From the IMG/VR virus record IMGVR_UViG_3300007597_000002: 64,000 nt of DNA; one strand, 5' to 3'. A program made the translations under genes and the position numbers. Below the pieces are notes generated by a model. That model made no database searches. It saw nothing but the letters and a program-made list of their open reading frames with translations, and was not told the DNA's origin. Source of the DNA: an uncultured virus (IMG/VR IMGVR_UViG_3300007597_000002). Its lineage: Duplodnaviria > Heunggongvirae > Uroviricota > Caudoviricetes. Below are positions 1 to 64,000 of this stretch, piece after piece (the first letter of the stretch is position 1; every line of letters starts with the position of its first letter).

Positions 1-2
1 CA

Positions 3-1076
3 CCACAAGGTGTTGAAGTTATAAAGAACATCGAAGAATACTATCTTTATAACGACAAGGGTATTACTGAAAGTACTACTCAGGGTATTAAGTTATCCTT
101 AGATTCAGTAGTCTATGTACCATCAGGTTACTTAGATTCAAATACTGGAATGATGATGTCTTATTTACATAAGGCAATCAAACCAGTAAATCAGTTAAAG
201 ATGATTGAGGATTCTCTAGTCATCTATCGTATTAGTCGTGCACCTGAACGCAGAATTTTTTACATTGATGTAGGTAACTTACCTAAAGTAAAAGCTGAAC
301 AATATGTTCAGGACATCATGAATAAATTCCGTAACAAGATTGTGTATGATGCCACTACTGGCGAAACTCGTGATGATAGAAAACATCTTTCAATGATGGA
401 AGATTTCTGGATGCCTCGTCGTGAAGGTGGTAAGGGTACTGAAATTACTACACTTCCAGGTGGTCAGAATCTTGGTGAGATTCAAGACATTGAGTATTTC
501 CAAAATAAATTATTCCATGCTTTAAATGTTCCAATTGGTCGTTTACAGGAACAAGCAGGATTTAGTATTGGACGAGCAACTGAGATCTCTCGTGACGAGA
601 TTAAGTTTCATAAATTTGTTGGTCGTCTTCGTAAGAAGTTTTCTAATATATTTACTGATGCATTATATGTTCAGTTAGTAGCTAAAAATATTATTCGTCC
701 CGATGAATGGGAAGATTTAAAACATGAAATTAGATATGACTACATCGAAGACAATCATTATTCTGAATTAAAAGATAATGAAATTCTTAATGCTAGACTC
801 GCCACTCTACAATTAGTAGAACCATACATCGGTAAGTTTTATTCTATGGACTGGATTCGTAAAAATATTCTTCAGATGAATGAACAAGAAATGGAAGAGA
901 TGAGCAAACAGATGGAATCAGATGGTGAGATTCAGATGCAGCATGCTGAGATGGATGGAACTGTTGCAGCTGCGGCACAAGCAGCACAGCAGAACTTTTT
1001 ACAGGCAAATGCACCACAAGCAGATGAAGCACCAACTGACCAAGGTAAACAAGATAATCAAGGAGTGAATAAATGA
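3..1076 (+). CDS. gp20: Portal vertex protein, T4 gp20-like (5'-truncated by the window edge)
   Basis: Frame is open from position 3; motifs YRISRAPERRIFYIDVGNLPK and EDFWMPRREGGKGTEITTLPGG. Confidence 0.97.
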   Translation, partial: PQGVEVIKNIEEYYLYNDKGITESTTQGIKLSLDSVVYVPSGYLDSNTGMMMSYLHKAIKPVNQLKMIEDSLVIYRISRAPERRIFYIDVGNLPKVKAEQYVQDIMNKFRNKIVYDATTGETRDDRKHLSMMEDFWMPRREGGKGTEITTLPGGQNLGEIQDIEYFQNKLFHALNVPIGRLQEQAGFSIGRATEISRDEIKFHKFVGRLRKKFSNIFTDALYVQLVAKNIIRPDEWEDLKHEIRYDYIEDNHYSELKDNEILNARLATLQLVEPYIGKFYSMDWIRKNILQMNEQEMEEMSKQMESDGEIQMQHAEMDGTVAAAAQAAQQNFLQANAPQADEAPTDQGKQDNQGVNK

Positions 1077-1276
1077 GTGAAACAGTGAAAAATTTAGTAG
1101 ATGCGATTCAAGCCAAAGATGCAATTGGAACAGAGGCTGCATTTCAAGCAGCAATGGCAGAAAAGATTTCTGCTAGATTAGACAGTATGCGTCAAGACGT
1201 TGCACAGAGTATGTTTAAAACTCAAGAGGTAGAAGTATCTACTGAAGAGCCAAACGCAGAAACAGAAGTAGAATAA
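1073..1276 (+). CDS. Small acidic prohead core protein (gp67-like)
   Basis: Small acidic ORF directly after gp20, the syntenic position of gp67. Confidence 0.6.
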   Translation: MSETVKNLVDAIQAKDAIGTEAAFQAAMAEKISARLDSMRQDVAQSMFKTQEVEVSTEEPNAETEVE

Positions 1277-1821
1277 TGCGTTACTACCAATTAACAAAAT
1301 CTTTAAAGAGATCTGATGTTGTCGAAAGCATCAGATCTTACTCACATCTGATTGAAAGAACATCAGAAAATAAGATTTTGATTAATGGCGTAGAGTCAAA
1401 GTATAAAAGTTTGGAAGAAGCAAAAGATTTTATCAAACAAGAATATATCTCGCAAAAATTAGAAGAACAAGTATCAAAAGAATCATACGACGAATTATCA
1501 GACGAAAAAGTCGCTAGTATTATCAAAGAATACCATGATGTAAAAGTTACAGATACGTTAATAGAAACATATATTAAACTTGCTTCTTCCAACATTTTTA
1601 ACGTAGACCCTGTTGTTCAGAATATTCGTTCTTTGAATAAACTTGACAGAATCGTTGAAGGTAAATTACACTACGTGCTTGCTGATGAAACTATTGTTGC
1701 AATTAATCAGCAAACGCAAGATCACCTAAATAAGTTATTAGGTAATCAACCAGAGATTATCGAGTACATGCGAGAGTCAAAAGAGAACTTCTGTCATGTG
1801 CTTGAACAAATAGAGGAATAA
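1276..1821 (+). CDS. Hypothetical protein in head module
   Basis: 181-aa ORF coupled to neighbours (TAATG). Confidence 0.6.
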   Translation: MRYYQLTKSLKRSDVVESIRSYSHLIERTSENKILINGVESKYKSLEEAKDFIKQEYISQKLEEQVSKESYDELSDEKVASIIKEYHDVKVTDTLIETYIKLASSNIFNVDPVVQNIRSLNKLDRIVEGKLHYVLADETIVAINQQTQDHLNKLLGNQPEIIEYMRESKENFCHVLEQIEE

Positions 1822-1824
1822 CAA

Positions 1825-2283
1825 ATGGCTGTCACCAAGACTATTTTAAAGAACACTAATTTAGAGACTGTTGTCAAAATTAGTGGTACTGCAGCATCTG
1901 CTACTATTAGTTTAGCAACTGATTGTTTAGCATCTACACAAGCACTTTCTGGTGGAACACAGACTGTTGACATCATTACTTCTCAAGTAACTGGTCTATT
2001 AAATTCTAGTATTACTGTTGTAAGAAACTCACTTCCTGTGTTAGCATTTGCACCAGAACACAATGGTTTGTTTAACTTTGAAGGTAATGGGTACAGAGAT
2101 ACTGTTGGAAATACATCTGATATCGTAGTAACAATCGGAGGTGCAGAAGCCCACATTTATCTCACACTTCGTAAAGTTGGTGGATATGCTACTAAAGTTG
2201 AAGAAGCTACTTACGGTGCTTACGAAGATGTTACTCGTGTTGGTGCTTCTACCACAGCAAGTGGTTCTCCAGATAAGGTCTAA
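1825..2283 (+). CDS. Probable virion structural protein
   Basis: Thr/Gly/Ala-rich beta-type sequence, RBS GAGGA, located between gp20 and gp21. Confidence 0.55.
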   Translation: MAVTKTILKNTNLETVVKISGTAASATISLATDCLASTQALSGGTQTVDIITSQVTGLLNSSITVVRNSLPVLAFAPEHNGLFNFEGNGYRDTVGNTSDIVVTIGGAEAHIYLTLRKVGGYATKVEEATYGAYEDVTRVGASTTASGSPDKV

Positions 2284-2285
2284 CT

Positions 2286-2942
2286 ATGAAACTAATTAGA
2301 GAAGAAGTTCAAGACACTAAATTTATCGTTGAAGATAAAGGTCTTGGTAAACCAAAACAATACTTCATTGAAGGTATCTTCCTTCAATCAGAACTAGTAA
2401 ATCGTAATGGTCGTATGTACAAAGAAGGTACAATGGACAAAGAAGTTGGTCGCTATCTTAAAGAAGCCGTTGAAATGAATCGTGCTTATGGCGAACTTGG
2501 TCATCCAGATGGTCCAGGTATTAACCTTGATCGTGTATCACACATGATCACTTCACTACGTAAAGAAGGCACAAACTATATTGGTCGTGCTAAGATTTTA
2601 GAAACTCCAATGGGTAATATTGCACGTGGTCTATTAGATGGCGGTGCAAATCTTGGAGTATCAAGTAGAGCAATGGGTTCTCTCAAACAAAACAATGAGG
2701 GGGTTCAGGTAGTTCAAGATGACTTTATGTTGTCTACAGCTGCAGACATTGTAGCTGATCCATCTGCTCCTGACGCATACGTCAGAGGCATCATGGAGAA
2801 CAAAGAGTGGATATTTGTCGATGGAAAGTTTGTGGAACAACATATTGAAGAGGTTAAATCCTTTATTAAAAAGACTTCTTCTAGAAATCTAGAGGAAGCA
2901 AAGGTGCAGGCTTTCCAACGCTTTCTGAGTAAAATCAGATAA
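2286..2942 (+). CDS. gp21: Prohead core protease, gp21
   Basis: IEGIFLQ..NRNGRMY, GELGHP, GVSSRAMGS, DIVADPSAPDA motifs. Confidence 0.96.
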   Translation: MKLIREEVQDTKFIVEDKGLGKPKQYFIEGIFLQSELVNRNGRMYKEGTMDKEVGRYLKEAVEMNRAYGELGHPDGPGINLDRVSHMITSLRKEGTNYIGRAKILETPMGNIARGLLDGGANLGVSSRAMGSLKQNNEGVQVVQDDFMLSTAADIVADPSAPDAYVRGIMENKEWIFVDGKFVEQHIEEVKSFIKKTSSRNLEEAKVQAFQRFLSKIR

Positions 2943-2946
2943 ATAA

Positions 2947-2956
2947 TAAATAAATA
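2947..2956 (+). promoter_or_regulatory. T4-type late promoter (TAAATA) upstream of gp22
   Basis: ATAAATAAATA in the intergenic gap before the AGGAG RBS. Confidence 0.6.
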
Positions 2957-2984
2957 ACAGAACTATCCAGTTAGGAGAACATAG

Positions 2985-3983
2985 ATGTCAATCGAACAAA
3001 AAATCGCTGAAATTTTAGCTGAGTCTAAGAAACAGAAATTAGACGAAGCCAAGTTTGCAGGTACTGAAGGTGGCAGCAAATCCACTAAAGAAAATGCTGA
3101 AGCTGGCGACCAAGCTGTAATTCGTACAGGTAACCCAGTTCCAAATGGTGGTAACACACCAAACCCAGACAATGCACGTAACAACGTACAAGACGAAAAA
3201 GATGCAGAAGATGCACCTACTGGTAAAATGAATCCACACAATGGAGATCAAAAACCAGTTCGCCCAATGAAAGAAGACATTGATGCAATGTTGGGTGATG
3301 CAGAACTAACAGAAGAATTTAAAACCAAAGCAGCTACTATTTTTGAAGCAGCTGTATTGGCACGTGTCGCTGAAGAAGCTGCACGTATTCAAGAAGAATT
3401 CGAAGCGAAACTTGCTGAGCAAGTTGAGCAGAATACACAGGGAATTGTTGAACAAGTTGATGGATACCTCGGCTATATGGCTGAGCAGTGGATGGCACAA
3501 AATGAAATCGCCCTAGAGCAAGGCATGAAATCTGAAATTCTCGAAGGTTTCGTGAATGGTCTGAAAGGACTATTTGAAGAGCACTATATCGATATCCCAG
3601 AAGAGCGTTTCGATGTTCTTGGTGAGATGGAAAATAAAATTGCTGAATTAGAATCTAAAATTGACGAGCAAGTTGAAGCCAATATTGAGTTGACAAAAAC
3701 TCTAGCAGAAGCAAAACGTGCTGAAATCGTTGGTACAGTAAGCGAAGGTTTGACAGATACTGAGACTGAAAAGTTTCTTTCTCTAGCAAAAGAAATCGCT
3801 TTTGAAGATTCTGAATCATTCGAAACTAAACTAAAAACTATTCGTGAAAGTTATTTTACTGCCAAGCAGTTAACTGAAGTTAAATCAGTAGTAACTGATG
3901 CTCCAGTAGAAGTGTTAACAGAGTCAAAGGCGAAAGCAGTTGATCCTGTAATGGCACAATATCTATCCGCACTCAACAAATAA
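2985..3983 (+). CDS. gp22: Prohead scaffolding protein, gp22
   Basis: Acidic coiled coil; FKTKAATIFEAAV and LKGLFEEHYIDIPEE; located between gp21 and gp23. Confidence 0.93.
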   Translation: MSIEQKIAEILAESKKQKLDEAKFAGTEGGSKSTKENAEAGDQAVIRTGNPVPNGGNTPNPDNARNNVQDEKDAEDAPTGKMNPHNGDQKPVRPMKEDIDAMLGDAELTEEFKTKAATIFEAAVLARVAEEAARIQEEFEAKLAEQVEQNTQGIVEQVDGYLGYMAEQWMAQNEIALEQGMKSEILEGFVNGLKGLFEEHYIDIPEERFDVLGEMENKIAELESKIDEQVEANIELTKTLAEAKRAEIVGTVSEGLTDTETEKFLSLAKEIAFEDSESFETKLKTIRESYFTAKQLTEVKSVVTDAPVEVLTESKAKAVDPVMAQYLSALNK

Positions 3984-3999
3984 TAAAGGAAAACTAACT

Positions 4000-5289
4000 A
4001 TGTTAGACCGTAAACAATTAATGGAGAAATGGGCTCCAGTATTGAACCACGAAGGTTCAAGCCCAATCAAAGATAACTACCGTAAGGAAGTTACAGCAGT
4101 TCTTTTGGAAAACCAAGAACGTGAACAGTATAAGTACAATGAGCAAGTTGGCGCATTGAACGAAGCTGCTCCAACAAACAGCGTTGGTTCATATGGTGAC
4201 ACTGGCGGTATCGCTAAGTTTGATCCAGTATTGATCAGCTTGGTTCGTCGTGCAATGCCACAACTTATCGCTTATGATGTTGCTGGTGTTCAACCAATGA
4301 CTCAGCCAACTGGCTTGATCTTCGCAATGAAGTCACGTTACAGCACTCAAGGTGGTACTGAAGCGTTGTTCAACGAAGCAGATACTGACTTCTCTGGTAC
4401 TGGTGTTCACTCTGGTGCGTCAGTATTCGGTGGTGCTGACACTAATGGTACTGGTATGGCTACTTCTGCTGCAGAAGCCATGGGTACTTCTGGTGGTGGT
4501 ACTTTCGGTGAGATGGCATTCAGCATCGAAAAGACTTCTGTAACTGCAAAGACTCGTGCTTTGAAGGCAGAATACTCTATTGAACTAGCACAAGACTTGA
4601 AATCAGTTCATGGTCTTGACGCTGAAGGCGAATTGAGCAACATTCTTTCTACAGAAATTCTTGCTGAAATCAATCGTGAAGTTATCCGTACAATCTACAA
4701 CACTGCTAAACCAGGTGCTGCAGTTGGTACAGCTACTGCTGGTACTTTCGACTTGGACGTTGACTCTAATGGTCGTTGGTCTGTTGAAAAATTCAAAGGT
4801 CTAATGTTCCAAATCGAACGTGAAGCCAATGCTATCGGTCAACAAACTCGTCGTGGTCGTGCGAACTTCCTCATCACTTCTGCTGACGTAGCGTCTGCAT
4901 TGGCGATGGCTGGTGTTCTTGACTATTCTTCTGGTATCACTGGTAAGAACGCATTGAATGTAGATGACACTTCTACTACTTTCGCTGGTGTTCTAAACGG
5001 CAAGTACAAAGTGTATGTTGATCCATATACTTCAAACGTAAGCAACACTCAGTTCTTCGTTGCTGGTTACAAAGGCGCATCCGCTTTTGACGCTGGTTTG
5101 TTCTATTGCCCATACGTTCCACTACAGTTGGTTCGTGCGGTTGATCCAAGCAGCTTCCAACCAAAGATTGGCTTCAAGACTCGTTACGGTCTAGTTGCTA
5201 ACCCATTCGTTTCATTGGATGGTACTGGTGGTTTGACTGCAAACGAAAACTACTACTATCGTCGTGTACGTGTTACTAACTTGATGTAA
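4000..5289 (+). CDS. gp23: Major capsid protein, gp23
   Basis: KWAPVL, LVRRAMP, GVQPMTQPTGLIFAM, AKTRALKAEYSIELAQDLKSVHGLDAE, FQPKIGFKTRYG. Confidence 0.99.
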   Translation: MLDRKQLMEKWAPVLNHEGSSPIKDNYRKEVTAVLLENQEREQYKYNEQVGALNEAAPTNSVGSYGDTGGIAKFDPVLISLVRRAMPQLIAYDVAGVQPMTQPTGLIFAMKSRYSTQGGTEALFNEADTDFSGTGVHSGASVFGGADTNGTGMATSAAEAMGTSGGGTFGEMAFSIEKTSVTAKTRALKAEYSIELAQDLKSVHGLDAEGELSNILSTEILAEINREVIRTIYNTAKPGAAVGTATAGTFDLDVDSNGRWSVEKFKGLMFQIEREANAIGQQTRRGRANFLITSADVASALAMAGVLDYSSGITGKNALNVDDTSTTFAGVLNGKYKVYVDPYTSNVSNTQFFVAGYKGASAFDAGLFYCPYVPLQLVRAVDPSSFQPKIGFKTRYGLVANPFVSLDGTGGLTANENYYYRRVRVTNLM

Positions 5290-5329
5290 TCATCGAGTTG
5301 GCTACTAAGCCGACATAGAAGCGGTATTT

Positions 5330-5358
5330 AAAAGGGGGACTTCGGTTCCCCTTTTTTT
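5330..5358 (+). terminator. Rho-independent terminator after gp23
   Basis: AAAGGGGGAC-TTCG-GTTCCCCTTTTTTT. Confidence 0.9.
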
Positions 5359-5362
5359 CTTC

Positions 5363-5369
5363 CTAAATA
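5363..5369 (+). promoter_or_regulatory. Late promoter CTAAATA upstream of gp3
   Basis: TAAATA core just before the gp3 ATG. Confidence 0.55.
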
Positions 5370-5374
5370 ATTAT

Positions 5375-5896
5375 ATGCCAAATACATCTATACCTGCCAA
5401 TATCAATCCATTGTCTCCCAATGGGTTTAAGTTTGCTGTCAACAAAATACCTGATGTCACATTCTTTGCACAGAATGTAAACCTTCCAGGAATCACGTTG
5501 GGTGAACCTACATTTGCCACTCCATTCTCCACACAACCAGTTCCAGGTGATACTCTATCGTATGATCAATTAACCATTAACTTTATGGTTGATGAAAATA
5601 TGACTAATTATAGAATCATCTACAATTGGATTGTTGCTCTTGGTTTCCCAGAAAGTTATGATCAGTATGTTACTGGTCAGGCAGGGGACACTACTGCATA
5701 TGGTGAATTGGCAAAGAACTATTCTGATGCTGTTCTACAAATTTTAGACAGTTCAAATAATCCAATACAAAGTATCCAATTCTTTGATGTGTTTCCCACA
5801 ACACTTGAATCTCTTTCGTTTGCATCTACAAACGATGATGTGAATTACCTAGTTGGTTCTGCAACATTTAAATTCGGTTGGTATAGATTCTTGTAA
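5375..5896 (+). CDS. gp3: Tail completion / tube terminator protein, gp3-like
   Basis: NPLSPNGFKF, FFAQNVNLPGI, FMVDENMTNY, FPTTLESLSF. Confidence 0.85.
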   Translation: MPNTSIPANINPLSPNGFKFAVNKIPDVTFFAQNVNLPGITLGEPTFATPFSTQPVPGDTLSYDQLTINFMVDENMTNYRIIYNWIVALGFPESYDQYVTGQAGDTTAYGELAKNYSDAVLQILDSSNNPIQSIQFFDVFPTTLESLSFASTNDDVNYLVGSATFKFGWYRFL

Positions 5897-5903
5897 GACA
5901 AAT

Positions 5904-5932
5904 TTGATTTTTTTGTAATACTGCGATATAAT
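5904..5932 (+). promoter_or_regulatory. Sigma70-type promoter upstream of uvsY
   Basis: TTGATT-17bp-TATAAT. Confidence 0.7.
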
Positions 5933-5957
5933 GTGCAGTATATAACTTGAGGATATT

Positions 5958-6395
5958 ATGAATATAGAACAACTACAAGAGATGTGGGATGTTGATTGCC
6001 AAATAGATGATAACTATCTTGGTGAAACCACTACCGCTACCCCCAAACTTCACGCTAAGTATTTAAAATTACTTGTCAATGTCAAACTAAAACACACTAA
6101 GTTTAGTTCTGATTGTAACATTCTCCGTAAAAATAAATTTCGTTTGTATCGTGGTGAACTATCACGTGACGAATTAACACAACTTGGTTGGGAACAATGG
6201 CAGGGTGTTAAACCATTGAAGAATGAGATGGATGAATTTCTCTCAGGTGACACCGAACTAAATACTTTGAAGGTAAAGATAGATTATCTCGAAACGATGA
6301 TTTATTTTCTTGAGTCAGTCCTTGGTCAAATTAAAGCAAGAGACTGGCAAATTAAAACTGCTGTTGAATGGAAGAAGTTTCTTGCTGGGATGTGA
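5958..6395 (+). CDS. uvsY: Recombination mediator UvsY
   Basis: LQEMWDVDCQID, PKLHAKYL, IKARDWQIKTAVEWKKF. Confidence 0.92.
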   Translation: MNIEQLQEMWDVDCQIDDNYLGETTTATPKLHAKYLKLLVNVKLKHTKFSSDCNILRKNKFRLYRGELSRDELTQLGWEQWQGVKPLKNEMDEFLSGDTELNTLKVKIDYLETMIYFLESVLGQIKARDWQIKTAVEWKKFLAGM

Positions 6396-6397
6396 TA

Positions 6398-6961
6398 ATG
6401 AACTTTGTTAATATATTTCCTTCTATAATTGGGTATAATGTAGATAAGCAATTTACAGATAAAATTTTGCCATTTGCAAATGAATACCTTGCGCAAGAAA
6501 CTAGATTAACATATACCTGGAATTATAAAAACACATATGGTAATGATTATGCGATGCGAGATAATAATTTAAAATTTATAAAAAAACGCATATATGATAT
6601 GTGTTCTGAATATTTACAATCTCAACACAAAGTTGTGCCAAAGTCTATCGTTATAGAGTTATTTTTTAGTGAAATGGATGTTAATGATCATCATGATGAA
6701 CATTGTCATCCAAATTGTATTCTTTCTGGAATATTATATCTAAAAGTTCCTGATAATTCTGCTCCAATTATTTTTCATGATAGAAGTCCACACAGAGATT
6801 ATGTGTATATTAAAAATATAGATGACACTGTAGATTTAACAAAATATACAGTACCGCCAAAAGATGGGTTGATGTTAATATGGCCATCGTGGATGCAACA
6901 CCAAGTCCCTTTAAATAAGTCTAATAGTAGAATAACCTGCGTATTTAATGCAGTATGGTAA
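6398..6961 (+). CDS. 2OG-Fe(II) oxygenase-like protein (TIGR02466-like)
   Basis: HDEHCHPNCILSGILYL...WPSWMQHQV...RITCVFN. Confidence 0.8.
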   Translation: MNFVNIFPSIIGYNVDKQFTDKILPFANEYLAQETRLTYTWNYKNTYGNDYAMRDNNLKFIKKRIYDMCSEYLQSQHKVVPKSIVIELFFSEMDVNDHHDEHCHPNCILSGILYLKVPDNSAPIIFHDRSPHRDYVYIKNIDDTVDLTKYTVPPKDGLMLIWPSWMQHQVPLNKSNSRITCVFNAVW

Positions 6962-8445
6962 TGATTAAAATTGAAAAACTTGATGAAGTCTATGTTCGTG
7001 TCTTTTCTGATCCTAGCATTGAACAAGAATTAGTAGACTTCTTCACATACGAATATCCAGGTGCTAGATTTACACCACAATATCGAGCAAGATTGTGGGA
7101 TGGTAAAGTGCGTTTGTATGATGCAGTAAGAAAAACTCTTTATGTTGGTCTTGTTTCTTATGTACAAGAATTTGCCGAAAGGAATAATTATGAACTACAA
7201 TATGTCAAACCTGAACACTTCTTACAAAATGATATCGTATACAGTGACATTGAGCGATGGGTCGAAACACTCAATCCACAATCAAGAAACGAAGCGATCA
7301 CAGTCAGAGACTACCAGTGCGATGCTATCCATAAAGCAATTGCTAGTGACAGAGTACTACTCTTATCGCCGACTGCTTCAGGGAAATCGTTAATAATCTA
7401 TTCTATCTTACGATGGCATTTAGAAAATAATCGTAAGTGTATCATTATAGTTCCAACAACATCTCTTGTTGAGCAACTGTACACAGACTTTGAAGATTAC
7501 TCATCTGCAAATGGATGGGAAACAAAAGTTCATTGTCAAAAACTTTACAGCGGTTTCACTAAAGACTTTACCAAAGATGTTTTAGTAACAACTTGGCAAT
7601 CAGTCTATCTACAACCAAAATCTTGGTTCAAACAATTCGATGTTATCTTTGGTGATGAGGCTCACCAATTTAAAGCCAAATCTCTTACAGGGGTTATGGA
7701 AAAGATGGATACAGTCAAGTATCGTATTGGTACAACTGGAACACTTGACAATAAGAAAATTCATAAATTAGTTCTTGAAGGTGTCTTTGGTCCAATACAT
7801 AGAGTCACTACAACTAAAGCACTCATGGATTCTGGAAGGTTGTCTACCCTAAATATAATGTGTGTAATACTGAAGTACAATGAAGAGATTCGTAAAGGGC
7901 GAAAAAACAATACGTACCAAGAAGAAATGGATTGGCTTGTATCTTGTGAACCAAGAAATAAGTTTATCCGAAACTTGGCAGTAAATTCTAAAGGTAATAC
8001 GCTCGTTCTTTTTCAATACGTTGAAAAGCATGGCAAAGTCCTATACGAACTTATTAAAAATAAAGTGCATGATAAAAGAAAAGTTTTCTTTGTCTACGGT
8101 GGTACTGAAACCACTGATCGAGAAGCAATCCGTCATATTACAGAGGGGGAAAGTGACGCCATTATCATTGCTTCTTTTGGTACTTTTAGTACTGGAATTA
8201 ATATCCCATCATTGGAGAATGTAATTTTTGCGTCTCCATCTAAATCAAAGATTCGTAACCTGCAATCGATTGGTCGTGGGTTACGTTTAAAAGAAGGTAA
8301 GACTTCTTGTAATCTATTTGATCTTGCAGACGATCTTCATTGGAAGTCTTGGAAGAATCATACTTTAAATCATGCTGCAGAAAGATACAAAACGTATGCA
8401 GAAGAACAATTTAAAACAAAAATAGTAGAGGTAGACTTATGCTAA
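6961..8445 (+). CDS. uvsW: DNA helicase UvsW
   Basis: WDGKVRL, SPTASGKS, DEAH, GTTGT, LQSIGRGLR. Confidence 0.97.
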   Translation: MIKIEKLDEVYVRVFSDPSIEQELVDFFTYEYPGARFTPQYRARLWDGKVRLYDAVRKTLYVGLVSYVQEFAERNNYELQYVKPEHFLQNDIVYSDIERWVETLNPQSRNEAITVRDYQCDAIHKAIASDRVLLLSPTASGKSLIIYSILRWHLENNRKCIIIVPTTSLVEQLYTDFEDYSSANGWETKVHCQKLYSGFTKDFTKDVLVTTWQSVYLQPKSWFKQFDVIFGDEAHQFKAKSLTGVMEKMDTVKYRIGTTGTLDNKKIHKLVLEGVFGPIHRVTTTKALMDSGRLSTLNIMCVILKYNEEIRKGRKNNTYQEEMDWLVSCEPRNKFIRNLAVNSKGNTLVLFQYVEKHGKVLYELIKNKVHDKRKVFFVYGGTETTDREAIRHITEGESDAIIIASFGTFSTGINIPSLENVIFASPSKSKIRNLQSIGRGLRLKEGKTSCNLFDLADDLHWKSWKNHTLNHAAERYKTYAEEQFKTKIVEVDLC

Positions 8446-8891
8446 CAGACAAAGATGTCTATGTTGTTATAAAGTTAACCAATGGGGAACAGGTCATGGC
8501 TGTCCTCGAAGAAGAAGATGATAAGTATGTGCAACTTGGTAGTCCAATGACTATAAGAACTACACCAATAGTTGGTGAGGGGAGAGAACATATCACTGCG
8601 CATCCATATTGCCAATTCACAGATGATACATCTTTTTCTATAGAAAAGAAAAACGTAATGTTTATCAAACGTCTACACGAAATGATGATCCCTCATTATA
8701 GACGTATTGTTGCCCAACATAGCAATGATTGGCGAATCGAAAAGCCTGAACAGGAAGAACCATTTATTAGTTCTAGGGAAGCCAAGAAAAGAATCGCTAT
8801 GTTGGTAGGTATAGCTGGAGAAGAAGAGGAAGAAGTTGAAGATACTTCGATACCAAGTACTTACATAGATGGTAACGAGACTAAACATTAG
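8439..8891 (+). CDS. Conserved T4-like hypothetical protein (Sm-like fold likely)
   Basis: VIKLTNGEQVMA motif; position between uvsW and gp55. Confidence 0.65.
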   Translation: MLTDKDVYVVIKLTNGEQVMAVLEEEDDKYVQLGSPMTIRTTPIVGEGREHITAHPYCQFTDDTSFSIEKKNVMFIKRLHEMMIPHYRRIVAQHSNDWRIEKPEQEEPFISSREAKKRIAMLVGIAGEEEEEVEDTSIPSTYIDGNETKH

Positions 8892-8914
8892 TAGTCATCA
8901 ACCCTAACACAGTG

Positions 8915-8943
8915 ATTATGTCTCAAGTCAACTATAAAAGCAA
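8915..8943 (-). promoter_or_regulatory. Minus-strand sigma70-type promoter, divergent from gp55
   Basis: Reverse complement reads TTGCTT-17bp-CATAAT. Confidence 0.5.
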
Positions 8944-8967
8944 ATCTAAATTGTAATAAAAATATAT

Positions 8968-8996
8968 TTGTCTTTCTGTCATCGATGATGTATACT
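8968..8996 (+). promoter_or_regulatory. Sigma70-type promoter for gp55
   Basis: TTGTCT-17bp-TATACT. Confidence 0.75.
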
Positions 8997-9031
8997 ATGT
9001 GTAGTTTGAATTAAAGGATAAAAGAAATGCT

Positions 9032-9667
9032 ATGGCTCACTACGTAAACAACGCAGATTTTCTCGCAGCAATTGTTGAGATGCGACAAAAATATCAACAT
9101 GCAAAAGAAAACAATCTCCCAACACCCCAAGTAAGCAATTATATTGGTGAGTGCATTCTAAAGATAGCAACGCACTTATCATACAAACCTAACTTTCTAA
9201 ACTACTCTTATCGAGATGAAATGATCTCGGATGGTATAGAAAATTGTCTGCAATATATTAATAACTTTGATCCTGCAAAATCCAATAATCCTTTCGCATA
9301 TTTTACACAGATTATCTACTATGCATTTCTTCGTAGGATTGCCAAGGAAAAGAAACAGTCTTACATTAAAGGTAAGTTGATTCAGGACATGCCATTCGAG
9401 ATGTTCGAGTTACAAGAGCAAGATGAGACAGGTGAATTTAAGAATGCTTATTTAGATTTTATGCAGAACAATCATACCTTTGATGACTTTATCGATCGTA
9501 AGAAAGAAAAGGTTGCAAAGAGAAAAATGGAAAATACGTTGAACGCATTTATAGATGATGAGGTAAAAGATGGAACGATCGATACAGGATTGGATAGCGG
9601 AATTGAGCAAGGGAGTGAGCAGTCGCAAGTTTCCTTCGATTCGGAGACGCAGAAGCAAAGTAAATAA
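9032..9667 (+). CDS. gp55: Late-transcription sigma factor gp55
   Basis: HYVNNADF, YIGECILKIA, NYSYRDEMISDGIENCL, NPFAYFTQIIYYAFLRRIAKEKKQ. Confidence 0.97.
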   Translation: MAHYVNNADFLAAIVEMRQKYQHAKENNLPTPQVSNYIGECILKIATHLSYKPNFLNYSYRDEMISDGIENCLQYINNFDPAKSNNPFAYFTQIIYYAFLRRIAKEKKQSYIKGKLIQDMPFEMFELQEQDETGEFKNAYLDFMQNNHTFDDFIDRKKEKVAKRKMENTLNAFIDDEVKDGTIDTGLDSGIEQGSEQSQVSFDSETQKQSK

Positions 9668-10748
9668 AAGAACTATCAAGAAATTTGCTTGGGATTCAAG
9701 CGATAATCAATTTGCATTGAATAAAATTATGAACGAAAATACAAACGAAAAAATCTTTCTCGGTGTTAGTGACTTTGATGACTTAATCACTTCAGAGATC
9801 CTGAAGCGTCGTGTTGAAGCTGGCCAACGTACTATTCATCGTGAAACCAGTGTTCTCTGCAATCGAGAACAGTGGGCTGAATGGGCAGAGGAAATGTTTA
9901 AAGACGACCTCCATGTCCAAGGTAATTCCTCTAATGGTCTTATCATTGAACGTGATACAAACAATTACATTCGCTTTGATGTGAACAGTAATACTGTTTC
10001 TGTTCGTGCTTATGGTGATGCAGATTTTGCAGATGCTATTGTTGCGACAGTTGAATCTAACTTTGATATCGTAACATCTCACATCGAATGGGTTTATGGT
10101 AGCGAAGGTAACTCTGTCAATGTTCCATTGAATCGTGATCGTCTCCCAGTCGATGAAATGTATCCATTTCTAGATGGTGAAACACTTGGTGAATATTATG
10201 AACGCTACATGGCGTCTTCAGCGAATATCCTACTGTTGATTGGTCCTCCAGGAACTGGCAAGACTACATTCATTCGTGGATTGTTAGCACATACAAACTC
10301 ATCCGCAATCGTTTCATACGATTCTACGATTCTTGAGAAGGATGGTTTCTTTGCTCGCTTTATCGAGAGTGATGACAACGTAATGGTTCTTGAAGACTCT
10401 GATGCATTTTTAAAATCTCGCACTGATGGAAACACCATGATGCATCGTTTCCTAAATGTGGGTGATGGTCTTGTTACAACCAAAGGTAAGAAGATGATCT
10501 TCTCTACCAATCTCCCATCTATTCGTGATGTTGACTCTGCATTGGTTCGTCCAGGACGTTGCTTTGATATTCTAACTTTCGATACATTGAATGTTGAACA
10601 AGCAAACAACCTTGCTAAACGTCTTGGTGTTAATTTGGCTGTTCGTAAACGTGGTGATGAAACAAAACCATATAGCATCGCTGAGGTCTTCAATCAAAAG
10701 ACTGAAGGTATGTCAACTGCATCATCTAGAAGGGTTGGTTTTATCTAA
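9570..10748 (+). CDS. AAA+ ATPase (start may be 9570 or 9729)
   Basis: Walker A GPPGTGKT, Walker B VLEDSD, STN, RPGRCFD arginine finger. Confidence 0.85.
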   Translation: MERSIQDWIAELSKGVSSRKFPSIRRRRSKVNKRTIKKFAWDSSDNQFALNKIMNENTNEKIFLGVSDFDDLITSEILKRRVEAGQRTIHRETSVLCNREQWAEWAEEMFKDDLHVQGNSSNGLIIERDTNNYIRFDVNSNTVSVRAYGDADFADAIVATVESNFDIVTSHIEWVYGSEGNSVNVPLNRDRLPVDEMYPFLDGETLGEYYERYMASSANILLLIGPPGTGKTTFIRGLLAHTNSSAIVSYDSTILEKDGFFARFIESDDNVMVLEDSDAFLKSRTDGNTMMHRFLNVGDGLVTTKGKKMIFSTNLPSIRDVDSALVRPGRCFDILTFDTLNVEQANNLAKRLGVNLAVRKRGDETKPYSIAEVFNQKTEGMSTASSRRVGFI

Positions 10749-10888
10749 TGTATAAAGTAAGATATTACATGGCTGGGAGCAATCAAAGAGTATGTAAGAT
10801 TTTTAAAACTCTTACAGAAGCTGTGGAGTTTTCTAATACCAAAGTGGGTATTAATGATGTATATGAGATCGTGAAAGTTGAAGAATGA
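10748..10888 (+). CDS. Small hypothetical protein, 46 aa (not in ORF track)
   Basis: MYKVRYYMAGSNQRVCKIFKTLTEAVEF...; TAATG and ATGA overlaps with both neighbours. Confidence 0.6.
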   Translation: MYKVRYYMAGSNQRVCKIFKTLTEAVEFSNTKVGINDVYEIVKVEE

Positions 10889-11940
10889 AAGTAGCAATTA
10901 TTACAGACCAACACTTCGGTGCTCGTAATGATAGTATTACTTTTCTAGATTTCTATCAGAACTTTTATGATAATACTTTCTTTCCTACTATCGACTCAGC
11001 TGGTATTGATACTGTTCTTATTCTTGGTGATACTTTTGATAGACGTAAATATGTAAATTTCTATTCTCTACAAAGAGCCAAAGAAATGTTCTTTGATAAA
11101 TTAGAAGAACGTGGAATAACAGTTTATATGTTGGCTGGTAACCATGATACATACTACAAAAATACCAATGATGTAAACTCTCCAGATTTGTTACTGACAC
11201 AATACAATAATATTGAAGTGATAGACAGCCCCAAAACTATTAATCTAAATGGTTTTGATGTTTGTATGGTTCCATGGATTTGTGCAGAAAATTATGAAGA
11301 GTCTATTGATGTTATGAAGAACACCCCAGCAACACTTTGCATGGGGCATTTTGAGATTGCAGGATTCGCAATGTATAGGGGAATGGAATCACATGAAGGA
11401 CTTTCTAAAGAAACTTTCGATAAATTTGATATGGTATTCTCTGGGCATTATCACCATCGTTCTAATGATAACCACATTTATTATCTCGGAAATCCGTACG
11501 AACTTACATGGCAAGACCATAACGATCCCAGAGGATTTCATCTGTTCGATCTCGAGAACAGACAACTTGGATTCATTCAAAATCCTTATACAATGTTCAC
11601 GAGAATCGAATACAACGACAAAGAAGTTGAACCACTCGACTTAACATCACTTGATCTAAATGGTAAGTATGTAAAGTTAATTGTTGTTAACAAAACTGAC
11701 TACTATAAATTTGACAAGTTCACGCAACTGTTGTATAATAAGGGTTGCGCAGACATTAAGATTATTGAAGATCTTTCTGAATTTCAAGAAGGCGAAATCA
11801 ATGAAGACATCAACTTAGAAGATACAGTTTCTGTTCTCTCTAATTTTATTGATTCAATAGAAACTGATGTTGACAAAGAAAAAGTTAAATCATACATGCG
11901 AGGTTTATATACTGAAGCGATTAATATTGAGGTTGTTTGA
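10885..11940 (+). CDS. gp47: Recombination endonuclease subunit gp47 (Mre11-like)
   Basis: TDQHFG, LGDTFDRRK, GNHD, GHFE, SGHYH. Confidence 0.96.
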   Translation: MKVAIITDQHFGARNDSITFLDFYQNFYDNTFFPTIDSAGIDTVLILGDTFDRRKYVNFYSLQRAKEMFFDKLEERGITVYMLAGNHDTYYKNTNDVNSPDLLLTQYNNIEVIDSPKTINLNGFDVCMVPWICAENYEESIDVMKNTPATLCMGHFEIAGFAMYRGMESHEGLSKETFDKFDMVFSGHYHHRSNDNHIYYLGNPYELTWQDHNDPRGFHLFDLENRQLGFIQNPYTMFTRIEYNDKEVEPLDLTSLDLNGKYVKLIVVNKTDYYKFDKFTQLLYNKGCADIKIIEDLSEFQEGEINEDINLEDTVSVLSNFIDSIETDVDKEKVKSYMRGLYTEAINIEVV

Positions 11941-13658
11941 TGATTGTTTTTAAAAGTGTAAGTTGGAAGAATTTTTTATCTACTGGCAACTCATCGAACA
12001 AAGTTCTCCTAAACAAATCCCAAACTACTTTAATCATTGGTAAAAATGGTGAGGGTAAAAGCACAATCTTAGATGCATTGTGCTTTTCATTATTTGGAAA
12101 ACCCTTTCGTAGTATTAACAAGGGGCAACTAGTAAACTCTATTAATGGTAAGGGTTGTTTAGTTGAGATAGAACTTTCTATCGGTACCAAAGACTACAAA
12201 ATAGTACGTGGAATAAAGCCAAACATCTTTGAAATCTGGTGTGATGGTATCATGTTAAATCAAGATGCTGCTTCTCGTGATTACCAGAAGGTACTAGAAC
12301 AGCAAATTCTTCGACTGAATTATAAGACATTCACTCAGGTAGTTATTCTCGGTTCTGCATCATTCGTTCCATTCATGCAGCTGACACCACTACAAAGAAG
12401 AGAAGTTATTGAGGATATTCTTGACATTAGAATTTTCTCTACAATGAATTCATTATTGAAAGAAAAGGCGCAGGAGACTAAAGATGCTATACTACGCATT
12501 GAGAGCGAAATTAAAAGCGCAAAGGACAAGGTTGAAAGCCAGCAAGCAATCATCAGAACTATCGCAGAAGCGAAGTCCAGTGCTATCGAAAGTATCGTAT
12601 CAAAAATATCTGCTAACAATGATGAGATTCTATCTGTCGAGGGGGAGATCGAATCTATCGTTTCGGAGATCACTGCTCTTCAAACAAGCATCGATGATAA
12701 AGAAACTGTATCTGAAGACATTGACAAAGCCAAATCAATCCGTAGTAAGTTGCTCCAGAAAATCGAAACTTGCGAGCACAACACAGAGTTTTTTAGCGAA
12801 CACGATGTTTGTCCATCGTGTAGCCAAGATATCCCAGAGGAATACAAAGAAGGTATTATCAAGGATCTTAATTCGAAACTGTTGGACAATAACACAAAGA
12901 TTGGTGAACTCGAAACCATTCTCACAAATCTCCAATCGAAACTATCGCAAATTAACGAAGTGGTTGGGCAAATTACAACCAAGAACATTGAGTTATCTAC
13001 AAGGAACTCTACTGTCACCTTACTTAACAAACAAATCAAAGAACTTGAAGCTGAGACCCAAAGGGTTAAATCTGACACAACTAATATCGATGAAGAGAAG
13101 GGTAAGTTAAAAGATCTCGCAACTAATGCTCTAGAAAAGATTAACAATAAAAATAGTTTAATGGATCAACGTAACTTAGAAGAAGTTGCTTCTGTTCTTC
13201 TTAAAGATACTGGTATCAAGACAGCAATCATACGTGAGTATCTTCCTGCAATGAACAAATTGATTAATAAATACCTACAAGCAATGGATGCATATATTCA
13301 TTTCGAACTTGACGAATCGTTCAATGAATCTGTGAAGTCTCGCTATCGTGATGACTTTACATATGCAAGTTTCTCTGAAGGTGAAAAGATGCGTATCGAT
13401 CTCGCTATCCTTTTCACATGGCGTCAGATTGCAAAGATGAAGAACAGTGTCAACACTAATCTTCTATTGCTTGATGAGATTTTTGATTCATCTCTTGACA
13501 CTGCAGGAACTGATTACTTCCTCAACCTAATGAATCAGTTTGGTGACAATACAAACATCTTTGTAATCAGCCATAAAGGTGATCAACTCTTTGATAAGTT
13601 TAGGTCTGTAGTGAAGTTTGAGAAGCGCAATGACTTCTCAGTGATAGTCCCGAACTAA
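11937..13658 (+). CDS. gp46: Recombination ATPase subunit gp46 (Rad50-like)
   Basis: WKNFLSTGN, GKNGEGKST, CPSC zinc hook, FSEGEKMRIDLA, LDEIFD. Confidence 0.97.
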   Translation: MMIVFKSVSWKNFLSTGNSSNKVLLNKSQTTLIIGKNGEGKSTILDALCFSLFGKPFRSINKGQLVNSINGKGCLVEIELSIGTKDYKIVRGIKPNIFEIWCDGIMLNQDAASRDYQKVLEQQILRLNYKTFTQVVILGSASFVPFMQLTPLQRREVIEDILDIRIFSTMNSLLKEKAQETKDAILRIESEIKSAKDKVESQQAIIRTIAEAKSSAIESIVSKISANNDEILSVEGEIESIVSEITALQTSIDDKETVSEDIDKAKSIRSKLLQKIETCEHNTEFFSEHDVCPSCSQDIPEEYKEGIIKDLNSKLLDNNTKIGELETILTNLQSKLSQINEVVGQITTKNIELSTRNSTVTLLNKQIKELEAETQRVKSDTTNIDEEKGKLKDLATNALEKINNKNSLMDQRNLEEVASVLLKDTGIKTAIIREYLPAMNKLINKYLQAMDAYIHFELDESFNESVKSRYRDDFTYASFSEGEKMRIDLAILFTWRQIAKMKNSVNTNLLLLDEIFDSSLDTAGTDYFLNLMNQFGDNTNIFVISHKGDQLFDKFRSVVKFEKRNDFSVIVPN

Positions 13659-13745
13659 TCCCCTACGAGGAGTAGGGGAATGTAAGTTGTTGATTTTACA
13701 GGGTTTTTTCAGGGGCTTGTCTTTTATCTAAAACTGGTGCATAAT
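13659..13745 (+). promoter_or_regulatory. Early promoter module: palindrome TCCCCTAC-N5-GTAGGGGA, IHF-consensus site, TTGTCT-17-CATAAT
   Basis: Palindrome 13659-13679; TAAGTTGTTGATT 13683-13695 is the reverse complement of WATCAANNNNTTR; -35 at 13717, -10 at 13740. Confidence 0.7.
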
Positions 13746-13770
13746 TCACTCTATTGAATCGGAGAAAATT

Positions 13771-13929
13771 ATGTGGAATGAATTTAGTGACTTTGAACTA
13801 GCCGAGTTGGCTGCAATGTATGGTCTTGAGGAAGAACTTGTGTTCTGCAATGACCTTTCCCTAGCGAATCGTACTCACATCGAGTCACGATTGACCGAAG
13901 TAGAATACGATATGGCTTACGGAGAATAA
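13771..13929 (+). CDS. Small acidic early protein, 52 aa (not in ORF track)
   Basis: GGAGA RBS; MWNEFSDFELAELAAMYGLEEEL... Confidence 0.7.
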   Translation: MWNEFSDFELAELAAMYGLEEELVFCNDLSLANRTHIESRLTEVEYDMAYGE

Positions 13930-13930
13930 T

Positions 13931-16102
13931 ATGAACATCAAAGCATCTGACCTTTCCGCACGTCTTCTTGCCAATGAGAATCTTTCAGTGATTCGTGCAA
14001 GAACACGCACTGCATCTTTTGACATCAAAGCACGTGTGTTGACTTTACCAGTCTGGAAAGATATGACTCCAGAGATTGAAGATATGCTAACTGGTCACGA
14101 AGTTGGCCATGCCTTGTATACTGGTGACGAATACTTGGTTCCAATTCAAGAAGATCGTAAAATTATGACTTACCTCAACGTACTCGAAGATGTACGTATT
14201 GAGAAAATGATCAAACGTAAGTATCCAGGACTGCGTAAACGCATGAACGAAGGATATAAACAACTCAATGATCGTGACTTCTTTGGTGTAAAACAAGTCC
14301 AGAATTTTGATGACTTGTTACTCATCGACAAAATCAATCTATATTTCAAAGCAGGATTCCAGTGTGGAGTTACATTCACACCTGAAGAAAGGTTGTTTGT
14401 CAATCGTGCTGAACGCACAGAGACCATTGATGAAGTGGTTGAATTGGCTAAAGAAATTTATGGTTTCTCGAAAGAAGAATTACAGGAAAAAAAGAAACGT
14501 GTCCTTATTGAAGATCCAGAAGAACTTGAAGAATCTAACGAAGAGCCAGAAGGCGAATTTGATGACATCGATGACTATGAAGACAATTGGGATCAAGAAG
14601 ATTCTGATGAAGATCAAGATGAAAAGAGTAGTCGTAAAACCCATGGTGGAAAATCCACTGAGTCTGACGATGAGCCATCTATCTCTGAAGAAGAACTTGA
14701 GTCTAAGACTGATCGAAATTTTGCTGATAAATTGCAAGATTTGGCTGATGACAGCACGCAATATAACTATGTTAAATTCGATGACAAATACTTCAAAGAT
14801 CCTATTGTTGGTTACAAAACCATCCTCAATGAAACCATTGACAACTGGTATACAGAAGACAAGAATGGTAATACCAAAGAAATGACTGCTGATGAACGCA
14901 ATCAATTTGCATTGGATCGTGCTAAGTATGATAAATTCAAAACAGATTCTACACGTGCAGTGAATTATCTGGTCAAAGAATTCGAGATGCGTAAGTCTGC
15001 AGCCCTGTACAAACGTGCTCAGGTCTCCAAGACTGGTTCATTGGATATGAAACGTGTCTGGTCTTACACACTTAATGATGACTTGTTCAAACGTGTCAGT
15101 GTCGTACCACAGGGTAAAAACCATGGTATGCTTTTCTTGCTGGACTGGTCTGGTTCAATGGATGGCGTTATGGAAGATACCTTGAAACAGGTTATCAATT
15201 TGGCAATGTTCTGTGCACGTATTCAAATTCCATATCGTGTGCTTGCTTTCACTTCTCAATACGGTGATCGTAATCCTGATAATTATGACAAACAACGTGA
15301 GTGGCATCGTATTCACAATGAGTATTTGAATGCAAACAATATACTGGTGACGAATAATAATTTCTCGTTATTAGAATTGTTTTCGAACAAGATGACTACC
15401 AGCGAATTCCATACGATGGCTCGTCGTGTAACTAACTACAAATTCTTTTGGAATGATGGTTACAGTATGGGTGGAACACCATTGAACGAAGCATTGGTAT
15501 GGGTTTACAATAATCTTGGAACTTATACTAAACAAAATGCTATCGAGAAGATGACACTCATTACCTTAACTGATGGTGAAGGTAGTGCATTGTATACTGT
15601 CAATAGTAGTATGCAAGAGCATGAGAATGTGTATTCCACTAGTGGTTACAAAAGGATCAAACACAAATACTTTATTCGTGATGATAAAACACAGAAAACT
15701 TATCAGCTGAATAAAAATTCTAATGAACAAACATCTACGATTATTCAGATGATCAAAGATCGTCACAACTGCGTGGTTGTTGGATTTTATATCTGCCGTA
15801 ATGCTCGTCGTGATTTATGTTCTGCGATTCGTTCAAACTTACCAGTCTTTTCAGGTAATGAATACAATATCATTGATACTTGGAGAAAAGAGTTTCGTGA
15901 TCAAGGATTCGCTTCAATCAAAGGCACTGGTCGTGATGACTTGTTCTTAGTCCCACAGTCTTCTACGAAGATTGTTGAGGGTGAGTTGGAAGTGAAAGAA
16001 GATGCAAACGCTAAGGCAATTGCAAAGAACTTCAGCAAATTCCTCAATGTAAAACAGACTAGCCGAGTCCTCCTGAATCGGTTCGTGGGATACGTTGCGT
16101 AA
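13931..16102 (+). CDS. Metallopeptidase-like plus vWA domain protein (CobT-like partner of MoxR ATPase)
   Basis: HEVGHALYT zinc motif, acidic linker, MIDAS DWSGSM, GGTPL, LTDGE. Confidence 0.85.
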   Translation: MNIKASDLSARLLANENLSVIRARTRTASFDIKARVLTLPVWKDMTPEIEDMLTGHEVGHALYTGDEYLVPIQEDRKIMTYLNVLEDVRIEKMIKRKYPGLRKRMNEGYKQLNDRDFFGVKQVQNFDDLLLIDKINLYFKAGFQCGVTFTPEERLFVNRAERTETIDEVVELAKEIYGFSKEELQEKKKRVLIEDPEELEESNEEPEGEFDDIDDYEDNWDQEDSDEDQDEKSSRKTHGGKSTESDDEPSISEEELESKTDRNFADKLQDLADDSTQYNYVKFDDKYFKDPIVGYKTILNETIDNWYTEDKNGNTKEMTADERNQFALDRAKYDKFKTDSTRAVNYLVKEFEMRKSAALYKRAQVSKTGSLDMKRVWSYTLNDDLFKRVSVVPQGKNHGMLFLLDWSGSMDGVMEDTLKQVINLAMFCARIQIPYRVLAFTSQYGDRNPDNYDKQREWHRIHNEYLNANNILVTNNNFSLLELFSNKMTTSEFHTMARRVTNYKFFWNDGYSMGGTPLNEALVWVYNNLGTYTKQNAIEKMTLITLTDGEGSALYTVNSSMQEHENVYSTSGYKRIKHKYFIRDDKTQKTYQLNKNSNEQTSTIIQMIKDRHNCVVVGFYICRNARRDLCSAIRSNLPVFSGNEYNIIDTWRKEFRDQGFASIKGTGRDDLFLVPQSSTKIVEGELEVKEDANAKAIAKNFSKFLNVKQTSRVLLNRFVGYVA

Positions 16103-16192
16103 GTTGTTGATTTTACAGGTGAAAATAATCCCATACAAAGTGTAGGGGAATTCCCAAAAAGGCTTGTCTTTGATTGCAGTTTAGGGAATAAT
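16100..16192 (+). promoter_or_regulatory. Second early promoter module: IHF site, palindrome, TTGTCT-17-AATAAT
   Basis: TAAGTTGTTGATT 16100-16112; TCCCATAC-AAAGT-GTAGGGGA 16129-16149; -35 at 16164. Confidence 0.7.
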
Positions 16193-16226
16193 ACAGTTAT
16201 TGATTGGTTGTTATATTATGGAGAAA

Positions 16227-17390
16227 ATGATGGCAAAATGTGATGTGGCTTTTCGTGCGACTTTTGAGGAAAAACTCAATGAGATGTTTCCTGACATCAA
16301 AACTAAAGGTACGGTATCCCGACCTCAGTTGATTGAGTGTATGGCTAAACTTAAGACTGACAAATATCCTTTGTGGCTCATGAAGAATAAACTTGGTCGT
16401 GGTTTGTATGCCATCGATGGTGGTGTTCCTGCAGTTGAAGGTAACACTGTTCGTAAACCTGTAGCTGTTGTAGAATCTTTCACTGTGGACTATACGAATA
16501 CTGATTCATTGATTCCTAAGAAGGATCCGAACTTTGTACCATTCGGTAACTACAATGATCTTGAAACTATTATCAAGACTAAGATTTTCTATCCTGTGTT
16601 TGTTTCTGGTCCAACTGGGAATGGCAAGTCCACGATGGTTGAACAAATTTGTGCCAAGCACAAACGTCCTCTGATTCGTGTTAACTTAAACATGATGACT
16701 GATGAAGAACAACTCATTGGCTCCAAGACTTTGGAAAATGGTAATGTCGAGATCATCGAAGGTCCAGTCTTGATCGCCATGCGAACTGGAACTGCACTCT
16801 TGCTTGATGAGATTGATGCTGGCTCTGCAAATACTTTGCTTTGCTTGCAACCGATTCTTGAGGGTAAGCCATATTACTTCAAGTTGAAGAACGAGATGAT
16901 TGTTCCAGCTGAAGGATTCAATATGTTTGCAACAGCAAACACTAAGGGTAAGGGTAGCGATGATGGTCGTTACATTGGTACTAACGTGCTCAACGAAGCA
17001 TTCTTGGAACGATTCGCTGTTACGTTTGAGCAGGATTACCCAAGTGCTAAGATTGAGCAAAAGATTGTTGAGAATCTGATGGACTTCTACGGATGCAAAG
17101 ATGTAGAATTCGCAGAGACATTGGTTAAATGGGCAGACGCAATTCGTCGCACCTTTGCCGATGGTGGCGTGGATGAAAATATTACGACTCGTCGTATGAT
17201 CCACATTGTGCGTGCGTTTGCAATCTTCAAGAGTCGTACGAAAGCAGTAGAACTTTGCTGCAATCGTTTCGACTCCGCAACGAAGACTGCATTCATGGAC
17301 TTGTTTGAGAAGGTTGCAAACCCTGCTCCTGAGGTAGTACCTACACCAGAAGTTGCTGCAATCGATCCTACCGATGAGGTTCCATTTTAA
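16227..17390 (+). CDS. cobS: MoxR/CobS-family AAA+ ATPase
   Basis: GPTGNGKS, LLLDEID, ATANTKGKGSDDGRYIGTNVLNEAFLERF, ITTRR. Confidence 0.88.
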   Translation: MMAKCDVAFRATFEEKLNEMFPDIKTKGTVSRPQLIECMAKLKTDKYPLWLMKNKLGRGLYAIDGGVPAVEGNTVRKPVAVVESFTVDYTNTDSLIPKKDPNFVPFGNYNDLETIIKTKIFYPVFVSGPTGNGKSTMVEQICAKHKRPLIRVNLNMMTDEEQLIGSKTLENGNVEIIEGPVLIAMRTGTALLLDEIDAGSANTLLCLQPILEGKPYYFKLKNEMIVPAEGFNMFATANTKGKGSDDGRYIGTNVLNEAFLERFAVTFEQDYPSAKIEQKIVENLMDFYGCKDVEFAETLVKWADAIRRTFADGGVDENITTRRMIHIVRAFAIFKSRTKAVELCCNRFDSATKTAFMDLFEKVANPAPEVVPTPEVAAIDPTDEVPF

Positions 17391-17392
17391 AC

Positions 17393-17421
17393 TTGTCTTA
17401 CATTGAAACTTGTTGTATAAT
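17393..17421 (+). promoter_or_regulatory. Sigma70-type early promoter
   Basis: TTGTCT-17bp-TATAAT. Confidence 0.8.
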
Positions 17422-17453
17422 TCTGTCTTGAACTTTGAAAAAGGAAATTTGTT

Positions 17454-17936
17454 ATGTTGAAATTCGCTAATTTGTCTATGTCCCAGAAGAAATTTGTTGT
17501 GTCTGTTATTGAGAGCAATCCTCAATACAAGAAAGACCCACAGATTACTTTGAAGGAATGTGCTTCCATCTATTACACCTTGCGTGATCAACGGACTGGT
17601 GTTAAGGGTGAGAAGATTGGTTATCCTAACTGGTTGTTCAATAAGAACAAGGTTGAGCGTGGTGTATACCAACTTCCTGTTCCTACTGCTGTTGAGTTGT
17701 CGCAATTTGCGAAAGACTCTGCTGTGAAACCAGCTAAGGCTAAACCTGTTAAGGTTGCTAAGGTTAAAGTTGTGAAAGCACCTGCTAAGAAAGCAGTTGC
17801 AGTCAAGACACCTGTTGCTAAGGAAGACAACATGGAGATCTCTCGTCTGCAGAAGATCATTGATGATTCAGTTGAAGTTGATTCTGATACTGAAGACTTC
17901 AATGCGATCCTGCGTGAGAATGGTATCCAAGTTTAA
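17454..17936 (+). CDS. Putative DNA-binding protein with Lys/Ala/Val-rich linker
   Basis: AAGGA RBS; YPNWLFNKNKVERGVYQL; KPAKAKPVKVAKVKVVKAPAKK. Confidence 0.6.
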   Translation: MLKFANLSMSQKKFVVSVIESNPQYKKDPQITLKECASIYYTLRDQRTGVKGEKIGYPNWLFNKNKVERGVYQLPVPTAVELSQFAKDSAVKPAKAKPVKVAKVKVVKAPAKKAVAVKTPVAKEDNMEISRLQKIIDDSVEVDSDTEDFNAILRENGIQV

Positions 17937-17943
17937 TTTTCCG

Positions 17944-17984
17944 AGAAGGTTGGGGTAATTGCCATCGCCCCACCTTCTTTTTTT
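17944..17984 (+). terminator. Rho-independent terminator
   Basis: AGAAGGTTGGGG...CCCCACCTTCT followed by a T-tract. Confidence 0.75.
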
Positions 17985-18020
17985 AATTTTAATGATGGTT
18001 TAATTATGGAGATATTATCT

Positions 18021-18287
18021 ATGTCGAAGCAAGAAAAATTGTTGGAGAATCTAAAGGCTGGAAAAGAATTTACTGCTAAGCAGATCAAAGGTTCTTTCCA
18101 GATCGCACATCCAGCATCTGCAATTCGCAATTTACGTGAGCAAGGTTATGCTGTTTACAGCAACAGTGCAAAATTGCATGATGGTACATTGACTACCAAG
18201 TATCGTCTTGGTCAGCCAAGCAAGCGTATGGTTCGCATTGCTAATGCTGTTATGGGTGCATCTGTGTTTAGCGCACGACGTGCTTAA
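18021..18287 (+). CDS. Small winged-helix DNA-binding protein
   Basis: FTAKQI...ASAIRNLREQGYAVYSN...YRLG pattern; GGAG RBS. Confidence 0.7.
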   Translation: MSKQEKLLENLKAGKEFTAKQIKGSFQIAHPASAIRNLREQGYAVYSNSAKLHDGTLTTKYRLGQPSKRMVRIANAVMGASVFSARRA

Positions 18288-18294
18288 TTGACGT

Positions 18295-18334
18295 ATGAGT
18301 CAGGATATTCTTCGGAGTATCTTGACTCATTTTA
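18295..18334 (+). terminator. Stem-loop / terminator
   Basis: ATGAGTCAGGATATTC-TTCG-GAGTATCTTGACTCAT followed by TTT. Confidence 0.75.
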
Positions 18335-18351
18335 TATTATGGAGACATGCG

Positions 18352-18720
18352 ATGCCAATTGGTGATGTTAAAGGTGATGGATTCATTTCCAAAGAAGACA
18401 TTAAAAAGTCCCAGACTGCCACGACAGGTGGGCGAAAATTTGATGGTGGTAAACTTCAATATGGTTTACTACCACCACTCGCATTAAAAGCGACTGTAGA
18501 AATCCTAACATTTGGTGCAGAGAAATATGAGCCAGATAATTGGAAAGTAGTTCCTGACTCAAAACGTAGATACTTTGACGCAATGCAAAGACATCTTTGG
18601 GCATGGAAAGAGGGAGAACAAGATGATCCCGAAACTGGAAAGAATCACTTGGCACATGCAATGTGTTGTCTAATGTTTCTTTATGAACACGATGTGAAGT
18701 ATTCTAAGGAAATTAAATGA
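18352..18720 (+). CDS. dATP/dGTP diphosphohydrolase-domain protein (DUF5664-like)
   Basis: GRKFDGGK...LTFGAEKY...NW...DAMQRHL...DPETGKNHLAHA. Confidence 0.8.
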   Translation: MPIGDVKGDGFISKEDIKKSQTATTGGRKFDGGKLQYGLLPPLALKATVEILTFGAEKYEPDNWKVVPDSKRRYFDAMQRHLWAWKEGEQDDPETGKNHLAHAMCCLMFLYEHDVKYSKEIK

Positions 18721-19070
18721 CTCTTGAACAGATCTTAGTAGCAACTGCAGTTTGGATGGTTCTTGTAGCCATTGTGTTTACTCACTCTAACTGGGGTAAG
18801 ATTCGTGCTTGTTTTGGTATGTGGCTTACTCGAGAGTACTGGACTAACTACAACACGGTAGAGTTTGCCAGTTGGGCAGCAAAGGCAGTTATCATCATCC
18901 CTGGACTTATCTTTGGTATCCAGCTTTGGTGGTTGTACTTCTTCACTCTTGCAACCTCGCTGTCTCTCATCTGGGCAAGCAATAAGAAGTTGCTCCCAAC
19001 TCTTATTGGATTCAACATCGTGTGGACTTGGATCAGTTGCATGGTTTTGGCTCAACATTTAATCAAATAA
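18717..19070 (+). CDS. Small multi-pass membrane protein
   Basis: Several hydrophobic segments; ATGA overlap with upstream gene. Confidence 0.65.
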   Translation: MTLEQILVATAVWMVLVAIVFTHSNWGKIRACFGMWLTREYWTNYNTVEFASWAAKAVIIIPGLIFGIQLWWLYFFTLATSLSLIWASNKKLLPTLIGFNIVWTWISCMVLAQHLIK

Positions 19071-19072
19071 AT

Positions 19073-19101
19073 TTGATTATTTTTGATTTTGAATGTATAA
19101 T
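19073..19101 (+). promoter_or_regulatory. Sigma70-type promoter for gp45
   Basis: TTGATT-17bp-TATAAT. Confidence 0.7.
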
Positions 19102-19134
19102 TTTTATACATAGTTATTATTAATTGGAGAAAAT

Positions 19135-19800
19135 ATGAAATTATCTAAAGAAACAATCGAACTGATCAAGAACTTTGCTACAATCAACAGCAATCTTCTA
19201 TTGAAAGAGGGATCAAAACTCTCTACAATCTCAGCCCAGAAAAACGTGATGGCTGATGTTGATGTCACAGAAACATTCCCATCATTTGGCATCTATGATC
19301 TAAATGAATTCTTAGCTGCAATGTCTTTGTTCGATGACCCAGAGTTGACATTCAGTCCAGACAATAAGTCTGTAGTTTTCTCACAGGGTGGTATTGGTAG
19401 TTATAAATTCTTTGCAGCTGATGCAAGTGTTCTAACTGCACCAACAAAGGAAATTACTTTCCCTGCTCATGAGATTGAGTTTGATATGTCAGCTGCATTG
19501 CTGAATCTTATTCACAAGTCTGGCTCTGTTTCTCGTTCAGCAGACGTATCTGTTATTGGCGATGGATCAAAGATGACTGTTTATGTTGGTGACAAAAAGA
19601 ATGCGACTGCAAATGCATTCAGTAATGTTGTTGGAACAACTGACAAAACCTTTAAGGTAAACTTAAAGGTTGAGAATCTGAAGATGCTTCCAGGAGATTA
19701 CAAAGTTAGTATTTCCAGCAAAAAGATTTCTCGTTTCAAGAGCAATCGTAGTTTAGTTTATTATGTAGCAGTTGAGGCAGATTCTACCTTCGAAGTCTAA
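19135..19800 (+). CDS. gp45: Sliding clamp gp45
   Basis: MKLSKETIELIKNFATINSN, FGIYDLNEFL, YYVAVE. Confidence 0.95.
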   Translation: MKLSKETIELIKNFATINSNLLLKEGSKLSTISAQKNVMADVDVTETFPSFGIYDLNEFLAAMSLFDDPELTFSPDNKSVVFSQGGIGSYKFFAADASVLTAPTKEITFPAHEIEFDMSAALLNLIHKSGSVSRSADVSVIGDGSKMTVYVGDKKNATANAFSNVVGTTDKTFKVNLKVENLKMLPGDYKVSISSKKISRFKSNRSLVYYVAVEADSTFEV

Positions 19801-19810
19801 TAGATAGATT

Positions 19811-21286
19811 ATGAAGAAAATAATTGTACTAGGCGCAGGAACAGCAGGGTTAATCACTGCTCTCATTCTTAAATCTACCTTTCCGAAGTATCAAATCTCA
19901 GTTATTGAGTCTGGTGCGATTGGTATTATTGGAGTTGGTGAAGGTTCAACAGAACACTGGAAGATATTCACTGACTATTGTGGTATCAATACCAACAGAT
20001 TGATTCGAGAGACAGATGGTGCTCTTAAGAAGGGTATCAAATTTGAGAATTGGAATGGTGATGGTGCATCTTATTTTCACTCATTGTCTCCTCCATTCTT
20101 TGATGAGTTTACAGACAGTGGTCAACGTCTAAATTTTACGAAGTCTATGATCCATAAAGGTATTCCAACTGAAGATATTCTATTGGATACCAACTTTGTA
20201 ACACAACAATCTGGTATTCAAAGCACTAATCAATATCATTTTAACACTATGAAGTTAAATAAATTTCTTCATGATGTGTGTAAAGAAAAGGGTATTAATT
20301 TCACAGATGCCATTATTGATCAAGTGATGTTCTCAGAAAATGGAGATGTTGCTAAGTTAATAGACAATGCTGGTATTGAATATGTTGCAGATATCTTCAT
20401 TGATAGTTCTGGATTCAAGAGAGTGATTTCTTCTAAGCAGGGTGCTAAGTGGATCTCATATAAAAAATATCTGCCAATGAATCATGCATTAGCATTTCCA
20501 ACAAATGATATTTCTGATCTAAAACCCTATACACTTTCACGTGCTCTTGGCTCTGGTTGGAACTGGAGAATTTCTACTCAAGGAAGGTATGGTAATGGTT
20601 ATGTATTTTGTGATGAGTTCATTGATGCAACTAAAGCCCATGAAGAAATACAATCATTCTATACTGAAGAAGTAAAGGTAGCGAAGGATATTAAATTTGA
20701 TGCTGGTCGTGTAGACAAATATTGGATTGACAACTGTATCTCTGTTGGTCTTTCTGCATCATTTGTAGAACCACTTGAAGCATCTAGTATTGGTAACTCA
20801 ATCCTACAGGCTTTTGGCATTGCAAAGTTGCTACCTCTTTGGGAACTTGACCGAAAGTACGCAGAGAAGTATAATAAAGACTTCACTAGGTGCTTTGACA
20901 ATATTGTTGACTTTGTTCAGTTACATTACATGACCAAAAGAAATGATACTTTGTTCTGGAGAACTTTACCTGAGATGATGACTAAGACAGATTTTATCAA
21001 GGAACATTTAGAGATCTTTAAAAAGACAATACCGAATCAATCTCTTTTTATGGGCGAGTATCATATGTTCCAATCTCCAAATTGGGCTCAAGTAATGAAT
21101 GGTCTTGGTTTATTGGATAGAGAATACATTAGCAATAAGTTACAAGAAGTTAGTGGAGAAGGTGCTATTAAAGATTCATACGGAAGGTATGATGCATATC
21201 TAAATGATACAGAAAGGGGTTCTTACATCGAACACAAGACACTATTAGAACAGAATAGGATTGTTGTTAAACTTGACAGACGTTAA
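19811..21286 (+). CDS. Tryptophan halogenase-family flavoprotein
   Basis: GAGTAG, IGVGEGST, K.GIKFENW, FIDSSGF, GWNWRI, FVEPLEASSI. Confidence 0.88.
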   Translation: MKKIIVLGAGTAGLITALILKSTFPKYQISVIESGAIGIIGVGEGSTEHWKIFTDYCGINTNRLIRETDGALKKGIKFENWNGDGASYFHSLSPPFFDEFTDSGQRLNFTKSMIHKGIPTEDILLDTNFVTQQSGIQSTNQYHFNTMKLNKFLHDVCKEKGINFTDAIIDQVMFSENGDVAKLIDNAGIEYVADIFIDSSGFKRVISSKQGAKWISYKKYLPMNHALAFPTNDISDLKPYTLSRALGSGWNWRISTQGRYGNGYVFCDEFIDATKAHEEIQSFYTEEVKVAKDIKFDAGRVDKYWIDNCISVGLSASFVEPLEASSIGNSILQAFGIAKLLPLWELDRKYAEKYNKDFTRCFDNIVDFVQLHYMTKRNDTLFWRTLPEMMTKTDFIKEHLEIFKKTIPNQSLFMGEYHMFQSPNWAQVMNGLGLLDREYISNKLQEVSGEGAIKDSYGRYDAYLNDTERGSYIEHKTLLEQNRIVVKLDRR

Positions 21287-21301
21287 TTGAAGGAATATAT
21301 T

Positions 21302-21628
21302 ATGAAACATGAAGGAACTGCTTTGACATCTACTCTTAACAATGAGTGGATGTTTAAAAAACTTTGGGTAGAAGATTTAGTTAGTGATGATGAACCAGAT
21401 GCAAAAACTATCTGGAGATATGTATTACGAAGTAACTGTTATGTTAAATCTGAAAGGCAAGATATTGCCCCACATAATTTAAAGGATAGTGATTTTCGTA
21501 AAGTTTCTACAAGACTTTATATTCAAAAAGAAAGGAATAGCAAACTACATGGGCATTTCATTTCAAATTTTGAATGGAATGATCTTGTGACTAGATCAAA
21601 TCTCCACAACTTTACAGTAGAACTTTAA
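21302..21628 (+). CDS. Hypothetical protein
   Basis: AAGGA RBS; fills the gap before gp44. Confidence 0.55.
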   Translation: MKHEGTALTSTLNNEWMFKKLWVEDLVSDDEPDAKTIWRYVLRSNCYVKSERQDIAPHNLKDSDFRKVSTRLYIQKERNSKLHGHFISNFEWNDLVTRSNLHNFTVEL

Positions 21629-21629
21629 T

Positions 21630-22583
21630 ATGATTGAATCCCGTGATAACCAATTTCTTTGGGTAGAAAAGTATCGCCCACAGACTATTGATGAGTGTGT
21701 ACTTCCCGAAGCACTAAAGAATACTTTTAAAGAGTATATCGCTAAAGGCGAACTACCAACATTTATGTTTACTGGAACAGCAGGTGTCGGTAAGACTACT
21801 GTTGCTAAAGCACTATGTAATGAAGTTGGTGCAGAGTATCTTATGATCAATGGATCAGATGAAGGTCGTTTGCTGGAGACTCTCCGAGTTGCCATCACTG
21901 GCTTTGCTTCTACTGTTTCATTAACTGATGCCAAGAAGGTCGTCATTATCGATGAAGCAGACTACATGAAAGCAGATACAGTTCAACCAGCACTGCGTTC
22001 ATTCATTGAAGAATTTAGTAACAACTGTCGCTTCATCTTTACATGTAACTATAAAAATCGTATCATTGAACCACTCCACAGTCGTTGTTCAGTTATCGAT
22101 TTTAAGATCGAACCAAAAGACAAACAGTTACTTGCAGGAACTTTCTTCAAACGTGCAACACAGATTCTTAAACAAGAGAATGTTGAGTTTGATCCTAAGG
22201 TAGTTGCAGAACTTGTCACGAAACATTTCCCAGATTATCGTAGGGTTCTAAACGAACTTCAGCGTTACAGTGTTTCAGGTAAGATCGACTCTGGTATTCT
22301 AGTCAATACCAGTCAAGAATCCTATAAAGATCTAATCAAATTCCTCAAAGAAAAAGACTTCACTAATGCTAGAAAGTGGGTTGGAAAGAACTCGGATTCT
22401 GATACAGTTGGATTGTTTAGAGAACTTTATGATAACTCAGTGAGTTTCCTAATGCCAGATAGCATCCCTGCGCTTGTATTGATCTTGGCTAAATATCAAT
22501 ATCAAGGAGCATTCGTTGCTGACCATGAACTAAATATAATGGCAGCACTCACAGAAATTATGGTCGAGTGCAAATTCAAGTAA
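21630..22583 (+). CDS. gp44: Clamp loader large subunit gp44
   Basis: LWVEKYRP, GTAGVGKTT, IIDEAD, PLHSRC. Confidence 0.96.
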   Translation: MIESRDNQFLWVEKYRPQTIDECVLPEALKNTFKEYIAKGELPTFMFTGTAGVGKTTVAKALCNEVGAEYLMINGSDEGRLLETLRVAITGFASTVSLTDAKKVVIIDEADYMKADTVQPALRSFIEEFSNNCRFIFTCNYKNRIIEPLHSRCSVIDFKIEPKDKQLLAGTFFKRATQILKQENVEFDPKVVAELVTKHFPDYRRVLNELQRYSVSGKIDSGILVNTSQESYKDLIKFLKEKDFTNARKWVGKNSDSDTVGLFRELYDNSVSFLMPDSIPALVLILAKYQYQGAFVADHELNIMAALTEIMVECKFK

Positions 22584-22591
22584 GGGAATAT

Positions 22592-22924
22592 ATGGACTTA
22601 TTACTACATTTGTTTTACATGGCTGTAGTTTTTGCTATTGGATTTATCTGGGGCTGGAGAGAACGTGAGAACTTTGCATCTAAAAAAGTAGATGCACTAT
22701 TAATGCACATTGACAGTAGTGTGCACGAACGAATAGAAGAATCCAGAATAGATATAAAGATAGAAAAACATAAAGATGTTTACTATGCCTATGATAAAGA
22801 CAACAACACCTTTATGGCTCAGGGGAGCACTAAAAAAGAATTAGAGGAAGTACTTGCATCTAAGTATTCCAATAAAAGATTCTTTGCTGATAGAGATAAT
22901 TTGAAGGAAGTTGGATTACAATGA
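22592..22924 (+). CDS. Hypothetical protein with N-terminal TM helix
   Basis: LFYMAVVFAIGFIWGW. Confidence 0.6.
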   Translation: MDLLLHLFYMAVVFAIGFIWGWRERENFASKKVDALLMHIDSSVHERIEESRIDIKIEKHKDVYYAYDKDNNTFMAQGSTKKELEEVLASKYSNKRFFADRDNLKEVGLQ

Positions 22925-23100
22925 CTGAACTATATCAAAAAGATGGAAGGTCTGCATCTATAGAAAAACAGATGACTAATGACTACATGGTAACATTTAA
23001 TAATGAACTCGGTGGAAACCAGATGGAAACCTTCCATACTGAAAAGCAAGCCATTGATGCAGCGCAACGATGGATAATTAAAGATTATGAGCCCATTTGA
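22921..23100 (+). CDS. Small hypothetical protein, 59 aa (not in ORF track)
   Basis: MTELYQKDGRSASIEK...; ATGA coupling with upstream gene. Confidence 0.55.
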   Translation: MTELYQKDGRSASIEKQMTNDYMVTFNNELGGNQMETFHTEKQAIDAAQRWIIKDYEPI

Positions 23101-23467
23101 TTTCTTAAATGCAATAAATGATACAAAGAAAAACTTATTTGAAGACCCACAGGCTGTAAAGGATTATAAACCATTCATTGTAAATAGAGGACTTTCGTAT
23201 TTCCACGATACTGTTCTTTACGCTAACGAGATGAACAAACATCCCGAACTAGATAAAGACCAGCAATTTTCTTTTTTCCTAAATATTATTTCAAGGAAGA
23301 AGCGTTTCAGTAAGTGGTCTAAAAAAGATGCAACTACTGACTCCATCGAACTTGTTAAAGAGTATTTTGGGTATTCGAGCGAGAAGGCTAAAGATGCATT
23401 GAGCCTTCTTAGTGAAGAACACTTGATTATGATAAAAGAAAAATTATACAAAGGTGGAAAATCATGA
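23087..23467 (+). CDS. gp62: Clamp loader small subunit gp62
   Basis: PFDFLNAIN, YKPFIVNRGLSY, ANEMN, RKKRFSKW, VKEYFGYS. Confidence 0.93.
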   Translation: MSPFDFLNAINDTKKNLFEDPQAVKDYKPFIVNRGLSYFHDTVLYANEMNKHPELDKDQQFSFFLNIISRKKRFSKWSKKDATTDSIELVKEYFGYSSEKAKDALSLLSEEHLIMIKEKLYKGGKS

Positions 23468-23883
23468 CTGTCGAAATGATTTATTACGACTGGAAACCAG
23501 AGTCGATGCTTGAAGTGACATTGCCAGAACCAGATAACTTCTTAAAGGTTCGAGAAACACTTACTCGAATCGGCATTGCTTCCAGAAAAGAAAACAAATT
23601 ATATCAATCCTGCCATATTTTACATAAGCAGGGTAGATACTTCATCGTCCATTTCAAAGAGTTGTTTGCTCTGGATGGTAAAGAATCGAATATCACTAGT
23701 GGTGATATCGAGCGTAGAAATGCAATCGCTGGTTTGCTACAGGATTGGGATCTTTTAAAGATACTAAATAATTCTCAAGCGGATCAGAAAGCATCTCTGT
23801 CGCAAATTAAGGTCGTATCGTTTAAAGAGAAAGACCAATGGGAACTAGTACCGAAATATAACATAGGAAAAAAATCAAAATGA
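23464..23883 (+). CDS. regA: Translational repressor RegA
   Basis: DNFLKVRETLTRIGIAS, LYQSCHILHKQGRYFIVHFKELFALDG. Confidence 0.97.
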   Translation: MTVEMIYYDWKPESMLEVTLPEPDNFLKVRETLTRIGIASRKENKLYQSCHILHKQGRYFIVHFKELFALDGKESNITSGDIERRNAIAGLLQDWDLLKILNNSQADQKASLSQIKVVSFKEKDQWELVPKYNIGKKSK

Positions 23884-24044
23884 TTAAACTTGAACTTGAA
23901 ATTAATGAAGTTAACATGCTACTTGCAGTGTTGGGAAAGCATCCTTTCGAGGAAGTTGTTAAAGTGATCAGCAAGATCAAACAACAAGGTGACCCACAAG
24001 CAGAAGCACTTGCACAAGCAGCAGCAGAACTACCTGCTGCGTAA
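23880..24044 (+). CDS. Small hypothetical protein, 54 aa (not in ORF track)
   Basis: MIKLELEINEVNMLLAVLGKHPFEEV...; ATGA overlap with regA. Confidence 0.65.
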   Translation: MIKLELEINEVNMLLAVLGKHPFEEVVKVISKIKQQGDPQAEALAQAAAELPAA

Positions 24045-24047
24045 CCA

Positions 24048-24200
24048 ATTCGCCTTAGGACCACTAAAGTACGAATCGTTGGTAAAGCGGATGTGACGAA
24101 CGACATCGCTGGAACTCGTAACCAGTATTTTAACACGGCTCTCTTCTTTTCGCCTTCGGGGATTTGCTTGAGAGTTTTCCAACTCGCTTAATAGGAGCAA
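24048..24200 (+). ncRNA. Candidate structured RNA / 5' leader of the hsp20 operon
   Basis: Relatively GC-rich non-coding gap with several hairpins, a possible loop pseudoknot and a hairpin over the RBS. Confidence 0.4.
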
Positions 24201-24204
24201 AACA

Positions 24205-24429
24205 ATGTTGAATAACATTAACACAGCCATCGATTCTTTCCAAGGAATCAAAACTAAATTCGTTGAGACCTGCGTCAAAAACGAAGAACTCAAAAAACCA
24301 CTTAATCAATTTATTGAAGCGCAATCTTCTTTCGCAAAGATCGTGGCTAAAGCACATGTAGACTTTTATACGTCTCTTGGTCTTTCAGCTTACACATTCG
24401 ATGCCAAAAAAGCATTTGCTAAACAATAA
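24205..24429 (+). CDS. Small amphipathic helical protein (possibly phasin-like)
   Basis: AGGAG RBS; helical amphipathic pattern. Confidence 0.6.
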   Translation: MLNNINTAIDSFQGIKTKFVETCVKNEELKKPLNQFIEAQSSFAKIVAKAHVDFYTSLGLSAYTFDAKKAFAKQ

Positions 24430-24439
24430 GGAGATTGAT

Positions 24440-24919
24440 ATGGGAAACAATTTCACACCCACATTCTGGGGCACTAAAGATATGGACAAATTTCTTATCG
24501 GTTTCGATGAGCAGTTTAATCGTCTACAGAAATTTCATGACGACATGTCCAAGAACATTCCTAACTATCCACCATACAATATCGTCAAGAGAGATGAGAA
24601 CAACTACACCATTGAGTTGGCTGTGGCAGGTTTTGGTCAATCTGACATTGATATCGAAATGGAGAATGGTAAGTTGACTGTTCGTGGTAGCATCAAAACC
24701 GAAGAAGCTGAAGATAATTTCTTGTTCAGAGGTATTGCAAATCGTGCGTTCAGTCGAGCGTTTGCTTTGAATGATGAAGTTGAAGTTAAAGATGCAGAAC
24801 TCTTTAATGGCATGCTTAAGATTTTCTTGGAGCGTTTGATTCCAGATGCTAAGAAGCCAAAGAAGATTGTTGTAAAGTCTAAAAGCGAAAAACAATTATT
24901 GAATGAGGACATCCTATGA
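24440..24919 (+). CDS. hsp20: Small heat-shock protein Hsp20 (IbpA-like)
   Basis: NYPPYNI, IELAVAGF, FLFRGIANRAFSRAF, NGMLKI. Confidence 0.95.
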   Translation: MGNNFTPTFWGTKDMDKFLIGFDEQFNRLQKFHDDMSKNIPNYPPYNIVKRDENNYTIELAVAGFGQSDIDIEMENGKLTVRGSIKTEEAEDNFLFRGIANRAFSRAFALNDEVEVKDAELFNGMLKIFLERLIPDAKKPKKIVVKSKSEKQLLNEDIL

Positions 24920-25014
24920 AATCAATCAAAAAGTTTTTCACTAATCTTCTTGAAGCACTCATTGAGGCTAGACATGCCAGAGCAGATGCTGCTTCGAAAA
25001 GAATAGGTAGATAA
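24916..25014 (+). CDS. Small hypothetical peptide, 32 aa
   Basis: GAGGA RBS; ATGA overlap; MKSIKKFFTNLLEALIEARHARA... Confidence 0.5.
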   Translation: MKSIKKFFTNLLEALIEARHARADAASKRIGR

Positions 25015-25024
25015 GTCATACAAT

Positions 25025-25050
25025 TTTAGGGGTCTTCGGATCCCTAAATA
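25025..25050 (+). terminator. UUCG stem-loop overlapping a CTAAATA late-promoter motif
   Basis: TTTAGGGGTC-TTCG-GATCCCTAAA. Confidence 0.65.
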
Positions 25051-25056
25051 ATTTGT

Positions 25057-25266
25057 ATGATGAAAGCCAAATTAACACCAAACCTAATCTCATTCTTCTT
25101 AGTTAGAAGAGGGAGTTGGCTTCTCAAAGTATCAGTCTTTAAACATAAGCAGATCATGGTGATTGCTCAAAATGTTTACGAACAAGACCGAACGATTGTT
25201 CAGGTTTTCCCGAACGAAACCCTCGCTGCAAACTTCATTGAATTCCTAGTTTCAGAGGACGTTTAG
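25057..25266 (+). CDS. Hypothetical protein
   Basis: 69-aa ORF following CTAAATA. Confidence 0.5.
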   Translation: MMKAKLTPNLISFFLVRRGSWLLKVSVFKHKQIMVIAQNVYEQDRTIVQVFPNETLAANFIEFLVSEDV

Positions 25267-25269
25267 ACA

Positions 25270-25352
25270 CCCCTAGAGCCTTCCTAGCGTCTAAGTCGGG
25301 GCTAAACCCTTCCCTAGCGTCCTAGAGCCTTCTAGCCCTTCCTAGGGGCTAA
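25270..25352. repeat. CTAG-rich degenerate direct repeats
   Basis: CCTAGAGCCTT x2, CCTAGCGTC x2, GGGGCTAAA x2; six CTAG in about 75 bp. Confidence 0.75.
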
Positions 25353-25365
25353 AAAATCCCTTATA

Positions 25366-25474
25366 AATCAACAACTTACAAAAAGTAAACCTTTAGGCTT
25401 ACTCTCGGATAACCACACCCACAGTAGGGGATTGCAAAATACTTGTTGCCTTTAATGCAGTTTTGGACGATAAT
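25366..25474 (+). promoter_or_regulatory. Third early promoter module: IHF site, GTAGGGGA half-palindrome, TTGCCT-17-GATAAT
   Basis: AATCAACAACTTA 25366-25378; GTAGGGGA 25424-25431; -35 at 25446. Confidence 0.65.
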
Positions 25475-25504
25475 AGATCTTATGATGAATCGAAAAGGAA
25501 CTTT

Positions 25505-25720
25505 ATGATGAATGTGATCTACAAATCCAAAGCCCAGTTGGCTAAAGAAACCGAAAAGCAAGTCAAAGCATTCTTGCGCAAAGGTGGCTCGATTGAGATT
25601 GTAAAATCTCGCAAAGCACCAAAGCAGAAAATGCGTGGTAAAGTTTCACGTGGGTTCGTGCAGGGCACTTCTGGTTTTCCTGCTGGTGCTCCACGCAAGT
25701 CTACATTCAGTTTGATTTAA
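25505..25720 (+). CDS. Small basic early protein
   Basis: AAGGA RBS; VKAFLRKGGSIE motif. Confidence 0.65.
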   Translation: MMNVIYKSKAQLAKETEKQVKAFLRKGGSIEIVKSRKAPKQKMRGKVSRGFVQGTSGFPAGAPRKSTFSLI

Positions 25721-25733
25721 TCAGGAGATCGAT

Positions 25734-26096
25734 ATGCTATCATGGGAAGAAATGTCTGAGTTGGAACAAGCACAATGCCAGTATTGGGATATGTACAAGG
25801 ATGCCTATGGTGTGCGTCCTCGTGGTATCGATACCAGCATGTGGACGCTGAAAGACTTTGAAGCTGAGTTTATTCAGTTGGGTCATGTTATTATGCTTGA
25901 AGAAATTGCTCGCAAAGAATCCGAAGCCAAAGCCATCATTGAGTTTGAAGATCGTGTACTCAATCTCATGCACACTGGCACTAATCGTGAACGTGTCATT
26001 GCATGGTTGATGGATGCTGAAGGTGCTAATGGCGACCATGAGTATTTCTGTTTCACGCAGGGTCTCCCTTATGGTTACTTCAGGAAAACCGCATGA
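25734..26096 (+). CDS. Hypothetical early protein
   Basis: AGGAG RBS; YWDMYKDAYGVRPR motif. Confidence 0.7.
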   Translation: MLSWEEMSELEQAQCQYWDMYKDAYGVRPRGIDTSMWTLKDFEAEFIQLGHVIMLEEIARKESEAKAIIEFEDRVLNLMHTGTNRERVIAWLMDAEGANGDHEYFCFTQGLPYGYFRKTA

Positions 26097-26281
26097 GAGT
26101 TTTCCAAGAGACAACTCCAGATTGGGTTGGGAATGTATCCAACCACATCTATTATTTGACTGATGATAAATCAAAGATGGTTGCCTTCTATAATGTGGAC
26201 ACTGGTGTAGTGAAGAAATTCATTAAGCCAATTCGTTTTGATATGAGATATAGAAAATTTAAGGAACTGAAACACAAATGA
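26093..26281 (+). CDS. Hypothetical protein
   Basis: ATGA-coupled 62-aa ORF. Confidence 0.6.
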   Translation: MRVFQETTPDWVGNVSNHIYYLTDDKSKMVAFYNVDTGVVKKFIKPIRFDMRYRKFKELKHK

Positions 26282-27582
26282 ATATTAATAAATTTTTAGA
26301 TGGTTTAGCAGCAAATGCCTCACGCAACTTCAAAATCGAGCAACTAAACGCTAACAGCGATAACGAAGTTTTGCGTGAGGTCATTCGCTTGGCTCTGGAT
26401 CCATTCACTCAATTCTATCAACGCAAGATTCCTGAGTACACCACAGACAAACATCAAACAAGTCTTGATCAAGCCATGCTTGCATTGTATGACTTGAAAG
26501 AAAGAGTCGTGACTGGTAATGCAGCAATTGAATATCTCCGTATGCTTCTCTCATCCGTATCAGCTGATGATGCTAAGGTACTGGAAAGAATCATCTCCAA
26601 AGATTTGAAGTGTGGTGTTGATGTATCTACTGCCAACAAAGTTTGGTCTGGTTTGATTCCTGAATACCCATGCATGTTATGCAGTCCATTCGAACAGAAG
26701 TTGGTTGACAAGATTAAATTCCCAGCCTACGCACAAATGAAGATGGATGGCATGCGCTTCAACGCAATCGTCAGAGATGGTAAGTGTGAATTTAGGAGTA
26801 GAAATGGAAAAGAAATTTTACTACTTGGCAATTTGGAGCAAGAATTTATTTCTCTTGCTGGTTCTATTGATTGTGTTTTTGATGGTGAACTACTTGTAAT
26901 GCTTGAGGGTGACCACCAATTTGCTGACAGGCAGACTGGTAATGGCATCTTGAACAAAGCAAACAAAGGCACAATCTCTGCCAAAGAAGCAGCACTGGTT
27001 CATGCAACTGTTTGGGATTTAATTCCTTACGTACAATTCATTGATGGATACTGTGGAAGTCCATACTCAAAACGATACTCTACACTGCAGGCAATTGTTG
27101 CCAAACAAAAGTCAGATGGGAGGAAGATCTGGAATGTGACATCAACCATTGTGGAAACTCTGGAAGAAGCACAAGAGATTTTCCAAGGTTATCTTGCAGA
27201 AGGATTTGAAGGTATCATTCTTAAGGATGGTGCTGGTGTTTGGGAAGACAAACGAAGCAAGACTCAGATTAAATTTAAGGGAGAACTTGAATGCGATCTT
27301 AAGATTGTTGCAGTCGAAGAAGGTAAAGGTAAAGCAGTAGGTATGCTTGGTGCAATTATATGTGAGTCTGCAGATGGAATTGTAAAGGTAAATGTAGGAT
27401 CTGGTTTCAATGATGCACAACGAAAGCAATATTGGAAAGAAAATTTAGTTGACAAAATCGTGGCAGTGAAGTATAATAGTCGTATCAAGAATAAGGCTGG
27501 AGAAGACTCATTGTTTCTTCCAGTGTTCATTGAAATTCGTAATGATAAAGATATCGCAGATAAATCAAAGGATATAAAATGA
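26278..27582 (+). CDS. gp30: ATP-dependent DNA ligase gp30
   Basis: KMDGMR, FDGEL, EGIILK, KFK, VGSGF, LFLPVF. Confidence 0.95.
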   Translation: MNINKFLDGLAANASRNFKIEQLNANSDNEVLREVIRLALDPFTQFYQRKIPEYTTDKHQTSLDQAMLALYDLKERVVTGNAAIEYLRMLLSSVSADDAKVLERIISKDLKCGVDVSTANKVWSGLIPEYPCMLCSPFEQKLVDKIKFPAYAQMKMDGMRFNAIVRDGKCEFRSRNGKEILLLGNLEQEFISLAGSIDCVFDGELLVMLEGDHQFADRQTGNGILNKANKGTISAKEAALVHATVWDLIPYVQFIDGYCGSPYSKRYSTLQAIVAKQKSDGRKIWNVTSTIVETLEEAQEIFQGYLAEGFEGIILKDGAGVWEDKRSKTQIKFKGELECDLKIVAVEEGKGKAVGMLGAIICESADGIVKVNVGSGFNDAQRKQYWKENLVDKIVAVKYNSRIKNKAGEDSLFLPVFIEIRNDKDIADKSKDIK

Positions 27583-27950
27583 AAGTAGCAATCAATCGTT
27601 GTTTTGGTGGGTTCGGTATCTCGAATGAAGCATTCGAGAAGTTGCTCGAGCGTAAGGGTGTAGGATTTCAAAAAGTTCCAGCGAAGTTTAAATTCCGTGG
27701 TGATGATTTTGATTACTACAAAGCAGGTATTGAGCCATGTGATGACACATATATCAGTGCGTATGATTATTATCAAGATCGTTCTGACCCAGACTTGATC
27801 GCAGTCATTGAAGAAATAAAAGACCAAGCAAATAGTTGGGCAGCAGAGATCGCTATTGTGGAAATTCCTGATGATGTTAAGTGGCACATCGATGAGTATG
27901 ATGGTATGGAACATGTGGCTGAAGATCACCGAACTTGGTATGGAGATTAA
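27579..27950 (+). CDS. Hypothetical protein
   Basis: INRCFGGFGIS...RSDPDLI...IDEYDGME, a recurrent phage motif. Confidence 0.7.
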   Translation: MKVAINRCFGGFGISNEAFEKLLERKGVGFQKVPAKFKFRGDDFDYYKAGIEPCDDTYISAYDYYQDRSDPDLIAVIEEIKDQANSWAAEIAIVEIPDDVKWHIDEYDGMEHVAEDHRTWYGD

Positions 27951-27952
27951 TT

Positions 27953-28510
27953 ATGCGTAAAGAACTAGACGAAGCACTGTGTGCAAAGTATCCTCTGATC
28001 TTTAAAGATCGTCATGAGAATATGCAACACACCGCCATGTGTTGGGGTTTCTCGCATGGTGATGGTTGGTATAATATCCTTGATGTTCTTTGCGGGATGT
28101 TGACTGGCGATTATCGTCAAGCGAAAAGTCGCTATGAATCGATTAAAGATAAAGTTGGCCAACCAACATTTGGATTCAGAGATAATGGTGATCCAGTCGG
28201 TAAAATTGTCACTCAAGAACTGATTGATGAAGCCAAAGTAAAACTTGATGAAGAAACTGCAAAGGTTCCAGTGGCTTCTCAAGTAAAAGAAAAGTTCGGA
28301 GGACTTCGTTTCTATGTTAATGGAGCAACTGATAAGCACTGGAATTATATTTCAATTGCTGAGAATTTTAGTTATCGCACATGTGAAGAATGCGGTAGTC
28401 CAGGTAAAACTTATACTGATGGTTGGCATCGTACTCTTTGCGATATCCATGCAGCGATGGCTGGTCGTACTGAAGAATATCAGTCTGATGAAGATGAAGG
28501 AGATGAATAA
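27953..28510 (+). CDS. Hypothetical protein with Zn-ribbon
   Basis: QVKEKFGGLRFY, TCEECG, TLCDIH. Confidence 0.7.
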   Translation: MRKELDEALCAKYPLIFKDRHENMQHTAMCWGFSHGDGWYNILDVLCGMLTGDYRQAKSRYESIKDKVGQPTFGFRDNGDPVGKIVTQELIDEAKVKLDEETAKVPVASQVKEKFGGLRFYVNGATDKHWNYISIAENFSYRTCEECGSPGKTYTDGWHRTLCDIHAAMAGRTEEYQSDEDEGDE

Positions 28511-28878
28511 TGTTTTACGGTAAAGAAACTATTGAACAAAACTTTTCTCTCGTTCTAAACAAATTGGAAGAACAAGAATTGTTTTTGTTCGAACCAATGC
28601 CAAGTTACAAACTGAATGATAGATGGACTGACGAATTTCGTATTCGTGATGGACACACTAAACTTGCTGATGGCACTTGGGTTACTATACATAAAGTAAC
28701 TACTTGGGTTGAGAAACTCAAGAAAGATACTACAGAGTTGTATGAACAAAATCAACAAACTAATCGTGAGTTGACTCTTGCTAAACGCAGGATCTATGAG
28801 ATGGAATATGGATTGCGAGTTGCTGAGAAAGCATTGAAGAATTCACTGGCTTTAACTAAGGAGATGATTGATGAGTAA
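28510..28878 (+). CDS. Hypothetical coiled-coil protein
   Basis: TAATG-coupled ORF. Confidence 0.6.
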   Translation: MFYGKETIEQNFSLVLNKLEEQELFLFEPMPSYKLNDRWTDEFRIRDGHTKLADGTWVTIHKVTTWVEKLKKDTTELYEQNQQTNRELTLAKRRIYEMEYGLRVAEKALKNSLALTKEMIDE

Positions 28879-29182
28879 ATTTGTTTTGGTTGATTGCATT
28901 GCACAGTATCGTATGCGTTACATTATCGAAGTACCAGACAATCATAATGAGCAGGAGTATCCATGTTCGGCAGAGCAGTGGGCACTAGATACAGTAACAT
29001 CTGAAGAAATGCAAGAATTTTCTCAGTTGTATCTTGGCGAAACTATTGTTAGTAGTCGTGAGATTACTAAAGAAGAAATTGTACCATTGTGCGATATTGA
29101 TAATGAGTATTGCAAATCTTGGGATGACGACAAGAAGATTAAAGTATTTGTAACTGAAGTTGGCTACAAAAGGGACTGGTAA
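28871..29182 (+). CDS. Hypothetical protein
   Basis: GGAG RBS; EFSQLYLGETIVS. Confidence 0.65.
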   Translation: MSKFVLVDCIAQYRMRYIIEVPDNHNEQEYPCSAEQWALDTVTSEEMQEFSQLYLGETIVSSREITKEEIVPLCDIDNEYCKSWDDDKKIKVFVTEVGYKRDW

Positions 29183-29748
29183 TGTTTATGTTCGATGTGG
29201 AGACTCTAGGAGTAGAGTCTACCTGTGTAATTCTATCTGCTGCATTGATTCATTTTGATCCAGAGAAACGTCCAACCTACCAAGATCTATTGGACAATGC
29301 ATGCTTTGTTAAGTTAAATGCCAAGGATCAGATTGAACGATTAAAACGATCTGTTGATGTTGGAACACTTGAGTGGTGGAAGAACCAACACGAATATGTT
29401 CATAAAGTTTCGTTTAAACCTTCTGGTGACGATATGCTTGCTGAAGATGCTATCACTACATTGCATAACTATATGAACAAGGTTCCAAATGCTCAGAATC
29501 AAACAATGTGGGCACGTGGTTCTCTTGACCAAATGGCAATTGATTCGCTGTCAACTAGAGTTGACATGCAAGTACTTACAGGATATGCTATGTGGAGAGA
29601 TGTTCGAACAGCAGTAGATATCCTTTATGGAACTACAAATGGTTACTGCGAGATTGATCATCCTTTGTTCAACCGAACTGATGTGATTAAACATCATCCT
29701 GTTCATGACTGCGCATTAGATGCTATGATGTTGATGTATGGTAAATGA
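29182..29748 (+). CDS. dexA: DEDDh 3'-5' exonuclease (DexA-like)
   Basis: FDVETLG, WARG..D, WRDVRT, HHPVHDCALD. Confidence 0.85.
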   Translation: MFMFDVETLGVESTCVILSAALIHFDPEKRPTYQDLLDNACFVKLNAKDQIERLKRSVDVGTLEWWKNQHEYVHKVSFKPSGDDMLAEDAITTLHNYMNKVPNAQNQTMWARGSLDQMAIDSLSTRVDMQVLTGYAMWRDVRTAVDILYGTTNGYCEIDHPLFNRTDVIKHHPVHDCALDAMMLMYGK

Positions 29749-30037
29749 TATAGTATTCCAAACATATGATTATATCATTGGTGGAAAGATGGTGGTTGGT
29801 CGTGCCAGAATGTCTTACGAATGGAAGACTCTATTGGAAGATGGAGATCCAGACGCCAGAGACAAGCTGAAGTCTGAGTTAATCCATCAGATGGCAGAGT
29901 TTATGCTTGAGAATAATTTGGTAGAATTTACTTATTATGATAATCCAATAGACCTATCAAGACAAGTCGCAGTTAGAGCATACCTCGCCCCAAGTGATCA
30001 AGTTAAAATTTTAAGAATGGCAAATAAAATATTATGA
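29738..30037 (+). CDS. Hypothetical protein
   Basis: 99-aa ORF within the operon. Confidence 0.55.
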   Translation: MVNDIVFQTYDYIIGGKMVVGRARMSYEWKTLLEDGDPDARDKLKSELIHQMAEFMLENNLVEFTYYDNPIDLSRQVAVRAYLAPSDQVKILRMANKIL

Positions 30038-30258
30038 CACAAGAAATAACTTTACATCGTGATGCTTTAGAAAAGATTCTCAAACTCGTAGATGAACTTA
30101 ACCCAAATGCAAGCCTTAGAGTTAGTGCTGGTTATGTAACAATCTATTCTGATCAATCCTCTGGTATTGGTCAACTTATTGATGCTGAAGTAGACGTTGA
30201 ACTCAATGGTCTTTACGGTAAGTTTAAACAACGAATTGTAGATGAGGGTAGCTGGTAA
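30034..30258 (+). CDS. Hypothetical protein
   Basis: 74-aa ORF coupled to gp43. Confidence 0.55.
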   Translation: MTQEITLHRDALEKILKLVDELNPNASLRVSAGYVTIYSDQSSGIGQLIDAEVDVELNGLYGKFKQRIVDEGSW

Positions 30259-32741
30259 TGGAATTTTATACATCGGTTCATCCGATTGGAGACAAGATCT
30301 ATATTCGAGGTTATGAAAAGGGGAAACCTTACAAACGTAAACTAGATTTCCAACCAACATTTTATGTAACATCAAACAAACCCTCCAAGTGGAAAACACT
30401 GGAGGGAATTTTCGTTGATGAAATTAAACCTGGATCCATTCGAGATGCTCGAGACTTCGTCAAACGATATGATGAGGTAGAAGGCTTTGCTGTTTATGGT
30501 AATACCAACTATGCATATCAGTATATCAGTGACAACTATGACACTGTTAACTGGGACATGGAACAGATCAAAGTATTTACAATTGACATTGAAACTTCTA
30601 CAGAGAATGGTTTCCCAGATGTTCGTCTTGCCAATGAAGAAGTTCTTCTAATCACCATCAAAGATCTACAGTCAAAGCGCATTATCACTTTTGGTTCTAA
30701 ACCATTCGTGCATAATCGTGACGATGTAGTCTATATCACTTGTCGTGATGAACAACATTTGCTAAAAGAGTTTATGCTTTTCTGGCAAGACAATTATCCA
30801 GATGTTGTCACTGGTTGGAATACCGACTTCTTCGATATGCCATATCTTATTCGTAGGATTGATCGTGAACTTGGTGCAGATGTTTCTAAGAAAATTTCTC
30901 CATGGGGCATGATCAATGAGAGAAAGACATTCATTAAAGGTAATGAAGAACTTCATTACGATATCATTGGCATCTCTCAGCTAGATTATCTTGAACTCTA
31001 CAAGAAGTATACCTATTCAAAACAGGAATCATATCGCCTCGACTATATCGCTGAGCAAGAACTTGCTGACAAAAAGAAACCGAATCCTGGAGTTGACTTC
31101 AAAGATTTCTATACTAACTATTGGCAAGCATTTGTTGAGTATAACATCCATGACGTAGAGTTGGTTGACAAACTCGAAGACAAGATGCGACTTTTAGAGT
31201 TGCACCTGACCATGGCGTATGCTGCAAAGATTAATCCAGAAGATGTTTACTCACAGGTTCGTATGTGGGATACTATCATCTATAATCATTTACGTGCTCG
31301 TCATATTGTCATTCCTGCTAAAACACACTCTGGTAAAGATGCACAATTTGAAGGTGCGTATGTTAAAGATCCACTTGTTGGTATGCATAAGTGGGTGGCT
31401 TCCTTTGACTTGAACTCATTGTATCCGCATTTGATCATGCAATACAACATCAGCCCAGAGACTTTAACGTCTGAGAAGATGCCAGTCAATGTAGAGAAGT
31501 TGCTTAACAAAGAGATTGATCTTTCGTATGCAAAGCAACGAGATCTTTGTGTCACTGCGAATGGATGGACTTACACTAAAGAAGTCAAAGGGTTCATGCC
31601 TGAGTTGATGGAGAAGATGTATACTGACCGAAGCAAGTTTAAGAAACAGATGCTAAAGGTTCAACAGGAATACGAGAAAGACAAAACAAAGAAACATTTG
31701 TTGAAGGATATCTCTCGCTTAAACAATCTGCAGATGGCGATGAAGATTGCATTGAACTCTGCTTATGGTGCCATGGGTAATCAGTACTTCCGCTATTTCG
31801 ATATTCGTATGGCTGAAGGAATTACTACTTCTGGTCAGTTGTCTATTCGTTGGATGGCTAATAAGTTGAATGCATTCCTTAACAAGACTTTAAAGACCGA
31901 AGGTAAAGATTTTGTTATTGCGATTGACACTGACTCGATCTATCTAACTCTTGAAGAACTTGTTGAACGAACCTGTGAAGGTAAGACAACAGAACAAAAG
32001 ATCAAGTTTATGGATAAGATCTGCGAAGATGTTTTCCAACCATTCATTGATTCAGGTTACCAAGAGTTGGCTGATTATATGAATGCATATAGTCAAAAGA
32101 TGCAGATGAAGCGAGAGGTTCTTGCTGACAAGGCAATCTGGACTGCCAAGAAACGCTATGTTATTAATGTTCATAATTCAGAAGGTGTACAGTATGAGAA
32201 GCCTAAGATCAAAGTTATGGGTTTGGAAATGGTCAAGTCGAGTACACCTGCTGTTATTCGTGACAAACTCAAAGATTCGTTACAAGTTATTCTCTCGGGA
32301 GATGAAAAGAAACTACACACGTATGTCACAGAGTTTAAAAAAGAGTTTGTCAAATTACCGATCGAAGACATAGCATTCCCACGTGGTGTTAATGGTATGA
32401 AGCAGTATGCAGGTTCTCCGATTTATACAAAGGGAACTCCAATCCATGTTCGTGGTTCTTTGTTGTATAATCACTATACTAAAAAGATGGGACTAGATAA
32501 AAAGTACCAAGCGATTCGAGATGGTGATAAGATCAAGTTTGTTTATGTTCAAAAACCAAATCCATTACAAGAAGATATCATTGCATTCCCGCAACAACTT
32601 CCAAAGGAACTTGGATTGGAATCATACATAGATTATGACAAACAGTTCGAGAAAGTATTCTTGGACGCACTTCAAATTGTAATCGAACCATTGGGTTGGA
32701 AGACTCAAGAACAAAGTTCATTGGAGAACTTTTTTGGCTGA
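30258..32741 (+). CDS. gp43: Family B DNA polymerase gp43
   Basis: DIET exonuclease I, SFDLNSLYPH, KIALNSAYGAMGN, IDTDS, KKRY. Confidence 0.98.
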   Translation: MEFYTSVHPIGDKIYIRGYEKGKPYKRKLDFQPTFYVTSNKPSKWKTLEGIFVDEIKPGSIRDARDFVKRYDEVEGFAVYGNTNYAYQYISDNYDTVNWDMEQIKVFTIDIETSTENGFPDVRLANEEVLLITIKDLQSKRIITFGSKPFVHNRDDVVYITCRDEQHLLKEFMLFWQDNYPDVVTGWNTDFFDMPYLIRRIDRELGADVSKKISPWGMINERKTFIKGNEELHYDIIGISQLDYLELYKKYTYSKQESYRLDYIAEQELADKKKPNPGVDFKDFYTNYWQAFVEYNIHDVELVDKLEDKMRLLELHLTMAYAAKINPEDVYSQVRMWDTIIYNHLRARHIVIPAKTHSGKDAQFEGAYVKDPLVGMHKWVASFDLNSLYPHLIMQYNISPETLTSEKMPVNVEKLLNKEIDLSYAKQRDLCVTANGWTYTKEVKGFMPELMEKMYTDRSKFKKQMLKVQQEYEKDKTKKHLLKDISRLNNLQMAMKIALNSAYGAMGNQYFRYFDIRMAEGITTSGQLSIRWMANKLNAFLNKTLKTEGKDFVIAIDTDSIYLTLEELVERTCEGKTTEQKIKFMDKICEDVFQPFIDSGYQELADYMNAYSQKMQMKREVLADKAIWTAKKRYVINVHNSEGVQYEKPKIKVMGLEMVKSSTPAVIRDKLKDSLQVILSGDEKKLHTYVTEFKKEFVKLPIEDIAFPRGVNGMKQYAGSPIYTKGTPIHVRGSLLYNHYTKKMGLDKKYQAIRDGDKIKFVYVQKPNPLQEDIIAFPQQLPKELGLESYIDYDKQFEKVFLDALQIVIEPLGWKTQEQSSLENFFG

Positions 32742-33354
32742 ACATTCATACTACCCACTAGTAAACATACAAGACAGACGTGTAGTTCTTTCTGTTGATG
32801 ACTTCTTTGATTTAAAGGAACTTGATTATATTAGAAGTTGCTTAAACACAGAGAAGCCAACTGCTGCTATTGTTGGATATACTGATCCAAAGAATGTAGA
32901 AGACTACGAAAAGATGGTCAAGAAAGCACACGAACGTAGAAAGTCTAATGTATGTTTCTTGGACTTCTTTGAATATGAGTTTTTCTATAAAAAGTTATGT
33001 ACAGCAATTCACCATGTAAACCTTACTAATTTTAACAAAGTTTTATATGGTATAGAAGCATTACAGTTTGCAGAGTATGATTCTTTGTATGAAGGATTTT
33101 ATGGAGTCCATCCAGATGCTGTAAATACAGATAATGCATTAACAAGATCGTTATCATTTTCTATGCAGATGTCTAAACCAGAAGAGTATGAAGGTGGTGA
33201 AGTTCTAGTCTATGATGGTAATACTACATATACAGCAAACAAGAAATATGGATCAATTACATTCTTTGATTCTAGAATGTTACACGAAGTCACTCCTGTC
33301 ACCAGTGGCTTTAGAAGAAGTATAGTTGGATGGATTCTTGGACCAAGAGTATGA
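32734..33354 (+). CDS. 2OG-Fe(II) oxygenase (prolyl-hydroxylase / PKHD-like)
   Basis: HPD, YEGGE, FDSRMLHEVTPVTSGFRRSIVGW. Confidence 0.85.
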   Translation: MAEHSYYPLVNIQDRRVVLSVDDFFDLKELDYIRSCLNTEKPTAAIVGYTDPKNVEDYEKMVKKAHERRKSNVCFLDFFEYEFFYKKLCTAIHHVNLTNFNKVLYGIEALQFAEYDSLYEGFYGVHPDAVNTDNALTRSLSFSMQMSKPEEYEGGEVLVYDGNTTYTANKKYGSITFFDSRMLHEVTPVTSGFRRSIVGWILGPRV

Positions 33355-33899
33355 GCAACATTAGAATAATTAAAACTGGAATCAATGTTTCAAAGATATT
33401 GAAGCAACTTCAACAACATCCAACTGACTGGGATCATCAAAAACGAATTGAGGATATCGGTGACTCAACTCAATCTGGATGGAAATTTGCGCCAGTTGGT
33501 ACACTGCAATTAGTCATGGGAGGTGTTACAAACAAAGACGAATTTGTTGGTAACACTGAGATATGTATATCAACCAGAGCGATTGCTAATCATACAGAAG
33601 TTGTAGGATTCATGAGAAGAAATTTTAAGAAATTTAGTCGTTGTGGATTCCTAGCATTGCCAGTTGGTGAACGTGTAGAAAAACATATTGATCATGGGAC
33701 TTATTATCTTACAAGAGATCGATACCATCTATCAATCCAAGGTACGTATAGATACTTTTGCGGTGATGAATATGTAGATGTTGAACCTGGAACTTTGCTC
33801 TGGTTCAATAATAAACTTATGCATGGAACTGAAAACACAGGTGACTGTACACGAATTACATTTGTGTTCGATGTACCACACTCTAAGTCTAATCCATAG
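33351..33899 (+). CDS. Aspartyl/asparaginyl beta-hydroxylase-like 2OG oxygenase
   Basis: HIDHG.YY..RDRYHL, WFNNKLMH, RITFVFD. Confidence 0.8.
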   Translation: MSNIRIIKTGINVSKILKQLQQHPTDWDHQKRIEDIGDSTQSGWKFAPVGTLQLVMGGVTNKDEFVGNTEICISTRAIANHTEVVGFMRRNFKKFSRCGFLALPVGERVEKHIDHGTYYLTRDRYHLSIQGTYRYFCGDEYVDVEPGTLLWFNNKLMHGTENTGDCTRITFVFDVPHSKSNP

Positions 33900-33928
33900 T
33901 TGTCTTGTAATTATACATAGAGTATAAT
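33900..33928 (+). promoter_or_regulatory. Sigma70-type promoter
   Basis: TTGTCT-17bp-TATAAT. Confidence 0.8.
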
Positions 33929-33946
33929 ATAATTTTAGGAGAATAA

Positions 33947-34213
33947 ATGATAGTTAAGCCATTGAAGAAAAAAGTTCTTGTTGCAGAGAATAAAGTAGAT
34001 CAAACCACTGAAGCAGGAATCATCTTAGATGGTACTACATCTGCACGAGATTCCAAACAGGGAACAGTCCTTGCAATTGGACCAGATGTAACCATGGTAG
34101 AAGTTGGAGATAAAGTTTACATCGAATGGAATAAAGCCCAAGTCGTTAAAATTGGTGACGCACAGCGAGTCATTATCGATGAGGAAAACATTGTTGCTGT
34201 TGTGGAGAAATAA
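33947..34213 (+). CDS. groES: GroES-like co-chaperonin (gp31 analogue)
   Basis: KPLKKKVLV, TEAGIIL, GTVLAIGP, VEVGDKV. Confidence 0.88.
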   Translation: MIVKPLKKKVLVAENKVDQTTEAGIILDGTTSARDSKQGTVLAIGPDVTMVEVGDKVYIEWNKAQVVKIGDAQRVIIDEENIVAVVEK

Positions 34214-34465
34214 ATGAAGGTTCTTAAATTTTATGCTGAATGGTGTGGTCCATGCAAAGGATTGACAATGGTGATCAAAGGTGCTGGTGATAAAGTTACA
34301 GTTCCAGTTGAAGACGTAAACATTGATGAAAATCTTATGATGGCGCAAGACTTTAATATTCGATCTGTTCCAACTATGGTTCTAGTAGACAAAGAAGAAA
34401 AGGAATTAAAGCGTGTTGTTGGATCATTGTCTGAAACACAGTTGTTAGAATTTCTAAAGGTATAA
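34214..34465 (+). CDS. trxA: Thioredoxin
   Basis: FYAEWCGPCK, IRSVPT. Confidence 0.92.
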   Translation: MKVLKFYAEWCGPCKGLTMVIKGAGDKVTVPVEDVNIDENLMMAQDFNIRSVPTMVLVDKEEKELKRVVGSLSETQLLEFLKV

Positions 34466-34466
34466 T

Positions 34467-35540
34467 ATGGCAAGCATCTTAGACAAAATTAAAAAGAATT
34501 CCACAATCAAAGACTCTGCGATTCTTTCTGAATCAAAGTTCTTTAAGAAGAAGGATATGATTCCTACTTCTGTTCCAATTATCAACGTAGCCTTATCAGG
34601 TCGCCTTGATGGTGGACTCACTCCAGGTATTACAATGTGGGCTGGTCCATCGAAACACTTTAAAACTGCTTTCAGTTTACTGATGGCAAAATCTTATCTT
34701 GACAAATATCCAGATGCTGCTTTACTTTTTTACGATTCTGAGTTCGGTACTCCTCAGTCTTACTTTGATACTTTCGGAATCGACACGTCACGTGTTGTGC
34801 ACACTCCCCTTACCGATGTAGAACAATTGAAGTTTGACATCATGCAACAACTATCTGAAGTTGAGCGTGGTGAGCATTTGATTATTGTAATTGACTCAAT
34901 TGGTAATCTTGCTTCTAAGAAAGAAGTTGAAGATGCTATGGAAGGTAAGTCTGTTGGTGATATGACTAGAGCAAAACAACTAAAGAGTTTGTTCCGTATG
35001 GTTACACCACATCTGAACTTAAAAGACATTCCACTGGTTGTTGTTAATCACACCTACATGGAAATTGGTATGTTCCCTAAAGCAATCGTTGGTGGTGGTA
35101 CTGGTGCAATGTATTCCGCAGATAACGTATACATTCTTGGTCGTCAGCAAGAGAAAGAAGGCACAGAGATTGTAGGTTACAACTTTATCATCAACGTGGA
35201 GAAAAGTCGTTATGTCAAAGAAAAATCCAAAATCCCTGTTAGTGTATCTTTTGATGGTGGTCTATCTAAGTGGTCTGGTCTACTTGACGTGGCGCTTGAG
35301 TCAGGACATGTCATCAAGCCATCGAATGGTTGGTATCAAAAGGTAAACAAAGAAACTGGTGAGATCGATGACAAGAAATATCGCATCAAAGATACAGACT
35401 CAAAAGAGTTCTGGTTGCCAATTCTTACAAGTAAGTCGTTCTATGATTTTATCAAGAACAAATATTCAATCGGTCAGGGCGAAGTAATGATGCGTGATGA
35501 ATTAGATACTGCACTAGAAGCATTAGAGTTCGATGAATAA
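34467..35540 (+). CDS. uvsX: RecA-like recombinase UvsX
   Basis: AGPSKHFKT, YDSEFG, IDSIGNLASKKE, VNHTY, GGGTG. Confidence 0.96.
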   Translation: MASILDKIKKNSTIKDSAILSESKFFKKKDMIPTSVPIINVALSGRLDGGLTPGITMWAGPSKHFKTAFSLLMAKSYLDKYPDAALLFYDSEFGTPQSYFDTFGIDTSRVVHTPLTDVEQLKFDIMQQLSEVERGEHLIIVIDSIGNLASKKEVEDAMEGKSVGDMTRAKQLKSLFRMVTPHLNLKDIPLVVVNHTYMEIGMFPKAIVGGGTGAMYSADNVYILGRQQEKEGTEIVGYNFIINVEKSRYVKEKSKIPVSVSFDGGLSKWSGLLDVALESGHVIKPSNGWYQKVNKETGEIDDKKYRIKDTDSKEFWLPILTSKSFYDFIKNKYSIGQGEVMMRDELDTALEALEFDE

Positions 35541-35868
35541 ACATCTTGCAGAACCGCCAGTTACAGTAGTCGAGAATAGGAAGACTGGTCTCGACGCATT
35601 ACGTTTGACTGATGGACCATACAAAGGTATAATCTATACCTATGGAAAAGTTTCTTTTGATGAAGAAGGAACCGAGAAGGTTCATATGAAATTTGAATAT
35701 GACATCCTAGAAGATTCAGGTGTTAGTTATGATGACGATGAATTTGAAATATACATTGGTCACATTCTCCAACACTTGATCACTAAGCAACTCCAAGAAA
35801 ATAGCATTACATACACTGGTGGAATTGATGAGAATAGAACAGAAGATCCTGAGCAGTCTGATACATGA
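35533..35868 (+). CDS. gp40-like protein / hypothetical
   Basis: Lies between uvsX and gp41; GPYKGIIYTYGKV. Confidence 0.55.
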   Translation: MNKHLAEPPVTVVENRKTGLDALRLTDGPYKGIIYTYGKVSFDEEGTEKVHMKFEYDILEDSGVSYDDDEFEIYIGHILQHLITKQLQENSITYTGGIDENRTEDPEQSDT

Positions 35869-37222
35869 TGAAAAGTATTGTCGTAAAGTTATCCCATTTA
35901 TTAAAAAAGATTATTTCTCTGAACGAAACGAAGCTGTCCTTGCAACTGAAGTAATTAAATTCTTCACAACATATAACAAGCCAGCAACTAAAGAGATTTT
36001 ATCAATTGAAGTAGGTAACAGGAAAGACTTAAACGATAAAGAACTGTCAGACATTAATGAATACATAAAAAACATCAGCAATGAACCAGTCAATGAAGAC
36101 TGGTTGATGGAAAACACCGAGAAATTTTGTAAAGACAGGGCTGTATATAATGCAATTCTTAAATCAATCCAAATTATTGATGGTCGGGATAAAACCCATA
36201 CAAGTGATGCTCTTCCCTCTATTCTTAGTGATGCTCTTGCTGTGTCTTTCGATAACCATGTTGGTCATGATTACATCGATGACCATACAAGTCGTTATGA
36301 ATTCTATCACAGGGTTGAAGAAAAAGTTCCTTTCGATTTGGATATTTTTAACAAAATCACCAAAGGTGGATTGAGTAAGAAAACTTTAAACATTGTATTG
36401 GCTGGTACTGGTGTTGGTAAGTCTCTGTTCATGTGTCACATGGCTGCAGGAGTATTGACTCAGGGTAGGAATGTTCTTTACATTACTATGGAGATGGCTG
36501 AAGAAAGAATCGCAGAACGTATCGATGCAAACTTACTGAACCTTACTATGGATGAGTTGAAAGTTATCGATAAAGATATTTACGAGAATCGTATTGATAA
36601 GATTGCTAAAAAGACTAAAGGTAAGTTGATCATTAAAGAATATCCAACTGCTGGCGCACACTCTGGTCACTTCAGAGCATTGTTGGAAGAATTAAAGTTG
36701 AAGAGAGAATATGCGCCAGACATCATATTCATTGACTATTTGAACATTTGTGCGTCTCAACGCATGAAGCAAGGTGGAAGTGTTAACTCTTATACATATA
36801 TTAAGAGTATTGCAGAAGAGTTAAGGGGTCTTGCAGTTGAGTATAATGTTCCGATTGTATCGGCTACACAAACTACTCGATCTGGATTCACAAACTCTGA
36901 TCCAGGACTCGAAGATACTTCAGAGTCATTCGGCTTACCAGCAACTGCTGACTTTATGGTTGCATTGATTAGCAATGAAGAATTAGAACAGTTGAATCAA
37001 ATAATTGTCAAGCAATTAAAAAACAGGTATAATGATCCTAGTTACTTTAAAAGATTCGTAGTTGGGATTGATAGATCTAAAATGAGGTTGTATGATGTCG
37101 AAGCCTCTGCACAAATTGGATTGTCTGACTCTGGTCAAGAAGATGATGGTCCAGTTTTTGACAAAGGTACATTTGGTAAGAGAATGAATACTGAAGAAAA
37201 ATTTAGCGGATTTAAGTTTTAG
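35828..37222 (+). CDS. gp41: Replicative helicase gp41
   Basis: AGTGVGKSL, YITMEMAEE, IDYLNIC, SATQTTR, SESFGLPATAD, KQLKNRY. Confidence 0.97.
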   Translation: MRIEQKILSSLIHDEKYCRKVIPFIKKDYFSERNEAVLATEVIKFFTTYNKPATKEILSIEVGNRKDLNDKELSDINEYIKNISNEPVNEDWLMENTEKFCKDRAVYNAILKSIQIIDGRDKTHTSDALPSILSDALAVSFDNHVGHDYIDDHTSRYEFYHRVEEKVPFDLDIFNKITKGGLSKKTLNIVLAGTGVGKSLFMCHMAAGVLTQGRNVLYITMEMAEERIAERIDANLLNLTMDELKVIDKDIYENRIDKIAKKTKGKLIIKEYPTAGAHSGHFRALLEELKLKREYAPDIIFIDYLNICASQRMKQGGSVNSYTYIKSIAEELRGLAVEYNVPIVSATQTTRSGFTNSDPGLEDTSESFGLPATADFMVALISNEELEQLNQIIVKQLKNRYNDPSYFKRFVVGIDRSKMRLYDVEASAQIGLSDSGQEDDGPVFDKGTFGKRMNTEEKFSGFKF

Positions 37223-37230
37223 GAGAGAAT

Positions 37231-38532
37231 ATGGTAAAAGTTATCGTAGCAAAAGAAAAGTTTGATTGTTCAAAGTTAGAAGGAACATTCGTAGACGAAT
37301 CTCATTATGATCATCTCATCGAAGAAGATACTGATGTTTACATGCCATCATCAATTGATGGTGGAGATCCTTACAGTGAGAAGCGTATTGTTCTAAAGTT
37401 TCGTAAGAACTACTTCACACAAGAGCAACAAGATCAAGCATATCTTGGTCTGAAAGATGCAGCAACTGAAACTCAGAACAGAGGTAAAGCAGCTGGACCA
37501 CGTGGCGACAAATTGGGTAATCGTGAGTGGGTTACTGAGTATGAATATGCCATCTTAGAATACTTTGAAGAAGCAAAGGCTATGCTTGGTGAAGATCCAG
37601 TTGAACAGATTCGTCAGAAATATAAAAACGCTGTTCAGAAACCATCCACACGAAATAATGTTTGGGGTATCCAAGCAGTTAAGAAAGATGGTTTTGATTT
37701 CGAGAAGTGGGTTGAAGCGACAAGCAAACTATCAGATACAGAACAACATTACGAATCCCTGCGCATTCAAAAGAAATATGTTTGTCCAACAACTTATGCT
37801 AATGGAGTTCTTTCTGGCATTGCTGGTTGGTTCGATCGTTACCCACGTATCCCTTATGGTCGTGCTACTTCTTATACTGCAAATAACTTTGAAAAGTTTA
37901 AGATGTCATATCCATTCCTTCAGCAACTATCTAAAGGATTTAAGGAATATCTTCCAGAGCGTTTTGCAGCGCAGATGTCTGCAGCAAACAAACTTGATTC
38001 AGCATTCTTAGTTCCTGAAACTCCATTCACAACTATCACTGTTAACAATACATTTAGAACTGCTGCTCACTACGATGCAGGTGACTTGAATGAAGGTTTG
38101 TCGAATCTATTGACATTGTCTAATGATGGTAAGTATACTGGTGGATATCTGATTGCTCCTGAGTATCGTGTTGCAGTTAATCCACGTCCAGGTGATTTGC
38201 TTCTTATCAACAATCACGAAGTTATGCATGGTAATACTCCGATTGTTTGTCCAGAAGGTTCAGAGCGTATTAGTCTTGTTGTTTACTTCAGAGAAAAGAT
38301 GCTCGAGTTGGGTAGCAAAGCATATGAAGATGCACGCTATGAATATGTAGAGGGACGCAGGTTAAATAAAGAACACCCAGAACATAAAGATCGCCATCTT
38401 TGGAATGGTGTTACTGCAGGTATGTGGGATGAGAAAGAGTGGTATGACTTCTTGAGTGCTAAACAGGGTGGTGAAGATATGCTTGCTAAATATCATCCTA
38501 CAACCAAAGGTGCTCTTGAGGAGTTTTTCTAA
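37231..38532 (+). CDS. TET/JBP-family 2OG-Fe(II) nucleobase dioxygenase
   Basis: PFTTITVNNTFRTAAHYDAGD (HxD), GGYL..PEY, PGDLLL...HGNT, RISLVVYFREKM. Confidence 0.85.
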   Translation: MVKVIVAKEKFDCSKLEGTFVDESHYDHLIEEDTDVYMPSSIDGGDPYSEKRIVLKFRKNYFTQEQQDQAYLGLKDAATETQNRGKAAGPRGDKLGNREWVTEYEYAILEYFEEAKAMLGEDPVEQIRQKYKNAVQKPSTRNNVWGIQAVKKDGFDFEKWVEATSKLSDTEQHYESLRIQKKYVCPTTYANGVLSGIAGWFDRYPRIPYGRATSYTANNFEKFKMSYPFLQQLSKGFKEYLPERFAAQMSAANKLDSAFLVPETPFTTITVNNTFRTAAHYDAGDLNEGLSNLLTLSNDGKYTGGYLIAPEYRVAVNPRPGDLLLINNHEVMHGNTPIVCPEGSERISLVVYFREKMLELGSKAYEDARYEYVEGRRLNKEHPEHKDRHLWNGVTAGMWDEKEWYDFLSAKQGGEDMLAKYHPTTKGALEEFF

Positions 38533-38534
38533 TA

Positions 38535-39230
38535 ATGTGTTCCATAATTGGTGCTGTGTTAAAGAATCCTCGTCATGAGGATTTTGAAATGATTCGTAGA
38601 GTATTCCTTGAGTCTAAGATTCGAGGAATGCATGCGACAGGTATATCTTTTTTACCGCATTGGAGTAAGTCAGTTGTAACTATCAAAGAAGCAATGCCAT
38701 CTGATAGATTTATTGATACTCATATGCATATTGATAATATGAAGGAGATGGTTAATGACGATGGTACTCTTTACCTTATTGGTCACTGTAGATATAGCAC
38801 TAGCGATTTATCTTATAATCAACCGCTAGCAAATGAATTGAAGTCCATTGTTCATAATGGAGTTATTACACAAGAACTTCCTGAGAACTGGGGTAACATT
38901 TATCCTTACACATTTGAAACTAAGAATGACTCTGAGTTAGTATTACATTCAGATGACCCACTCAGAGAGTTCCCAGATGCATCTATGGCAGTGTGTGAAC
39001 TTTATGTAGATCGTAAGTTGCGATTCTATCGTAATGGTAAACGTCCATTATACTTGACAAGTATTGAATGTGGGAGTATAATTACCTCTACGGCAGATGT
39101 TCCAAAACGTGCTGAGGTTGCAGGGTTTCCAGTTAATGTTCTTATGAATCATTACAATACATTTGATGGTGACCTTGCATTGACGATTGAGCGAGTTGAT
39201 ATTAAAGATGCATTAGATTACCAAAAATGA
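38535..39230 (+). CDS. Class II (Ntn) glutamine amidotransferase-like protein, stand-alone
   Basis: Cys2 (MCSIIG), IRGMHATG, GHCRYST, NQP, HNGVI, NDSE. Confidence 0.85.
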   Translation: MCSIIGAVLKNPRHEDFEMIRRVFLESKIRGMHATGISFLPHWSKSVVTIKEAMPSDRFIDTHMHIDNMKEMVNDDGTLYLIGHCRYSTSDLSYNQPLANELKSIVHNGVITQELPENWGNIYPYTFETKNDSELVLHSDDPLREFPDASMAVCELYVDRKLRFYRNGKRPLYLTSIECGSIITSTADVPKRAEVAGFPVNVLMNHYNTFDGDLALTIERVDIKDALDYQK

Positions 39231-39865
39231 TATTAGTTGATTTAGCAAAAGTAGAAAACATTATTTCAAATATTCCAGCTGGTAAGAATACAAAATTCTT
39301 ATCGGCTGCACATTCATTATGGTATCGGTTTCACAATTATGACAAAGCATTACCAATGGCTTATGAAGTTAATGGTGATGTTGTTTGTTTAATCTTTGCT
39401 ACATTCAATCGTGATGGTTATGCCAACCTGTATGAGATCGTAACACTCGAAGGAAAAGAAGGAAATGGATACGCATCAAAGTGTTGGGACGCATGGATTA
39501 AATACGCAGTCGAAGAACGAAAGTCTAAACGACTTAAAATCTCTTGCACACCTTCTTCAGTCACATGGCATTATCGCAATGGACTCATCTTCTGGGCAGT
39601 TGACCCGACTGGCTCGTTACGTTCTGACCAACCATTATTCTCAACTAGGCAAGAGCAAATTAGCTACAGAAATAATGCTATTATCAATCCATCCTCTGCT
39701 CTGCCACCAAGCAAAGCACAAGATCAGTTTAGGTTAGAAGGATTAGAATTATATAAATGGGGTGACAAGAAGAAAGAAAAAACTCAAACAGCAATTGATG
39801 CAGTTGGTACAGCATGGCTACGAGATGCTCTTATGAATCAACCAACACTACAAGAATTTTTATAA
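39227..39865 (+). CDS. GNAT-family acetyltransferase
   Basis: LYEIVTLEGKEGNGYAS (motif A), SVTWHYRNGL. Confidence 0.7.
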   Translation: MILVDLAKVENIISNIPAGKNTKFLSAAHSLWYRFHNYDKALPMAYEVNGDVVCLIFATFNRDGYANLYEIVTLEGKEGNGYASKCWDAWIKYAVEERKSKRLKISCTPSSVTWHYRNGLIFWAVDPTGSLRSDQPLFSTRQEQISYRNNAIINPSSALPPSKAQDQFRLEGLELYKWGDKKKEKTQTAIDAVGTAWLRDALMNQPTLQEFL

Positions 39866-40881
39866 TGGATTATCGTTTACAAGAAAATCGTAAAGAAGCA
39901 TTCATACGCTGGTACGCATGGTCATTGAAGTATGATGATTGTGATCCAGCAGTATGGGCAACGAACTATCTTAATAAAAGATATGAACACAATGATGAAC
40001 AGCGTCTTTGGTTTGCATGGCTTTATGGTAATACATACCAGTTGCAAACTGCATGGGTACTAATGAATGAGTTTCCTGATTATGAATTAGCAACAGTTGA
40101 TAGAATCACTCAATGGAATACAGCTAACTATAAGAGACTACGATATCAAACTGATACAAAGTGGAACAAAGGACATCTTCCTGCCATGTTCGAGTCTTAC
40201 CAAAAATTTATAGGAAGTGGAACACAACGTGATAGGATGGAAAGTTTTTATGCATCATCAGAGGAAGACACTTTTGATAGACTGTGGGATGGGGTTAAGT
40301 CGAGCCTGCATAAATTTGGTCGTTATTCCACTTGGTTTTACTTACAGCATCTTAAACATACTGCTGGCATCTCTGTTAATCCTACTTCTCTCATGCTGGA
40401 CGATTATGATGGTTCCCGTAGTCATCGTAATGGACTTCTGTATGCCCTTGGACAAGAATCCGATTGTGATCGAAGACTCAGTAATATGGAGTATTCAAAC
40501 CTCGAAGTACATGCAAAAGAAATTCTGGAAGAAAGTAAAAGACGATTCCCTGACTTAGCAGGACAGATTGATTTCTTTACCATGGAAACCTGCTTGTGTT
40601 CTTTTAAGAAACTATTCAGAGAACACCATGGACGTTACCTTGGTTACTATCTAGATCGTCAGGCTGAAGAGATTGTTAAAGCAGAGAATGATAGTTGGTA
40701 TGGTATTGATTGGGATGTTCTTTGGCAAGCACGTGAAGAAACAATTGATTTTAGATTAGACCATAAACGTGGTATCGATAAAGAAAGGTTTTCTTCTTTC
40801 CTGAATTCAGGTAAATTAGAAAATTTAGAATGGATGTTTAATGATGAAGAATCTATACTAATTGGATTGGAGAATTTTTAA
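39865..40881 (+). CDS. Amino-acid:DNA transferase (aGPT-Pplase2 family, HhH-glycosylase-like)
   Basis: DCDP, WLYGNTY, HhH-like KFGRYSTWFYLQ, ETCLCSFKK, GRYLGYYLDRQ. Confidence 0.82.
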   Translation: MDYRLQENRKEAFIRWYAWSLKYDDCDPAVWATNYLNKRYEHNDEQRLWFAWLYGNTYQLQTAWVLMNEFPDYELATVDRITQWNTANYKRLRYQTDTKWNKGHLPAMFESYQKFIGSGTQRDRMESFYASSEEDTFDRLWDGVKSSLHKFGRYSTWFYLQHLKHTAGISVNPTSLMLDDYDGSRSHRNGLLYALGQESDCDRRLSNMEYSNLEVHAKEILEESKRRFPDLAGQIDFFTMETCLCSFKKLFREHHGRYLGYYLDRQAEEIVKAENDSWYGIDWDVLWQAREETIDFRLDHKRGIDKERFSSFLNSGKLENLEWMFNDEESILIGLENF

Positions 40882-41324
40882 TGGCTATTAATAAACCACA
40901 GCCCAACTGGGGTGATAATATGATTGTGACTGGTACAGGTTTACAACCATTTTCAAATGGTGGGACTCTCAGTATCAATACTGCAATGAATACAGGCACT
41001 GTTGCAGCAAGTGGATCTTATACTACAAATACCATAAGTGTACAAAAACCTGTAGATGAAGTTTTAGATCAATTTGATATGAATGAAGTTGTCGTTGAAC
41101 ATAAAGTTACAACATTTGAACTTGCCAAATTGAAAGAAACTGTAGACTACCACGACATCATTAAACAAAATTTGTCTAAGAAGATTTCTGAAAGTATAAT
41201 TAACAAAGCAAGATTCACGAAGAAGCAAGATCTTGACTCAGATACTATATCTTTTCGTGGAAGAGTATGGGTATTTAATAAAGAAGAATTGATGGATTTA
41301 ATAAAGGAAGTCAGAAATGTTTGA
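40881..41324 (+). CDS. Hypothetical protein within the modification cluster
   Basis: TAATG-coupled ORF. Confidence 0.55.
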   Translation: MAINKPQPNWGDNMIVTGTGLQPFSNGGTLSINTAMNTGTVAASGSYTTNTISVQKPVDEVLDQFDMNEVVVEHKVTTFELAKLKETVDYHDIIKQNLSKKISESIINKARFTKKQDLDSDTISFRGRVWVFNKEELMDLIKEVRNV

Positions 41325-41919
41325 TAAATTTGGAGTAGTTGACGAGATTAGTGTTCAGTTGATTAGAAACCCCACTAAGACTAGAAAGATTATCGCAGTT
41401 GGTGGGCAACCTGGAACTGGTAAGACTACACTGTTTCGTAAATTTATGGAAAATAAACAGTGGATTGTAGGTGAACCAGCCAAGTTGGTATCAGCATCCT
41501 ATAATACCGAACGAGATCTATACATCCTTGGTAAATATGATGAGGGTGAAACCTTTGCTGGAACAGATCGGCTTTCGATGGCAGTCCAACCAAACCTCCA
41601 AGAGTGGGTTAAGTCTAATAACTGCAATATCCTTTTCGAGGGAGATCGAGTCTTCAACCAGTCATTCCTAGAGTTTTGTATGGAGTTACCTAATACCGAA
41701 TTGCAAGTGGTCTATTTGGCAGTCCCGAAACCTATGTTAGAACAGAGATACAAAAATAGGGGTTCTGACCAGTCTGAAACTTTCCTAAAGGGTCGGGAGA
41801 CTAAATATAGTAATCTATTGTCAAACTTTGACTTGATGCCTTATATTACTGAGTTTGTAAACACTAACTTAGAGGAGCAGGGGAAAGTACTTGCGCACTT
41901 GGAGAAACAGTTTAGTTAA
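41317..41919 (+). CDS. P-loop kinase, putative 5-hydroxymethyluracil DNA kinase
   Basis: GGQPGTGKTT, LGKY....FAGTDRLSM, LFEGDR, RGSDQ; close to the transferase. Confidence 0.75.
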   Translation: MFDKFGVVDEISVQLIRNPTKTRKIIAVGGQPGTGKTTLFRKFMENKQWIVGEPAKLVSASYNTERDLYILGKYDEGETFAGTDRLSMAVQPNLQEWVKSNNCNILFEGDRVFNQSFLEFCMELPNTELQVVYLAVPKPMLEQRYKNRGSDQSETFLKGRETKYSNLLSNFDLMPYITEFVNTNLEEQGKVLAHLEKQFS

Positions 41920-41939
41920 GCAAGAACTTTCTGGGAACT

Positions 41940-42635
41940 ATGAACTTCCTAGAAAAAGCCAATTACGACTGGATGGAACTGCTCAACTTTTATGAGCGTC
42001 CATTCAGAGCTAAACTCACACCCTCAAAAGTCTGGATTGATCTAGATCGTTATAAGAACGATTCTGTCGGTCTTGCCAACTATGCTAAGAAGTGGCGCAC
42101 CAAAGTCGAATGGCGTAAGGAAAAGTCTAAAGCAAAGTGGACTGAAACCTATGTAGGAATTGGTGGTGAATATGCTCCAGATGAGAGACAGATAACCATA
42201 CAAATCTATACTGATAGGTTCAATTCATTCTCCTTTACAAATAAGTCTTGGACAGCATTTAAGATGAGATTTATTCAAACTCTCATGCACGAATTGATAC
42301 ACTTCATGCAGTACGAGAGAAGAGATGACTCATGGAGTAACTACGTTGTACCATATAAAAAGGTGGGTATAGCAAAGAAGGATGAACAGAGAGCATACCT
42401 CTCTGAGTTTGATGAGATACAAGCATATGCGCATTGTGTGTATCTAGATTTTAAGATGCGTAGACCCAGAGTAGAAATCAACATCCTGTTGAATCGTTAT
42501 AAAAAGAAACGAGATTCGTCTACTCTTCACTTCTTCTTAAAGACGTTTGATTACGATTTAAGAAACAACATGGCCACTCGAAAGATCATAGATCAAATCG
42601 GTAAATGGGATCGTAAATACAACCGAATGACTTGA
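41940..42635 (+). CDS. Zincin-like (HExxH) protein
   Basis: TLMHELIHFMQ with downstream EFDEIQAYA. Confidence 0.65.
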   Translation: MNFLEKANYDWMELLNFYERPFRAKLTPSKVWIDLDRYKNDSVGLANYAKKWRTKVEWRKEKSKAKWTETYVGIGGEYAPDERQITIQIYTDRFNSFSFTNKSWTAFKMRFIQTLMHELIHFMQYERRDDSWSNYVVPYKKVGIAKKDEQRAYLSEFDEIQAYAHCVYLDFKMRRPRVEINILLNRYKKKRDSSTLHFFLKTFDYDLRNNMATRKIIDQIGKWDRKYNRMT

Positions 42636-42636
42636 C

Positions 42637-42643
42637 CTAAATA
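42637..42643 (+). promoter_or_regulatory. Late promoter CTAAATA
   Basis: Intergenic TAAATA upstream of the 42668 ORF. Confidence 0.55.
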
Positions 42644-42667
42644 GTTGATTATTGTAAGATCAACTAT

Positions 42668-44047
42668 ATGGCATACAAATATCCTGAAATGGCTTTAACA
42701 GCCAAGAACATATCAGACTTTCTTAAGAAGAAAGGTGCTGGTGCTTCTGTAAAAACATCCAGATATCAGACTCAGATTAAGTCTGTAGAAGTAGCACATC
42801 CAGGAACTTTGGAAGATCTTCTAAAATCTTCTGGTATAAAAGGTAAGTTAAGTGACATTAGCGCAACAGATGAGAAGGCGATCTCTGGTAAGTACAAAGC
42901 AAAGTTACTGACACTTACTACAGCAATTGCTGATTGTAAGACTGGTGCCACTTGTTTCATTCTCAATACATTTACTGAGAAGGGTACTCTCAAGACTAAA
43001 GATCTAGCACCAGAGAAATTAAATTTAACTATTGCTTCTGGGTATACTGATATTGCTAAATTCGATAAGGCTGTGTATGCAGGTATCGATAATCTTAAAG
43101 TTGGAGCAGATATCAAAACTGTTTTAACAGAATTGTATAGATCTATTGTTGATAATAAAACCACTAAAGATAGTATCACAATGAATGCTGCTGCCAAGAA
43201 AGCAATGGTCTCAATTAAGCCACAAGATCGTCAAGCAATCGGTAAAGACTTTGGGGAAATTTTATCACTTCGTTGGTATCTAACCCAACCATTCGGTAAG
43301 GGTTATACAAAGTTTGGATTCTCTGTTATCAGTAATGAAGCATTGGTTGACTTTTATCTTGATAAAAAGGTTGGTAATAAATCTGTTCACGTAGATGTAT
43401 CTGCTAAATTCGAAGCAGGTGCTGCTCCATCAATTGGTGCTATTGTTAATAACATCGGCAAAGTCTATAAGACACCAACAGCAGAAGAAAAGAAAGCCAT
43501 CGGAGTTTTACAGGCTTTGGCTGGTGCTGATGATAATACTTCTACAAAAATTCTTAAAGCATTCGAGACTTTAAAGTTACCCTCTTACACTACTCTAAAA
43601 TCTATAGTTGGTGCAAAGGGAGCATTCACTATTGCAGATGTATCTGCAGCTATACAGAAAATAGCAACTGCAAGTAAAACTCCAGCCAACAGAATCAAGA
43701 TGTTCAATACAGAATATGCTCCGATGTACGAGTCCTTGGGTAAGAATGCTAGTCCAGATTCATTAGCTGTAGTCTTTAGCACTCCAACTTATAAAAAATA
43801 CTATTCTTTAATCTTAGCCCCAATGGGATATGCTTTAGTCGAGTATATGAATAAGAATAAGATCTATCAAGAAATCTTAAATAACATTAGTAGAGAGATG
43901 AAGACTGAACAGGTCTATCTAAACTTCGTTGGCGACTCGATGACCTTCTCTAAGAAGTTGTTTTCTAACGCTGAATTTAAGTTTGCATATGGAGCCAATG
44001 CCAAGGATTCCGACAATACAGGTATAAAGTTCTCGATGAAACATTGA
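42668..44047 (+). CDS. Basic hypothetical protein, possible PD-(D/E)xK-like nuclease
   Basis: Lys-rich 459 aa; DFGEIL...ALVDFY...DVSAK. Confidence 0.55.
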   Translation: MAYKYPEMALTAKNISDFLKKKGAGASVKTSRYQTQIKSVEVAHPGTLEDLLKSSGIKGKLSDISATDEKAISGKYKAKLLTLTTAIADCKTGATCFILNTFTEKGTLKTKDLAPEKLNLTIASGYTDIAKFDKAVYAGIDNLKVGADIKTVLTELYRSIVDNKTTKDSITMNAAAKKAMVSIKPQDRQAIGKDFGEILSLRWYLTQPFGKGYTKFGFSVISNEALVDFYLDKKVGNKSVHVDVSAKFEAGAAPSIGAIVNNIGKVYKTPTAEEKKAIGVLQALAGADDNTSTKILKAFETLKLPSYTTLKSIVGAKGAFTIADVSAAIQKIATASKTPANRIKMFNTEYAPMYESLGKNASPDSLAVVFSTPTYKKYYSLILAPMGYALVEYMNKNKIYQEILNNISREMKTEQVYLNFVGDSMTFSKKLFSNAEFKFAYGANAKDSDNTGIKFSMKH

Positions 44048-44051
44048 GGAT

Positions 44052-44059
44052 TATAAATA
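44052..44059 (+). promoter_or_regulatory. Canonical T4 late promoter TATAAATA
   Basis: Exact match upstream of 44087. Confidence 0.75.
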
Positions 44060-44086
44060 AGATATAATACTATACAGATGGATTAA

Positions 44087-44836
44087 ATGAAAGATTACAA
44101 ACAATTATTAAAAGAACTCCCATCTAAAACGGTAGTTCTAGCCTGTGGTAAGTTTAACCCTCCAAACGTGGGTCATGAACTTATTGTAAAGGCTGTCAAA
44201 GCACTGGCTGAGCAACGTAGCGCAGACCACGTAATCTATGCATCCACTGTTAGCGATGCGAAAAAGAATCCACTATTAGTAGAAAAGAAACTTCAGTATT
44301 TGAATCTGATTTTTCCTAAGACCAACTTTGTCGAATCTGAAAAGAATTTGGTAGATATCGTTAAGAGTCTAAAAGAAAACTATTCAAATATTATTTTAGT
44401 GACTGGCGCAGAAGTTCCACGAGCACTAAAGAAGTATAATGTTACTGTTATCAATACTGGAGAAAGCGATCCAGACGAATCTGAAACTATTCGTTCATTC
44501 GCTTCCAAGGGATTGTATGAACAGTTTAAGAAAGCACTACCATCATCTATTAGAGATCTTGATAGTCGTAGATTAATGAATGACATAAGAACTGGTCTTG
44601 GTTTAGATATAATCAAAGAGCAGATCAATCTAGTTAAAGACGATATTCGTGAGATGTATCACTCAGGTGAAATCTTTAATGTCGGAGAAGTTGTTGAGTC
44701 TAATGGTAAGAAGTATGAGATTGTTAAGCGTGGTTCAAACCATCTACTATTAAAAGAAGACTCTGGTAAATTAGTATCTAAATGGATACAAGATGTTAAA
44801 ATAATTACATTTAAAGAACATATAAAAAATGGATGA
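44087..44836 (+). CDS. Cytidylyltransferase-like (HxGH) protein, short paralog
   Basis: GKFNPPNVGH, DAKKNPL; N-terminal MKDYKQLLKE. Confidence 0.75.
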   Translation: MKDYKQLLKELPSKTVVLACGKFNPPNVGHELIVKAVKALAEQRSADHVIYASTVSDAKKNPLLVEKKLQYLNLIFPKTNFVESEKNLVDIVKSLKENYSNIILVTGAEVPRALKKYNVTVINTGESDPDESETIRSFASKGLYEQFKKALPSSIRDLDSRRLMNDIRTGLGLDIIKEQINLVKDDIREMYHSGEIFNVGEVVESNGKKYEIVKRGSNHLLLKEDSGKLVSKWIQDVKIITFKEHIKNG

Positions 44837-45275
44837 ACTAAAAACAGCAATCAAAGTCCTGTTGGCAAATACAACAGTGATGTACTATAAGGCTCATCAA
44901 TTTCATTGGAACATTGAGGGCATAGAGTTCACTCAATTCCATGAATTCTTTGGAGATCTGTATACTGATGTTTATAACTCAGTAGATCCAATTGGTGAAC
45001 TGCTACGTAAGTTAGATGATTATGCTCCAGTCAGTTTAGATGACCTGTTTAAGTATAAAACATTACAGGAAGAGACTACCAGAGTAGAACTTCTTTCTGA
45101 TATTCTGGCTAGTCTTATTAAAGCAAATGAGGAAGTCTTGGCTAGCCTAAATAAAGTGTTCACTATTGCAAATGCAGACAAACAACAAGGTATTTGTAAT
45201 TTTATTGCGGATAGAATAGATACACACCAGAAGCATGCATGGTTCTTACGTGCTTCTGCTAAGAAAATAGGATAA
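44829..45275 (+). CDS. dps: Dps / ferritin-like DNA protection protein
   Basis: KAHQFHWNIEG.EF..FHEFF..LY, D...E, HQKHAWFLR. Confidence 0.9.
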   Translation: MDELKTAIKVLLANTTVMYYKAHQFHWNIEGIEFTQFHEFFGDLYTDVYNSVDPIGELLRKLDDYAPVSLDDLFKYKTLQEETTRVELLSDILASLIKANEEVLASLNKVFTIANADKQQGICNFIADRIDTHQKHAWFLRASAKKIG

Positions 45276-45278
45276 AAA

Positions 45279-46106
45279 ATGTTTTCATTTAAACAGCTAA
45301 TAGAAGAAGCAAAGAAATCAGGATGCACCTGCTGGACTGGATATAAAAGAGTTCCAGGAACTAAACCATGCTCTGCTGATTCATGTATCAAAGAAAGCCA
45401 GCGTGGATTGTGGGACAACATCCATGCCAAACAAAAACGAATTAAAGCTGGTTCTGGCGAAAAGATGCGCAAGCCTGGAAGCGAAGGTGCTCCAACTGCA
45501 GCAGCATTGAAAGCATCGCAAACGAATGAAGCAAAAGATAATAAAGAGTATGGTTACGAAGGTGACATGGCACTAAATCAATTGGCAACGCTAACACGTT
45601 GTGCTGATATGATTAAAGATCTACTAAAGCCAGACACTGATTTGCCAGAGTGGGTTCAATCTAAGATTACTCTTGCAACTGATTATATTCAGACTGCAGC
45701 TGACTATTTGTACTCTGAGATGAAAGAAGATGTTGAAGCACAATTTGACCTTATTGAAGAGATGGTAAGTGATCTCGCTACTCAACATAACTTAGATCCA
45801 GAAATGGTTTGGGAAAAGTTTGAGGAAGTTTCTGATGAAGAACTTTTCGAAGCTGCAGTTGATGCCAAAGGTCATAAATCTTCCACTGGTGGTTTGACTC
45901 AAAAAGGTCGTGATGCATACAATGCCAAGGGTGCTAATTTACAAGCACCCGTGACAACACCTCCATCAGAATTAAAAGCTGGTAGCAAAGCAGCTAATCG
46001 TCGTAAGTCTTTCTGTGCTAGAATGGGTGGCATGGAAGGCGCAATGAAGAAACCAAATGGCGAGCCTACTCGTAAGGCACTCGCACTAAGAAAGTGGAAC
46101 TGCTAA
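45279..46106 (+). CDS. Modular hypothetical protein (DUF6321-like C-terminus), probable head-internal protein
   Basis: CWTGYK, GLWDNIHAK, LPEWVQSKIT, GGLTQKGR...RRKSFCARM modules. Confidence 0.7.
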   Translation: MFSFKQLIEEAKKSGCTCWTGYKRVPGTKPCSADSCIKESQRGLWDNIHAKQKRIKAGSGEKMRKPGSEGAPTAAALKASQTNEAKDNKEYGYEGDMALNQLATLTRCADMIKDLLKPDTDLPEWVQSKITLATDYIQTAADYLYSEMKEDVEAQFDLIEEMVSDLATQHNLDPEMVWEKFEEVSDEELFEAAVDAKGHKSSTGGLTQKGRDAYNAKGANLQAPVTTPPSELKAGSKAANRRKSFCARMGGMEGAMKKPNGEPTRKALALRKWNC

Positions 46107-47344
46107 TGAAATCATTTTTAACATATTTAAAAGAAGAAAAAGATGCACTTGGCCATGGCTCAGATGCTGGTGATAAACTAAAGCACATTACTCATGCTGA
46201 GGATCGTCCATTGATGCATGGGCATGAAGGTTTTGAGCATGCACATGGTGCATTAATGTCTGCTCATGAGCACACAAAGGCTGGAAATAATAGTAGTAAA
46301 TTAACGATGAAGTTTGATGGTTCACCTTCAGTTGTTTTTGGACATCACCCAAGTAATGGTAAATTCTTTGTTGGAACAAAAGGTGCTTTCAATAAAGATC
46401 CAAAGATTAATCATACAGAAGCTGACATCGATAAGAATCATGGTCATGCTCCAGGTCTAGCCACTAAACTAAAAGCAGCACTACAACATCTACCAAAAGT
46501 GACACCAAAGAAAGGTGTTTACCAAGGTGACATCATGCATTCTGAGGGTGATGTTGAACATGATAAAAAAGCAGGCACTGCTAAGTTTACTCCAAATACA
46601 ATCTCTTATACTGCTAAAGGCGATGAAGCAAAGAAAGCAGCTGAATCTAAATTCGGTGTTGCTGTTCATCAAAAGTATGAACACAAAGAAGGTGCTGATA
46701 AGAAATCTTTAGAATCAATGCATGTAACTCCACATCCTGATAATCATAACTTCGGTGATCATAAAGACGTGCATCTTAAGACTGCTAATCATGATACTTC
46801 TAAAGTAGATTACCCTAAAGAAGCGCAAGACCAATTTCACAAACACATGGCTGCTGCCAAAGAAATTCATGATACTCATGGTCACAAGATGTATGATGCT
46901 GTTCATCCTGCTCATAGTGGTGATTCTGGTCATTTGGCTTCTTACATTAATCATACAGTTAAAACAGATACAGTTCCAACTGCTGAAGGTTTACAAGCCC
47001 ATGTTACTGCTCACTACGAAAAGAAAGCAGCTGGTGTTAAGTCTGATGCTGCAAAGGCAAAACATACAGGCGAAGGTGCTGCACAAGTAGCGCATATCGA
47101 AAAGAATAAGTCTCACTACGATAATCTATTGAATATGCATAGTCACTTGGCAAAAGCAAAAGATACATTAGTTAAAAGTTTAAATACTCATACTGGTGGA
47201 TTAGATCATCACATTGGTGATAACAAAACAGATCCAGAAGGATTTGTTATTAATCATGAGCACAATGGAAAAGAAGAGCCAACTAAATTAGTTAATCGTA
47301 AAGAGTTTAGTAAAGCCAACCTATTAAAAGTATACAAAAAATGA
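46106..47344 (+). CDS. His-rich protein with ligase-like nucleotidyltransferase motifs (DUF6267-like)
   Basis: KFDGSP, YQGDIM, EGFV, KLVNR; N-terminal MKSFLTYLKEE. Confidence 0.7.
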   Translation: MKSFLTYLKEEKDALGHGSDAGDKLKHITHAEDRPLMHGHEGFEHAHGALMSAHEHTKAGNNSSKLTMKFDGSPSVVFGHHPSNGKFFVGTKGAFNKDPKINHTEADIDKNHGHAPGLATKLKAALQHLPKVTPKKGVYQGDIMHSEGDVEHDKKAGTAKFTPNTISYTAKGDEAKKAAESKFGVAVHQKYEHKEGADKKSLESMHVTPHPDNHNFGDHKDVHLKTANHDTSKVDYPKEAQDQFHKHMAAAKEIHDTHGHKMYDAVHPAHSGDSGHLASYINHTVKTDTVPTAEGLQAHVTAHYEKKAAGVKSDAAKAKHTGEGAAQVAHIEKNKSHYDNLLNMHSHLAKAKDTLVKSLNTHTGGLDHHIGDNKTDPEGFVINHEHNGKEEPTKLVNRKEFSKANLLKVYKK

Positions 47345-50300
47345 TTACATTTAAAGAAGCCAAAGATGCGGGTGGCCATGGGTCTGAAAAGCACCATGCC
47401 ATGGTATTCGGTCGCATGAATCCAGTAACTTCTGGTCATGAAGCTGTTGTTAAAAAGATGCATGATGTTGCCAAAGAACATGGTGCTGGTCATTCTTTAA
47501 TTGTTTCTCACAGTCAAGATGCTAAAAAGAATCCTCTTTCAGCAGATCAAAAAGTTAATCATGCAAAGAATGCATTTCCAGGAACTAATGTATCTTCTTC
47601 TAGCAAAGAAAAACCAACTATCTTACATCATGCTGCAGAGTTACACAAACAAGGTGTGACACACCTGCATGTAGTTGCTGGTTCTGATCGTCATAAAGAT
47701 ATGCATGATCTACTACATAAGTATAATGGTCAAGATTCTGGTCATGGTCATTACAATTTTAAAAAGATAACAGTACATTCTTCTGGTGAGAGAGATCCAG
47801 ATGCCGAAGGTACTGAAGGAATGTCGGCAAGTAAAATGCGTGAGCATGCAGCATCTGGTAATAAAGCAGAGTTTCATAAAGGAACTCCTTCATCAATGAA
47901 ACCAGAACATAAAGATGCTATGTACAATGATGTGCGTAAAGGTATGGGTATTAAAGAAGAACTTAAAACATACAAAGAACTTATGGAAGACAGTTATCTA
48001 ACTAAACTTATTTCTCGTCATAGACGTGGAGAGAAACTAGCAGCAAATGAACAAGAATTAGTTGCATCTTCTTTAAAGAGAAGTAAGATTTATGGTAAGT
48101 CTAAAAATGCAATTAGTTCTGAAGTTAAAGAAGAGCTAGAAGAGTCTGTTTCTGAGTTAAACAAACATATCTCTGATTTCTCTAAAGGTGTTAAATCTTC
48201 ATCTGCAAAACAAAGCACATACAAACGTGATAATAAAGCAATTCATAATATGAAGCATGTTGAAACAGATTCAGATCACCAAGCAGTCTTTAAACATCTA
48301 CAAAAGATGGGTTACAAAAAGACTTCTGGTTACGATTCAAAACCAAATGAGTTTGACATGCATCACAATCGTGAAGAGATGACATCAAAGAGTGATCCAG
48401 TTCATCATTCATCTGGTGTTTCAGCTCATGTCGAAAAAGAACATGGTGGTAAGACTAAAGTTCACTTCACGCATCGTCATATTAAAGAAGAAGTTGAACA
48501 GATCGATGAACTATCCACAGATCTATTAGCAAGATATAAAAAAGCTGCAGGTGCTTCTGCTAAAGCAGCAGATGCTTCTGGTAACTATGCCAAGGGCGAC
48601 AAGCGTTTTAAAGGCATAAACAAAGCAACAAACAAACAGTTTGACAATGATCTAAAGAAACATAATCAAGTCAAAGAAGAAACTCTCGATCAACAAGCTG
48701 ATCGTGTAAAACAATTGAAGAAGTTTAAAGACATGATGGCTGGTATGAAGTTAGACGAAGTGAAGACTGGTAATCCAGGATATGGTTATCATGGCCAACA
48801 CCAAACAACACATAATGGTGATGAGGCATATGAAAAGATTCATGCTCATGTTAAAAGTTTAACTGATAGTGATGACAAAACTGTAAAGCATTATCTTGAT
48901 TCTGCACATGGTCGCCATCTAGTTGGACATGAAGATGATCATGAACACATTAAAAAAGACTTTAAGAAATTTAGTAAATATTATCGTCCAGCGATGCATG
49001 AAGAACTTGAATTAGAAGAATCATTCGAAGACGCTGATAAACATCTTGCATTAGCAGACAAAGCCCAACGCAATAAGGATATGTTCTCTCACCATATGCA
49101 CATGGCAGACTATCATGGATCATTGGCTGATTGGCATGATTCGAAGGGTAGAAGTAGTGCTGGTGATCGTCATTTGGATAAAGCAGCAGACCATGAAGAA
49201 CTAGCACATGCTATAAAGAAAAAGTCTGTTAGTGAAGGAACTCTGCAACCATCAGGTACAGATAAAATAGAAACGGCTGGCAGTCCAGTGTCAGATATTG
49301 GAACACAAAAATTAAAGGTAACCAAAGTGAAATCATTTAAATTTTTTACAGCTGAACAAGTTCAGCCAATTCAAGAAGCATCAGTCAAATCTGAGAAACA
49401 TAGCTGGGGTAAAATGATGACTGTTCATCATGGAGCCAGCCATTCATATCCTTTACATCCAGAACATCAAGAAGCAATCAGAAATTTGAAACATGGTGAA
49501 AAAACTTCTTTCAAAGATGAAACTGGTGCTAAAGTAAATGTACATCGTGATGTTCAAGATGTTCACTTCACTTCTAACAAGACAGCTACTAAGACTACAG
49601 TTCCTCATAGTCATTTTAGCGAAGAAAATGAATTAGATGAAAAACTAATTGGTAAACAAAAGAACATAGACAAGAACAAGAATGGTAAAGTCGATGCTCA
49701 AGATTTTAAGATTCTACAAAAAGAAAATGCACCAGTCGCTCCAGTTCCAGATAAGAAATACATCAAAGGTACTCCAGAGAACAAAGCATTGAAAGCATCA
49801 CGTAAACCAATCAATGGTATGCCAACGAATGTAAAAGAAGAAGTTACAGAAGCACTCAATGATAATTTACATCCAGCAGGTGCTGCATTACTAAAACATA
49901 TTAAACCAGAACACCATAATAAATATAAAGAACATCTAACTACTGATGTATTTACTGGATCATATAAAGATCGTTCAGATGTTTTAACTACTGCTAAAAA
50001 TGCTGGCCATCTAAAAGAAAACTCTAAACAAGAAGATCCTCCTTTTGATGGTCCATACAAATCTACTTTCAAGAAACCAAATAATCCAAGTCGTTCAGGT
50101 ATGGATTCAGCACGTGCATTAGCACAACGTGCCATGGGTAAGGTTAAAGAAAAAGCCATTAAAGAAGATAACGAACAACTCGATGAAGTTAATCATCGTG
50201 ATTTTGCTTCACAAGGTAAGATGCACCCAGACATGGCCAAGCATATGAAGACTGGCCAAGAGATGGACTTCTATCATTCTAAGACTGGTGACAAGATCTC

Positions 50301-50742
50301 TGGAATTGTTAAACACAACAGCGGATCTGAAGTGCACGTTAAAGCACATAAAGATGGTAAAGTTGGTGCAGGTGAAGTCCACAAATTTAATGTTACATCT
50401 AAATTAGATGAAGCAGCACCACTTAAAAAGATTGATCATGTAAACCTTCCAGGTGAAGCACCACATGAAGAAAAATGGGAACCAGCTAAGAAGAAAATGG
50501 TTAAGAAAGAATCATTATCATTCTCTGATTTCTTAAATCGTATAGATGAAATTAAAATGGCAGATCTGCCATCTCGTAAAGTTCAAGGTCGTTCTTATGG
50601 TGCAGACTATGAAGATCCAGCTGGAGCATTCGAGACAAAAGACGATATGAAAAAAGCAGAGCCAAAAAAGGCTGGGCGAAAAGTGGGGCAAAAGGTTGGT
50701 GCAAGAGCCAATCTCGGAAATTCTAAATTGCATCAAGCATAA
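47341..50742 (+). CDS. Large His-rich modular protein with N-terminal cytidylyltransferase-like domain; probable head-internal polyprotein
   Basis: FGRMNPVTSGH, VAGSDR, GMSASKMR; many (L/I/V)xE linkers. Confidence 0.75.
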   Translation: MITFKEAKDAGGHGSEKHHAMVFGRMNPVTSGHEAVVKKMHDVAKEHGAGHSLIVSHSQDAKKNPLSADQKVNHAKNAFPGTNVSSSSKEKPTILHHAAELHKQGVTHLHVVAGSDRHKDMHDLLHKYNGQDSGHGHYNFKKITVHSSGERDPDAEGTEGMSASKMREHAASGNKAEFHKGTPSSMKPEHKDAMYNDVRKGMGIKEELKTYKELMEDSYLTKLISRHRRGEKLAANEQELVASSLKRSKIYGKSKNAISSEVKEELEESVSELNKHISDFSKGVKSSSAKQSTYKRDNKAIHNMKHVETDSDHQAVFKHLQKMGYKKTSGYDSKPNEFDMHHNREEMTSKSDPVHHSSGVSAHVEKEHGGKTKVHFTHRHIKEEVEQIDELSTDLLARYKKAAGASAKAADASGNYAKGDKRFKGINKATNKQFDNDLKKHNQVKEETLDQQADRVKQLKKFKDMMAGMKLDEVKTGNPGYGYHGQHQTTHNGDEAYEKIHAHVKSLTDSDDKTVKHYLDSAHGRHLVGHEDDHEHIKKDFKKFSKYYRPAMHEELELEESFEDADKHLALADKAQRNKDMFSHHMHMADYHGSLADWHDSKGRSSAGDRHLDKAADHEELAHAIKKKSVSEGTLQPSGTDKIETAGSPVSDIGTQKLKVTKVKSFKFFTAEQVQPIQEASVKSEKHSWGKMMTVHHGASHSYPLHPEHQEAIRNLKHGEKTSFKDETGAKVNVHRDVQDVHFTSNKTATKTTVPHSHFSEENELDEKLIGKQKNIDKNKNGKVDAQDFKILQKENAPVAPVPDKKYIKGTPENKALKASRKPINGMPTNVKEEVTEALNDNLHPAGAALLKHIKPEHHNKYKEHLTTDVFTGSYKDRSDVLTTAKNAGHLKENSKQEDPPFDGPYKSTFKKPNNPSRSGMDSARALAQRAMGKVKEKAIKEDNEQLDEVNHRDFASQGKMHPDMAKHMKTGQEMDFYHSKTGDKISGIVKHNSGSEVHVKAHKDGKVGAGEVHKFNVTSKLDEAAPLKKIDHVNLPGEAPHEEKWEPAKKKMVKKESLSFSDFLNRIDEIKMADLPSRKVQGRSYGADYEDPAGAFETKDDMKKAEPKKAGRKVGQKVGARANLGNSKLHQA

Positions 50743-50745
50743 ATA
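50739..50745 (+). promoter_or_regulatory. Late promoter ATAAATA
   Basis: Upstream of the AAGGAG RBS of 50773. Confidence 0.55.
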
Positions 50746-50772
50746 ATAATAGTCCAATCTAAGGAGAACAAC

Positions 50773-51297
50773 ATGGCACTATGGGGAAATATCGATTCGG
50801 CAGCACCATCTGCTGGTACAACAGTTAGCGTAACAAATGCTAGCACTGCTGTTACTGGTGTTAGCACTGCATTCTTAACAGACTTATCAGTGGGTGATGT
50901 TCTTATGATCACTTCTGGTACTACTACTAAAAATCGTGTTGCAGCTATCGCTTCCGACACAGCATTGACTTTGGCTGATAACTTTACTGGCACTACTGCA
51001 GCAACTCTAGCAATTGCTAACGTAAAGATTCAGAAAGCACCTAAGTTTGTTTATCAAGATTCTAACCAAACTAGTGGTAAGACTTCTTTGGATCAAACAT
51101 TCTTTGTTGACTCTACTGAAGCAACTATCGCTTCTAACAAAGCGAAAGGTATTACACATTCAGGCTGGTGGAGAGTTAAAACATATACTGACTCTGCAAG
51201 CGCAACACGTTATAAAGCAGTTTGCTTAGTTGCTATGGGAACTGCGGTTGGTGTATCATCTGATGCTGCTGACGATGCGACTGTAGCAGACGCATAA
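50773..51297 (+). CDS. Probable virion structural protein
   Basis: MALWG start, Thr/Ala/Ser-rich, HSGW motif; late promoter and terminator. Confidence 0.65.
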   Translation: MALWGNIDSAAPSAGTTVSVTNASTAVTGVSTAFLTDLSVGDVLMITSGTTTKNRVAAIASDTALTLADNFTGTTAATLAIANVKIQKAPKFVYQDSNQTSGKTSLDQTFFVDSTEATIASNKAKGITHSGWWRVKTYTDSASATRYKAVCLVAMGTAVGVSSDAADDATVADA

Positions 51298-51316
51298 TAA
51301 ATACATTATGTATGTA

Positions 51317-51348
51317 AGATGGGGAGGTTTTCTCCCCATCTCTTTCTT
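51317..51348 (+). terminator. Rho-independent terminator
   Basis: AGATGGGGAG-GTTTT-CTCCCCATCT followed by CTTTCTT. Confidence 0.75.
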
Positions 51349-51362
51349 GAAGGTATTATGGT

Positions 51363-51740
51363 GTGAATGAAAAATTAACTGAAGCGAATTTCTTAGTATA
51401 TGCAATGCATCATTATGACAATCCACAATGTCACAGTCTGCAAGAATTTGAAGAAGATTTAAAAAAGATCCTCTATCTTAAAAAATTATTATCTCGTTAT
51501 AAGAATAATAATGAATTGAGAGAACGATTGATATTAAACCATATTATTGTTCTTTACAATATTTTTGGCGAAGCAACAATAAAGATGTTGTTTTTTAAGA
51601 TAGAAGAATCTTGCTGGGATTCACTGATTACATTTTTAGTATATCTTGATCGTATGCCTGAAACTATTCCAGAATATGGAATCATACTTTCTGATGTTAC
51701 ATTAGATGAGTATATCATCGCAAATTTAAGGAAACTCTAA
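51363..51740 (+). CDS. Conserved T4-like hypothetical protein
   Basis: YAMHHYDNPQC...EFEEDLK...LRERLILNHIIVLYNIFG. Confidence 0.8.
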   Translation: MNEKLTEANFLVYAMHHYDNPQCHSLQEFEEDLKKILYLKKLLSRYKNNNELRERLILNHIIVLYNIFGEATIKMLFFKIEESCWDSLITFLVYLDRMPETIPEYGIILSDVTLDEYIIANLRKL

Positions 51741-52261
51741 TGAGTCGCATTGTAGACAACATGATTGCTTATAGAATTGTTCGCATGCTTGTGACAGATT
51801 TCCCACAAACAGATGCGTTCAGACTAGGCATTATCGATGCCCATGGCAATGCAATTAAGCGTTCAAGTATGCTTAATACAGATCAAGAGAAAAACTCTTA
51901 TACTTATTTGCATCGTTTAGTTTTCAATATGAAGAAGTTGATCAATAGACTTGGTGGAGAGAATAAGTTAAAGAGTATGGCTGCAGCATTGTGGTTGATC
52001 AGAGAGTATTATGAAAGTGGTTCTAGAACTACATCTAATATGGAAACCAAGTATAAGAATTTGATCGAAACATTAAACCACAATGTTATTCTTGTTGAAG
52101 AAGAAATTCTTATCAAGAAAGTTTTAGCAGAAGATGCGCCAGCTAATGCAACTGGTGCTGCAGTTTCTACAAATGAACCAAAGATTGAACCAAAGAGCAA
52201 AAAGAAACCTATCATGGGTATGGCTCGCAGACCAGCACTAGCAGTTAAAGAGGTTTGTTAA
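51740..52261 (+). CDS. Conserved T4-like hypothetical protein
   Basis: AFRLGIID..G, YTYLHRLVFNMKK. Confidence 0.75.
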   Translation: MSRIVDNMIAYRIVRMLVTDFPQTDAFRLGIIDAHGNAIKRSSMLNTDQEKNSYTYLHRLVFNMKKLINRLGGENKLKSMAAALWLIREYYESGSRTTSNMETKYKNLIETLNHNVILVEEEILIKKVLAEDAPANATGAAVSTNEPKIEPKSKKKPIMGMARRPALAVKEVC

Positions 52262-52705
52262 ATGTGGATGCTGTCATTTGTACCTGATGCGGTACTCCAT
52301 TTAGTTGTCTTTGGTATTATGATTACGGGCATAGGCATCTATGCCCTTAGTTTTTTTACAAGATTTATTCCACCACTAATTCCATATTCTGGAATTGCTA
52401 GAATTGTTGGAACTATTCTTATGATTAGCGGTGTTTATTTCTATGGAAGTTACGCCACTGAAATGTCATGGAGAAATAAAGTATCTGAGTTAGAGACTAA
52501 AGTTGCTGCTTCTGAAGCCGAATCTAAGAAGACCAATATTCAAATACAAAAAGTATACATAGACAAAGTTAAGATAGTAAAAGAAACGCAAGTAGTAATA
52601 CAAGAACGAATTAAAGAAGTTGAGAAGCGCATTGACTCACAATGTACTGTTGATACTGAAGTTATTAATATCCTCAATGAAGCTGCAAAGAGGAAAGCGA
52701 AATGA
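52262..52705 (+). CDS. Putative i-spanin (Rz-like)
   Basis: N-terminal TM helices plus coiled coil; ATGA overlap with a lipoprotein gene. Confidence 0.7.
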   Translation: MWMLSFVPDAVLHLVVFGIMITGIGIYALSFFTRFIPPLIPYSGIARIVGTILMISGVYFYGSYATEMSWRNKVSELETKVAASEAESKKTNIQIQKVYIDKVKIVKETQVVIQERIKEVEKRIDSQCTVDTEVINILNEAAKRKAK

Positions 52706-52962
52706 AACTGTTATTGATTGTTCCTGTATTATTATTAACTGGGTGTTTAGCGACACCAGTACAGAGAAGTTTTCCTGATGTTCCTGAAGAACTAAAGGTA
52801 GCTTGTCCAGATTTGATGTTACTCGAGCCGACAACGAAACTAAGTGAAGTAGTTTCTGTTGTTTCCAAAAACTACGGTCAGTATCAAGAATGTCAGATTA
52901 AAGTAGACACTTGGATTGAATGGTATAAAACACAAAAACAAATATTCGAGAGTGTCAAATAA
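52702..52962 (+). CDS. Putative o-spanin lipoprotein (Rz1-like)
   Basis: Lipobox LLTGC, Pro-rich, NY..Y.EC. Confidence 0.75.
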   Translation: MKLLLIVPVLLLTGCLATPVQRSFPDVPEELKVACPDLMLLEPTTKLSEVVSVVSKNYGQYQECQIKVDTWIEWYKTQKQIFESVK

Positions 52963-52963
52963 C

Positions 52964-53398
52964 ATGGAAAATCTACCACAGGAAAGAATAGCCAAATTGG
53001 AAGCACAAGTTGAAGGTATTAAGAGTGATGTTGCTGATGTAAAGCAAGACATCAAAGAACTACACTCACGTGTTACAACAGTAACTAGAGAGATAACAGA
53101 TCACGTTGATACTAAGTTCGATAATCTAATTGCACGCTCTAATACACATGAAATTAAGGATGTAAAAATTGAGCAAAAACTAGATGCAATGATTGTCTGC
53201 ATTGAGTCGATCAAAGCTGGAGTTGCCGAAGTGCATGAATGTTTAGATCGCACTGGCACCAGTCTAGATGACAAGTTAGAAAAGTTAAAAGAACGCATAG
53301 GGATACTTGAGAAATGGCGTTACATGATTGTGGGTGGCGCAATTGCACTTGGTTATCTAGTAGGTCATCTGGATTTCTTTGCAAAATTCCTGAACTAA
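52964..53398 (+). CDS. Coiled-coil protein with C-terminal TM (possibly lysis-related)
   Basis: RIAKLEAQVEGIKSDV...LEKWRYMIVGGAIALGYLV. Confidence 0.6.
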   Translation: MENLPQERIAKLEAQVEGIKSDVADVKQDIKELHSRVTTVTREITDHVDTKFDNLIARSNTHEIKDVKIEQKLDAMIVCIESIKAGVAEVHECLDRTGTSLDDKLEKLKERIGILEKWRYMIVGGAIALGYLVGHLDFFAKFLN

Positions 53399-53401
53399 TA
53401 T

Positions 53402-53430
53402 TTGCTTTGCAAGAGCATATGGGGTATAAT
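53402..53430 (+). promoter_or_regulatory. Sigma70-type promoter for primase
   Basis: TTGCTT-17bp-TATAAT. Confidence 0.75.
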
Positions 53431-53438
53431 TACTCTAT

Positions 53439-54470
53439 ATGCTCTATATTGACAACAAATATGCACAAATCCTTGGCGGTCGTCTAAGGAACTTCACAAA
53501 GAAGAAAGACTATCTCTGGAACTTTTCATGTCCAGTGTGCGGAGATAGTTCAACCAACAAACTAAAAGCACGTGGTTACATCTTTCGTGCCAAAGCAGAT
53601 CTTTTCGTAAAATGTCACAACTGTGGTTACAGTACCAATCTCGGTAACTTAATCAAGTATGTCGATACTAAGTTATATGATGAATATGTTCTTGAACGCT
53701 ACAAAGGTGGCGCAACAAGATACAATGATCACAAAGACATTGCTGATACCAGTGTCACTCTAGAAACTCCCACAGAAGATTTACTCGAAGATGATATCTT
53801 ATCATCTCTCTCAAGAATTGATAAACTACCACTGACACACCCAGCAGTTAAGTATGTTATCGAACGAAAGATTCCACGTGAAAACTGGAGTCTTTTGTAC
53901 TTTGCTCCGAAGTTTAAAGCATTCACCAATTCAGTGACTGCTAAATTCCAAGAGCCAATTAAGGATGAACATCCTCGTATGATCATTCCTTTCTTTACAC
54001 CAGCAGGTAAGTGTTTTGCTTTTCAAGGCAGAGCATACGGTAAAGAAGAACCTAAGTATTATACCATTAAGGTTGATGAAACACAGGAGAAAATTTATGG
54101 ACTCGATCGCTTGGATTATAGCAAACGCATTTACGTGGTCGAAGGACCAATTGACTCGCTTTTCATACCGAATTGTGTGGCTGTGTCAGGAAGCAGTTTT
54201 GATACCCCTACTATCAGGCAGTTACTTACTAATGCAACTTTAATAATGGATAATGAGCCAAGAAGTAAAGAGATTGTAAAACTTCTTGACAAAAATATAA
54301 AGGCAGGTTATTCTGTTTGTATGTTTCCAGAACATATCCAACAAAAAGATATAAATGATATATTTTTACATAGCGGAATGACCATAGATGAGATTTTAGA
54401 GACGATAAATACAAATACCTTCACAGGTATTGAAGCGAGTCTTAAATTTAGTACATGGAAAAAAATATGA
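53439..54470 (+). CDS. gp61: DNA primase gp61
   Basis: CPVCGDS, CHNCG, FQGR, VVEGPIDSLF, DNEPR, KDIND. Confidence 0.96.
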   Translation: MLYIDNKYAQILGGRLRNFTKKKDYLWNFSCPVCGDSSTNKLKARGYIFRAKADLFVKCHNCGYSTNLGNLIKYVDTKLYDEYVLERYKGGATRYNDHKDIADTSVTLETPTEDLLEDDILSSLSRIDKLPLTHPAVKYVIERKIPRENWSLLYFAPKFKAFTNSVTAKFQEPIKDEHPRMIIPFFTPAGKCFAFQGRAYGKEEPKYYTIKVDETQEKIYGLDRLDYSKRIYVVEGPIDSLFIPNCVAVSGSSFDTPTIRQLLTNATLIMDNEPRSKEIVKLLDKNIKAGYSVCMFPEHIQQKDINDIFLHSGMTIDEILETINTNTFTGIEASLKFSTWKKI

Positions 54471-55135
54471 ATGTTAGAATGATTAGTTATAGTAAACCCT
54501 CTCGAGAGATGTATGATGAGGGTTTGTTAGATGTACAGGAGTTGGTTGCGTTCTGTGCACGTGTGAGCAATCCAAGTAACCAATTCAACACAGAGACATC
54601 AGAGAAGTTAATTAAGTATTTAATTAAACATCAACACTGGTCACCACTAGAGATGGTTAGTGCATGTTTAGAAATTGAAACTACTCGTGATATAGCAAGA
54701 CAAATGCTACGTCATCGATCTTTCTCTTTCCAAGAATTTAGCCAACGATATGCAGATCCAACCAAAGACTTATCTTTCGTTCTTAGAGAAGCCCGACTCC
54801 AAGATACGAAGAATCGTCAAAATAGCGTTGAGAATAATAATCTAGCATTGGCTGCATGGTGGGAAGAAAGGCAGAAGCGAGTTATTGAAGAAGCAAGAAA
54901 TGCTTATGACTGGGCAATTACCAACGGTATTGCCAAAGAACAAGCAAGAGCAGTACTACCAGAAGGACTGACTGTTTCTCGTTTGTACATGAATGGTACG
55001 TTGCGTAGCTGGATTCATTTTATCGAACTCCGATCTGCAAATGGTACACAAAAAGAACACCAAGAAGTCGCACGTGAGTGCGCAAAGGTAATTGCTGAGG
55101 TATTTCCTCTAGCAAATGAATTAGTAAAACTATAA
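54467..55135 (+). CDS. thyX: Flavin-dependent thymidylate synthase ThyX
   Basis: HWSPLEM, RHRSFSFQEFSQRY, ARAVLP, LRSW, QKEH. Confidence 0.95.
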   Translation: MNVRMISYSKPSREMYDEGLLDVQELVAFCARVSNPSNQFNTETSEKLIKYLIKHQHWSPLEMVSACLEIETTRDIARQMLRHRSFSFQEFSQRYADPTKDLSFVLREARLQDTKNRQNSVENNNLALAAWWEERQKRVIEEARNAYDWAITNGIAKEQARAVLPEGLTVSRLYMNGTLRSWIHFIELRSANGTQKEHQEVARECAKVIAEVFPLANELVKL

Positions 55136-55153
55136 AGAATAACAGGGCAAGAT

Positions 55154-56947
55154 ATGGAAATTGTGCATGGCATAAAGGTTGACTACAACCGAGATAGTTT
55201 GTTTGACGAGTTGGGTAGAATTAGATTAAAAGAAAGTTACATGAAGGATGATGAGGTAAGTCCACAAGAGAGATTTGCTTTTGTCAGTAAAACATTTGGG
55301 AGCAATGAAGAACATGCGCAGAGATTATACGACTACAGTAGCAATCATTGGCTCAGTTATTCTACTCCCATTCTTTCTTTTGGTCGCAGTAAGCGTGGTC
55401 TGCCTATATCATGTTTCCTTAATTATATTGAAGATACAGCGGAGGGTCTAGTTGATAATCTATCTGAAACAAATTGGCTTAGTATGTTGGGCGGTGGTGT
55501 TGGGATTGGCTTTGGTATTCGTTCGGCTGACGATAAAAGTACTGGCGTTATGCCTCACCTCAAAATGTATGACGCATCTAGTTTGGCATACCGTCAGGGT
55601 CGCACCCGTCGTGGCAGTTATGCTGCTTACTTATCTATTGACCATCCAGATATCATCAGTTTTTTAGAGATGCGCAAGCCTACAGGCGACCAAAACATGC
55701 GTACTCTAAACATGCACCATGGGATTAATATCCCAGATGCATTCATGGAAATCGTTGAAAAGTCAATGCTTGATTCTGATTTTGATGATTCTTGGAAATT
55801 GGTTGATCCAGCGTCAAATGAAGTTCGTGAAACAGTTTCTGCAAAAGAACTTTGGCAACGCATTCTTGAAATGCGTATGATGACTGGTGAACCATATCTA
55901 CACTTCATTGATGAGTCTAATCGTAAGATGCCTCAACACTTGAAAGATCTTGGATTAAAAATCAACCAGTCCAATCTCTGTTCGGAAATTATTCTTCCAA
56001 CTAATGAGAAGCGAACAGCTGTTTGTTGTTTGTCATCATTGAATTTGGAATACTATGATGAATGGAAAGATCATCCTTTATTCTTAAAAGATGTAGCTGA
56101 GATGCTTGATAATGTTCTTCAATATTTTATTGACCATGCACCATCTTCTATTAAACGTGCTAAGTATTCTGCACAGCGTGAACGCAGCATTGGTATTGGT
56201 GCATTAGGTTGGCATGCTTATCTTCAAAAGAATAATTTGCCATGGGAATCTCCGATGTCTGTTGGTAGAAACAAACAGATTTTCAAAACAATTAGGGAGA
56301 AATTAAATGAAGCGAATATTGAATTGGGTAAAGAGCGTGGAGAAGCACCAGATTGTGTGGGCACTGGATATAGGTTTAGTCATCTTATGGCTATTGCTCC
56401 CAATGCTTCTTCTTCCATTCTTATGGGGAATACTAGTCCTAGCATTGAACCTTATCGTGCCAATGCGTATCGACAAGATACTCTCTCAGGTTCTCACTTA
56501 AACAAGAATCGTTACCTTGATGTGGTTATTCAGAATGAATCAAAAACTCATAAAGAAGGTTGGGCAGACGAAGTATGGTCTAGTATCATTGCGAATGATG
56601 GTTCAGTTCAGCACCTCGATTGGATGGAAGACTGGACAAAAGATGTTTTCAAGACTTCTATGGAAATCGACCAGCGTTGGGTCGTTCAACATGCGTCCGA
56701 CAGACAAGAATATATTGACCAAGCACAATCGTTGAATGTGTTCTTTAGACCAGACAGTCATATCAAATACATCCATGCTGTGCATTTCCAAGCATGGAAA
56801 CAAGGATTAAAGACTATGTACTACTGTCGCAGTGATAAGATCGCCAAAGCAGATAAAGTATCTAAGCGTATCGAACGTGAGGTTATCAAAGAGATTGATC
56901 TTCATGCACTAACAGAAGGTAATGATTGTCTGGCATGTGAGGGTTAA
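55154..56947 (+). CDS. nrdA: Ribonucleotide reductase class Ia alpha subunit
   Basis: PISCFL, QGRTRRGSYA, QSNLCSEI, IAPNASSS, KTMYYCR, CLACEG. Confidence 0.95.
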   Translation: MEIVHGIKVDYNRDSLFDELGRIRLKESYMKDDEVSPQERFAFVSKTFGSNEEHAQRLYDYSSNHWLSYSTPILSFGRSKRGLPISCFLNYIEDTAEGLVDNLSETNWLSMLGGGVGIGFGIRSADDKSTGVMPHLKMYDASSLAYRQGRTRRGSYAAYLSIDHPDIISFLEMRKPTGDQNMRTLNMHHGINIPDAFMEIVEKSMLDSDFDDSWKLVDPASNEVRETVSAKELWQRILEMRMMTGEPYLHFIDESNRKMPQHLKDLGLKINQSNLCSEIILPTNEKRTAVCCLSSLNLEYYDEWKDHPLFLKDVAEMLDNVLQYFIDHAPSSIKRAKYSAQRERSIGIGALGWHAYLQKNNLPWESPMSVGRNKQIFKTIREKLNEANIELGKERGEAPDCVGTGYRFSHLMAIAPNASSSILMGNTSPSIEPYRANAYRQDTLSGSHLNKNRYLDVVIQNESKTHKEGWADEVWSSIIANDGSVQHLDWMEDWTKDVFKTSMEIDQRWVVQHASDRQEYIDQAQSLNVFFRPDSHIKYIHAVHFQAWKQGLKTMYYCRSDKIAKADKVSKRIEREVIKEIDLHALTEGNDCLACEG

Positions 56948-56949
56948 TA

Positions 56950-57489
56950 ATGTTAGAAGGTATAAATCAGTGGGACTCTTTCTTCACAAAAGAAGAATAT
57001 GATAATGTTGACAAAGAACTATTAAATCATGAGTGGGTTTTTGGTGCCAGTCCCAATAATAATTTACTTGAAGGTAATAAGGTAAGACAATTCTGGTATA
57101 AAGACTTGATGGAGTCTGAATATATTAAAGAGTTGTTTAGATTCAGAACAGAAGATTATCTAAATGCAAAAGTAGAGACAATGCGTCTCTACGCAAATGG
57201 ACAATCACATGGAATGGCAGGACATATACATGAGGATGTTCCACCAGATGAACCTGGAATTTGTGGTAGTATAGTATATTTCTTTCAGGCTGACTGGAAA
57301 CCAGAATATGGTGGGCATTTAATCTTCTTGTCACCAGAAGATCCAAACAGAGTGATGTTGTCAGTATTCCCGAGATCAAACTCCGCAGTTATATTCAACT
57401 CAAAGTTATCTCACATGGCATTCGATCCATCAGTATACTGTACAAATCAAAGAATAAGCATAGCATATAAATTTAGGGTAAAAGAATGA
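56950..57489 (+). CDS. 2OG-Fe(II) oxygenase
   Basis: RLYANGQ, HED, W..EYGG, H, RISIAYK. Confidence 0.82.
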   Translation: MLEGINQWDSFFTKEEYDNVDKELLNHEWVFGASPNNNLLEGNKVRQFWYKDLMESEYIKELFRFRTEDYLNAKVETMRLYANGQSHGMAGHIHEDVPPDEPGICGSIVYFFQADWKPEYGGHLIFLSPEDPNRVMLSVFPRSNSAVIFNSKLSHMAFDPSVYCTNQRISIAYKFRVKE

Positions 57490-58478
57490 TAGCAAAAACA
57501 AAATCAAATCTAACAGATCAACGAACATATTTCAAACCATTTAATTATCCATGGGCTTATGACGCATGGTTAAAACATGAACAAAGTCATTGGCTTCATA
57601 CAGAAGTTCCAATGGCTGAAGACGTTAAAGATTGGAAGAAAAAACTAACTAATGAAGAAAAACACTTCCTCACAAATATCTTTCGATTCTTTACACAGGG
57701 TGATATCGACGTGGCTGGTGGCTATGTTAACAATTATCTACCTTACTTCCCTCAGCCTGAGATTCGTATGATGCTTATGGGGTTTGCTGCACGTGAAGCA
57801 CTTCACATTGCTGCTTACTCACATCTGATTGAAACTCTCGGCATGCCTGAATCCACTTACAATGAATTTCTTGAATATCAAGAGATGCGTGACAAGCATG
57901 ATTACGTTACAGAATTAAGTTCCAAGAATGGAACACTCTCTTCAACTGCAACCCACATTGCCGTGTTCAGTGCTTTCACTGAAGGGATGCAGTTGTTCTC
58001 TTCGTTCATCATGCTTCTTAACTTTCCTCGTCATGGTATGATGAAGGGAATGGGACAAATCGTTACTTGGTCTATCGTTGATGAAACAATGCACTCCGAG
58101 AATATGATTCGTCTGTTCAAAGAGTTTATTAAAGAAAATAATGAAATCTGGAATGATGAACTAAAAGGAAAGATTTATACCATTGCTGAGAAGATGGTTG
58201 AACTTGAAGATAAATTCATCGATCTCTGTTATGCCAATGGTGATATGCGTGAACTTTCTGCAGCTGATGTCAAACAATATATTCGTTATATTGCTGATCG
58301 TAGATTGATCAGTCTCGGCATGAAAGGTATCTACAAAGTCAAACGCAATCCATTACCATGGGTTGAAGAAATGATCAATGCGCCAGTGCATGGTAACTTC
58401 TTTGAGAATCGTGTGACAGATTATGCTAAAGGTGCTTTGTCTGGTAGCTGGAATGATGTATGGGGGAAAGCAGCATGA
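57486..58478 (+). CDS. nrdB: Ribonucleotide reductase class Ia beta subunit
   Basis: FFTQGDIDV, EALHIAAYS, EGMQLFSSF, DETMH, NFFE. Confidence 0.96.
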   Translation: MIAKTKSNLTDQRTYFKPFNYPWAYDAWLKHEQSHWLHTEVPMAEDVKDWKKKLTNEEKHFLTNIFRFFTQGDIDVAGGYVNNYLPYFPQPEIRMMLMGFAAREALHIAAYSHLIETLGMPESTYNEFLEYQEMRDKHDYVTELSSKNGTLSSTATHIAVFSAFTEGMQLFSSFIMLLNFPRHGMMKGMGQIVTWSIVDETMHSENMIRLFKEFIKENNEIWNDELKGKIYTIAEKMVELEDKFIDLCYANGDMRELSAADVKQYIRYIADRRLISLGMKGIYKVKRNPLPWVEEMINAPVHGNFFENRVTDYAKGALSGSWNDVWGKAA

Positions 58479-58624
58479 TAGTAAAACAATTTAATTGCAA
58501 TCATTGCGATGCAGAAGGAAAGATAACAATAAAGGGTGATGACTTTAATTTCGAAGATATCGTTCATTGCCCACTATGTGGTTCTGACATTTATGAAGAA
58601 GAAGGGTTAGACGAGGATGAATAA
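58475..58624 (+). CDS. Small Zn-ribbon protein, 49 aa (not in ORF track)
   Basis: CNHC...CPLCG with acidic tail; ATGA overlap with nrdB. Confidence 0.75.
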   Translation: MIVKQFNCNHCDAEGKITIKGDDFNFEDIVHCPLCGSDIYEEEGLDEDE

Positions 58625-58633
58625 ATATGTCTT

Positions 58634-59056
58634 ATGTGGACATATCAAAATATCATTGTTGAAGAATTACCCGAATGTGTTGGCTTTGTTTATTTAATTA
58701 CGAACAAAGCCAACAGTCGTATGTATGTGGGGAAGAAACTATCAAAGTTTTCTAAAACATCCTACAAAATGGTCACATTAAAAAATGGGACTAAGAAACG
58801 AAAGAAAATCAAATCTAAGATAGATTCTGATTGGTTAGATTATTATGGTTCCAGCGAAGAACTAAATAAAGATATACAGTCTCTGGGTAAGGAATCCTTT
58901 ACTCGAGAGATTTTATTCTTTTGTAAATCAAAGGCTGAGTGTTCTTATATCGAGGCACGAGAGCAATTTGCAAGGAAAGTACTAGAGTCCGATGCATACT
59001 ATAATGGACAGATATCTGTTCGAGTGCATGGATCTCATATAAAAAATAAACTATGA
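58634..59056 (+). CDS. denA: GIY-YIG nuclease, endonuclease II (DenA)-like
   Basis: GFVYLITN....YVGKK, DWLDYYGSS, FTREIL, YYNG; ATAAATA at 58621. Confidence 0.8.
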   Translation: MWTYQNIIVEELPECVGFVYLITNKANSRMYVGKKLSKFSKTSYKMVTLKNGTKKRKKIKSKIDSDWLDYYGSSEELNKDIQSLGKESFTREILFFCKSKAECSYIEAREQFARKVLESDAYYNGQISVRVHGSHIKNKL

Positions 59057-60204
59057 CATATCTACTATTCGCAGTAGCATTATCCCTTTCAGCTGTTGCA
59101 GCATGGTACGCCATTGCTGGACTTTGCGCAATTTTTGCTGCAGCAGTGATACCGATTGCCATTATGGGTTCTCTGTTAGAAGCAGCAAAACTTGTAGTTG
59201 CATCATGGCTTTATAGAAACTGGAATGAAATTCCAAAACTTATGAAGTCATATTTCACAGTATCATTAGTAATTTTGATGTTGTTAACTTCTATGGGTAT
59301 CTTTGGTTTCTTATCAAAAGCCCACTTAGATCAAGCAATACCAACAGGTGATGTTCAATCAAAGTTAGCTCTCATAGATGAAAAGATAAAAACCGAAAAG
59401 GAGAATATCAATGCAAGCCGTAAAGAACTTACTCAACTCGATGCTCAAGTGGATCAAACCCTCAGCAGAACAACCGAAGCCAGTGGAGCCGATCGTTCCA
59501 TCTCCATCCGCAGAGGACAGCAAAAAGACAGAGCCAGAATCCTTACCGAAATCGGTGCAGCGCAAACCAAGATCGCCAAGTACAACGAAGAACGTGCCCC
59601 GATCGCCAGCGAAGTCCGTAAAGTCGAAGCCGAAGTCGGTCCAATAAAATACATTGCTGCAGTATTGTATGGTGATAATCCAGAAACAGACATATTAGAA
59701 AAAGCTGTTCGTTTCGTTACAATGCTTATCGTAGTAGTGTTTGATCCACTGGCTGTACTATTATTGATAGCAGCAAACTGGAATCTTTCACGTAGTAATA
59801 AAAAAGAAATAATTGATGCTGGAACTTTACCTGCTGAAGAACCACCAAAAGATCATATTTTAAATATAGAAGATAATATCGAGTCTGAAGATAAAGTTAC
59901 ACCTATTCAGACCGATACTATAACAGAAGAAGATCTTGCTGTAACAGAACAGACTCATACGAAAGATTGGGAGCCAGAGTTATTTAATACTCTCCCGAAT
60001 ACCTACGTGACTCCTAAAGCAAATCACTTTATGACAAGCGTAAGAGAATTTCTTAAACCGAACAGAGATACTGCTCCAGGAGTTTCAGTTAAGACTATTG
60101 AGTATGATTCTGCAGGAAGAAGGATTACTCCTACAACTGAAGAAGAACGAGCTAAAACTATAGAAAAAGAAGTGGAAGATTTGCAAGACAAAAAACCTAA
60201 ATAG
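59053..60204 (+). CDS. Membrane protein with coiled coil
   Basis: Multiple N-terminal TMs, GFLSKAH, EVGPIKYIA, VVFDPLAV. Confidence 0.75.
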   Translation: MTYLLFAVALSLSAVAAWYAIAGLCAIFAAAVIPIAIMGSLLEAAKLVVASWLYRNWNEIPKLMKSYFTVSLVILMLLTSMGIFGFLSKAHLDQAIPTGDVQSKLALIDEKIKTEKENINASRKELTQLDAQVDQTLSRTTEASGADRSISIRRGQQKDRARILTEIGAAQTKIAKYNEERAPIASEVRKVEAEVGPIKYIAAVLYGDNPETDILEKAVRFVTMLIVVVFDPLAVLLLIAANWNLSRSNKKEIIDAGTLPAEEPPKDHILNIEDNIESEDKVTPIQTDTITEEDLAVTEQTHTKDWEPELFNTLPNTYVTPKANHFMTSVREFLKPNRDTAPGVSVKTIEYDSAGRRITPTTEEERAKTIEKEVEDLQDKKPK

Positions 60205-60234
60205 ATCATAAGAATAACTATATGGGTTTAGCAA

Positions 60235-60792
60235 ATGGCAGAAATCAAAGTAGAAGCAAAACCTCTTTCTCGTTCTGAGAAAGAAGCACAAATCAAAGAC
60301 AAAGCGGGGATGGTAATCTGCATTTTAGCAGCATTACTAGCCATCAACACACTTGTTGGTGGATCAAACTCAAGCAAAATCCTAAACAACACAATCGAAG
60401 CCAACAACACTTGGGCATTTTATCAAGCAAAGTCTATTAAGCAGACTTTAGCAGAAATGGCATATGACGATGCAGTTCGTGCCAATGATAAGAAAAAGTC
60501 AGAAGTACTAAAAAGCAAAATTGACAGATATGAAACCGATCCAAAAACTGGAGAGGGTAAAGTTGAATTGATGGCAAAGGCTAGAGGATTAGAAGCTGAA
60601 CGATCAGTAGCTAAACAGCGCAGTCCTTTCTATACTTACGCAGGCAGTTTACTACAAATAGCAATTGTTTTATTGACAGCTAGTATTCTAGCAGTTAATC
60701 AAAATATGTTTAAAGCCAGTGTTGCAGTCGGAGCACTTGGAGCCTTTATTATGTCTCAGGCAGTTTGGTTATGGATTCCATTGATGATTTAA
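60235..60792 (+). CDS. Membrane protein (DUF4337-like)
   Basis: ANNTWAFYQAKSIK, LQIAIVL; 3 TMs; CTAAATA at 60197. Confidence 0.7.
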   Translation: MAEIKVEAKPLSRSEKEAQIKDKAGMVICILAALLAINTLVGGSNSSKILNNTIEANNTWAFYQAKSIKQTLAEMAYDDAVRANDKKKSEVLKSKIDRYETDPKTGEGKVELMAKARGLEAERSVAKQRSPFYTYAGSLLQIAIVLLTASILAVNQNMFKASVAVGALGAFIMSQAVWLWIPLMI

Positions 60793-60810
60793 CATAATCA
60801 GGAGAATGTT

Positions 60811-61425
60811 GTGGATCCGATTACTATTGGGTTGGCTTTTACTGCAGCCCAATCAGCAGTTGGTTACATCAAGCAAGCCATTGCATTGGGTAAGGACATA
60901 AACAGTCTATCAGGACAGTTTAGTAAGTTCTTCGAATCTTCAGATGCTATACATCGTGAACGAGCAAAGGTAAAAGCAAAGGCTAGTCGACTCGGCAAGA
61001 CTGATGCTGAGTTGGGTCATGAAGCCTTGCAAATCGCTATGCATAGCGATGCTCTACGTCAAGCAGAGCGTGATCTTAAAGATATGATTCTTTGGCAATT
61101 GGGTAAGCCTGAACTGTGGGAACACATGATCAAGGAACGTACTAGATTGTTCAAGGAACGTGCAGAAGCAGAGCGTGAAGAAGCTGAGCGTGTATTAGCC
61201 CACAAAAAGAAAATGGCTGATATGTTTATTTTTGGCATGTATTTTCTAGCGGTATCTGCTATTGTATTTGCATTTATTATGGGTGGTGTTGGTATTTATG
61301 CTCAAGCAGAAGAAAAAAGAATTTATGAACAAAAGCTGGCACAAAGAAATCTAGTTCTGCGCCAGCAACAAAAAGAACGTGAAGCACGTGAAAAGAAAGA
61401 ACGTGAAGATTATGCTAAAAATTAA
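60811..61425 (+). CDS. Hypothetical membrane protein (MDP-start family)
   Basis: GTG start with AGGAG; C-terminal TM. Confidence 0.7.
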   Translation: MDPITIGLAFTAAQSAVGYIKQAIALGKDINSLSGQFSKFFESSDAIHRERAKVKAKASRLGKTDAELGHEALQIAMHSDALRQAERDLKDMILWQLGKPELWEHMIKERTRLFKERAEAEREEAERVLAHKKKMADMFIFGMYFLAVSAIVFAFIMGGVGIYAQAEEKRIYEQKLAQRNLVLRQQQKEREAREKKEREDYAKN

Positions 61426-61437
61426 AGGATATGAAGT

Positions 61438-61551
61438 ATGCACTTCAACATAATTATTACAACGAACGATTTAATATTCCTTTTATCTACGATACCCTTA
61501 TTGATGGTTTTTACTGTAATGTTTAAAGACTGGCTTAAAGATCGGAAATAG
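61438..61551 (+). CDS. Small TM peptide, 37 aa
   Basis: MHFNIIITTNDLIFLLSTIPLLMVFTVMF. Confidence 0.45.
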   Translation: MHFNIIITTNDLIFLLSTIPLLMVFTVMFKDWLKDRK

Positions 61552-61557
61552 AGTAAG

Positions 61558-61698
61558 ATGTATGAATGGATCTTAGCGTTAGCACTTGCGCAAGAACCTG
61601 TTAAAAAATGGCCAGAATGGGAATGTGTGCGATGGACATGGACTGGTGATGTTTATGAACGTCGTGTAGTTTGTTTAGAGTGGAGAAGGAGGAAATAG
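61558..61698 (+). CDS. Small Trp-rich peptide, 46 aa
   Basis: ECVRWTWTGDVYERRVVCLEW. Confidence 0.6.
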   Translation: MYEWILALALAQEPVKKWPEWECVRWTWTGDVYERRVVCLEWRRRK

Positions 61699-62469
61699 AT
61701 GGATCCTCTAACACTCTTTGCACTGGCCAATGGAGCAGTTTCTGCGATCAAGGCTGGGTGTAAATTATACAAAGATATCAAAGGTGCAGCTGGAGATATA
61801 AAGGATGTGCTCAAAGATCTGGATGAGCAGTTTCATGGTAACTATGCAGCAAAGGGAAAGAAACCACCACCCGAAGCAATTAAACAGTTTAATGAAGAAA
61901 AATCTAGAATAAAAGATTTAAACAAGAAAGACACTGGTGACATTTATTTTGAACTTGGTCAACATCTTGGTGCTTTCTTTGACAACCAAGCAAAGTGTAT
62001 AGCAGTATTTGAGGCAGAAGAAAAACGATCATATGATTTATATACAGGTGATGATTCTCTAGGAAATCGTGCTCTTCAAAGAGTTTTGATGAAAAAGAAA
62101 CTTGAGCAGATGGAAGTTGAGTTGCGTGAGATAATGATTTATCAAAGCCCACCTGAATTGGGTGCATTATGGACTGAGGTGTTACAACAATCTAAGGTAT
62201 TAAATGCAAGACAGTCTGCGGCACTCAAGCGTCATATTCAGATGCAAATGCAGCATGATAGAGAACATGCAGAATTGATGAGAAAGATAAAAACATTTTT
62301 TAAATGGTTTGCTATTTTTATGGGTGTGATTTTTCTTACAATGTCTGTAATGTGGTTTGTGGTACAAGACAGGATACAAAAGTATCCACAGTTGGGGACT
62401 GATTGGGTTCCTAAAACTGATCAACAAAGAAGACAAGAAGCCATGCCCAAACAATATATTGGACGCTAA
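61699..62469 (+). CDS. Hypothetical membrane protein, paralog-like to 60811
   Basis: MDPLTLFALANGAVSAIK; C-terminal TM. Confidence 0.7.
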   Translation: MDPLTLFALANGAVSAIKAGCKLYKDIKGAAGDIKDVLKDLDEQFHGNYAAKGKKPPPEAIKQFNEEKSRIKDLNKKDTGDIYFELGQHLGAFFDNQAKCIAVFEAEEKRSYDLYTGDDSLGNRALQRVLMKKKLEQMEVELREIMIYQSPPELGALWTEVLQQSKVLNARQSAALKRHIQMQMQHDREHAELMRKIKTFFKWFAIFMGVIFLTMSVMWFVVQDRIQKYPQLGTDWVPKTDQQRRQEAMPKQYIGR

Positions 62470-62471
62470 AT

Positions 62472-62747
62472 ATGAAGACAATAGGATTATTACTGTTTGC
62501 TTTTTCACTGAATGTATATGCAAACCCATTTACATACAACTATCAAGTAACCTGTGGTCCAATGGTGCCAATAATAAAATTTCTTTCTGAAAATCAACAA
62601 GAAAAATTAACATGGACAGGTTTAGATATAGCAGATGGTTCAGTATATTCTTTGTGGGAAGATAAAGATGGTAACTGGACGCTACTAAAAAAGAGTAAAG
62701 AAATTGCTTGCATTATAGGTTCTGGCACAAAGCCAAAGATTATATAA
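62472..62747 (+). CDS. Small secreted protein
   Basis: Signal peptide ending VYA; two Cys. Confidence 0.65.
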   Translation: MKTIGLLLFAFSLNVYANPFTYNYQVTCGPMVPIIKFLSENQQEKLTWTGLDIADGSVYSLWEDKDGNWTLLKKSKEIACIIGSGTKPKII

Positions 62748-62757
62748 AGGGATATGA

Positions 62758-63573
62758 ATGAAGTACTTACTATCGTTATTCTTAGTAATAACAACTTTAA
62801 CTGCAAATGCTTGGACTCAACGTCCACCAGAGCCAGTTGCTAACTGTGCCACTCATAGTCCTTATGGCTGGCCAGTTGCTAATCCTGCTGTTCAGCCAAT
62901 CTGTCGTCAGGCATATCTCGTTGGCTATGATGCACCAGCAAAACTTCCACGCTACGTAACTTATACACTACTACCTCAAAATGCTTTGGGGTGTGTAGCA
63001 CGCACTAATGCATTCACATCAGATCAATCTATTCAAAATGGTCCAAGACCAGATGACTACGCTGGTACAGGTTACGACAAAGGACACATGAGTCCTGATG
63101 GTGACTTGTCTTGGGATCAGCAGGTGGAATATGAATCATTCCTTATGACTAATATGTCTCCACAGGCAGGTTCTCTTAATCGTGGTATCTGGAAATTATT
63201 AGAAACTGCAGTTCGTGGTTGGACTGTTCAACGCAATCAGTCGTATACAATATTCGTTGGAGGTATCTACAATGAACAAAACAAGAAAATCGGCAGTGGT
63301 GTTATTGTTCCGCATAGTTTTTACAAAATTGTTATCAATAATCAAACAGGTGAAGTTGCTGGTTGGCAATTCCCGCATGTAGCACCTTATCCTAATTTGG
63401 GTAATGATCTAACTGCTTTCCGTAAGCCAGTTGCACAAATTCAATCAGAAGCAAATGTTGCTTATTCATTCCCAGCTGGTGCAAAAGAACTAGCACCTGG
63501 AACTGAATGGCCAGTTAGTTATGGTGATTTAACTAAAGCAAAACGTGCCAAATGTGGTGGGAGTGGAGATTAA
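62758..63573 (+). CDS. Secreted DNA/RNA non-specific endonuclease (NucA/EndoG family)
   Basis: Signal peptide; GYDKGHM, SFLMTNMSPQ...LNRGIWK.LE, VPHSFYKI. Confidence 0.9.
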   Translation: MKYLLSLFLVITTLTANAWTQRPPEPVANCATHSPYGWPVANPAVQPICRQAYLVGYDAPAKLPRYVTYTLLPQNALGCVARTNAFTSDQSIQNGPRPDDYAGTGYDKGHMSPDGDLSWDQQVEYESFLMTNMSPQAGSLNRGIWKLLETAVRGWTVQRNQSYTIFVGGIYNEQNKKIGSGVIVPHSFYKIVINNQTGEVAGWQFPHVAPYPNLGNDLTAFRKPVAQIQSEANVAYSFPAGAKELAPGTEWPVSYGDLTKAKRAKCGGSGD

Positions 63574-63963
63574 ATGGCTTACTCAGACAAAGTTATTGAT
63601 CATTATGAAAATCCACGTAACGTGGGTTCTCTAGACAAAAACGATCCAACAGTTGGTACTGGTATGGTTGGTGCACCAGCATGTGGTGATGTGATGAAAT
63701 TACAAATACAGGTAGATGAAGATGGTATTATTAGAGATGCTAAGTTCAAGACATATGGCTGTGGTTCAGCAATCGCCAGTTCGTCGCTGGTTACAGAGTG
63801 GGTTAAGGGTATGCATATTGATGATGCTGTTAACTTACGCAACTCTCAGATTGCCGAAGAACTAGCATTACCTCCAGTTAAGATTCACTGCTCTATACTT
63901 GCGGAAGATGCAATCAAAGCAGCAGTAAACGACTATAAAGAAAAACATGATCTCGTTAACTGA
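63574..63963 (+). CDS. iscU: Fe-S cluster scaffold IscU
   Basis: YSDKVIDHYENPRNVG, APACGDVM, KTYGCGSAIASSS, LPPVKIHCS. Confidence 0.97.
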   Translation: MAYSDKVIDHYENPRNVGSLDKNDPTVGTGMVGAPACGDVMKLQIQVDEDGIIRDAKFKTYGCGSAIASSSLVTEWVKGMHIDDAVNLRNSQIAEELALPPVKIHCSILAEDAIKAAVNDYKEKHDLVN

Positions 63964-64000
63964 AAAAGCATACGAGAAAGTTAAATCCCAACTTCAGAAA
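63947..64000 (+). CDS. iscA: IscA-like A-type Fe-S carrier (N-terminus only, truncated)
   Basis: MISLTEKAYEKVKSQLQK directly after iscU. Confidence 0.6.
   Translation, partial: MISLTEKAYEKVKSQLQK

Follow-up and report, generated by a model that had tools for sequence, protein, structure and literature searches.

A stand-alone glutaminase domain linked to an amino acid:DNA transferase in a T4-like phage operon: a proposed role in thymidine hypermodification

Thymidine hypermodifications are described as protecting phage DNA from restriction (PMC8989533, PMC13458397), and the enzymes that install them are of interest for DNA chemistry. The window analysed here is a stretch of 64,000 nucleotides from an uncultured virus (IMG/VR record IMGVR_UViG_3300007597_000002). 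It contains an operon in which a stand-alone class II (Ntn) glutaminase domain and a GNAT-fold protein are encoded next to each other, and the question that this locus raises is what these two proteins contribute to the modification of the phage DNA. An earlier note on the sequence regarded them as an unusual tailoring pair. The Ntn protein would either supply ammonia or cleave a DNA-linked glutamine or glutamate adduct, leaving 5-aminomethyluracil for the GNAT to acetylate. Our analysis supports this interpretation in part, as the ammonia route is favoured and the idea of a tailoring pair is not supported. We propose that the Ntn protein serves a split amidotransferase as its glutaminase subunit, and that the ammonia released replaces the phosphate of 5-phosphomethyl-dU, giving 5-aminomethyl-dU that is then acylated by the GNAT. 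We assign this reading a probability of about 0.6.

The window comes from a T4-like phage. Genes for portal, gp23, UvsY, UvsW, UvsX, the clamp and clamp loader, and RegA are present together with those for a family B polymerase, a DnaB-type helicase, ThyX, and RNR. Nearly all of the genes are on the + strand and the G+C content is ~37%. The operon consists of six genes in the order Tet/JBP, Ntn, GNAT, AADT, 147-aa protein, and P-loop kinase. The junctions between them are, in order, TAATAATG, ATGA (in which the Ntn stop codon is overlapped by the GNAT ATG), TAATG, TAATG, and an 8-base overlap, and all six genes are translationally coupled. The two open reading frames that the earlier note placed at 38535..39865 are borne out exactly, and the Ntn gene does lie between the dioxygenase and the GNAT as described. 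The coordinates of the six genes and the basis of each assignment are given in the table below.

Table. The six genes of the operon, with their positions in the window and the basis of each assignment.
Feature	Position	Strand	Basis
Tet/JBP-type 5-methylpyrimidine dioxygenase, 433 aa	37231..38532	+	Pfam Tet_JBP E 3e-23, residues 220-355; C-terminal GALEEFF
Stand-alone class II (Ntn) glutaminase domain, 231 aa	38535..39230	+	Pfam GATase_6 E 5e-7; model; conserved residues
GNAT-fold protein, 212 aa	39227..39865	+	Structure model; Pfam Acetyltransf_1 below cut-off; C-terminal PTLQEFL
AADT (amino acid:DNA transferase; Pfam ADDT, formerly aGPT-Pplase2), 338 aa	39865..40881	+	ADDT E 4e-21
147-aa protein, no assigned function	40881..41324	+	Translationally coupled on both sides
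P-loop kinase, 200 aa, putative 5hmU-DNA kinase	41317..41919	+	Pfam Ploopntkinase3 E 2.4e-9

The 147-aa protein is variable, is missing in some related cassettes, and has no match in the protein atlas. The atlas matches of a 231-aa HExxH protein are viral hypothetical clusters only, and a search of NCBIfam added no further names.

The genes on either side of the Ntn-GNAT pair suggest which substrate the two proteins would meet. The most likely substrate of the Tet enzyme, with 5hmU as the product, is thymine in DNA, because no C5-methyltransferase or ThyA-like gene is found in four relatives and a ThyX gene is present in the window (54455-55135). The genome-wide absences are based on the records of these four relatives, each 96% or more complete, and C5-methyltransferase, ThyA-like, and ParB_N genes are absent from all four; the nearest record to the window is a 61.6-kb fragment. 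The same argument on the Tet substrate is made for such contigs in PMC8989533, and thymine oxidation is reported for other phage 5mYOX enzymes in PMC13229309. The P-loop kinase is 24% identical to the 5-hmdU DNA kinase gp49 of PaMx11 (E 3e-6), and from this similarity we infer that it makes 5-phosphomethyl-dU. The AADT is 26% identical to the serine:DNA transferase gp247 of ViI (E 7e-26). Its start is placed at 39865 because its relatives begin with MDYRL and many of them have stops within the 17 codons upstream, and a longer open reading frame from 39814 is probably not used. The AADT carries an ETCLC motif, and going by this motif only its E-T-C-L-C appears to match the Glu243, Thr244, and Cys247 site reported for PaMx11 gp46 (PMC11472151).

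The Ntn protein has the catalytic Cys2 and the HNG and NDSE motifs that had been read from its sequence, with an N-terminus of MCSIIG, HNG at residues 107-109, and NDSE at residues 131-134. The earlier note was also right that a synthase domain is lacking, as the 231 residues correspond to a single glutaminase domain. Relatives of the Ntn protein were numerous in a profile search of the whole library (5078 at E <= 1e-3, and 209 clusters at E <= 1e-30). Among the best 150 representatives of the family, 140 are 197-257 aa long, six are fragments, and four are long; 144 of these 150 start with MC, and the remaining six are fragments or have an upstream start. A profile built from 30 relatives aligns Cys2, R30-G31, R86-Y87-x-T89, H107-N108-G109, and N131-D132-x-E134 with the motifs of PurF and GlmS. 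The catalytic and glutamine-binding roles of these positions are taken over from the literature on PurF and GlmS: N108-G109 presumably forms the oxyanion hole, and R86, T89, and D132 presumably hold the alpha-carboxylate and alpha-amino groups of glutamine. The aligned catalytic and glutamine-site residues are invariant or nearly so both in the 30 close relatives and in 71 more distant representatives, which are 30-56% identical to the window Ntn; in the latter, Cys2, R30, R86, T89, N108, G109, and D132 do not vary at all.

The AlphaFold model of the Ntn protein (pLDDT 94) matches the glutaminase domain of GlmS, PurF, and EgtC in Foldseek with E values of 1e-10 to 6e-9, and the four-layer Ntn fold of GlmS and PurF is found (1xff 1.9e-10, 1ao0 2.4e-10, 1ecf 3.1e-9). 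The EgtC structure 4zfj matches nearly as well as the GATases (E 5.6e-9). On the basis of sequence conservation, the glutaminase site is complete and conserved and is compatible with free glutamine as a substrate, and glutaminase activity is predicted.

The GNAT assignment is based mainly on structure. The match of the window protein to Pfam Acetyltransf_1 (E 0.002, 18.8 bits) falls under the cut-off of 20.7; a homologue fused to an Ntn domain (P0127) scores 25.4 bits against the GNAT Pfam family, and many homologues carry a precomputed PF00583 match. A profile search of the PDB gave a best E of 0.81. The model of the protein (pLDDT 83.7) gave a Foldseek E of 4.7e-6 (9dsb) and 138 PDB matches at E <= 0.001, and in VIA it aligned with 9mto_B over residues 1 to ~140 (Z 10.9, rmsd 2.4 A, 127 residues aligned). 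As modelled, the 212-aa protein clearly has a GNAT fold over residues 1 to ~140, and the core is followed by a helical C-terminal add-on of ~70 residues. The residues G76-x-x-G79-x-G81 are invariant in its relatives, which we take to be the position expected for the CoA pyrophosphate loop. Across the loci the GNAT is 76-100% identical where the Ntn is 42-100% and the Tet 43-100% identical, a degree of sequence conservation equal to that of replication proteins. As judged from sequence comparison, both the Ntn and the GNAT genes are real and under selection. It is proposed from the fold that the GNAT is the N-acyl (acetyl) transferase for a DNA-borne amine.

A further feature is shared by several of the proteins encoded in the window. 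A tail of the form L[EQ][ENK]F is found within the last eight residues of four of the 79 window open reading frames (0.12 expected by overall frequency), and these encode the polymerase, the Tet enzyme, the GNAT, and the AADT. This polymerase-like tail is kept in 52 of 55 distinct GNATs and is not found in the Ntn protein. The isoelectric point was also considered as a means to separate the Ntn from the enzymes presumed to act on DNA; no separation was obtained and the argument was dropped.

The earlier note had proposed a survey of the co-occurrence of the Ntn-GNAT pair with the AADT. Two sets of loci were used. The first was fetched from IMG/VR with the Ntn, the GNAT, and a family alignment and includes 108 distinct Ntn genes; the second was obtained with a second scan ranked on a distant representative and adds 70 further distinct Ntn genes. 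In the first set, the gene after the Ntn encodes this GNAT in 80 of 108 cases and an amidoligase-like protein in 27, and is cut off in one. The Pfam Amidoligase_2 match is weak in one such locus (L025, E 0.004) and clear in the fused protein P0128 (E 4.6e-8). In the amidoligase variants another GNAT is usually next (Acetyltransf_10, E 1e-9), often followed by a ParB_N protein. In the second set an AADT gene lies downstream of the Ntn in 59 of 70 cases, and in the remaining 11 the contig stops within 3 kb beyond the Ntn; an Ntn gene with room downstream and no AADT was not found among the 70. What lies between the Ntn and the AADT in the 59 typed loci varies: this GNAT in 26, amidoligase sets in 27, and nothing in six. 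The amidoligase sets include GNAT and ParB genes in 14 cases, a GNAT gene in nine, the amidoligase alone in three, and the window type of GNAT in one.

Individual loci of the second set show how much of the surroundings can be exchanged. Two loci (L207, L219) consist, by Pfam, of a guanylate-kinase-like kinase, Ntn, and AADT followed by terminase, with no tailoring gene. In L201 the Ntn and AADT are followed by an HMUDK_HMUD1 kinase, a TET-associated glycosyltransferase-like protein, an open reading frame without a Pfam match, and a ThyA-like gene that replaces Tet. In L177 they are followed by an FkbM methyltransferase and an HMUDK_hel kinase, and in L179 and L198 the order is HMUD2 kinase, Ntn, AADT, amidoligase, and GNAT. 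The Ntn-AADT pair is thus constant across kinase families, 5hmU sources, and tailoring genes, and the GNAT is optional. The survey therefore upheld the association of the Ntn with the AADT (all loci of the second set with room for it) and not a fixed association with the GNAT, since the slot between them varies. The Ntn has its conserved partner in the AADT; the GNAT belongs to a set of tailoring modules that can be swapped or absent. As the pair is constant and the slot is variable, we consider the Ntn to be part of the core step that would install the amine and the GNAT to be an exchangeable tailoring enzyme.

The combination is also not unusual. At least 549 IMG/VR stretches encode a relative, and the occurrence of GATase, kinase, and AADT genes with phage thymine dioxygenases is in print in PMC13229309. 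Among GenBank phages, a megablast search with the module and a tblastn search with the GNAT gave no match, and in the cultured phages with the closest Tet homologues (DLP6, Cr30, C48C1) no Ntn or GNAT lies alongside Tet.

Fusion proteins also join the Ntn to its neighbours. A search for longer relatives of the Ntn gave six: Ntn-AADT (P0129, P0130), Ntn fused to this GNAT family (P0125, P0127; 57% identity to the window GNAT), and Ntn-amidoligase (P0126, P0128). A profile search added two further Ntn-AADT fusions, P0234 and P0273 (Pfam; hhalign probability 100, E 5.5e-68). The four long proteins among the best 150 representatives are three Ntn-AADT fusions (P0130, P0234, P0273) and one Ntn-amidoligase fusion. 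In P0129 the AADT part shares 36% identity with the window AADT (E 8e-65). P0234 and P0130 are only 37% identical to each other, and the Ntn-AADT fusion has therefore been kept in diverged lineages. The Ntn domain is always N-terminal in the fusions because the Cys nucleophile requires an N-terminus, and the N-to-C order of the Ntn-AADT fusions is that of true class II amidotransferases. A viral scan with P0129 and a metagenome scan with A3 gave no relative of the fusions, and no match was obtained in viral scans that each used one distant representative (P0275 or P0219).

The reading that we favour brings these observations together in a four-step pathway. The Tet/JBP enzyme would oxidise thymine in the phage DNA to 5hmU, and the P-loop kinase would convert 5hmU to 5-phosphomethyl-dU. 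The Ntn protein would then hydrolyse free L-glutamine at Cys2 and hand the ammonia to the AADT, where it would take the role of an amino acid and displace the phosphate, so that 5-aminomethyl-dU is formed. Finally the GNAT, probably with acetyl-CoA, would cap the amine to give an acetylaminomethyl-type base. In this pathway the Ntn and AADT together would be a split class II glutamine amidotransferase, and the reaction would be parallel to the chemistry of PurF but moved to DNA. In PurF, ammonia displaces a phosphoryl leaving group. In the AADT, ammonia would attack, as the nucleophile, an exocyclic methylene that arises from 5-phosphomethyl-dU, and the exocyclic-methylene mechanism is the one proposed for AADTs in PMC8989533.

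Of the two alternatives in the earlier note, the supply of ammonia followed by acylation by the GNAT is favoured by the Ntn-AADT fusions, the invariable linkage, the conserved site for free glutamine, and the lack of a flavin lyase in the operon; cleavage of a DNA-linked glutamine or glutamate adduct is less likely. No FAD or DAO-type Pfam match was found on the 21 open reading frames at 30258-50742 or, at E up to 1, on the proteins without an assignment, and Pfam gave no flavin lyase, PLP, or radical SAM gene in the module. The ammonia route would explain these absences, the minimal clusters of kinase, Ntn, and AADT alone, and the variety of amine-modifying enzymes that are neighbours of the Ntn-AADT pair, and also why the Ntn alone is without the polymerase-like tail. 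Some observations weigh on the other side. The characterised AADTs described in PMC8989533 and PMC13458397 use glycine, serine, putrescine, or 1,3-diaminopropane, no characterised AADT is known to use ammonia, and the closest relation of the window AADT appears to be a serine transferase, at only 26% identity, which counts against the use of ammonia. Additionally, since the Ntn is also fused to the GNAT and to amidoligases, the Ntn-AADT fusion may be a sign of adjacency or of a multi-enzyme complex and not of a specific channel, and the amidoligase fusions would fit the delivery of ammonia to a ligase equally well.

This last point leads to an unlikely alternative, in which the AADT installs an amino acid, ammonia from the Ntn amidates its carboxylate, and the GNAT caps its alpha-amine. 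The carboxylate would be activated by the amidoligase in the variant cassettes and by another activity in the window. The Ntn-amidoligase fusions P0126 and P0128, which have an asparagine-synthetase-like order, are consistent with such a route, and so is the amidoligase-like gene directly after the Ntn in 27 of 108 loci in the first set and 27 of the 59 typed loci in the second. However, the window and most of the cassettes (80 of 108 in the first set) have no ATP-dependent ligase, the minimal kinase-Ntn-AADT clusters do without any ligase, and among the representatives the Ntn-AADT fusions outnumber the Ntn-amidoligase fusions by three to one. The same amidoligase neighbours, together with the fold match to EgtC (4zfj), could instead point to a gamma-glutamyl amide hydrolase of the EgtC kind, as an amidoligase together with an Ntn hydrolase follows the logic of EgtA and EgtC. 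Such an enzyme would take a gamma-glutamyl group off an intermediate that is either free or linked to DNA, for instance a glutamine joined by its amide nitrogen, and in this way unmask an amine; this is the second alternative of the earlier note. We think this improbable: the amide nitrogen would have to be the nucleophile at the AADT step, which we expect to be chemically poor, and a ligase is missing from the window. The polymerase-like tail borne by the enzymes presumed to act on DNA is not found on the Ntn, and a fusion of an N-terminal glutaminase to a C-terminal AADT resembles an amidotransferase more than a hydrolase.

It could also be argued that the Ntn, the GNAT, or both act outside DNA modification. 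The Ntn could be a metabolic glutaminase for the supply of 2-oxoglutarate, given that five 2OG-Fe(II) oxygenase genes are present in the window, and the acetyl acceptor of the GNAT could be a protein or a polyamine, as its best structural matches include spermidine and protein N-terminal acetyltransferases. The tight translational coupling inside the operon and the linkage of Ntn and AADT, which is constant in unrelated phage types with different kinases and 5hmU sources, make such a role very unlikely, and it is at odds with the Ntn-AADT fusions and with the polymerase-like tail of the GNAT.

The split-amidotransferase reading can be carried further, to a broader proposal that we hold tentatively and at slightly less than even odds. 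The Ntn and AADT would form an undescribed class II amidotransferase with a DNA nucleobase as the acceptor and would directly aminate 5-phosphomethyl-dU. The product 5-aminomethyl-dU would be a hub that, depending on the phage, is left bare, acetylated (GNAT), acylated (amidoligase), or methylated (FkbM), mirroring the nm5U, mnm5U, and cmnm5U of the tRNA wobble position. The enzymes that touch DNA may ride the sliding clamp by means of their polymerase-like tails. If the ammonia-fed AADT is real, its reaction on DNA would be new, and so would the type of acceptor for glutamine amidotransferases, and it would give a role to GATase genes that are listed without one in PMC13229309 and PMC8989533. 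Members of the family are abundant in phages from the environment, both T4-like and of other types, and given this abundance (at least 549 IMG/VR stretches, 209 clusters) the base concerned may be common in nature.

Comparison with known systems indicates where this operon is similar to characterised pathways and where it differs. The Ntn protein shares with PurF and GlmS the N-terminal Cys nucleophile, the Arg/Tyr/Thr, Asn-Gly, and Asp residues of the glutamine site, and the fold, and the fused relatives have the glutaminase N-terminal to an acceptor domain as in PurF and GlmS. Unlike in these enzymes, the window glutaminase is a separate polypeptide, and the proposed acceptor domain is an AADT, whose substrate would be a base in polymeric DNA, and not a known amidotransferase synthase domain. 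EgtC resembles the Ntn protein in size (chains of 227-230 aa) and in being a class II GATase-like domain that stands alone. It takes a gamma-glutamyl group off a small molecule and acts alongside EgtA and EgtB, whereas the window has no EgtA or EgtB. The only GenBank phage matches of the Ntn, at ~25% identity, are in the amidoligase/GAT-II/ATP-grasp/GGCT clusters of PaP3, phiM6, and StenR_269. As in the variant cassettes, a class II GATase domain is paired with amidoligases there, but the proteins are 380-517 aa long and have additional C-terminal regions, and an adjoining AADT, kinase, or Tet gene is not annotated.

The closest published clusters are those for thymidine hypermodification with Tet/JBP enzymes (5mYOX clade C1) in metaviromes, described in PMC13229309 (PNAS 2026) and PMC8989533 (NAR 2021). 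The window resembles them in that Tet_JBP replaces a dUMP hydroxymethylase, a C5-methyltransferase is lacking, and a P-loop kinase, an AADT, and a GATase occur together. GATases are listed there among the linked machinery, and the glutaminotransferase and amidoligase Pfam genes are called of unknown function. A published 5mYOX subclass is defined in these texts by an accompanying ParB, and the window cassette differs from it as it is without ParB_N; no ParB_N gene was found in the nearest record or in five related records, and such genes were found only in the amidoligase variant cassettes. No assignment of a function to the GATase, or of a role to ammonia in thymidine hypermodification, was found in the literature searched, including PMC13458397 and PMC11472151; the figures and supplementary datasets of PMC13229309 and PMC8989533 (Dataset S10) may show the cassette. 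The co-occurrence of Tet/JBP, GATase, kinase, and AADT genes is thus already published (PMC13229309, PMC8989533), and what appears to be new is the role proposed here for the glutaminase.

The pathway to 5-acetylaminomethyl-dU in PaMx11 is described in PMC8989533 as a gp49 kinase, a gp46 glycine:DNA transferase, a gp47 FAD lyase, and a gp48 acetyltransferase, with nominal masses of 257 u for 5-NmdU and 299 u for 5-AcNmdU; the earlier note had correctly contrasted the window with this flavin lyase route. As in PaMx11, a kinase, an AADT-family transferase, and a GNAT-type acetyltransferase are found in one cluster. Unlike in PaMx11, an Ntn glutaminase is in place of the FAD lyase (gp47, MnmC1-like), and 5hmU would be formed by Tet on DNA where PaMx11 obtains it from a dUMP hydroxymethylase. 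No similarity was detected with hhalign between the window GNAT and gp48 or between the window AADT and gp46, and the two transferases, without profile similarity, share the Pfam family ADDT. The end product of the window pathway is likely of the PaMx11 type, and the ammonia route would reach such a base without glycine or a flavin lyase.

A C-terminal L-[EQ]-[ENK]-F tail is common to the DNA polymerase, the Tet/JBP dioxygenase (Tet), the GNAT and the amino acid:DNA transferase family protein (AADT), and is thus found in 4 of the 79 window ORFs when 0.12 would be expected. Of 55 distinct GNAT relatives, 52 retain the tail, as does the majority of Tet relatives. It is absent from the class II glutaminase domain protein (Ntn), from the 147-aa protein u147 and from u231, the protein encoded 3' of the kinase. 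It may serve as a docking tail for the sliding clamp. Positions of most features discussed here are given in the table.

Features of the window and of related loci (window coordinates unless a locus is named; L029, L177, L201 and L207 are IMG/VR loci encoding Ntn relatives)
Feature	Position	Detail
polB C-terminal tail	32718-32741	SLENFFG
Tet C-terminal tail	38509-38532	ALEEFF
GNAT C-terminal tail	39842-39865	TLQEFL
AADT C-terminal tail	40858-40881	GLENF
u231, basic protein, 231 aa, pI 9.7	41940-42635	HELIH zincin-like motif
Trp-halogenase-family flavoprotein, full-length	19811-21286	Pfam Trp_halogenase E 1e-96
141-aa protein, dATP/dGTP diphosphohydrolase N-terminal domain	18295-18720	PF18909 E 2.7e-34
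Four 2OG-Fe(II) oxygenase or cupin-type genes besides Tet	6368-6961, 32734-33354, 33330-33899, 56950-57489	
Ferritin	44829-45275	
NifU-like	63574-63963	
Ntn-AADT	L177 7001-10469	with FkbM methyltransferase and HMUDK_hel kinase
Ntn-AADT	L201 26-4564	with HMUDK_HMUD1, TET-associated-glycosyltransferase-like gene and ThyA-like gene
Ntn-AADT	L207 6367-8637	with guanylate-kinase-like kinase only
ParB_N-domain protein, 431 aa	L029 8141-9436	ParB_N E 5e-8

In its longest form the AADT ORF begins at 39814 and shares 52 bases with the GNAT gene (window 39814-39865). The start of AADT is likely 39865, where in the window the start codon forms a TAATG with the GNAT stop, because its relatives begin at the corresponding methionine of MDYRL and many of them carry stops upstream of it. 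At the other end of the operon, the u231 gene follows the kinase after a gap of 20 bases, a position that is kept in most related cassettes, both those of the window type and those with an amidoligase-like gene (amidoligase-type). The protein is only faintly matched to SprT-like proteins (Pfam E 0.16; protein atlas 0.85).

Elsewhere in the window, the Trp-halogenase-family gene is flanked by the sliding clamp and clamp-loader genes, which is odd content for a phage replication module. The four additional 2OG-Fe(II) oxygenase or cupin-type genes, together with the ferritin, NifU-like, thioredoxin, GroES and Hsp20 genes, suggest a heavy phage investment in iron and 2-oxoglutarate chemistry.

The Ntn-AADT pair is also found in other phage types with different neighboring genes (L177, L201 and L207), and the bases made by these clusters may be methylated, glycosylated or bare aminomethyl. 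In L029 and 14 further loci, the amidoligase-type cassette encodes a ParB_N protein with the second GNAT on one side and AADT on the other; window-type cassettes have no ParB_N protein. This arrangement is reminiscent of the ParB-dependent T-dioxygenases, Tet/JBP-type enzymes that oxidize thymine in phage DNA, described in PMC13229309.
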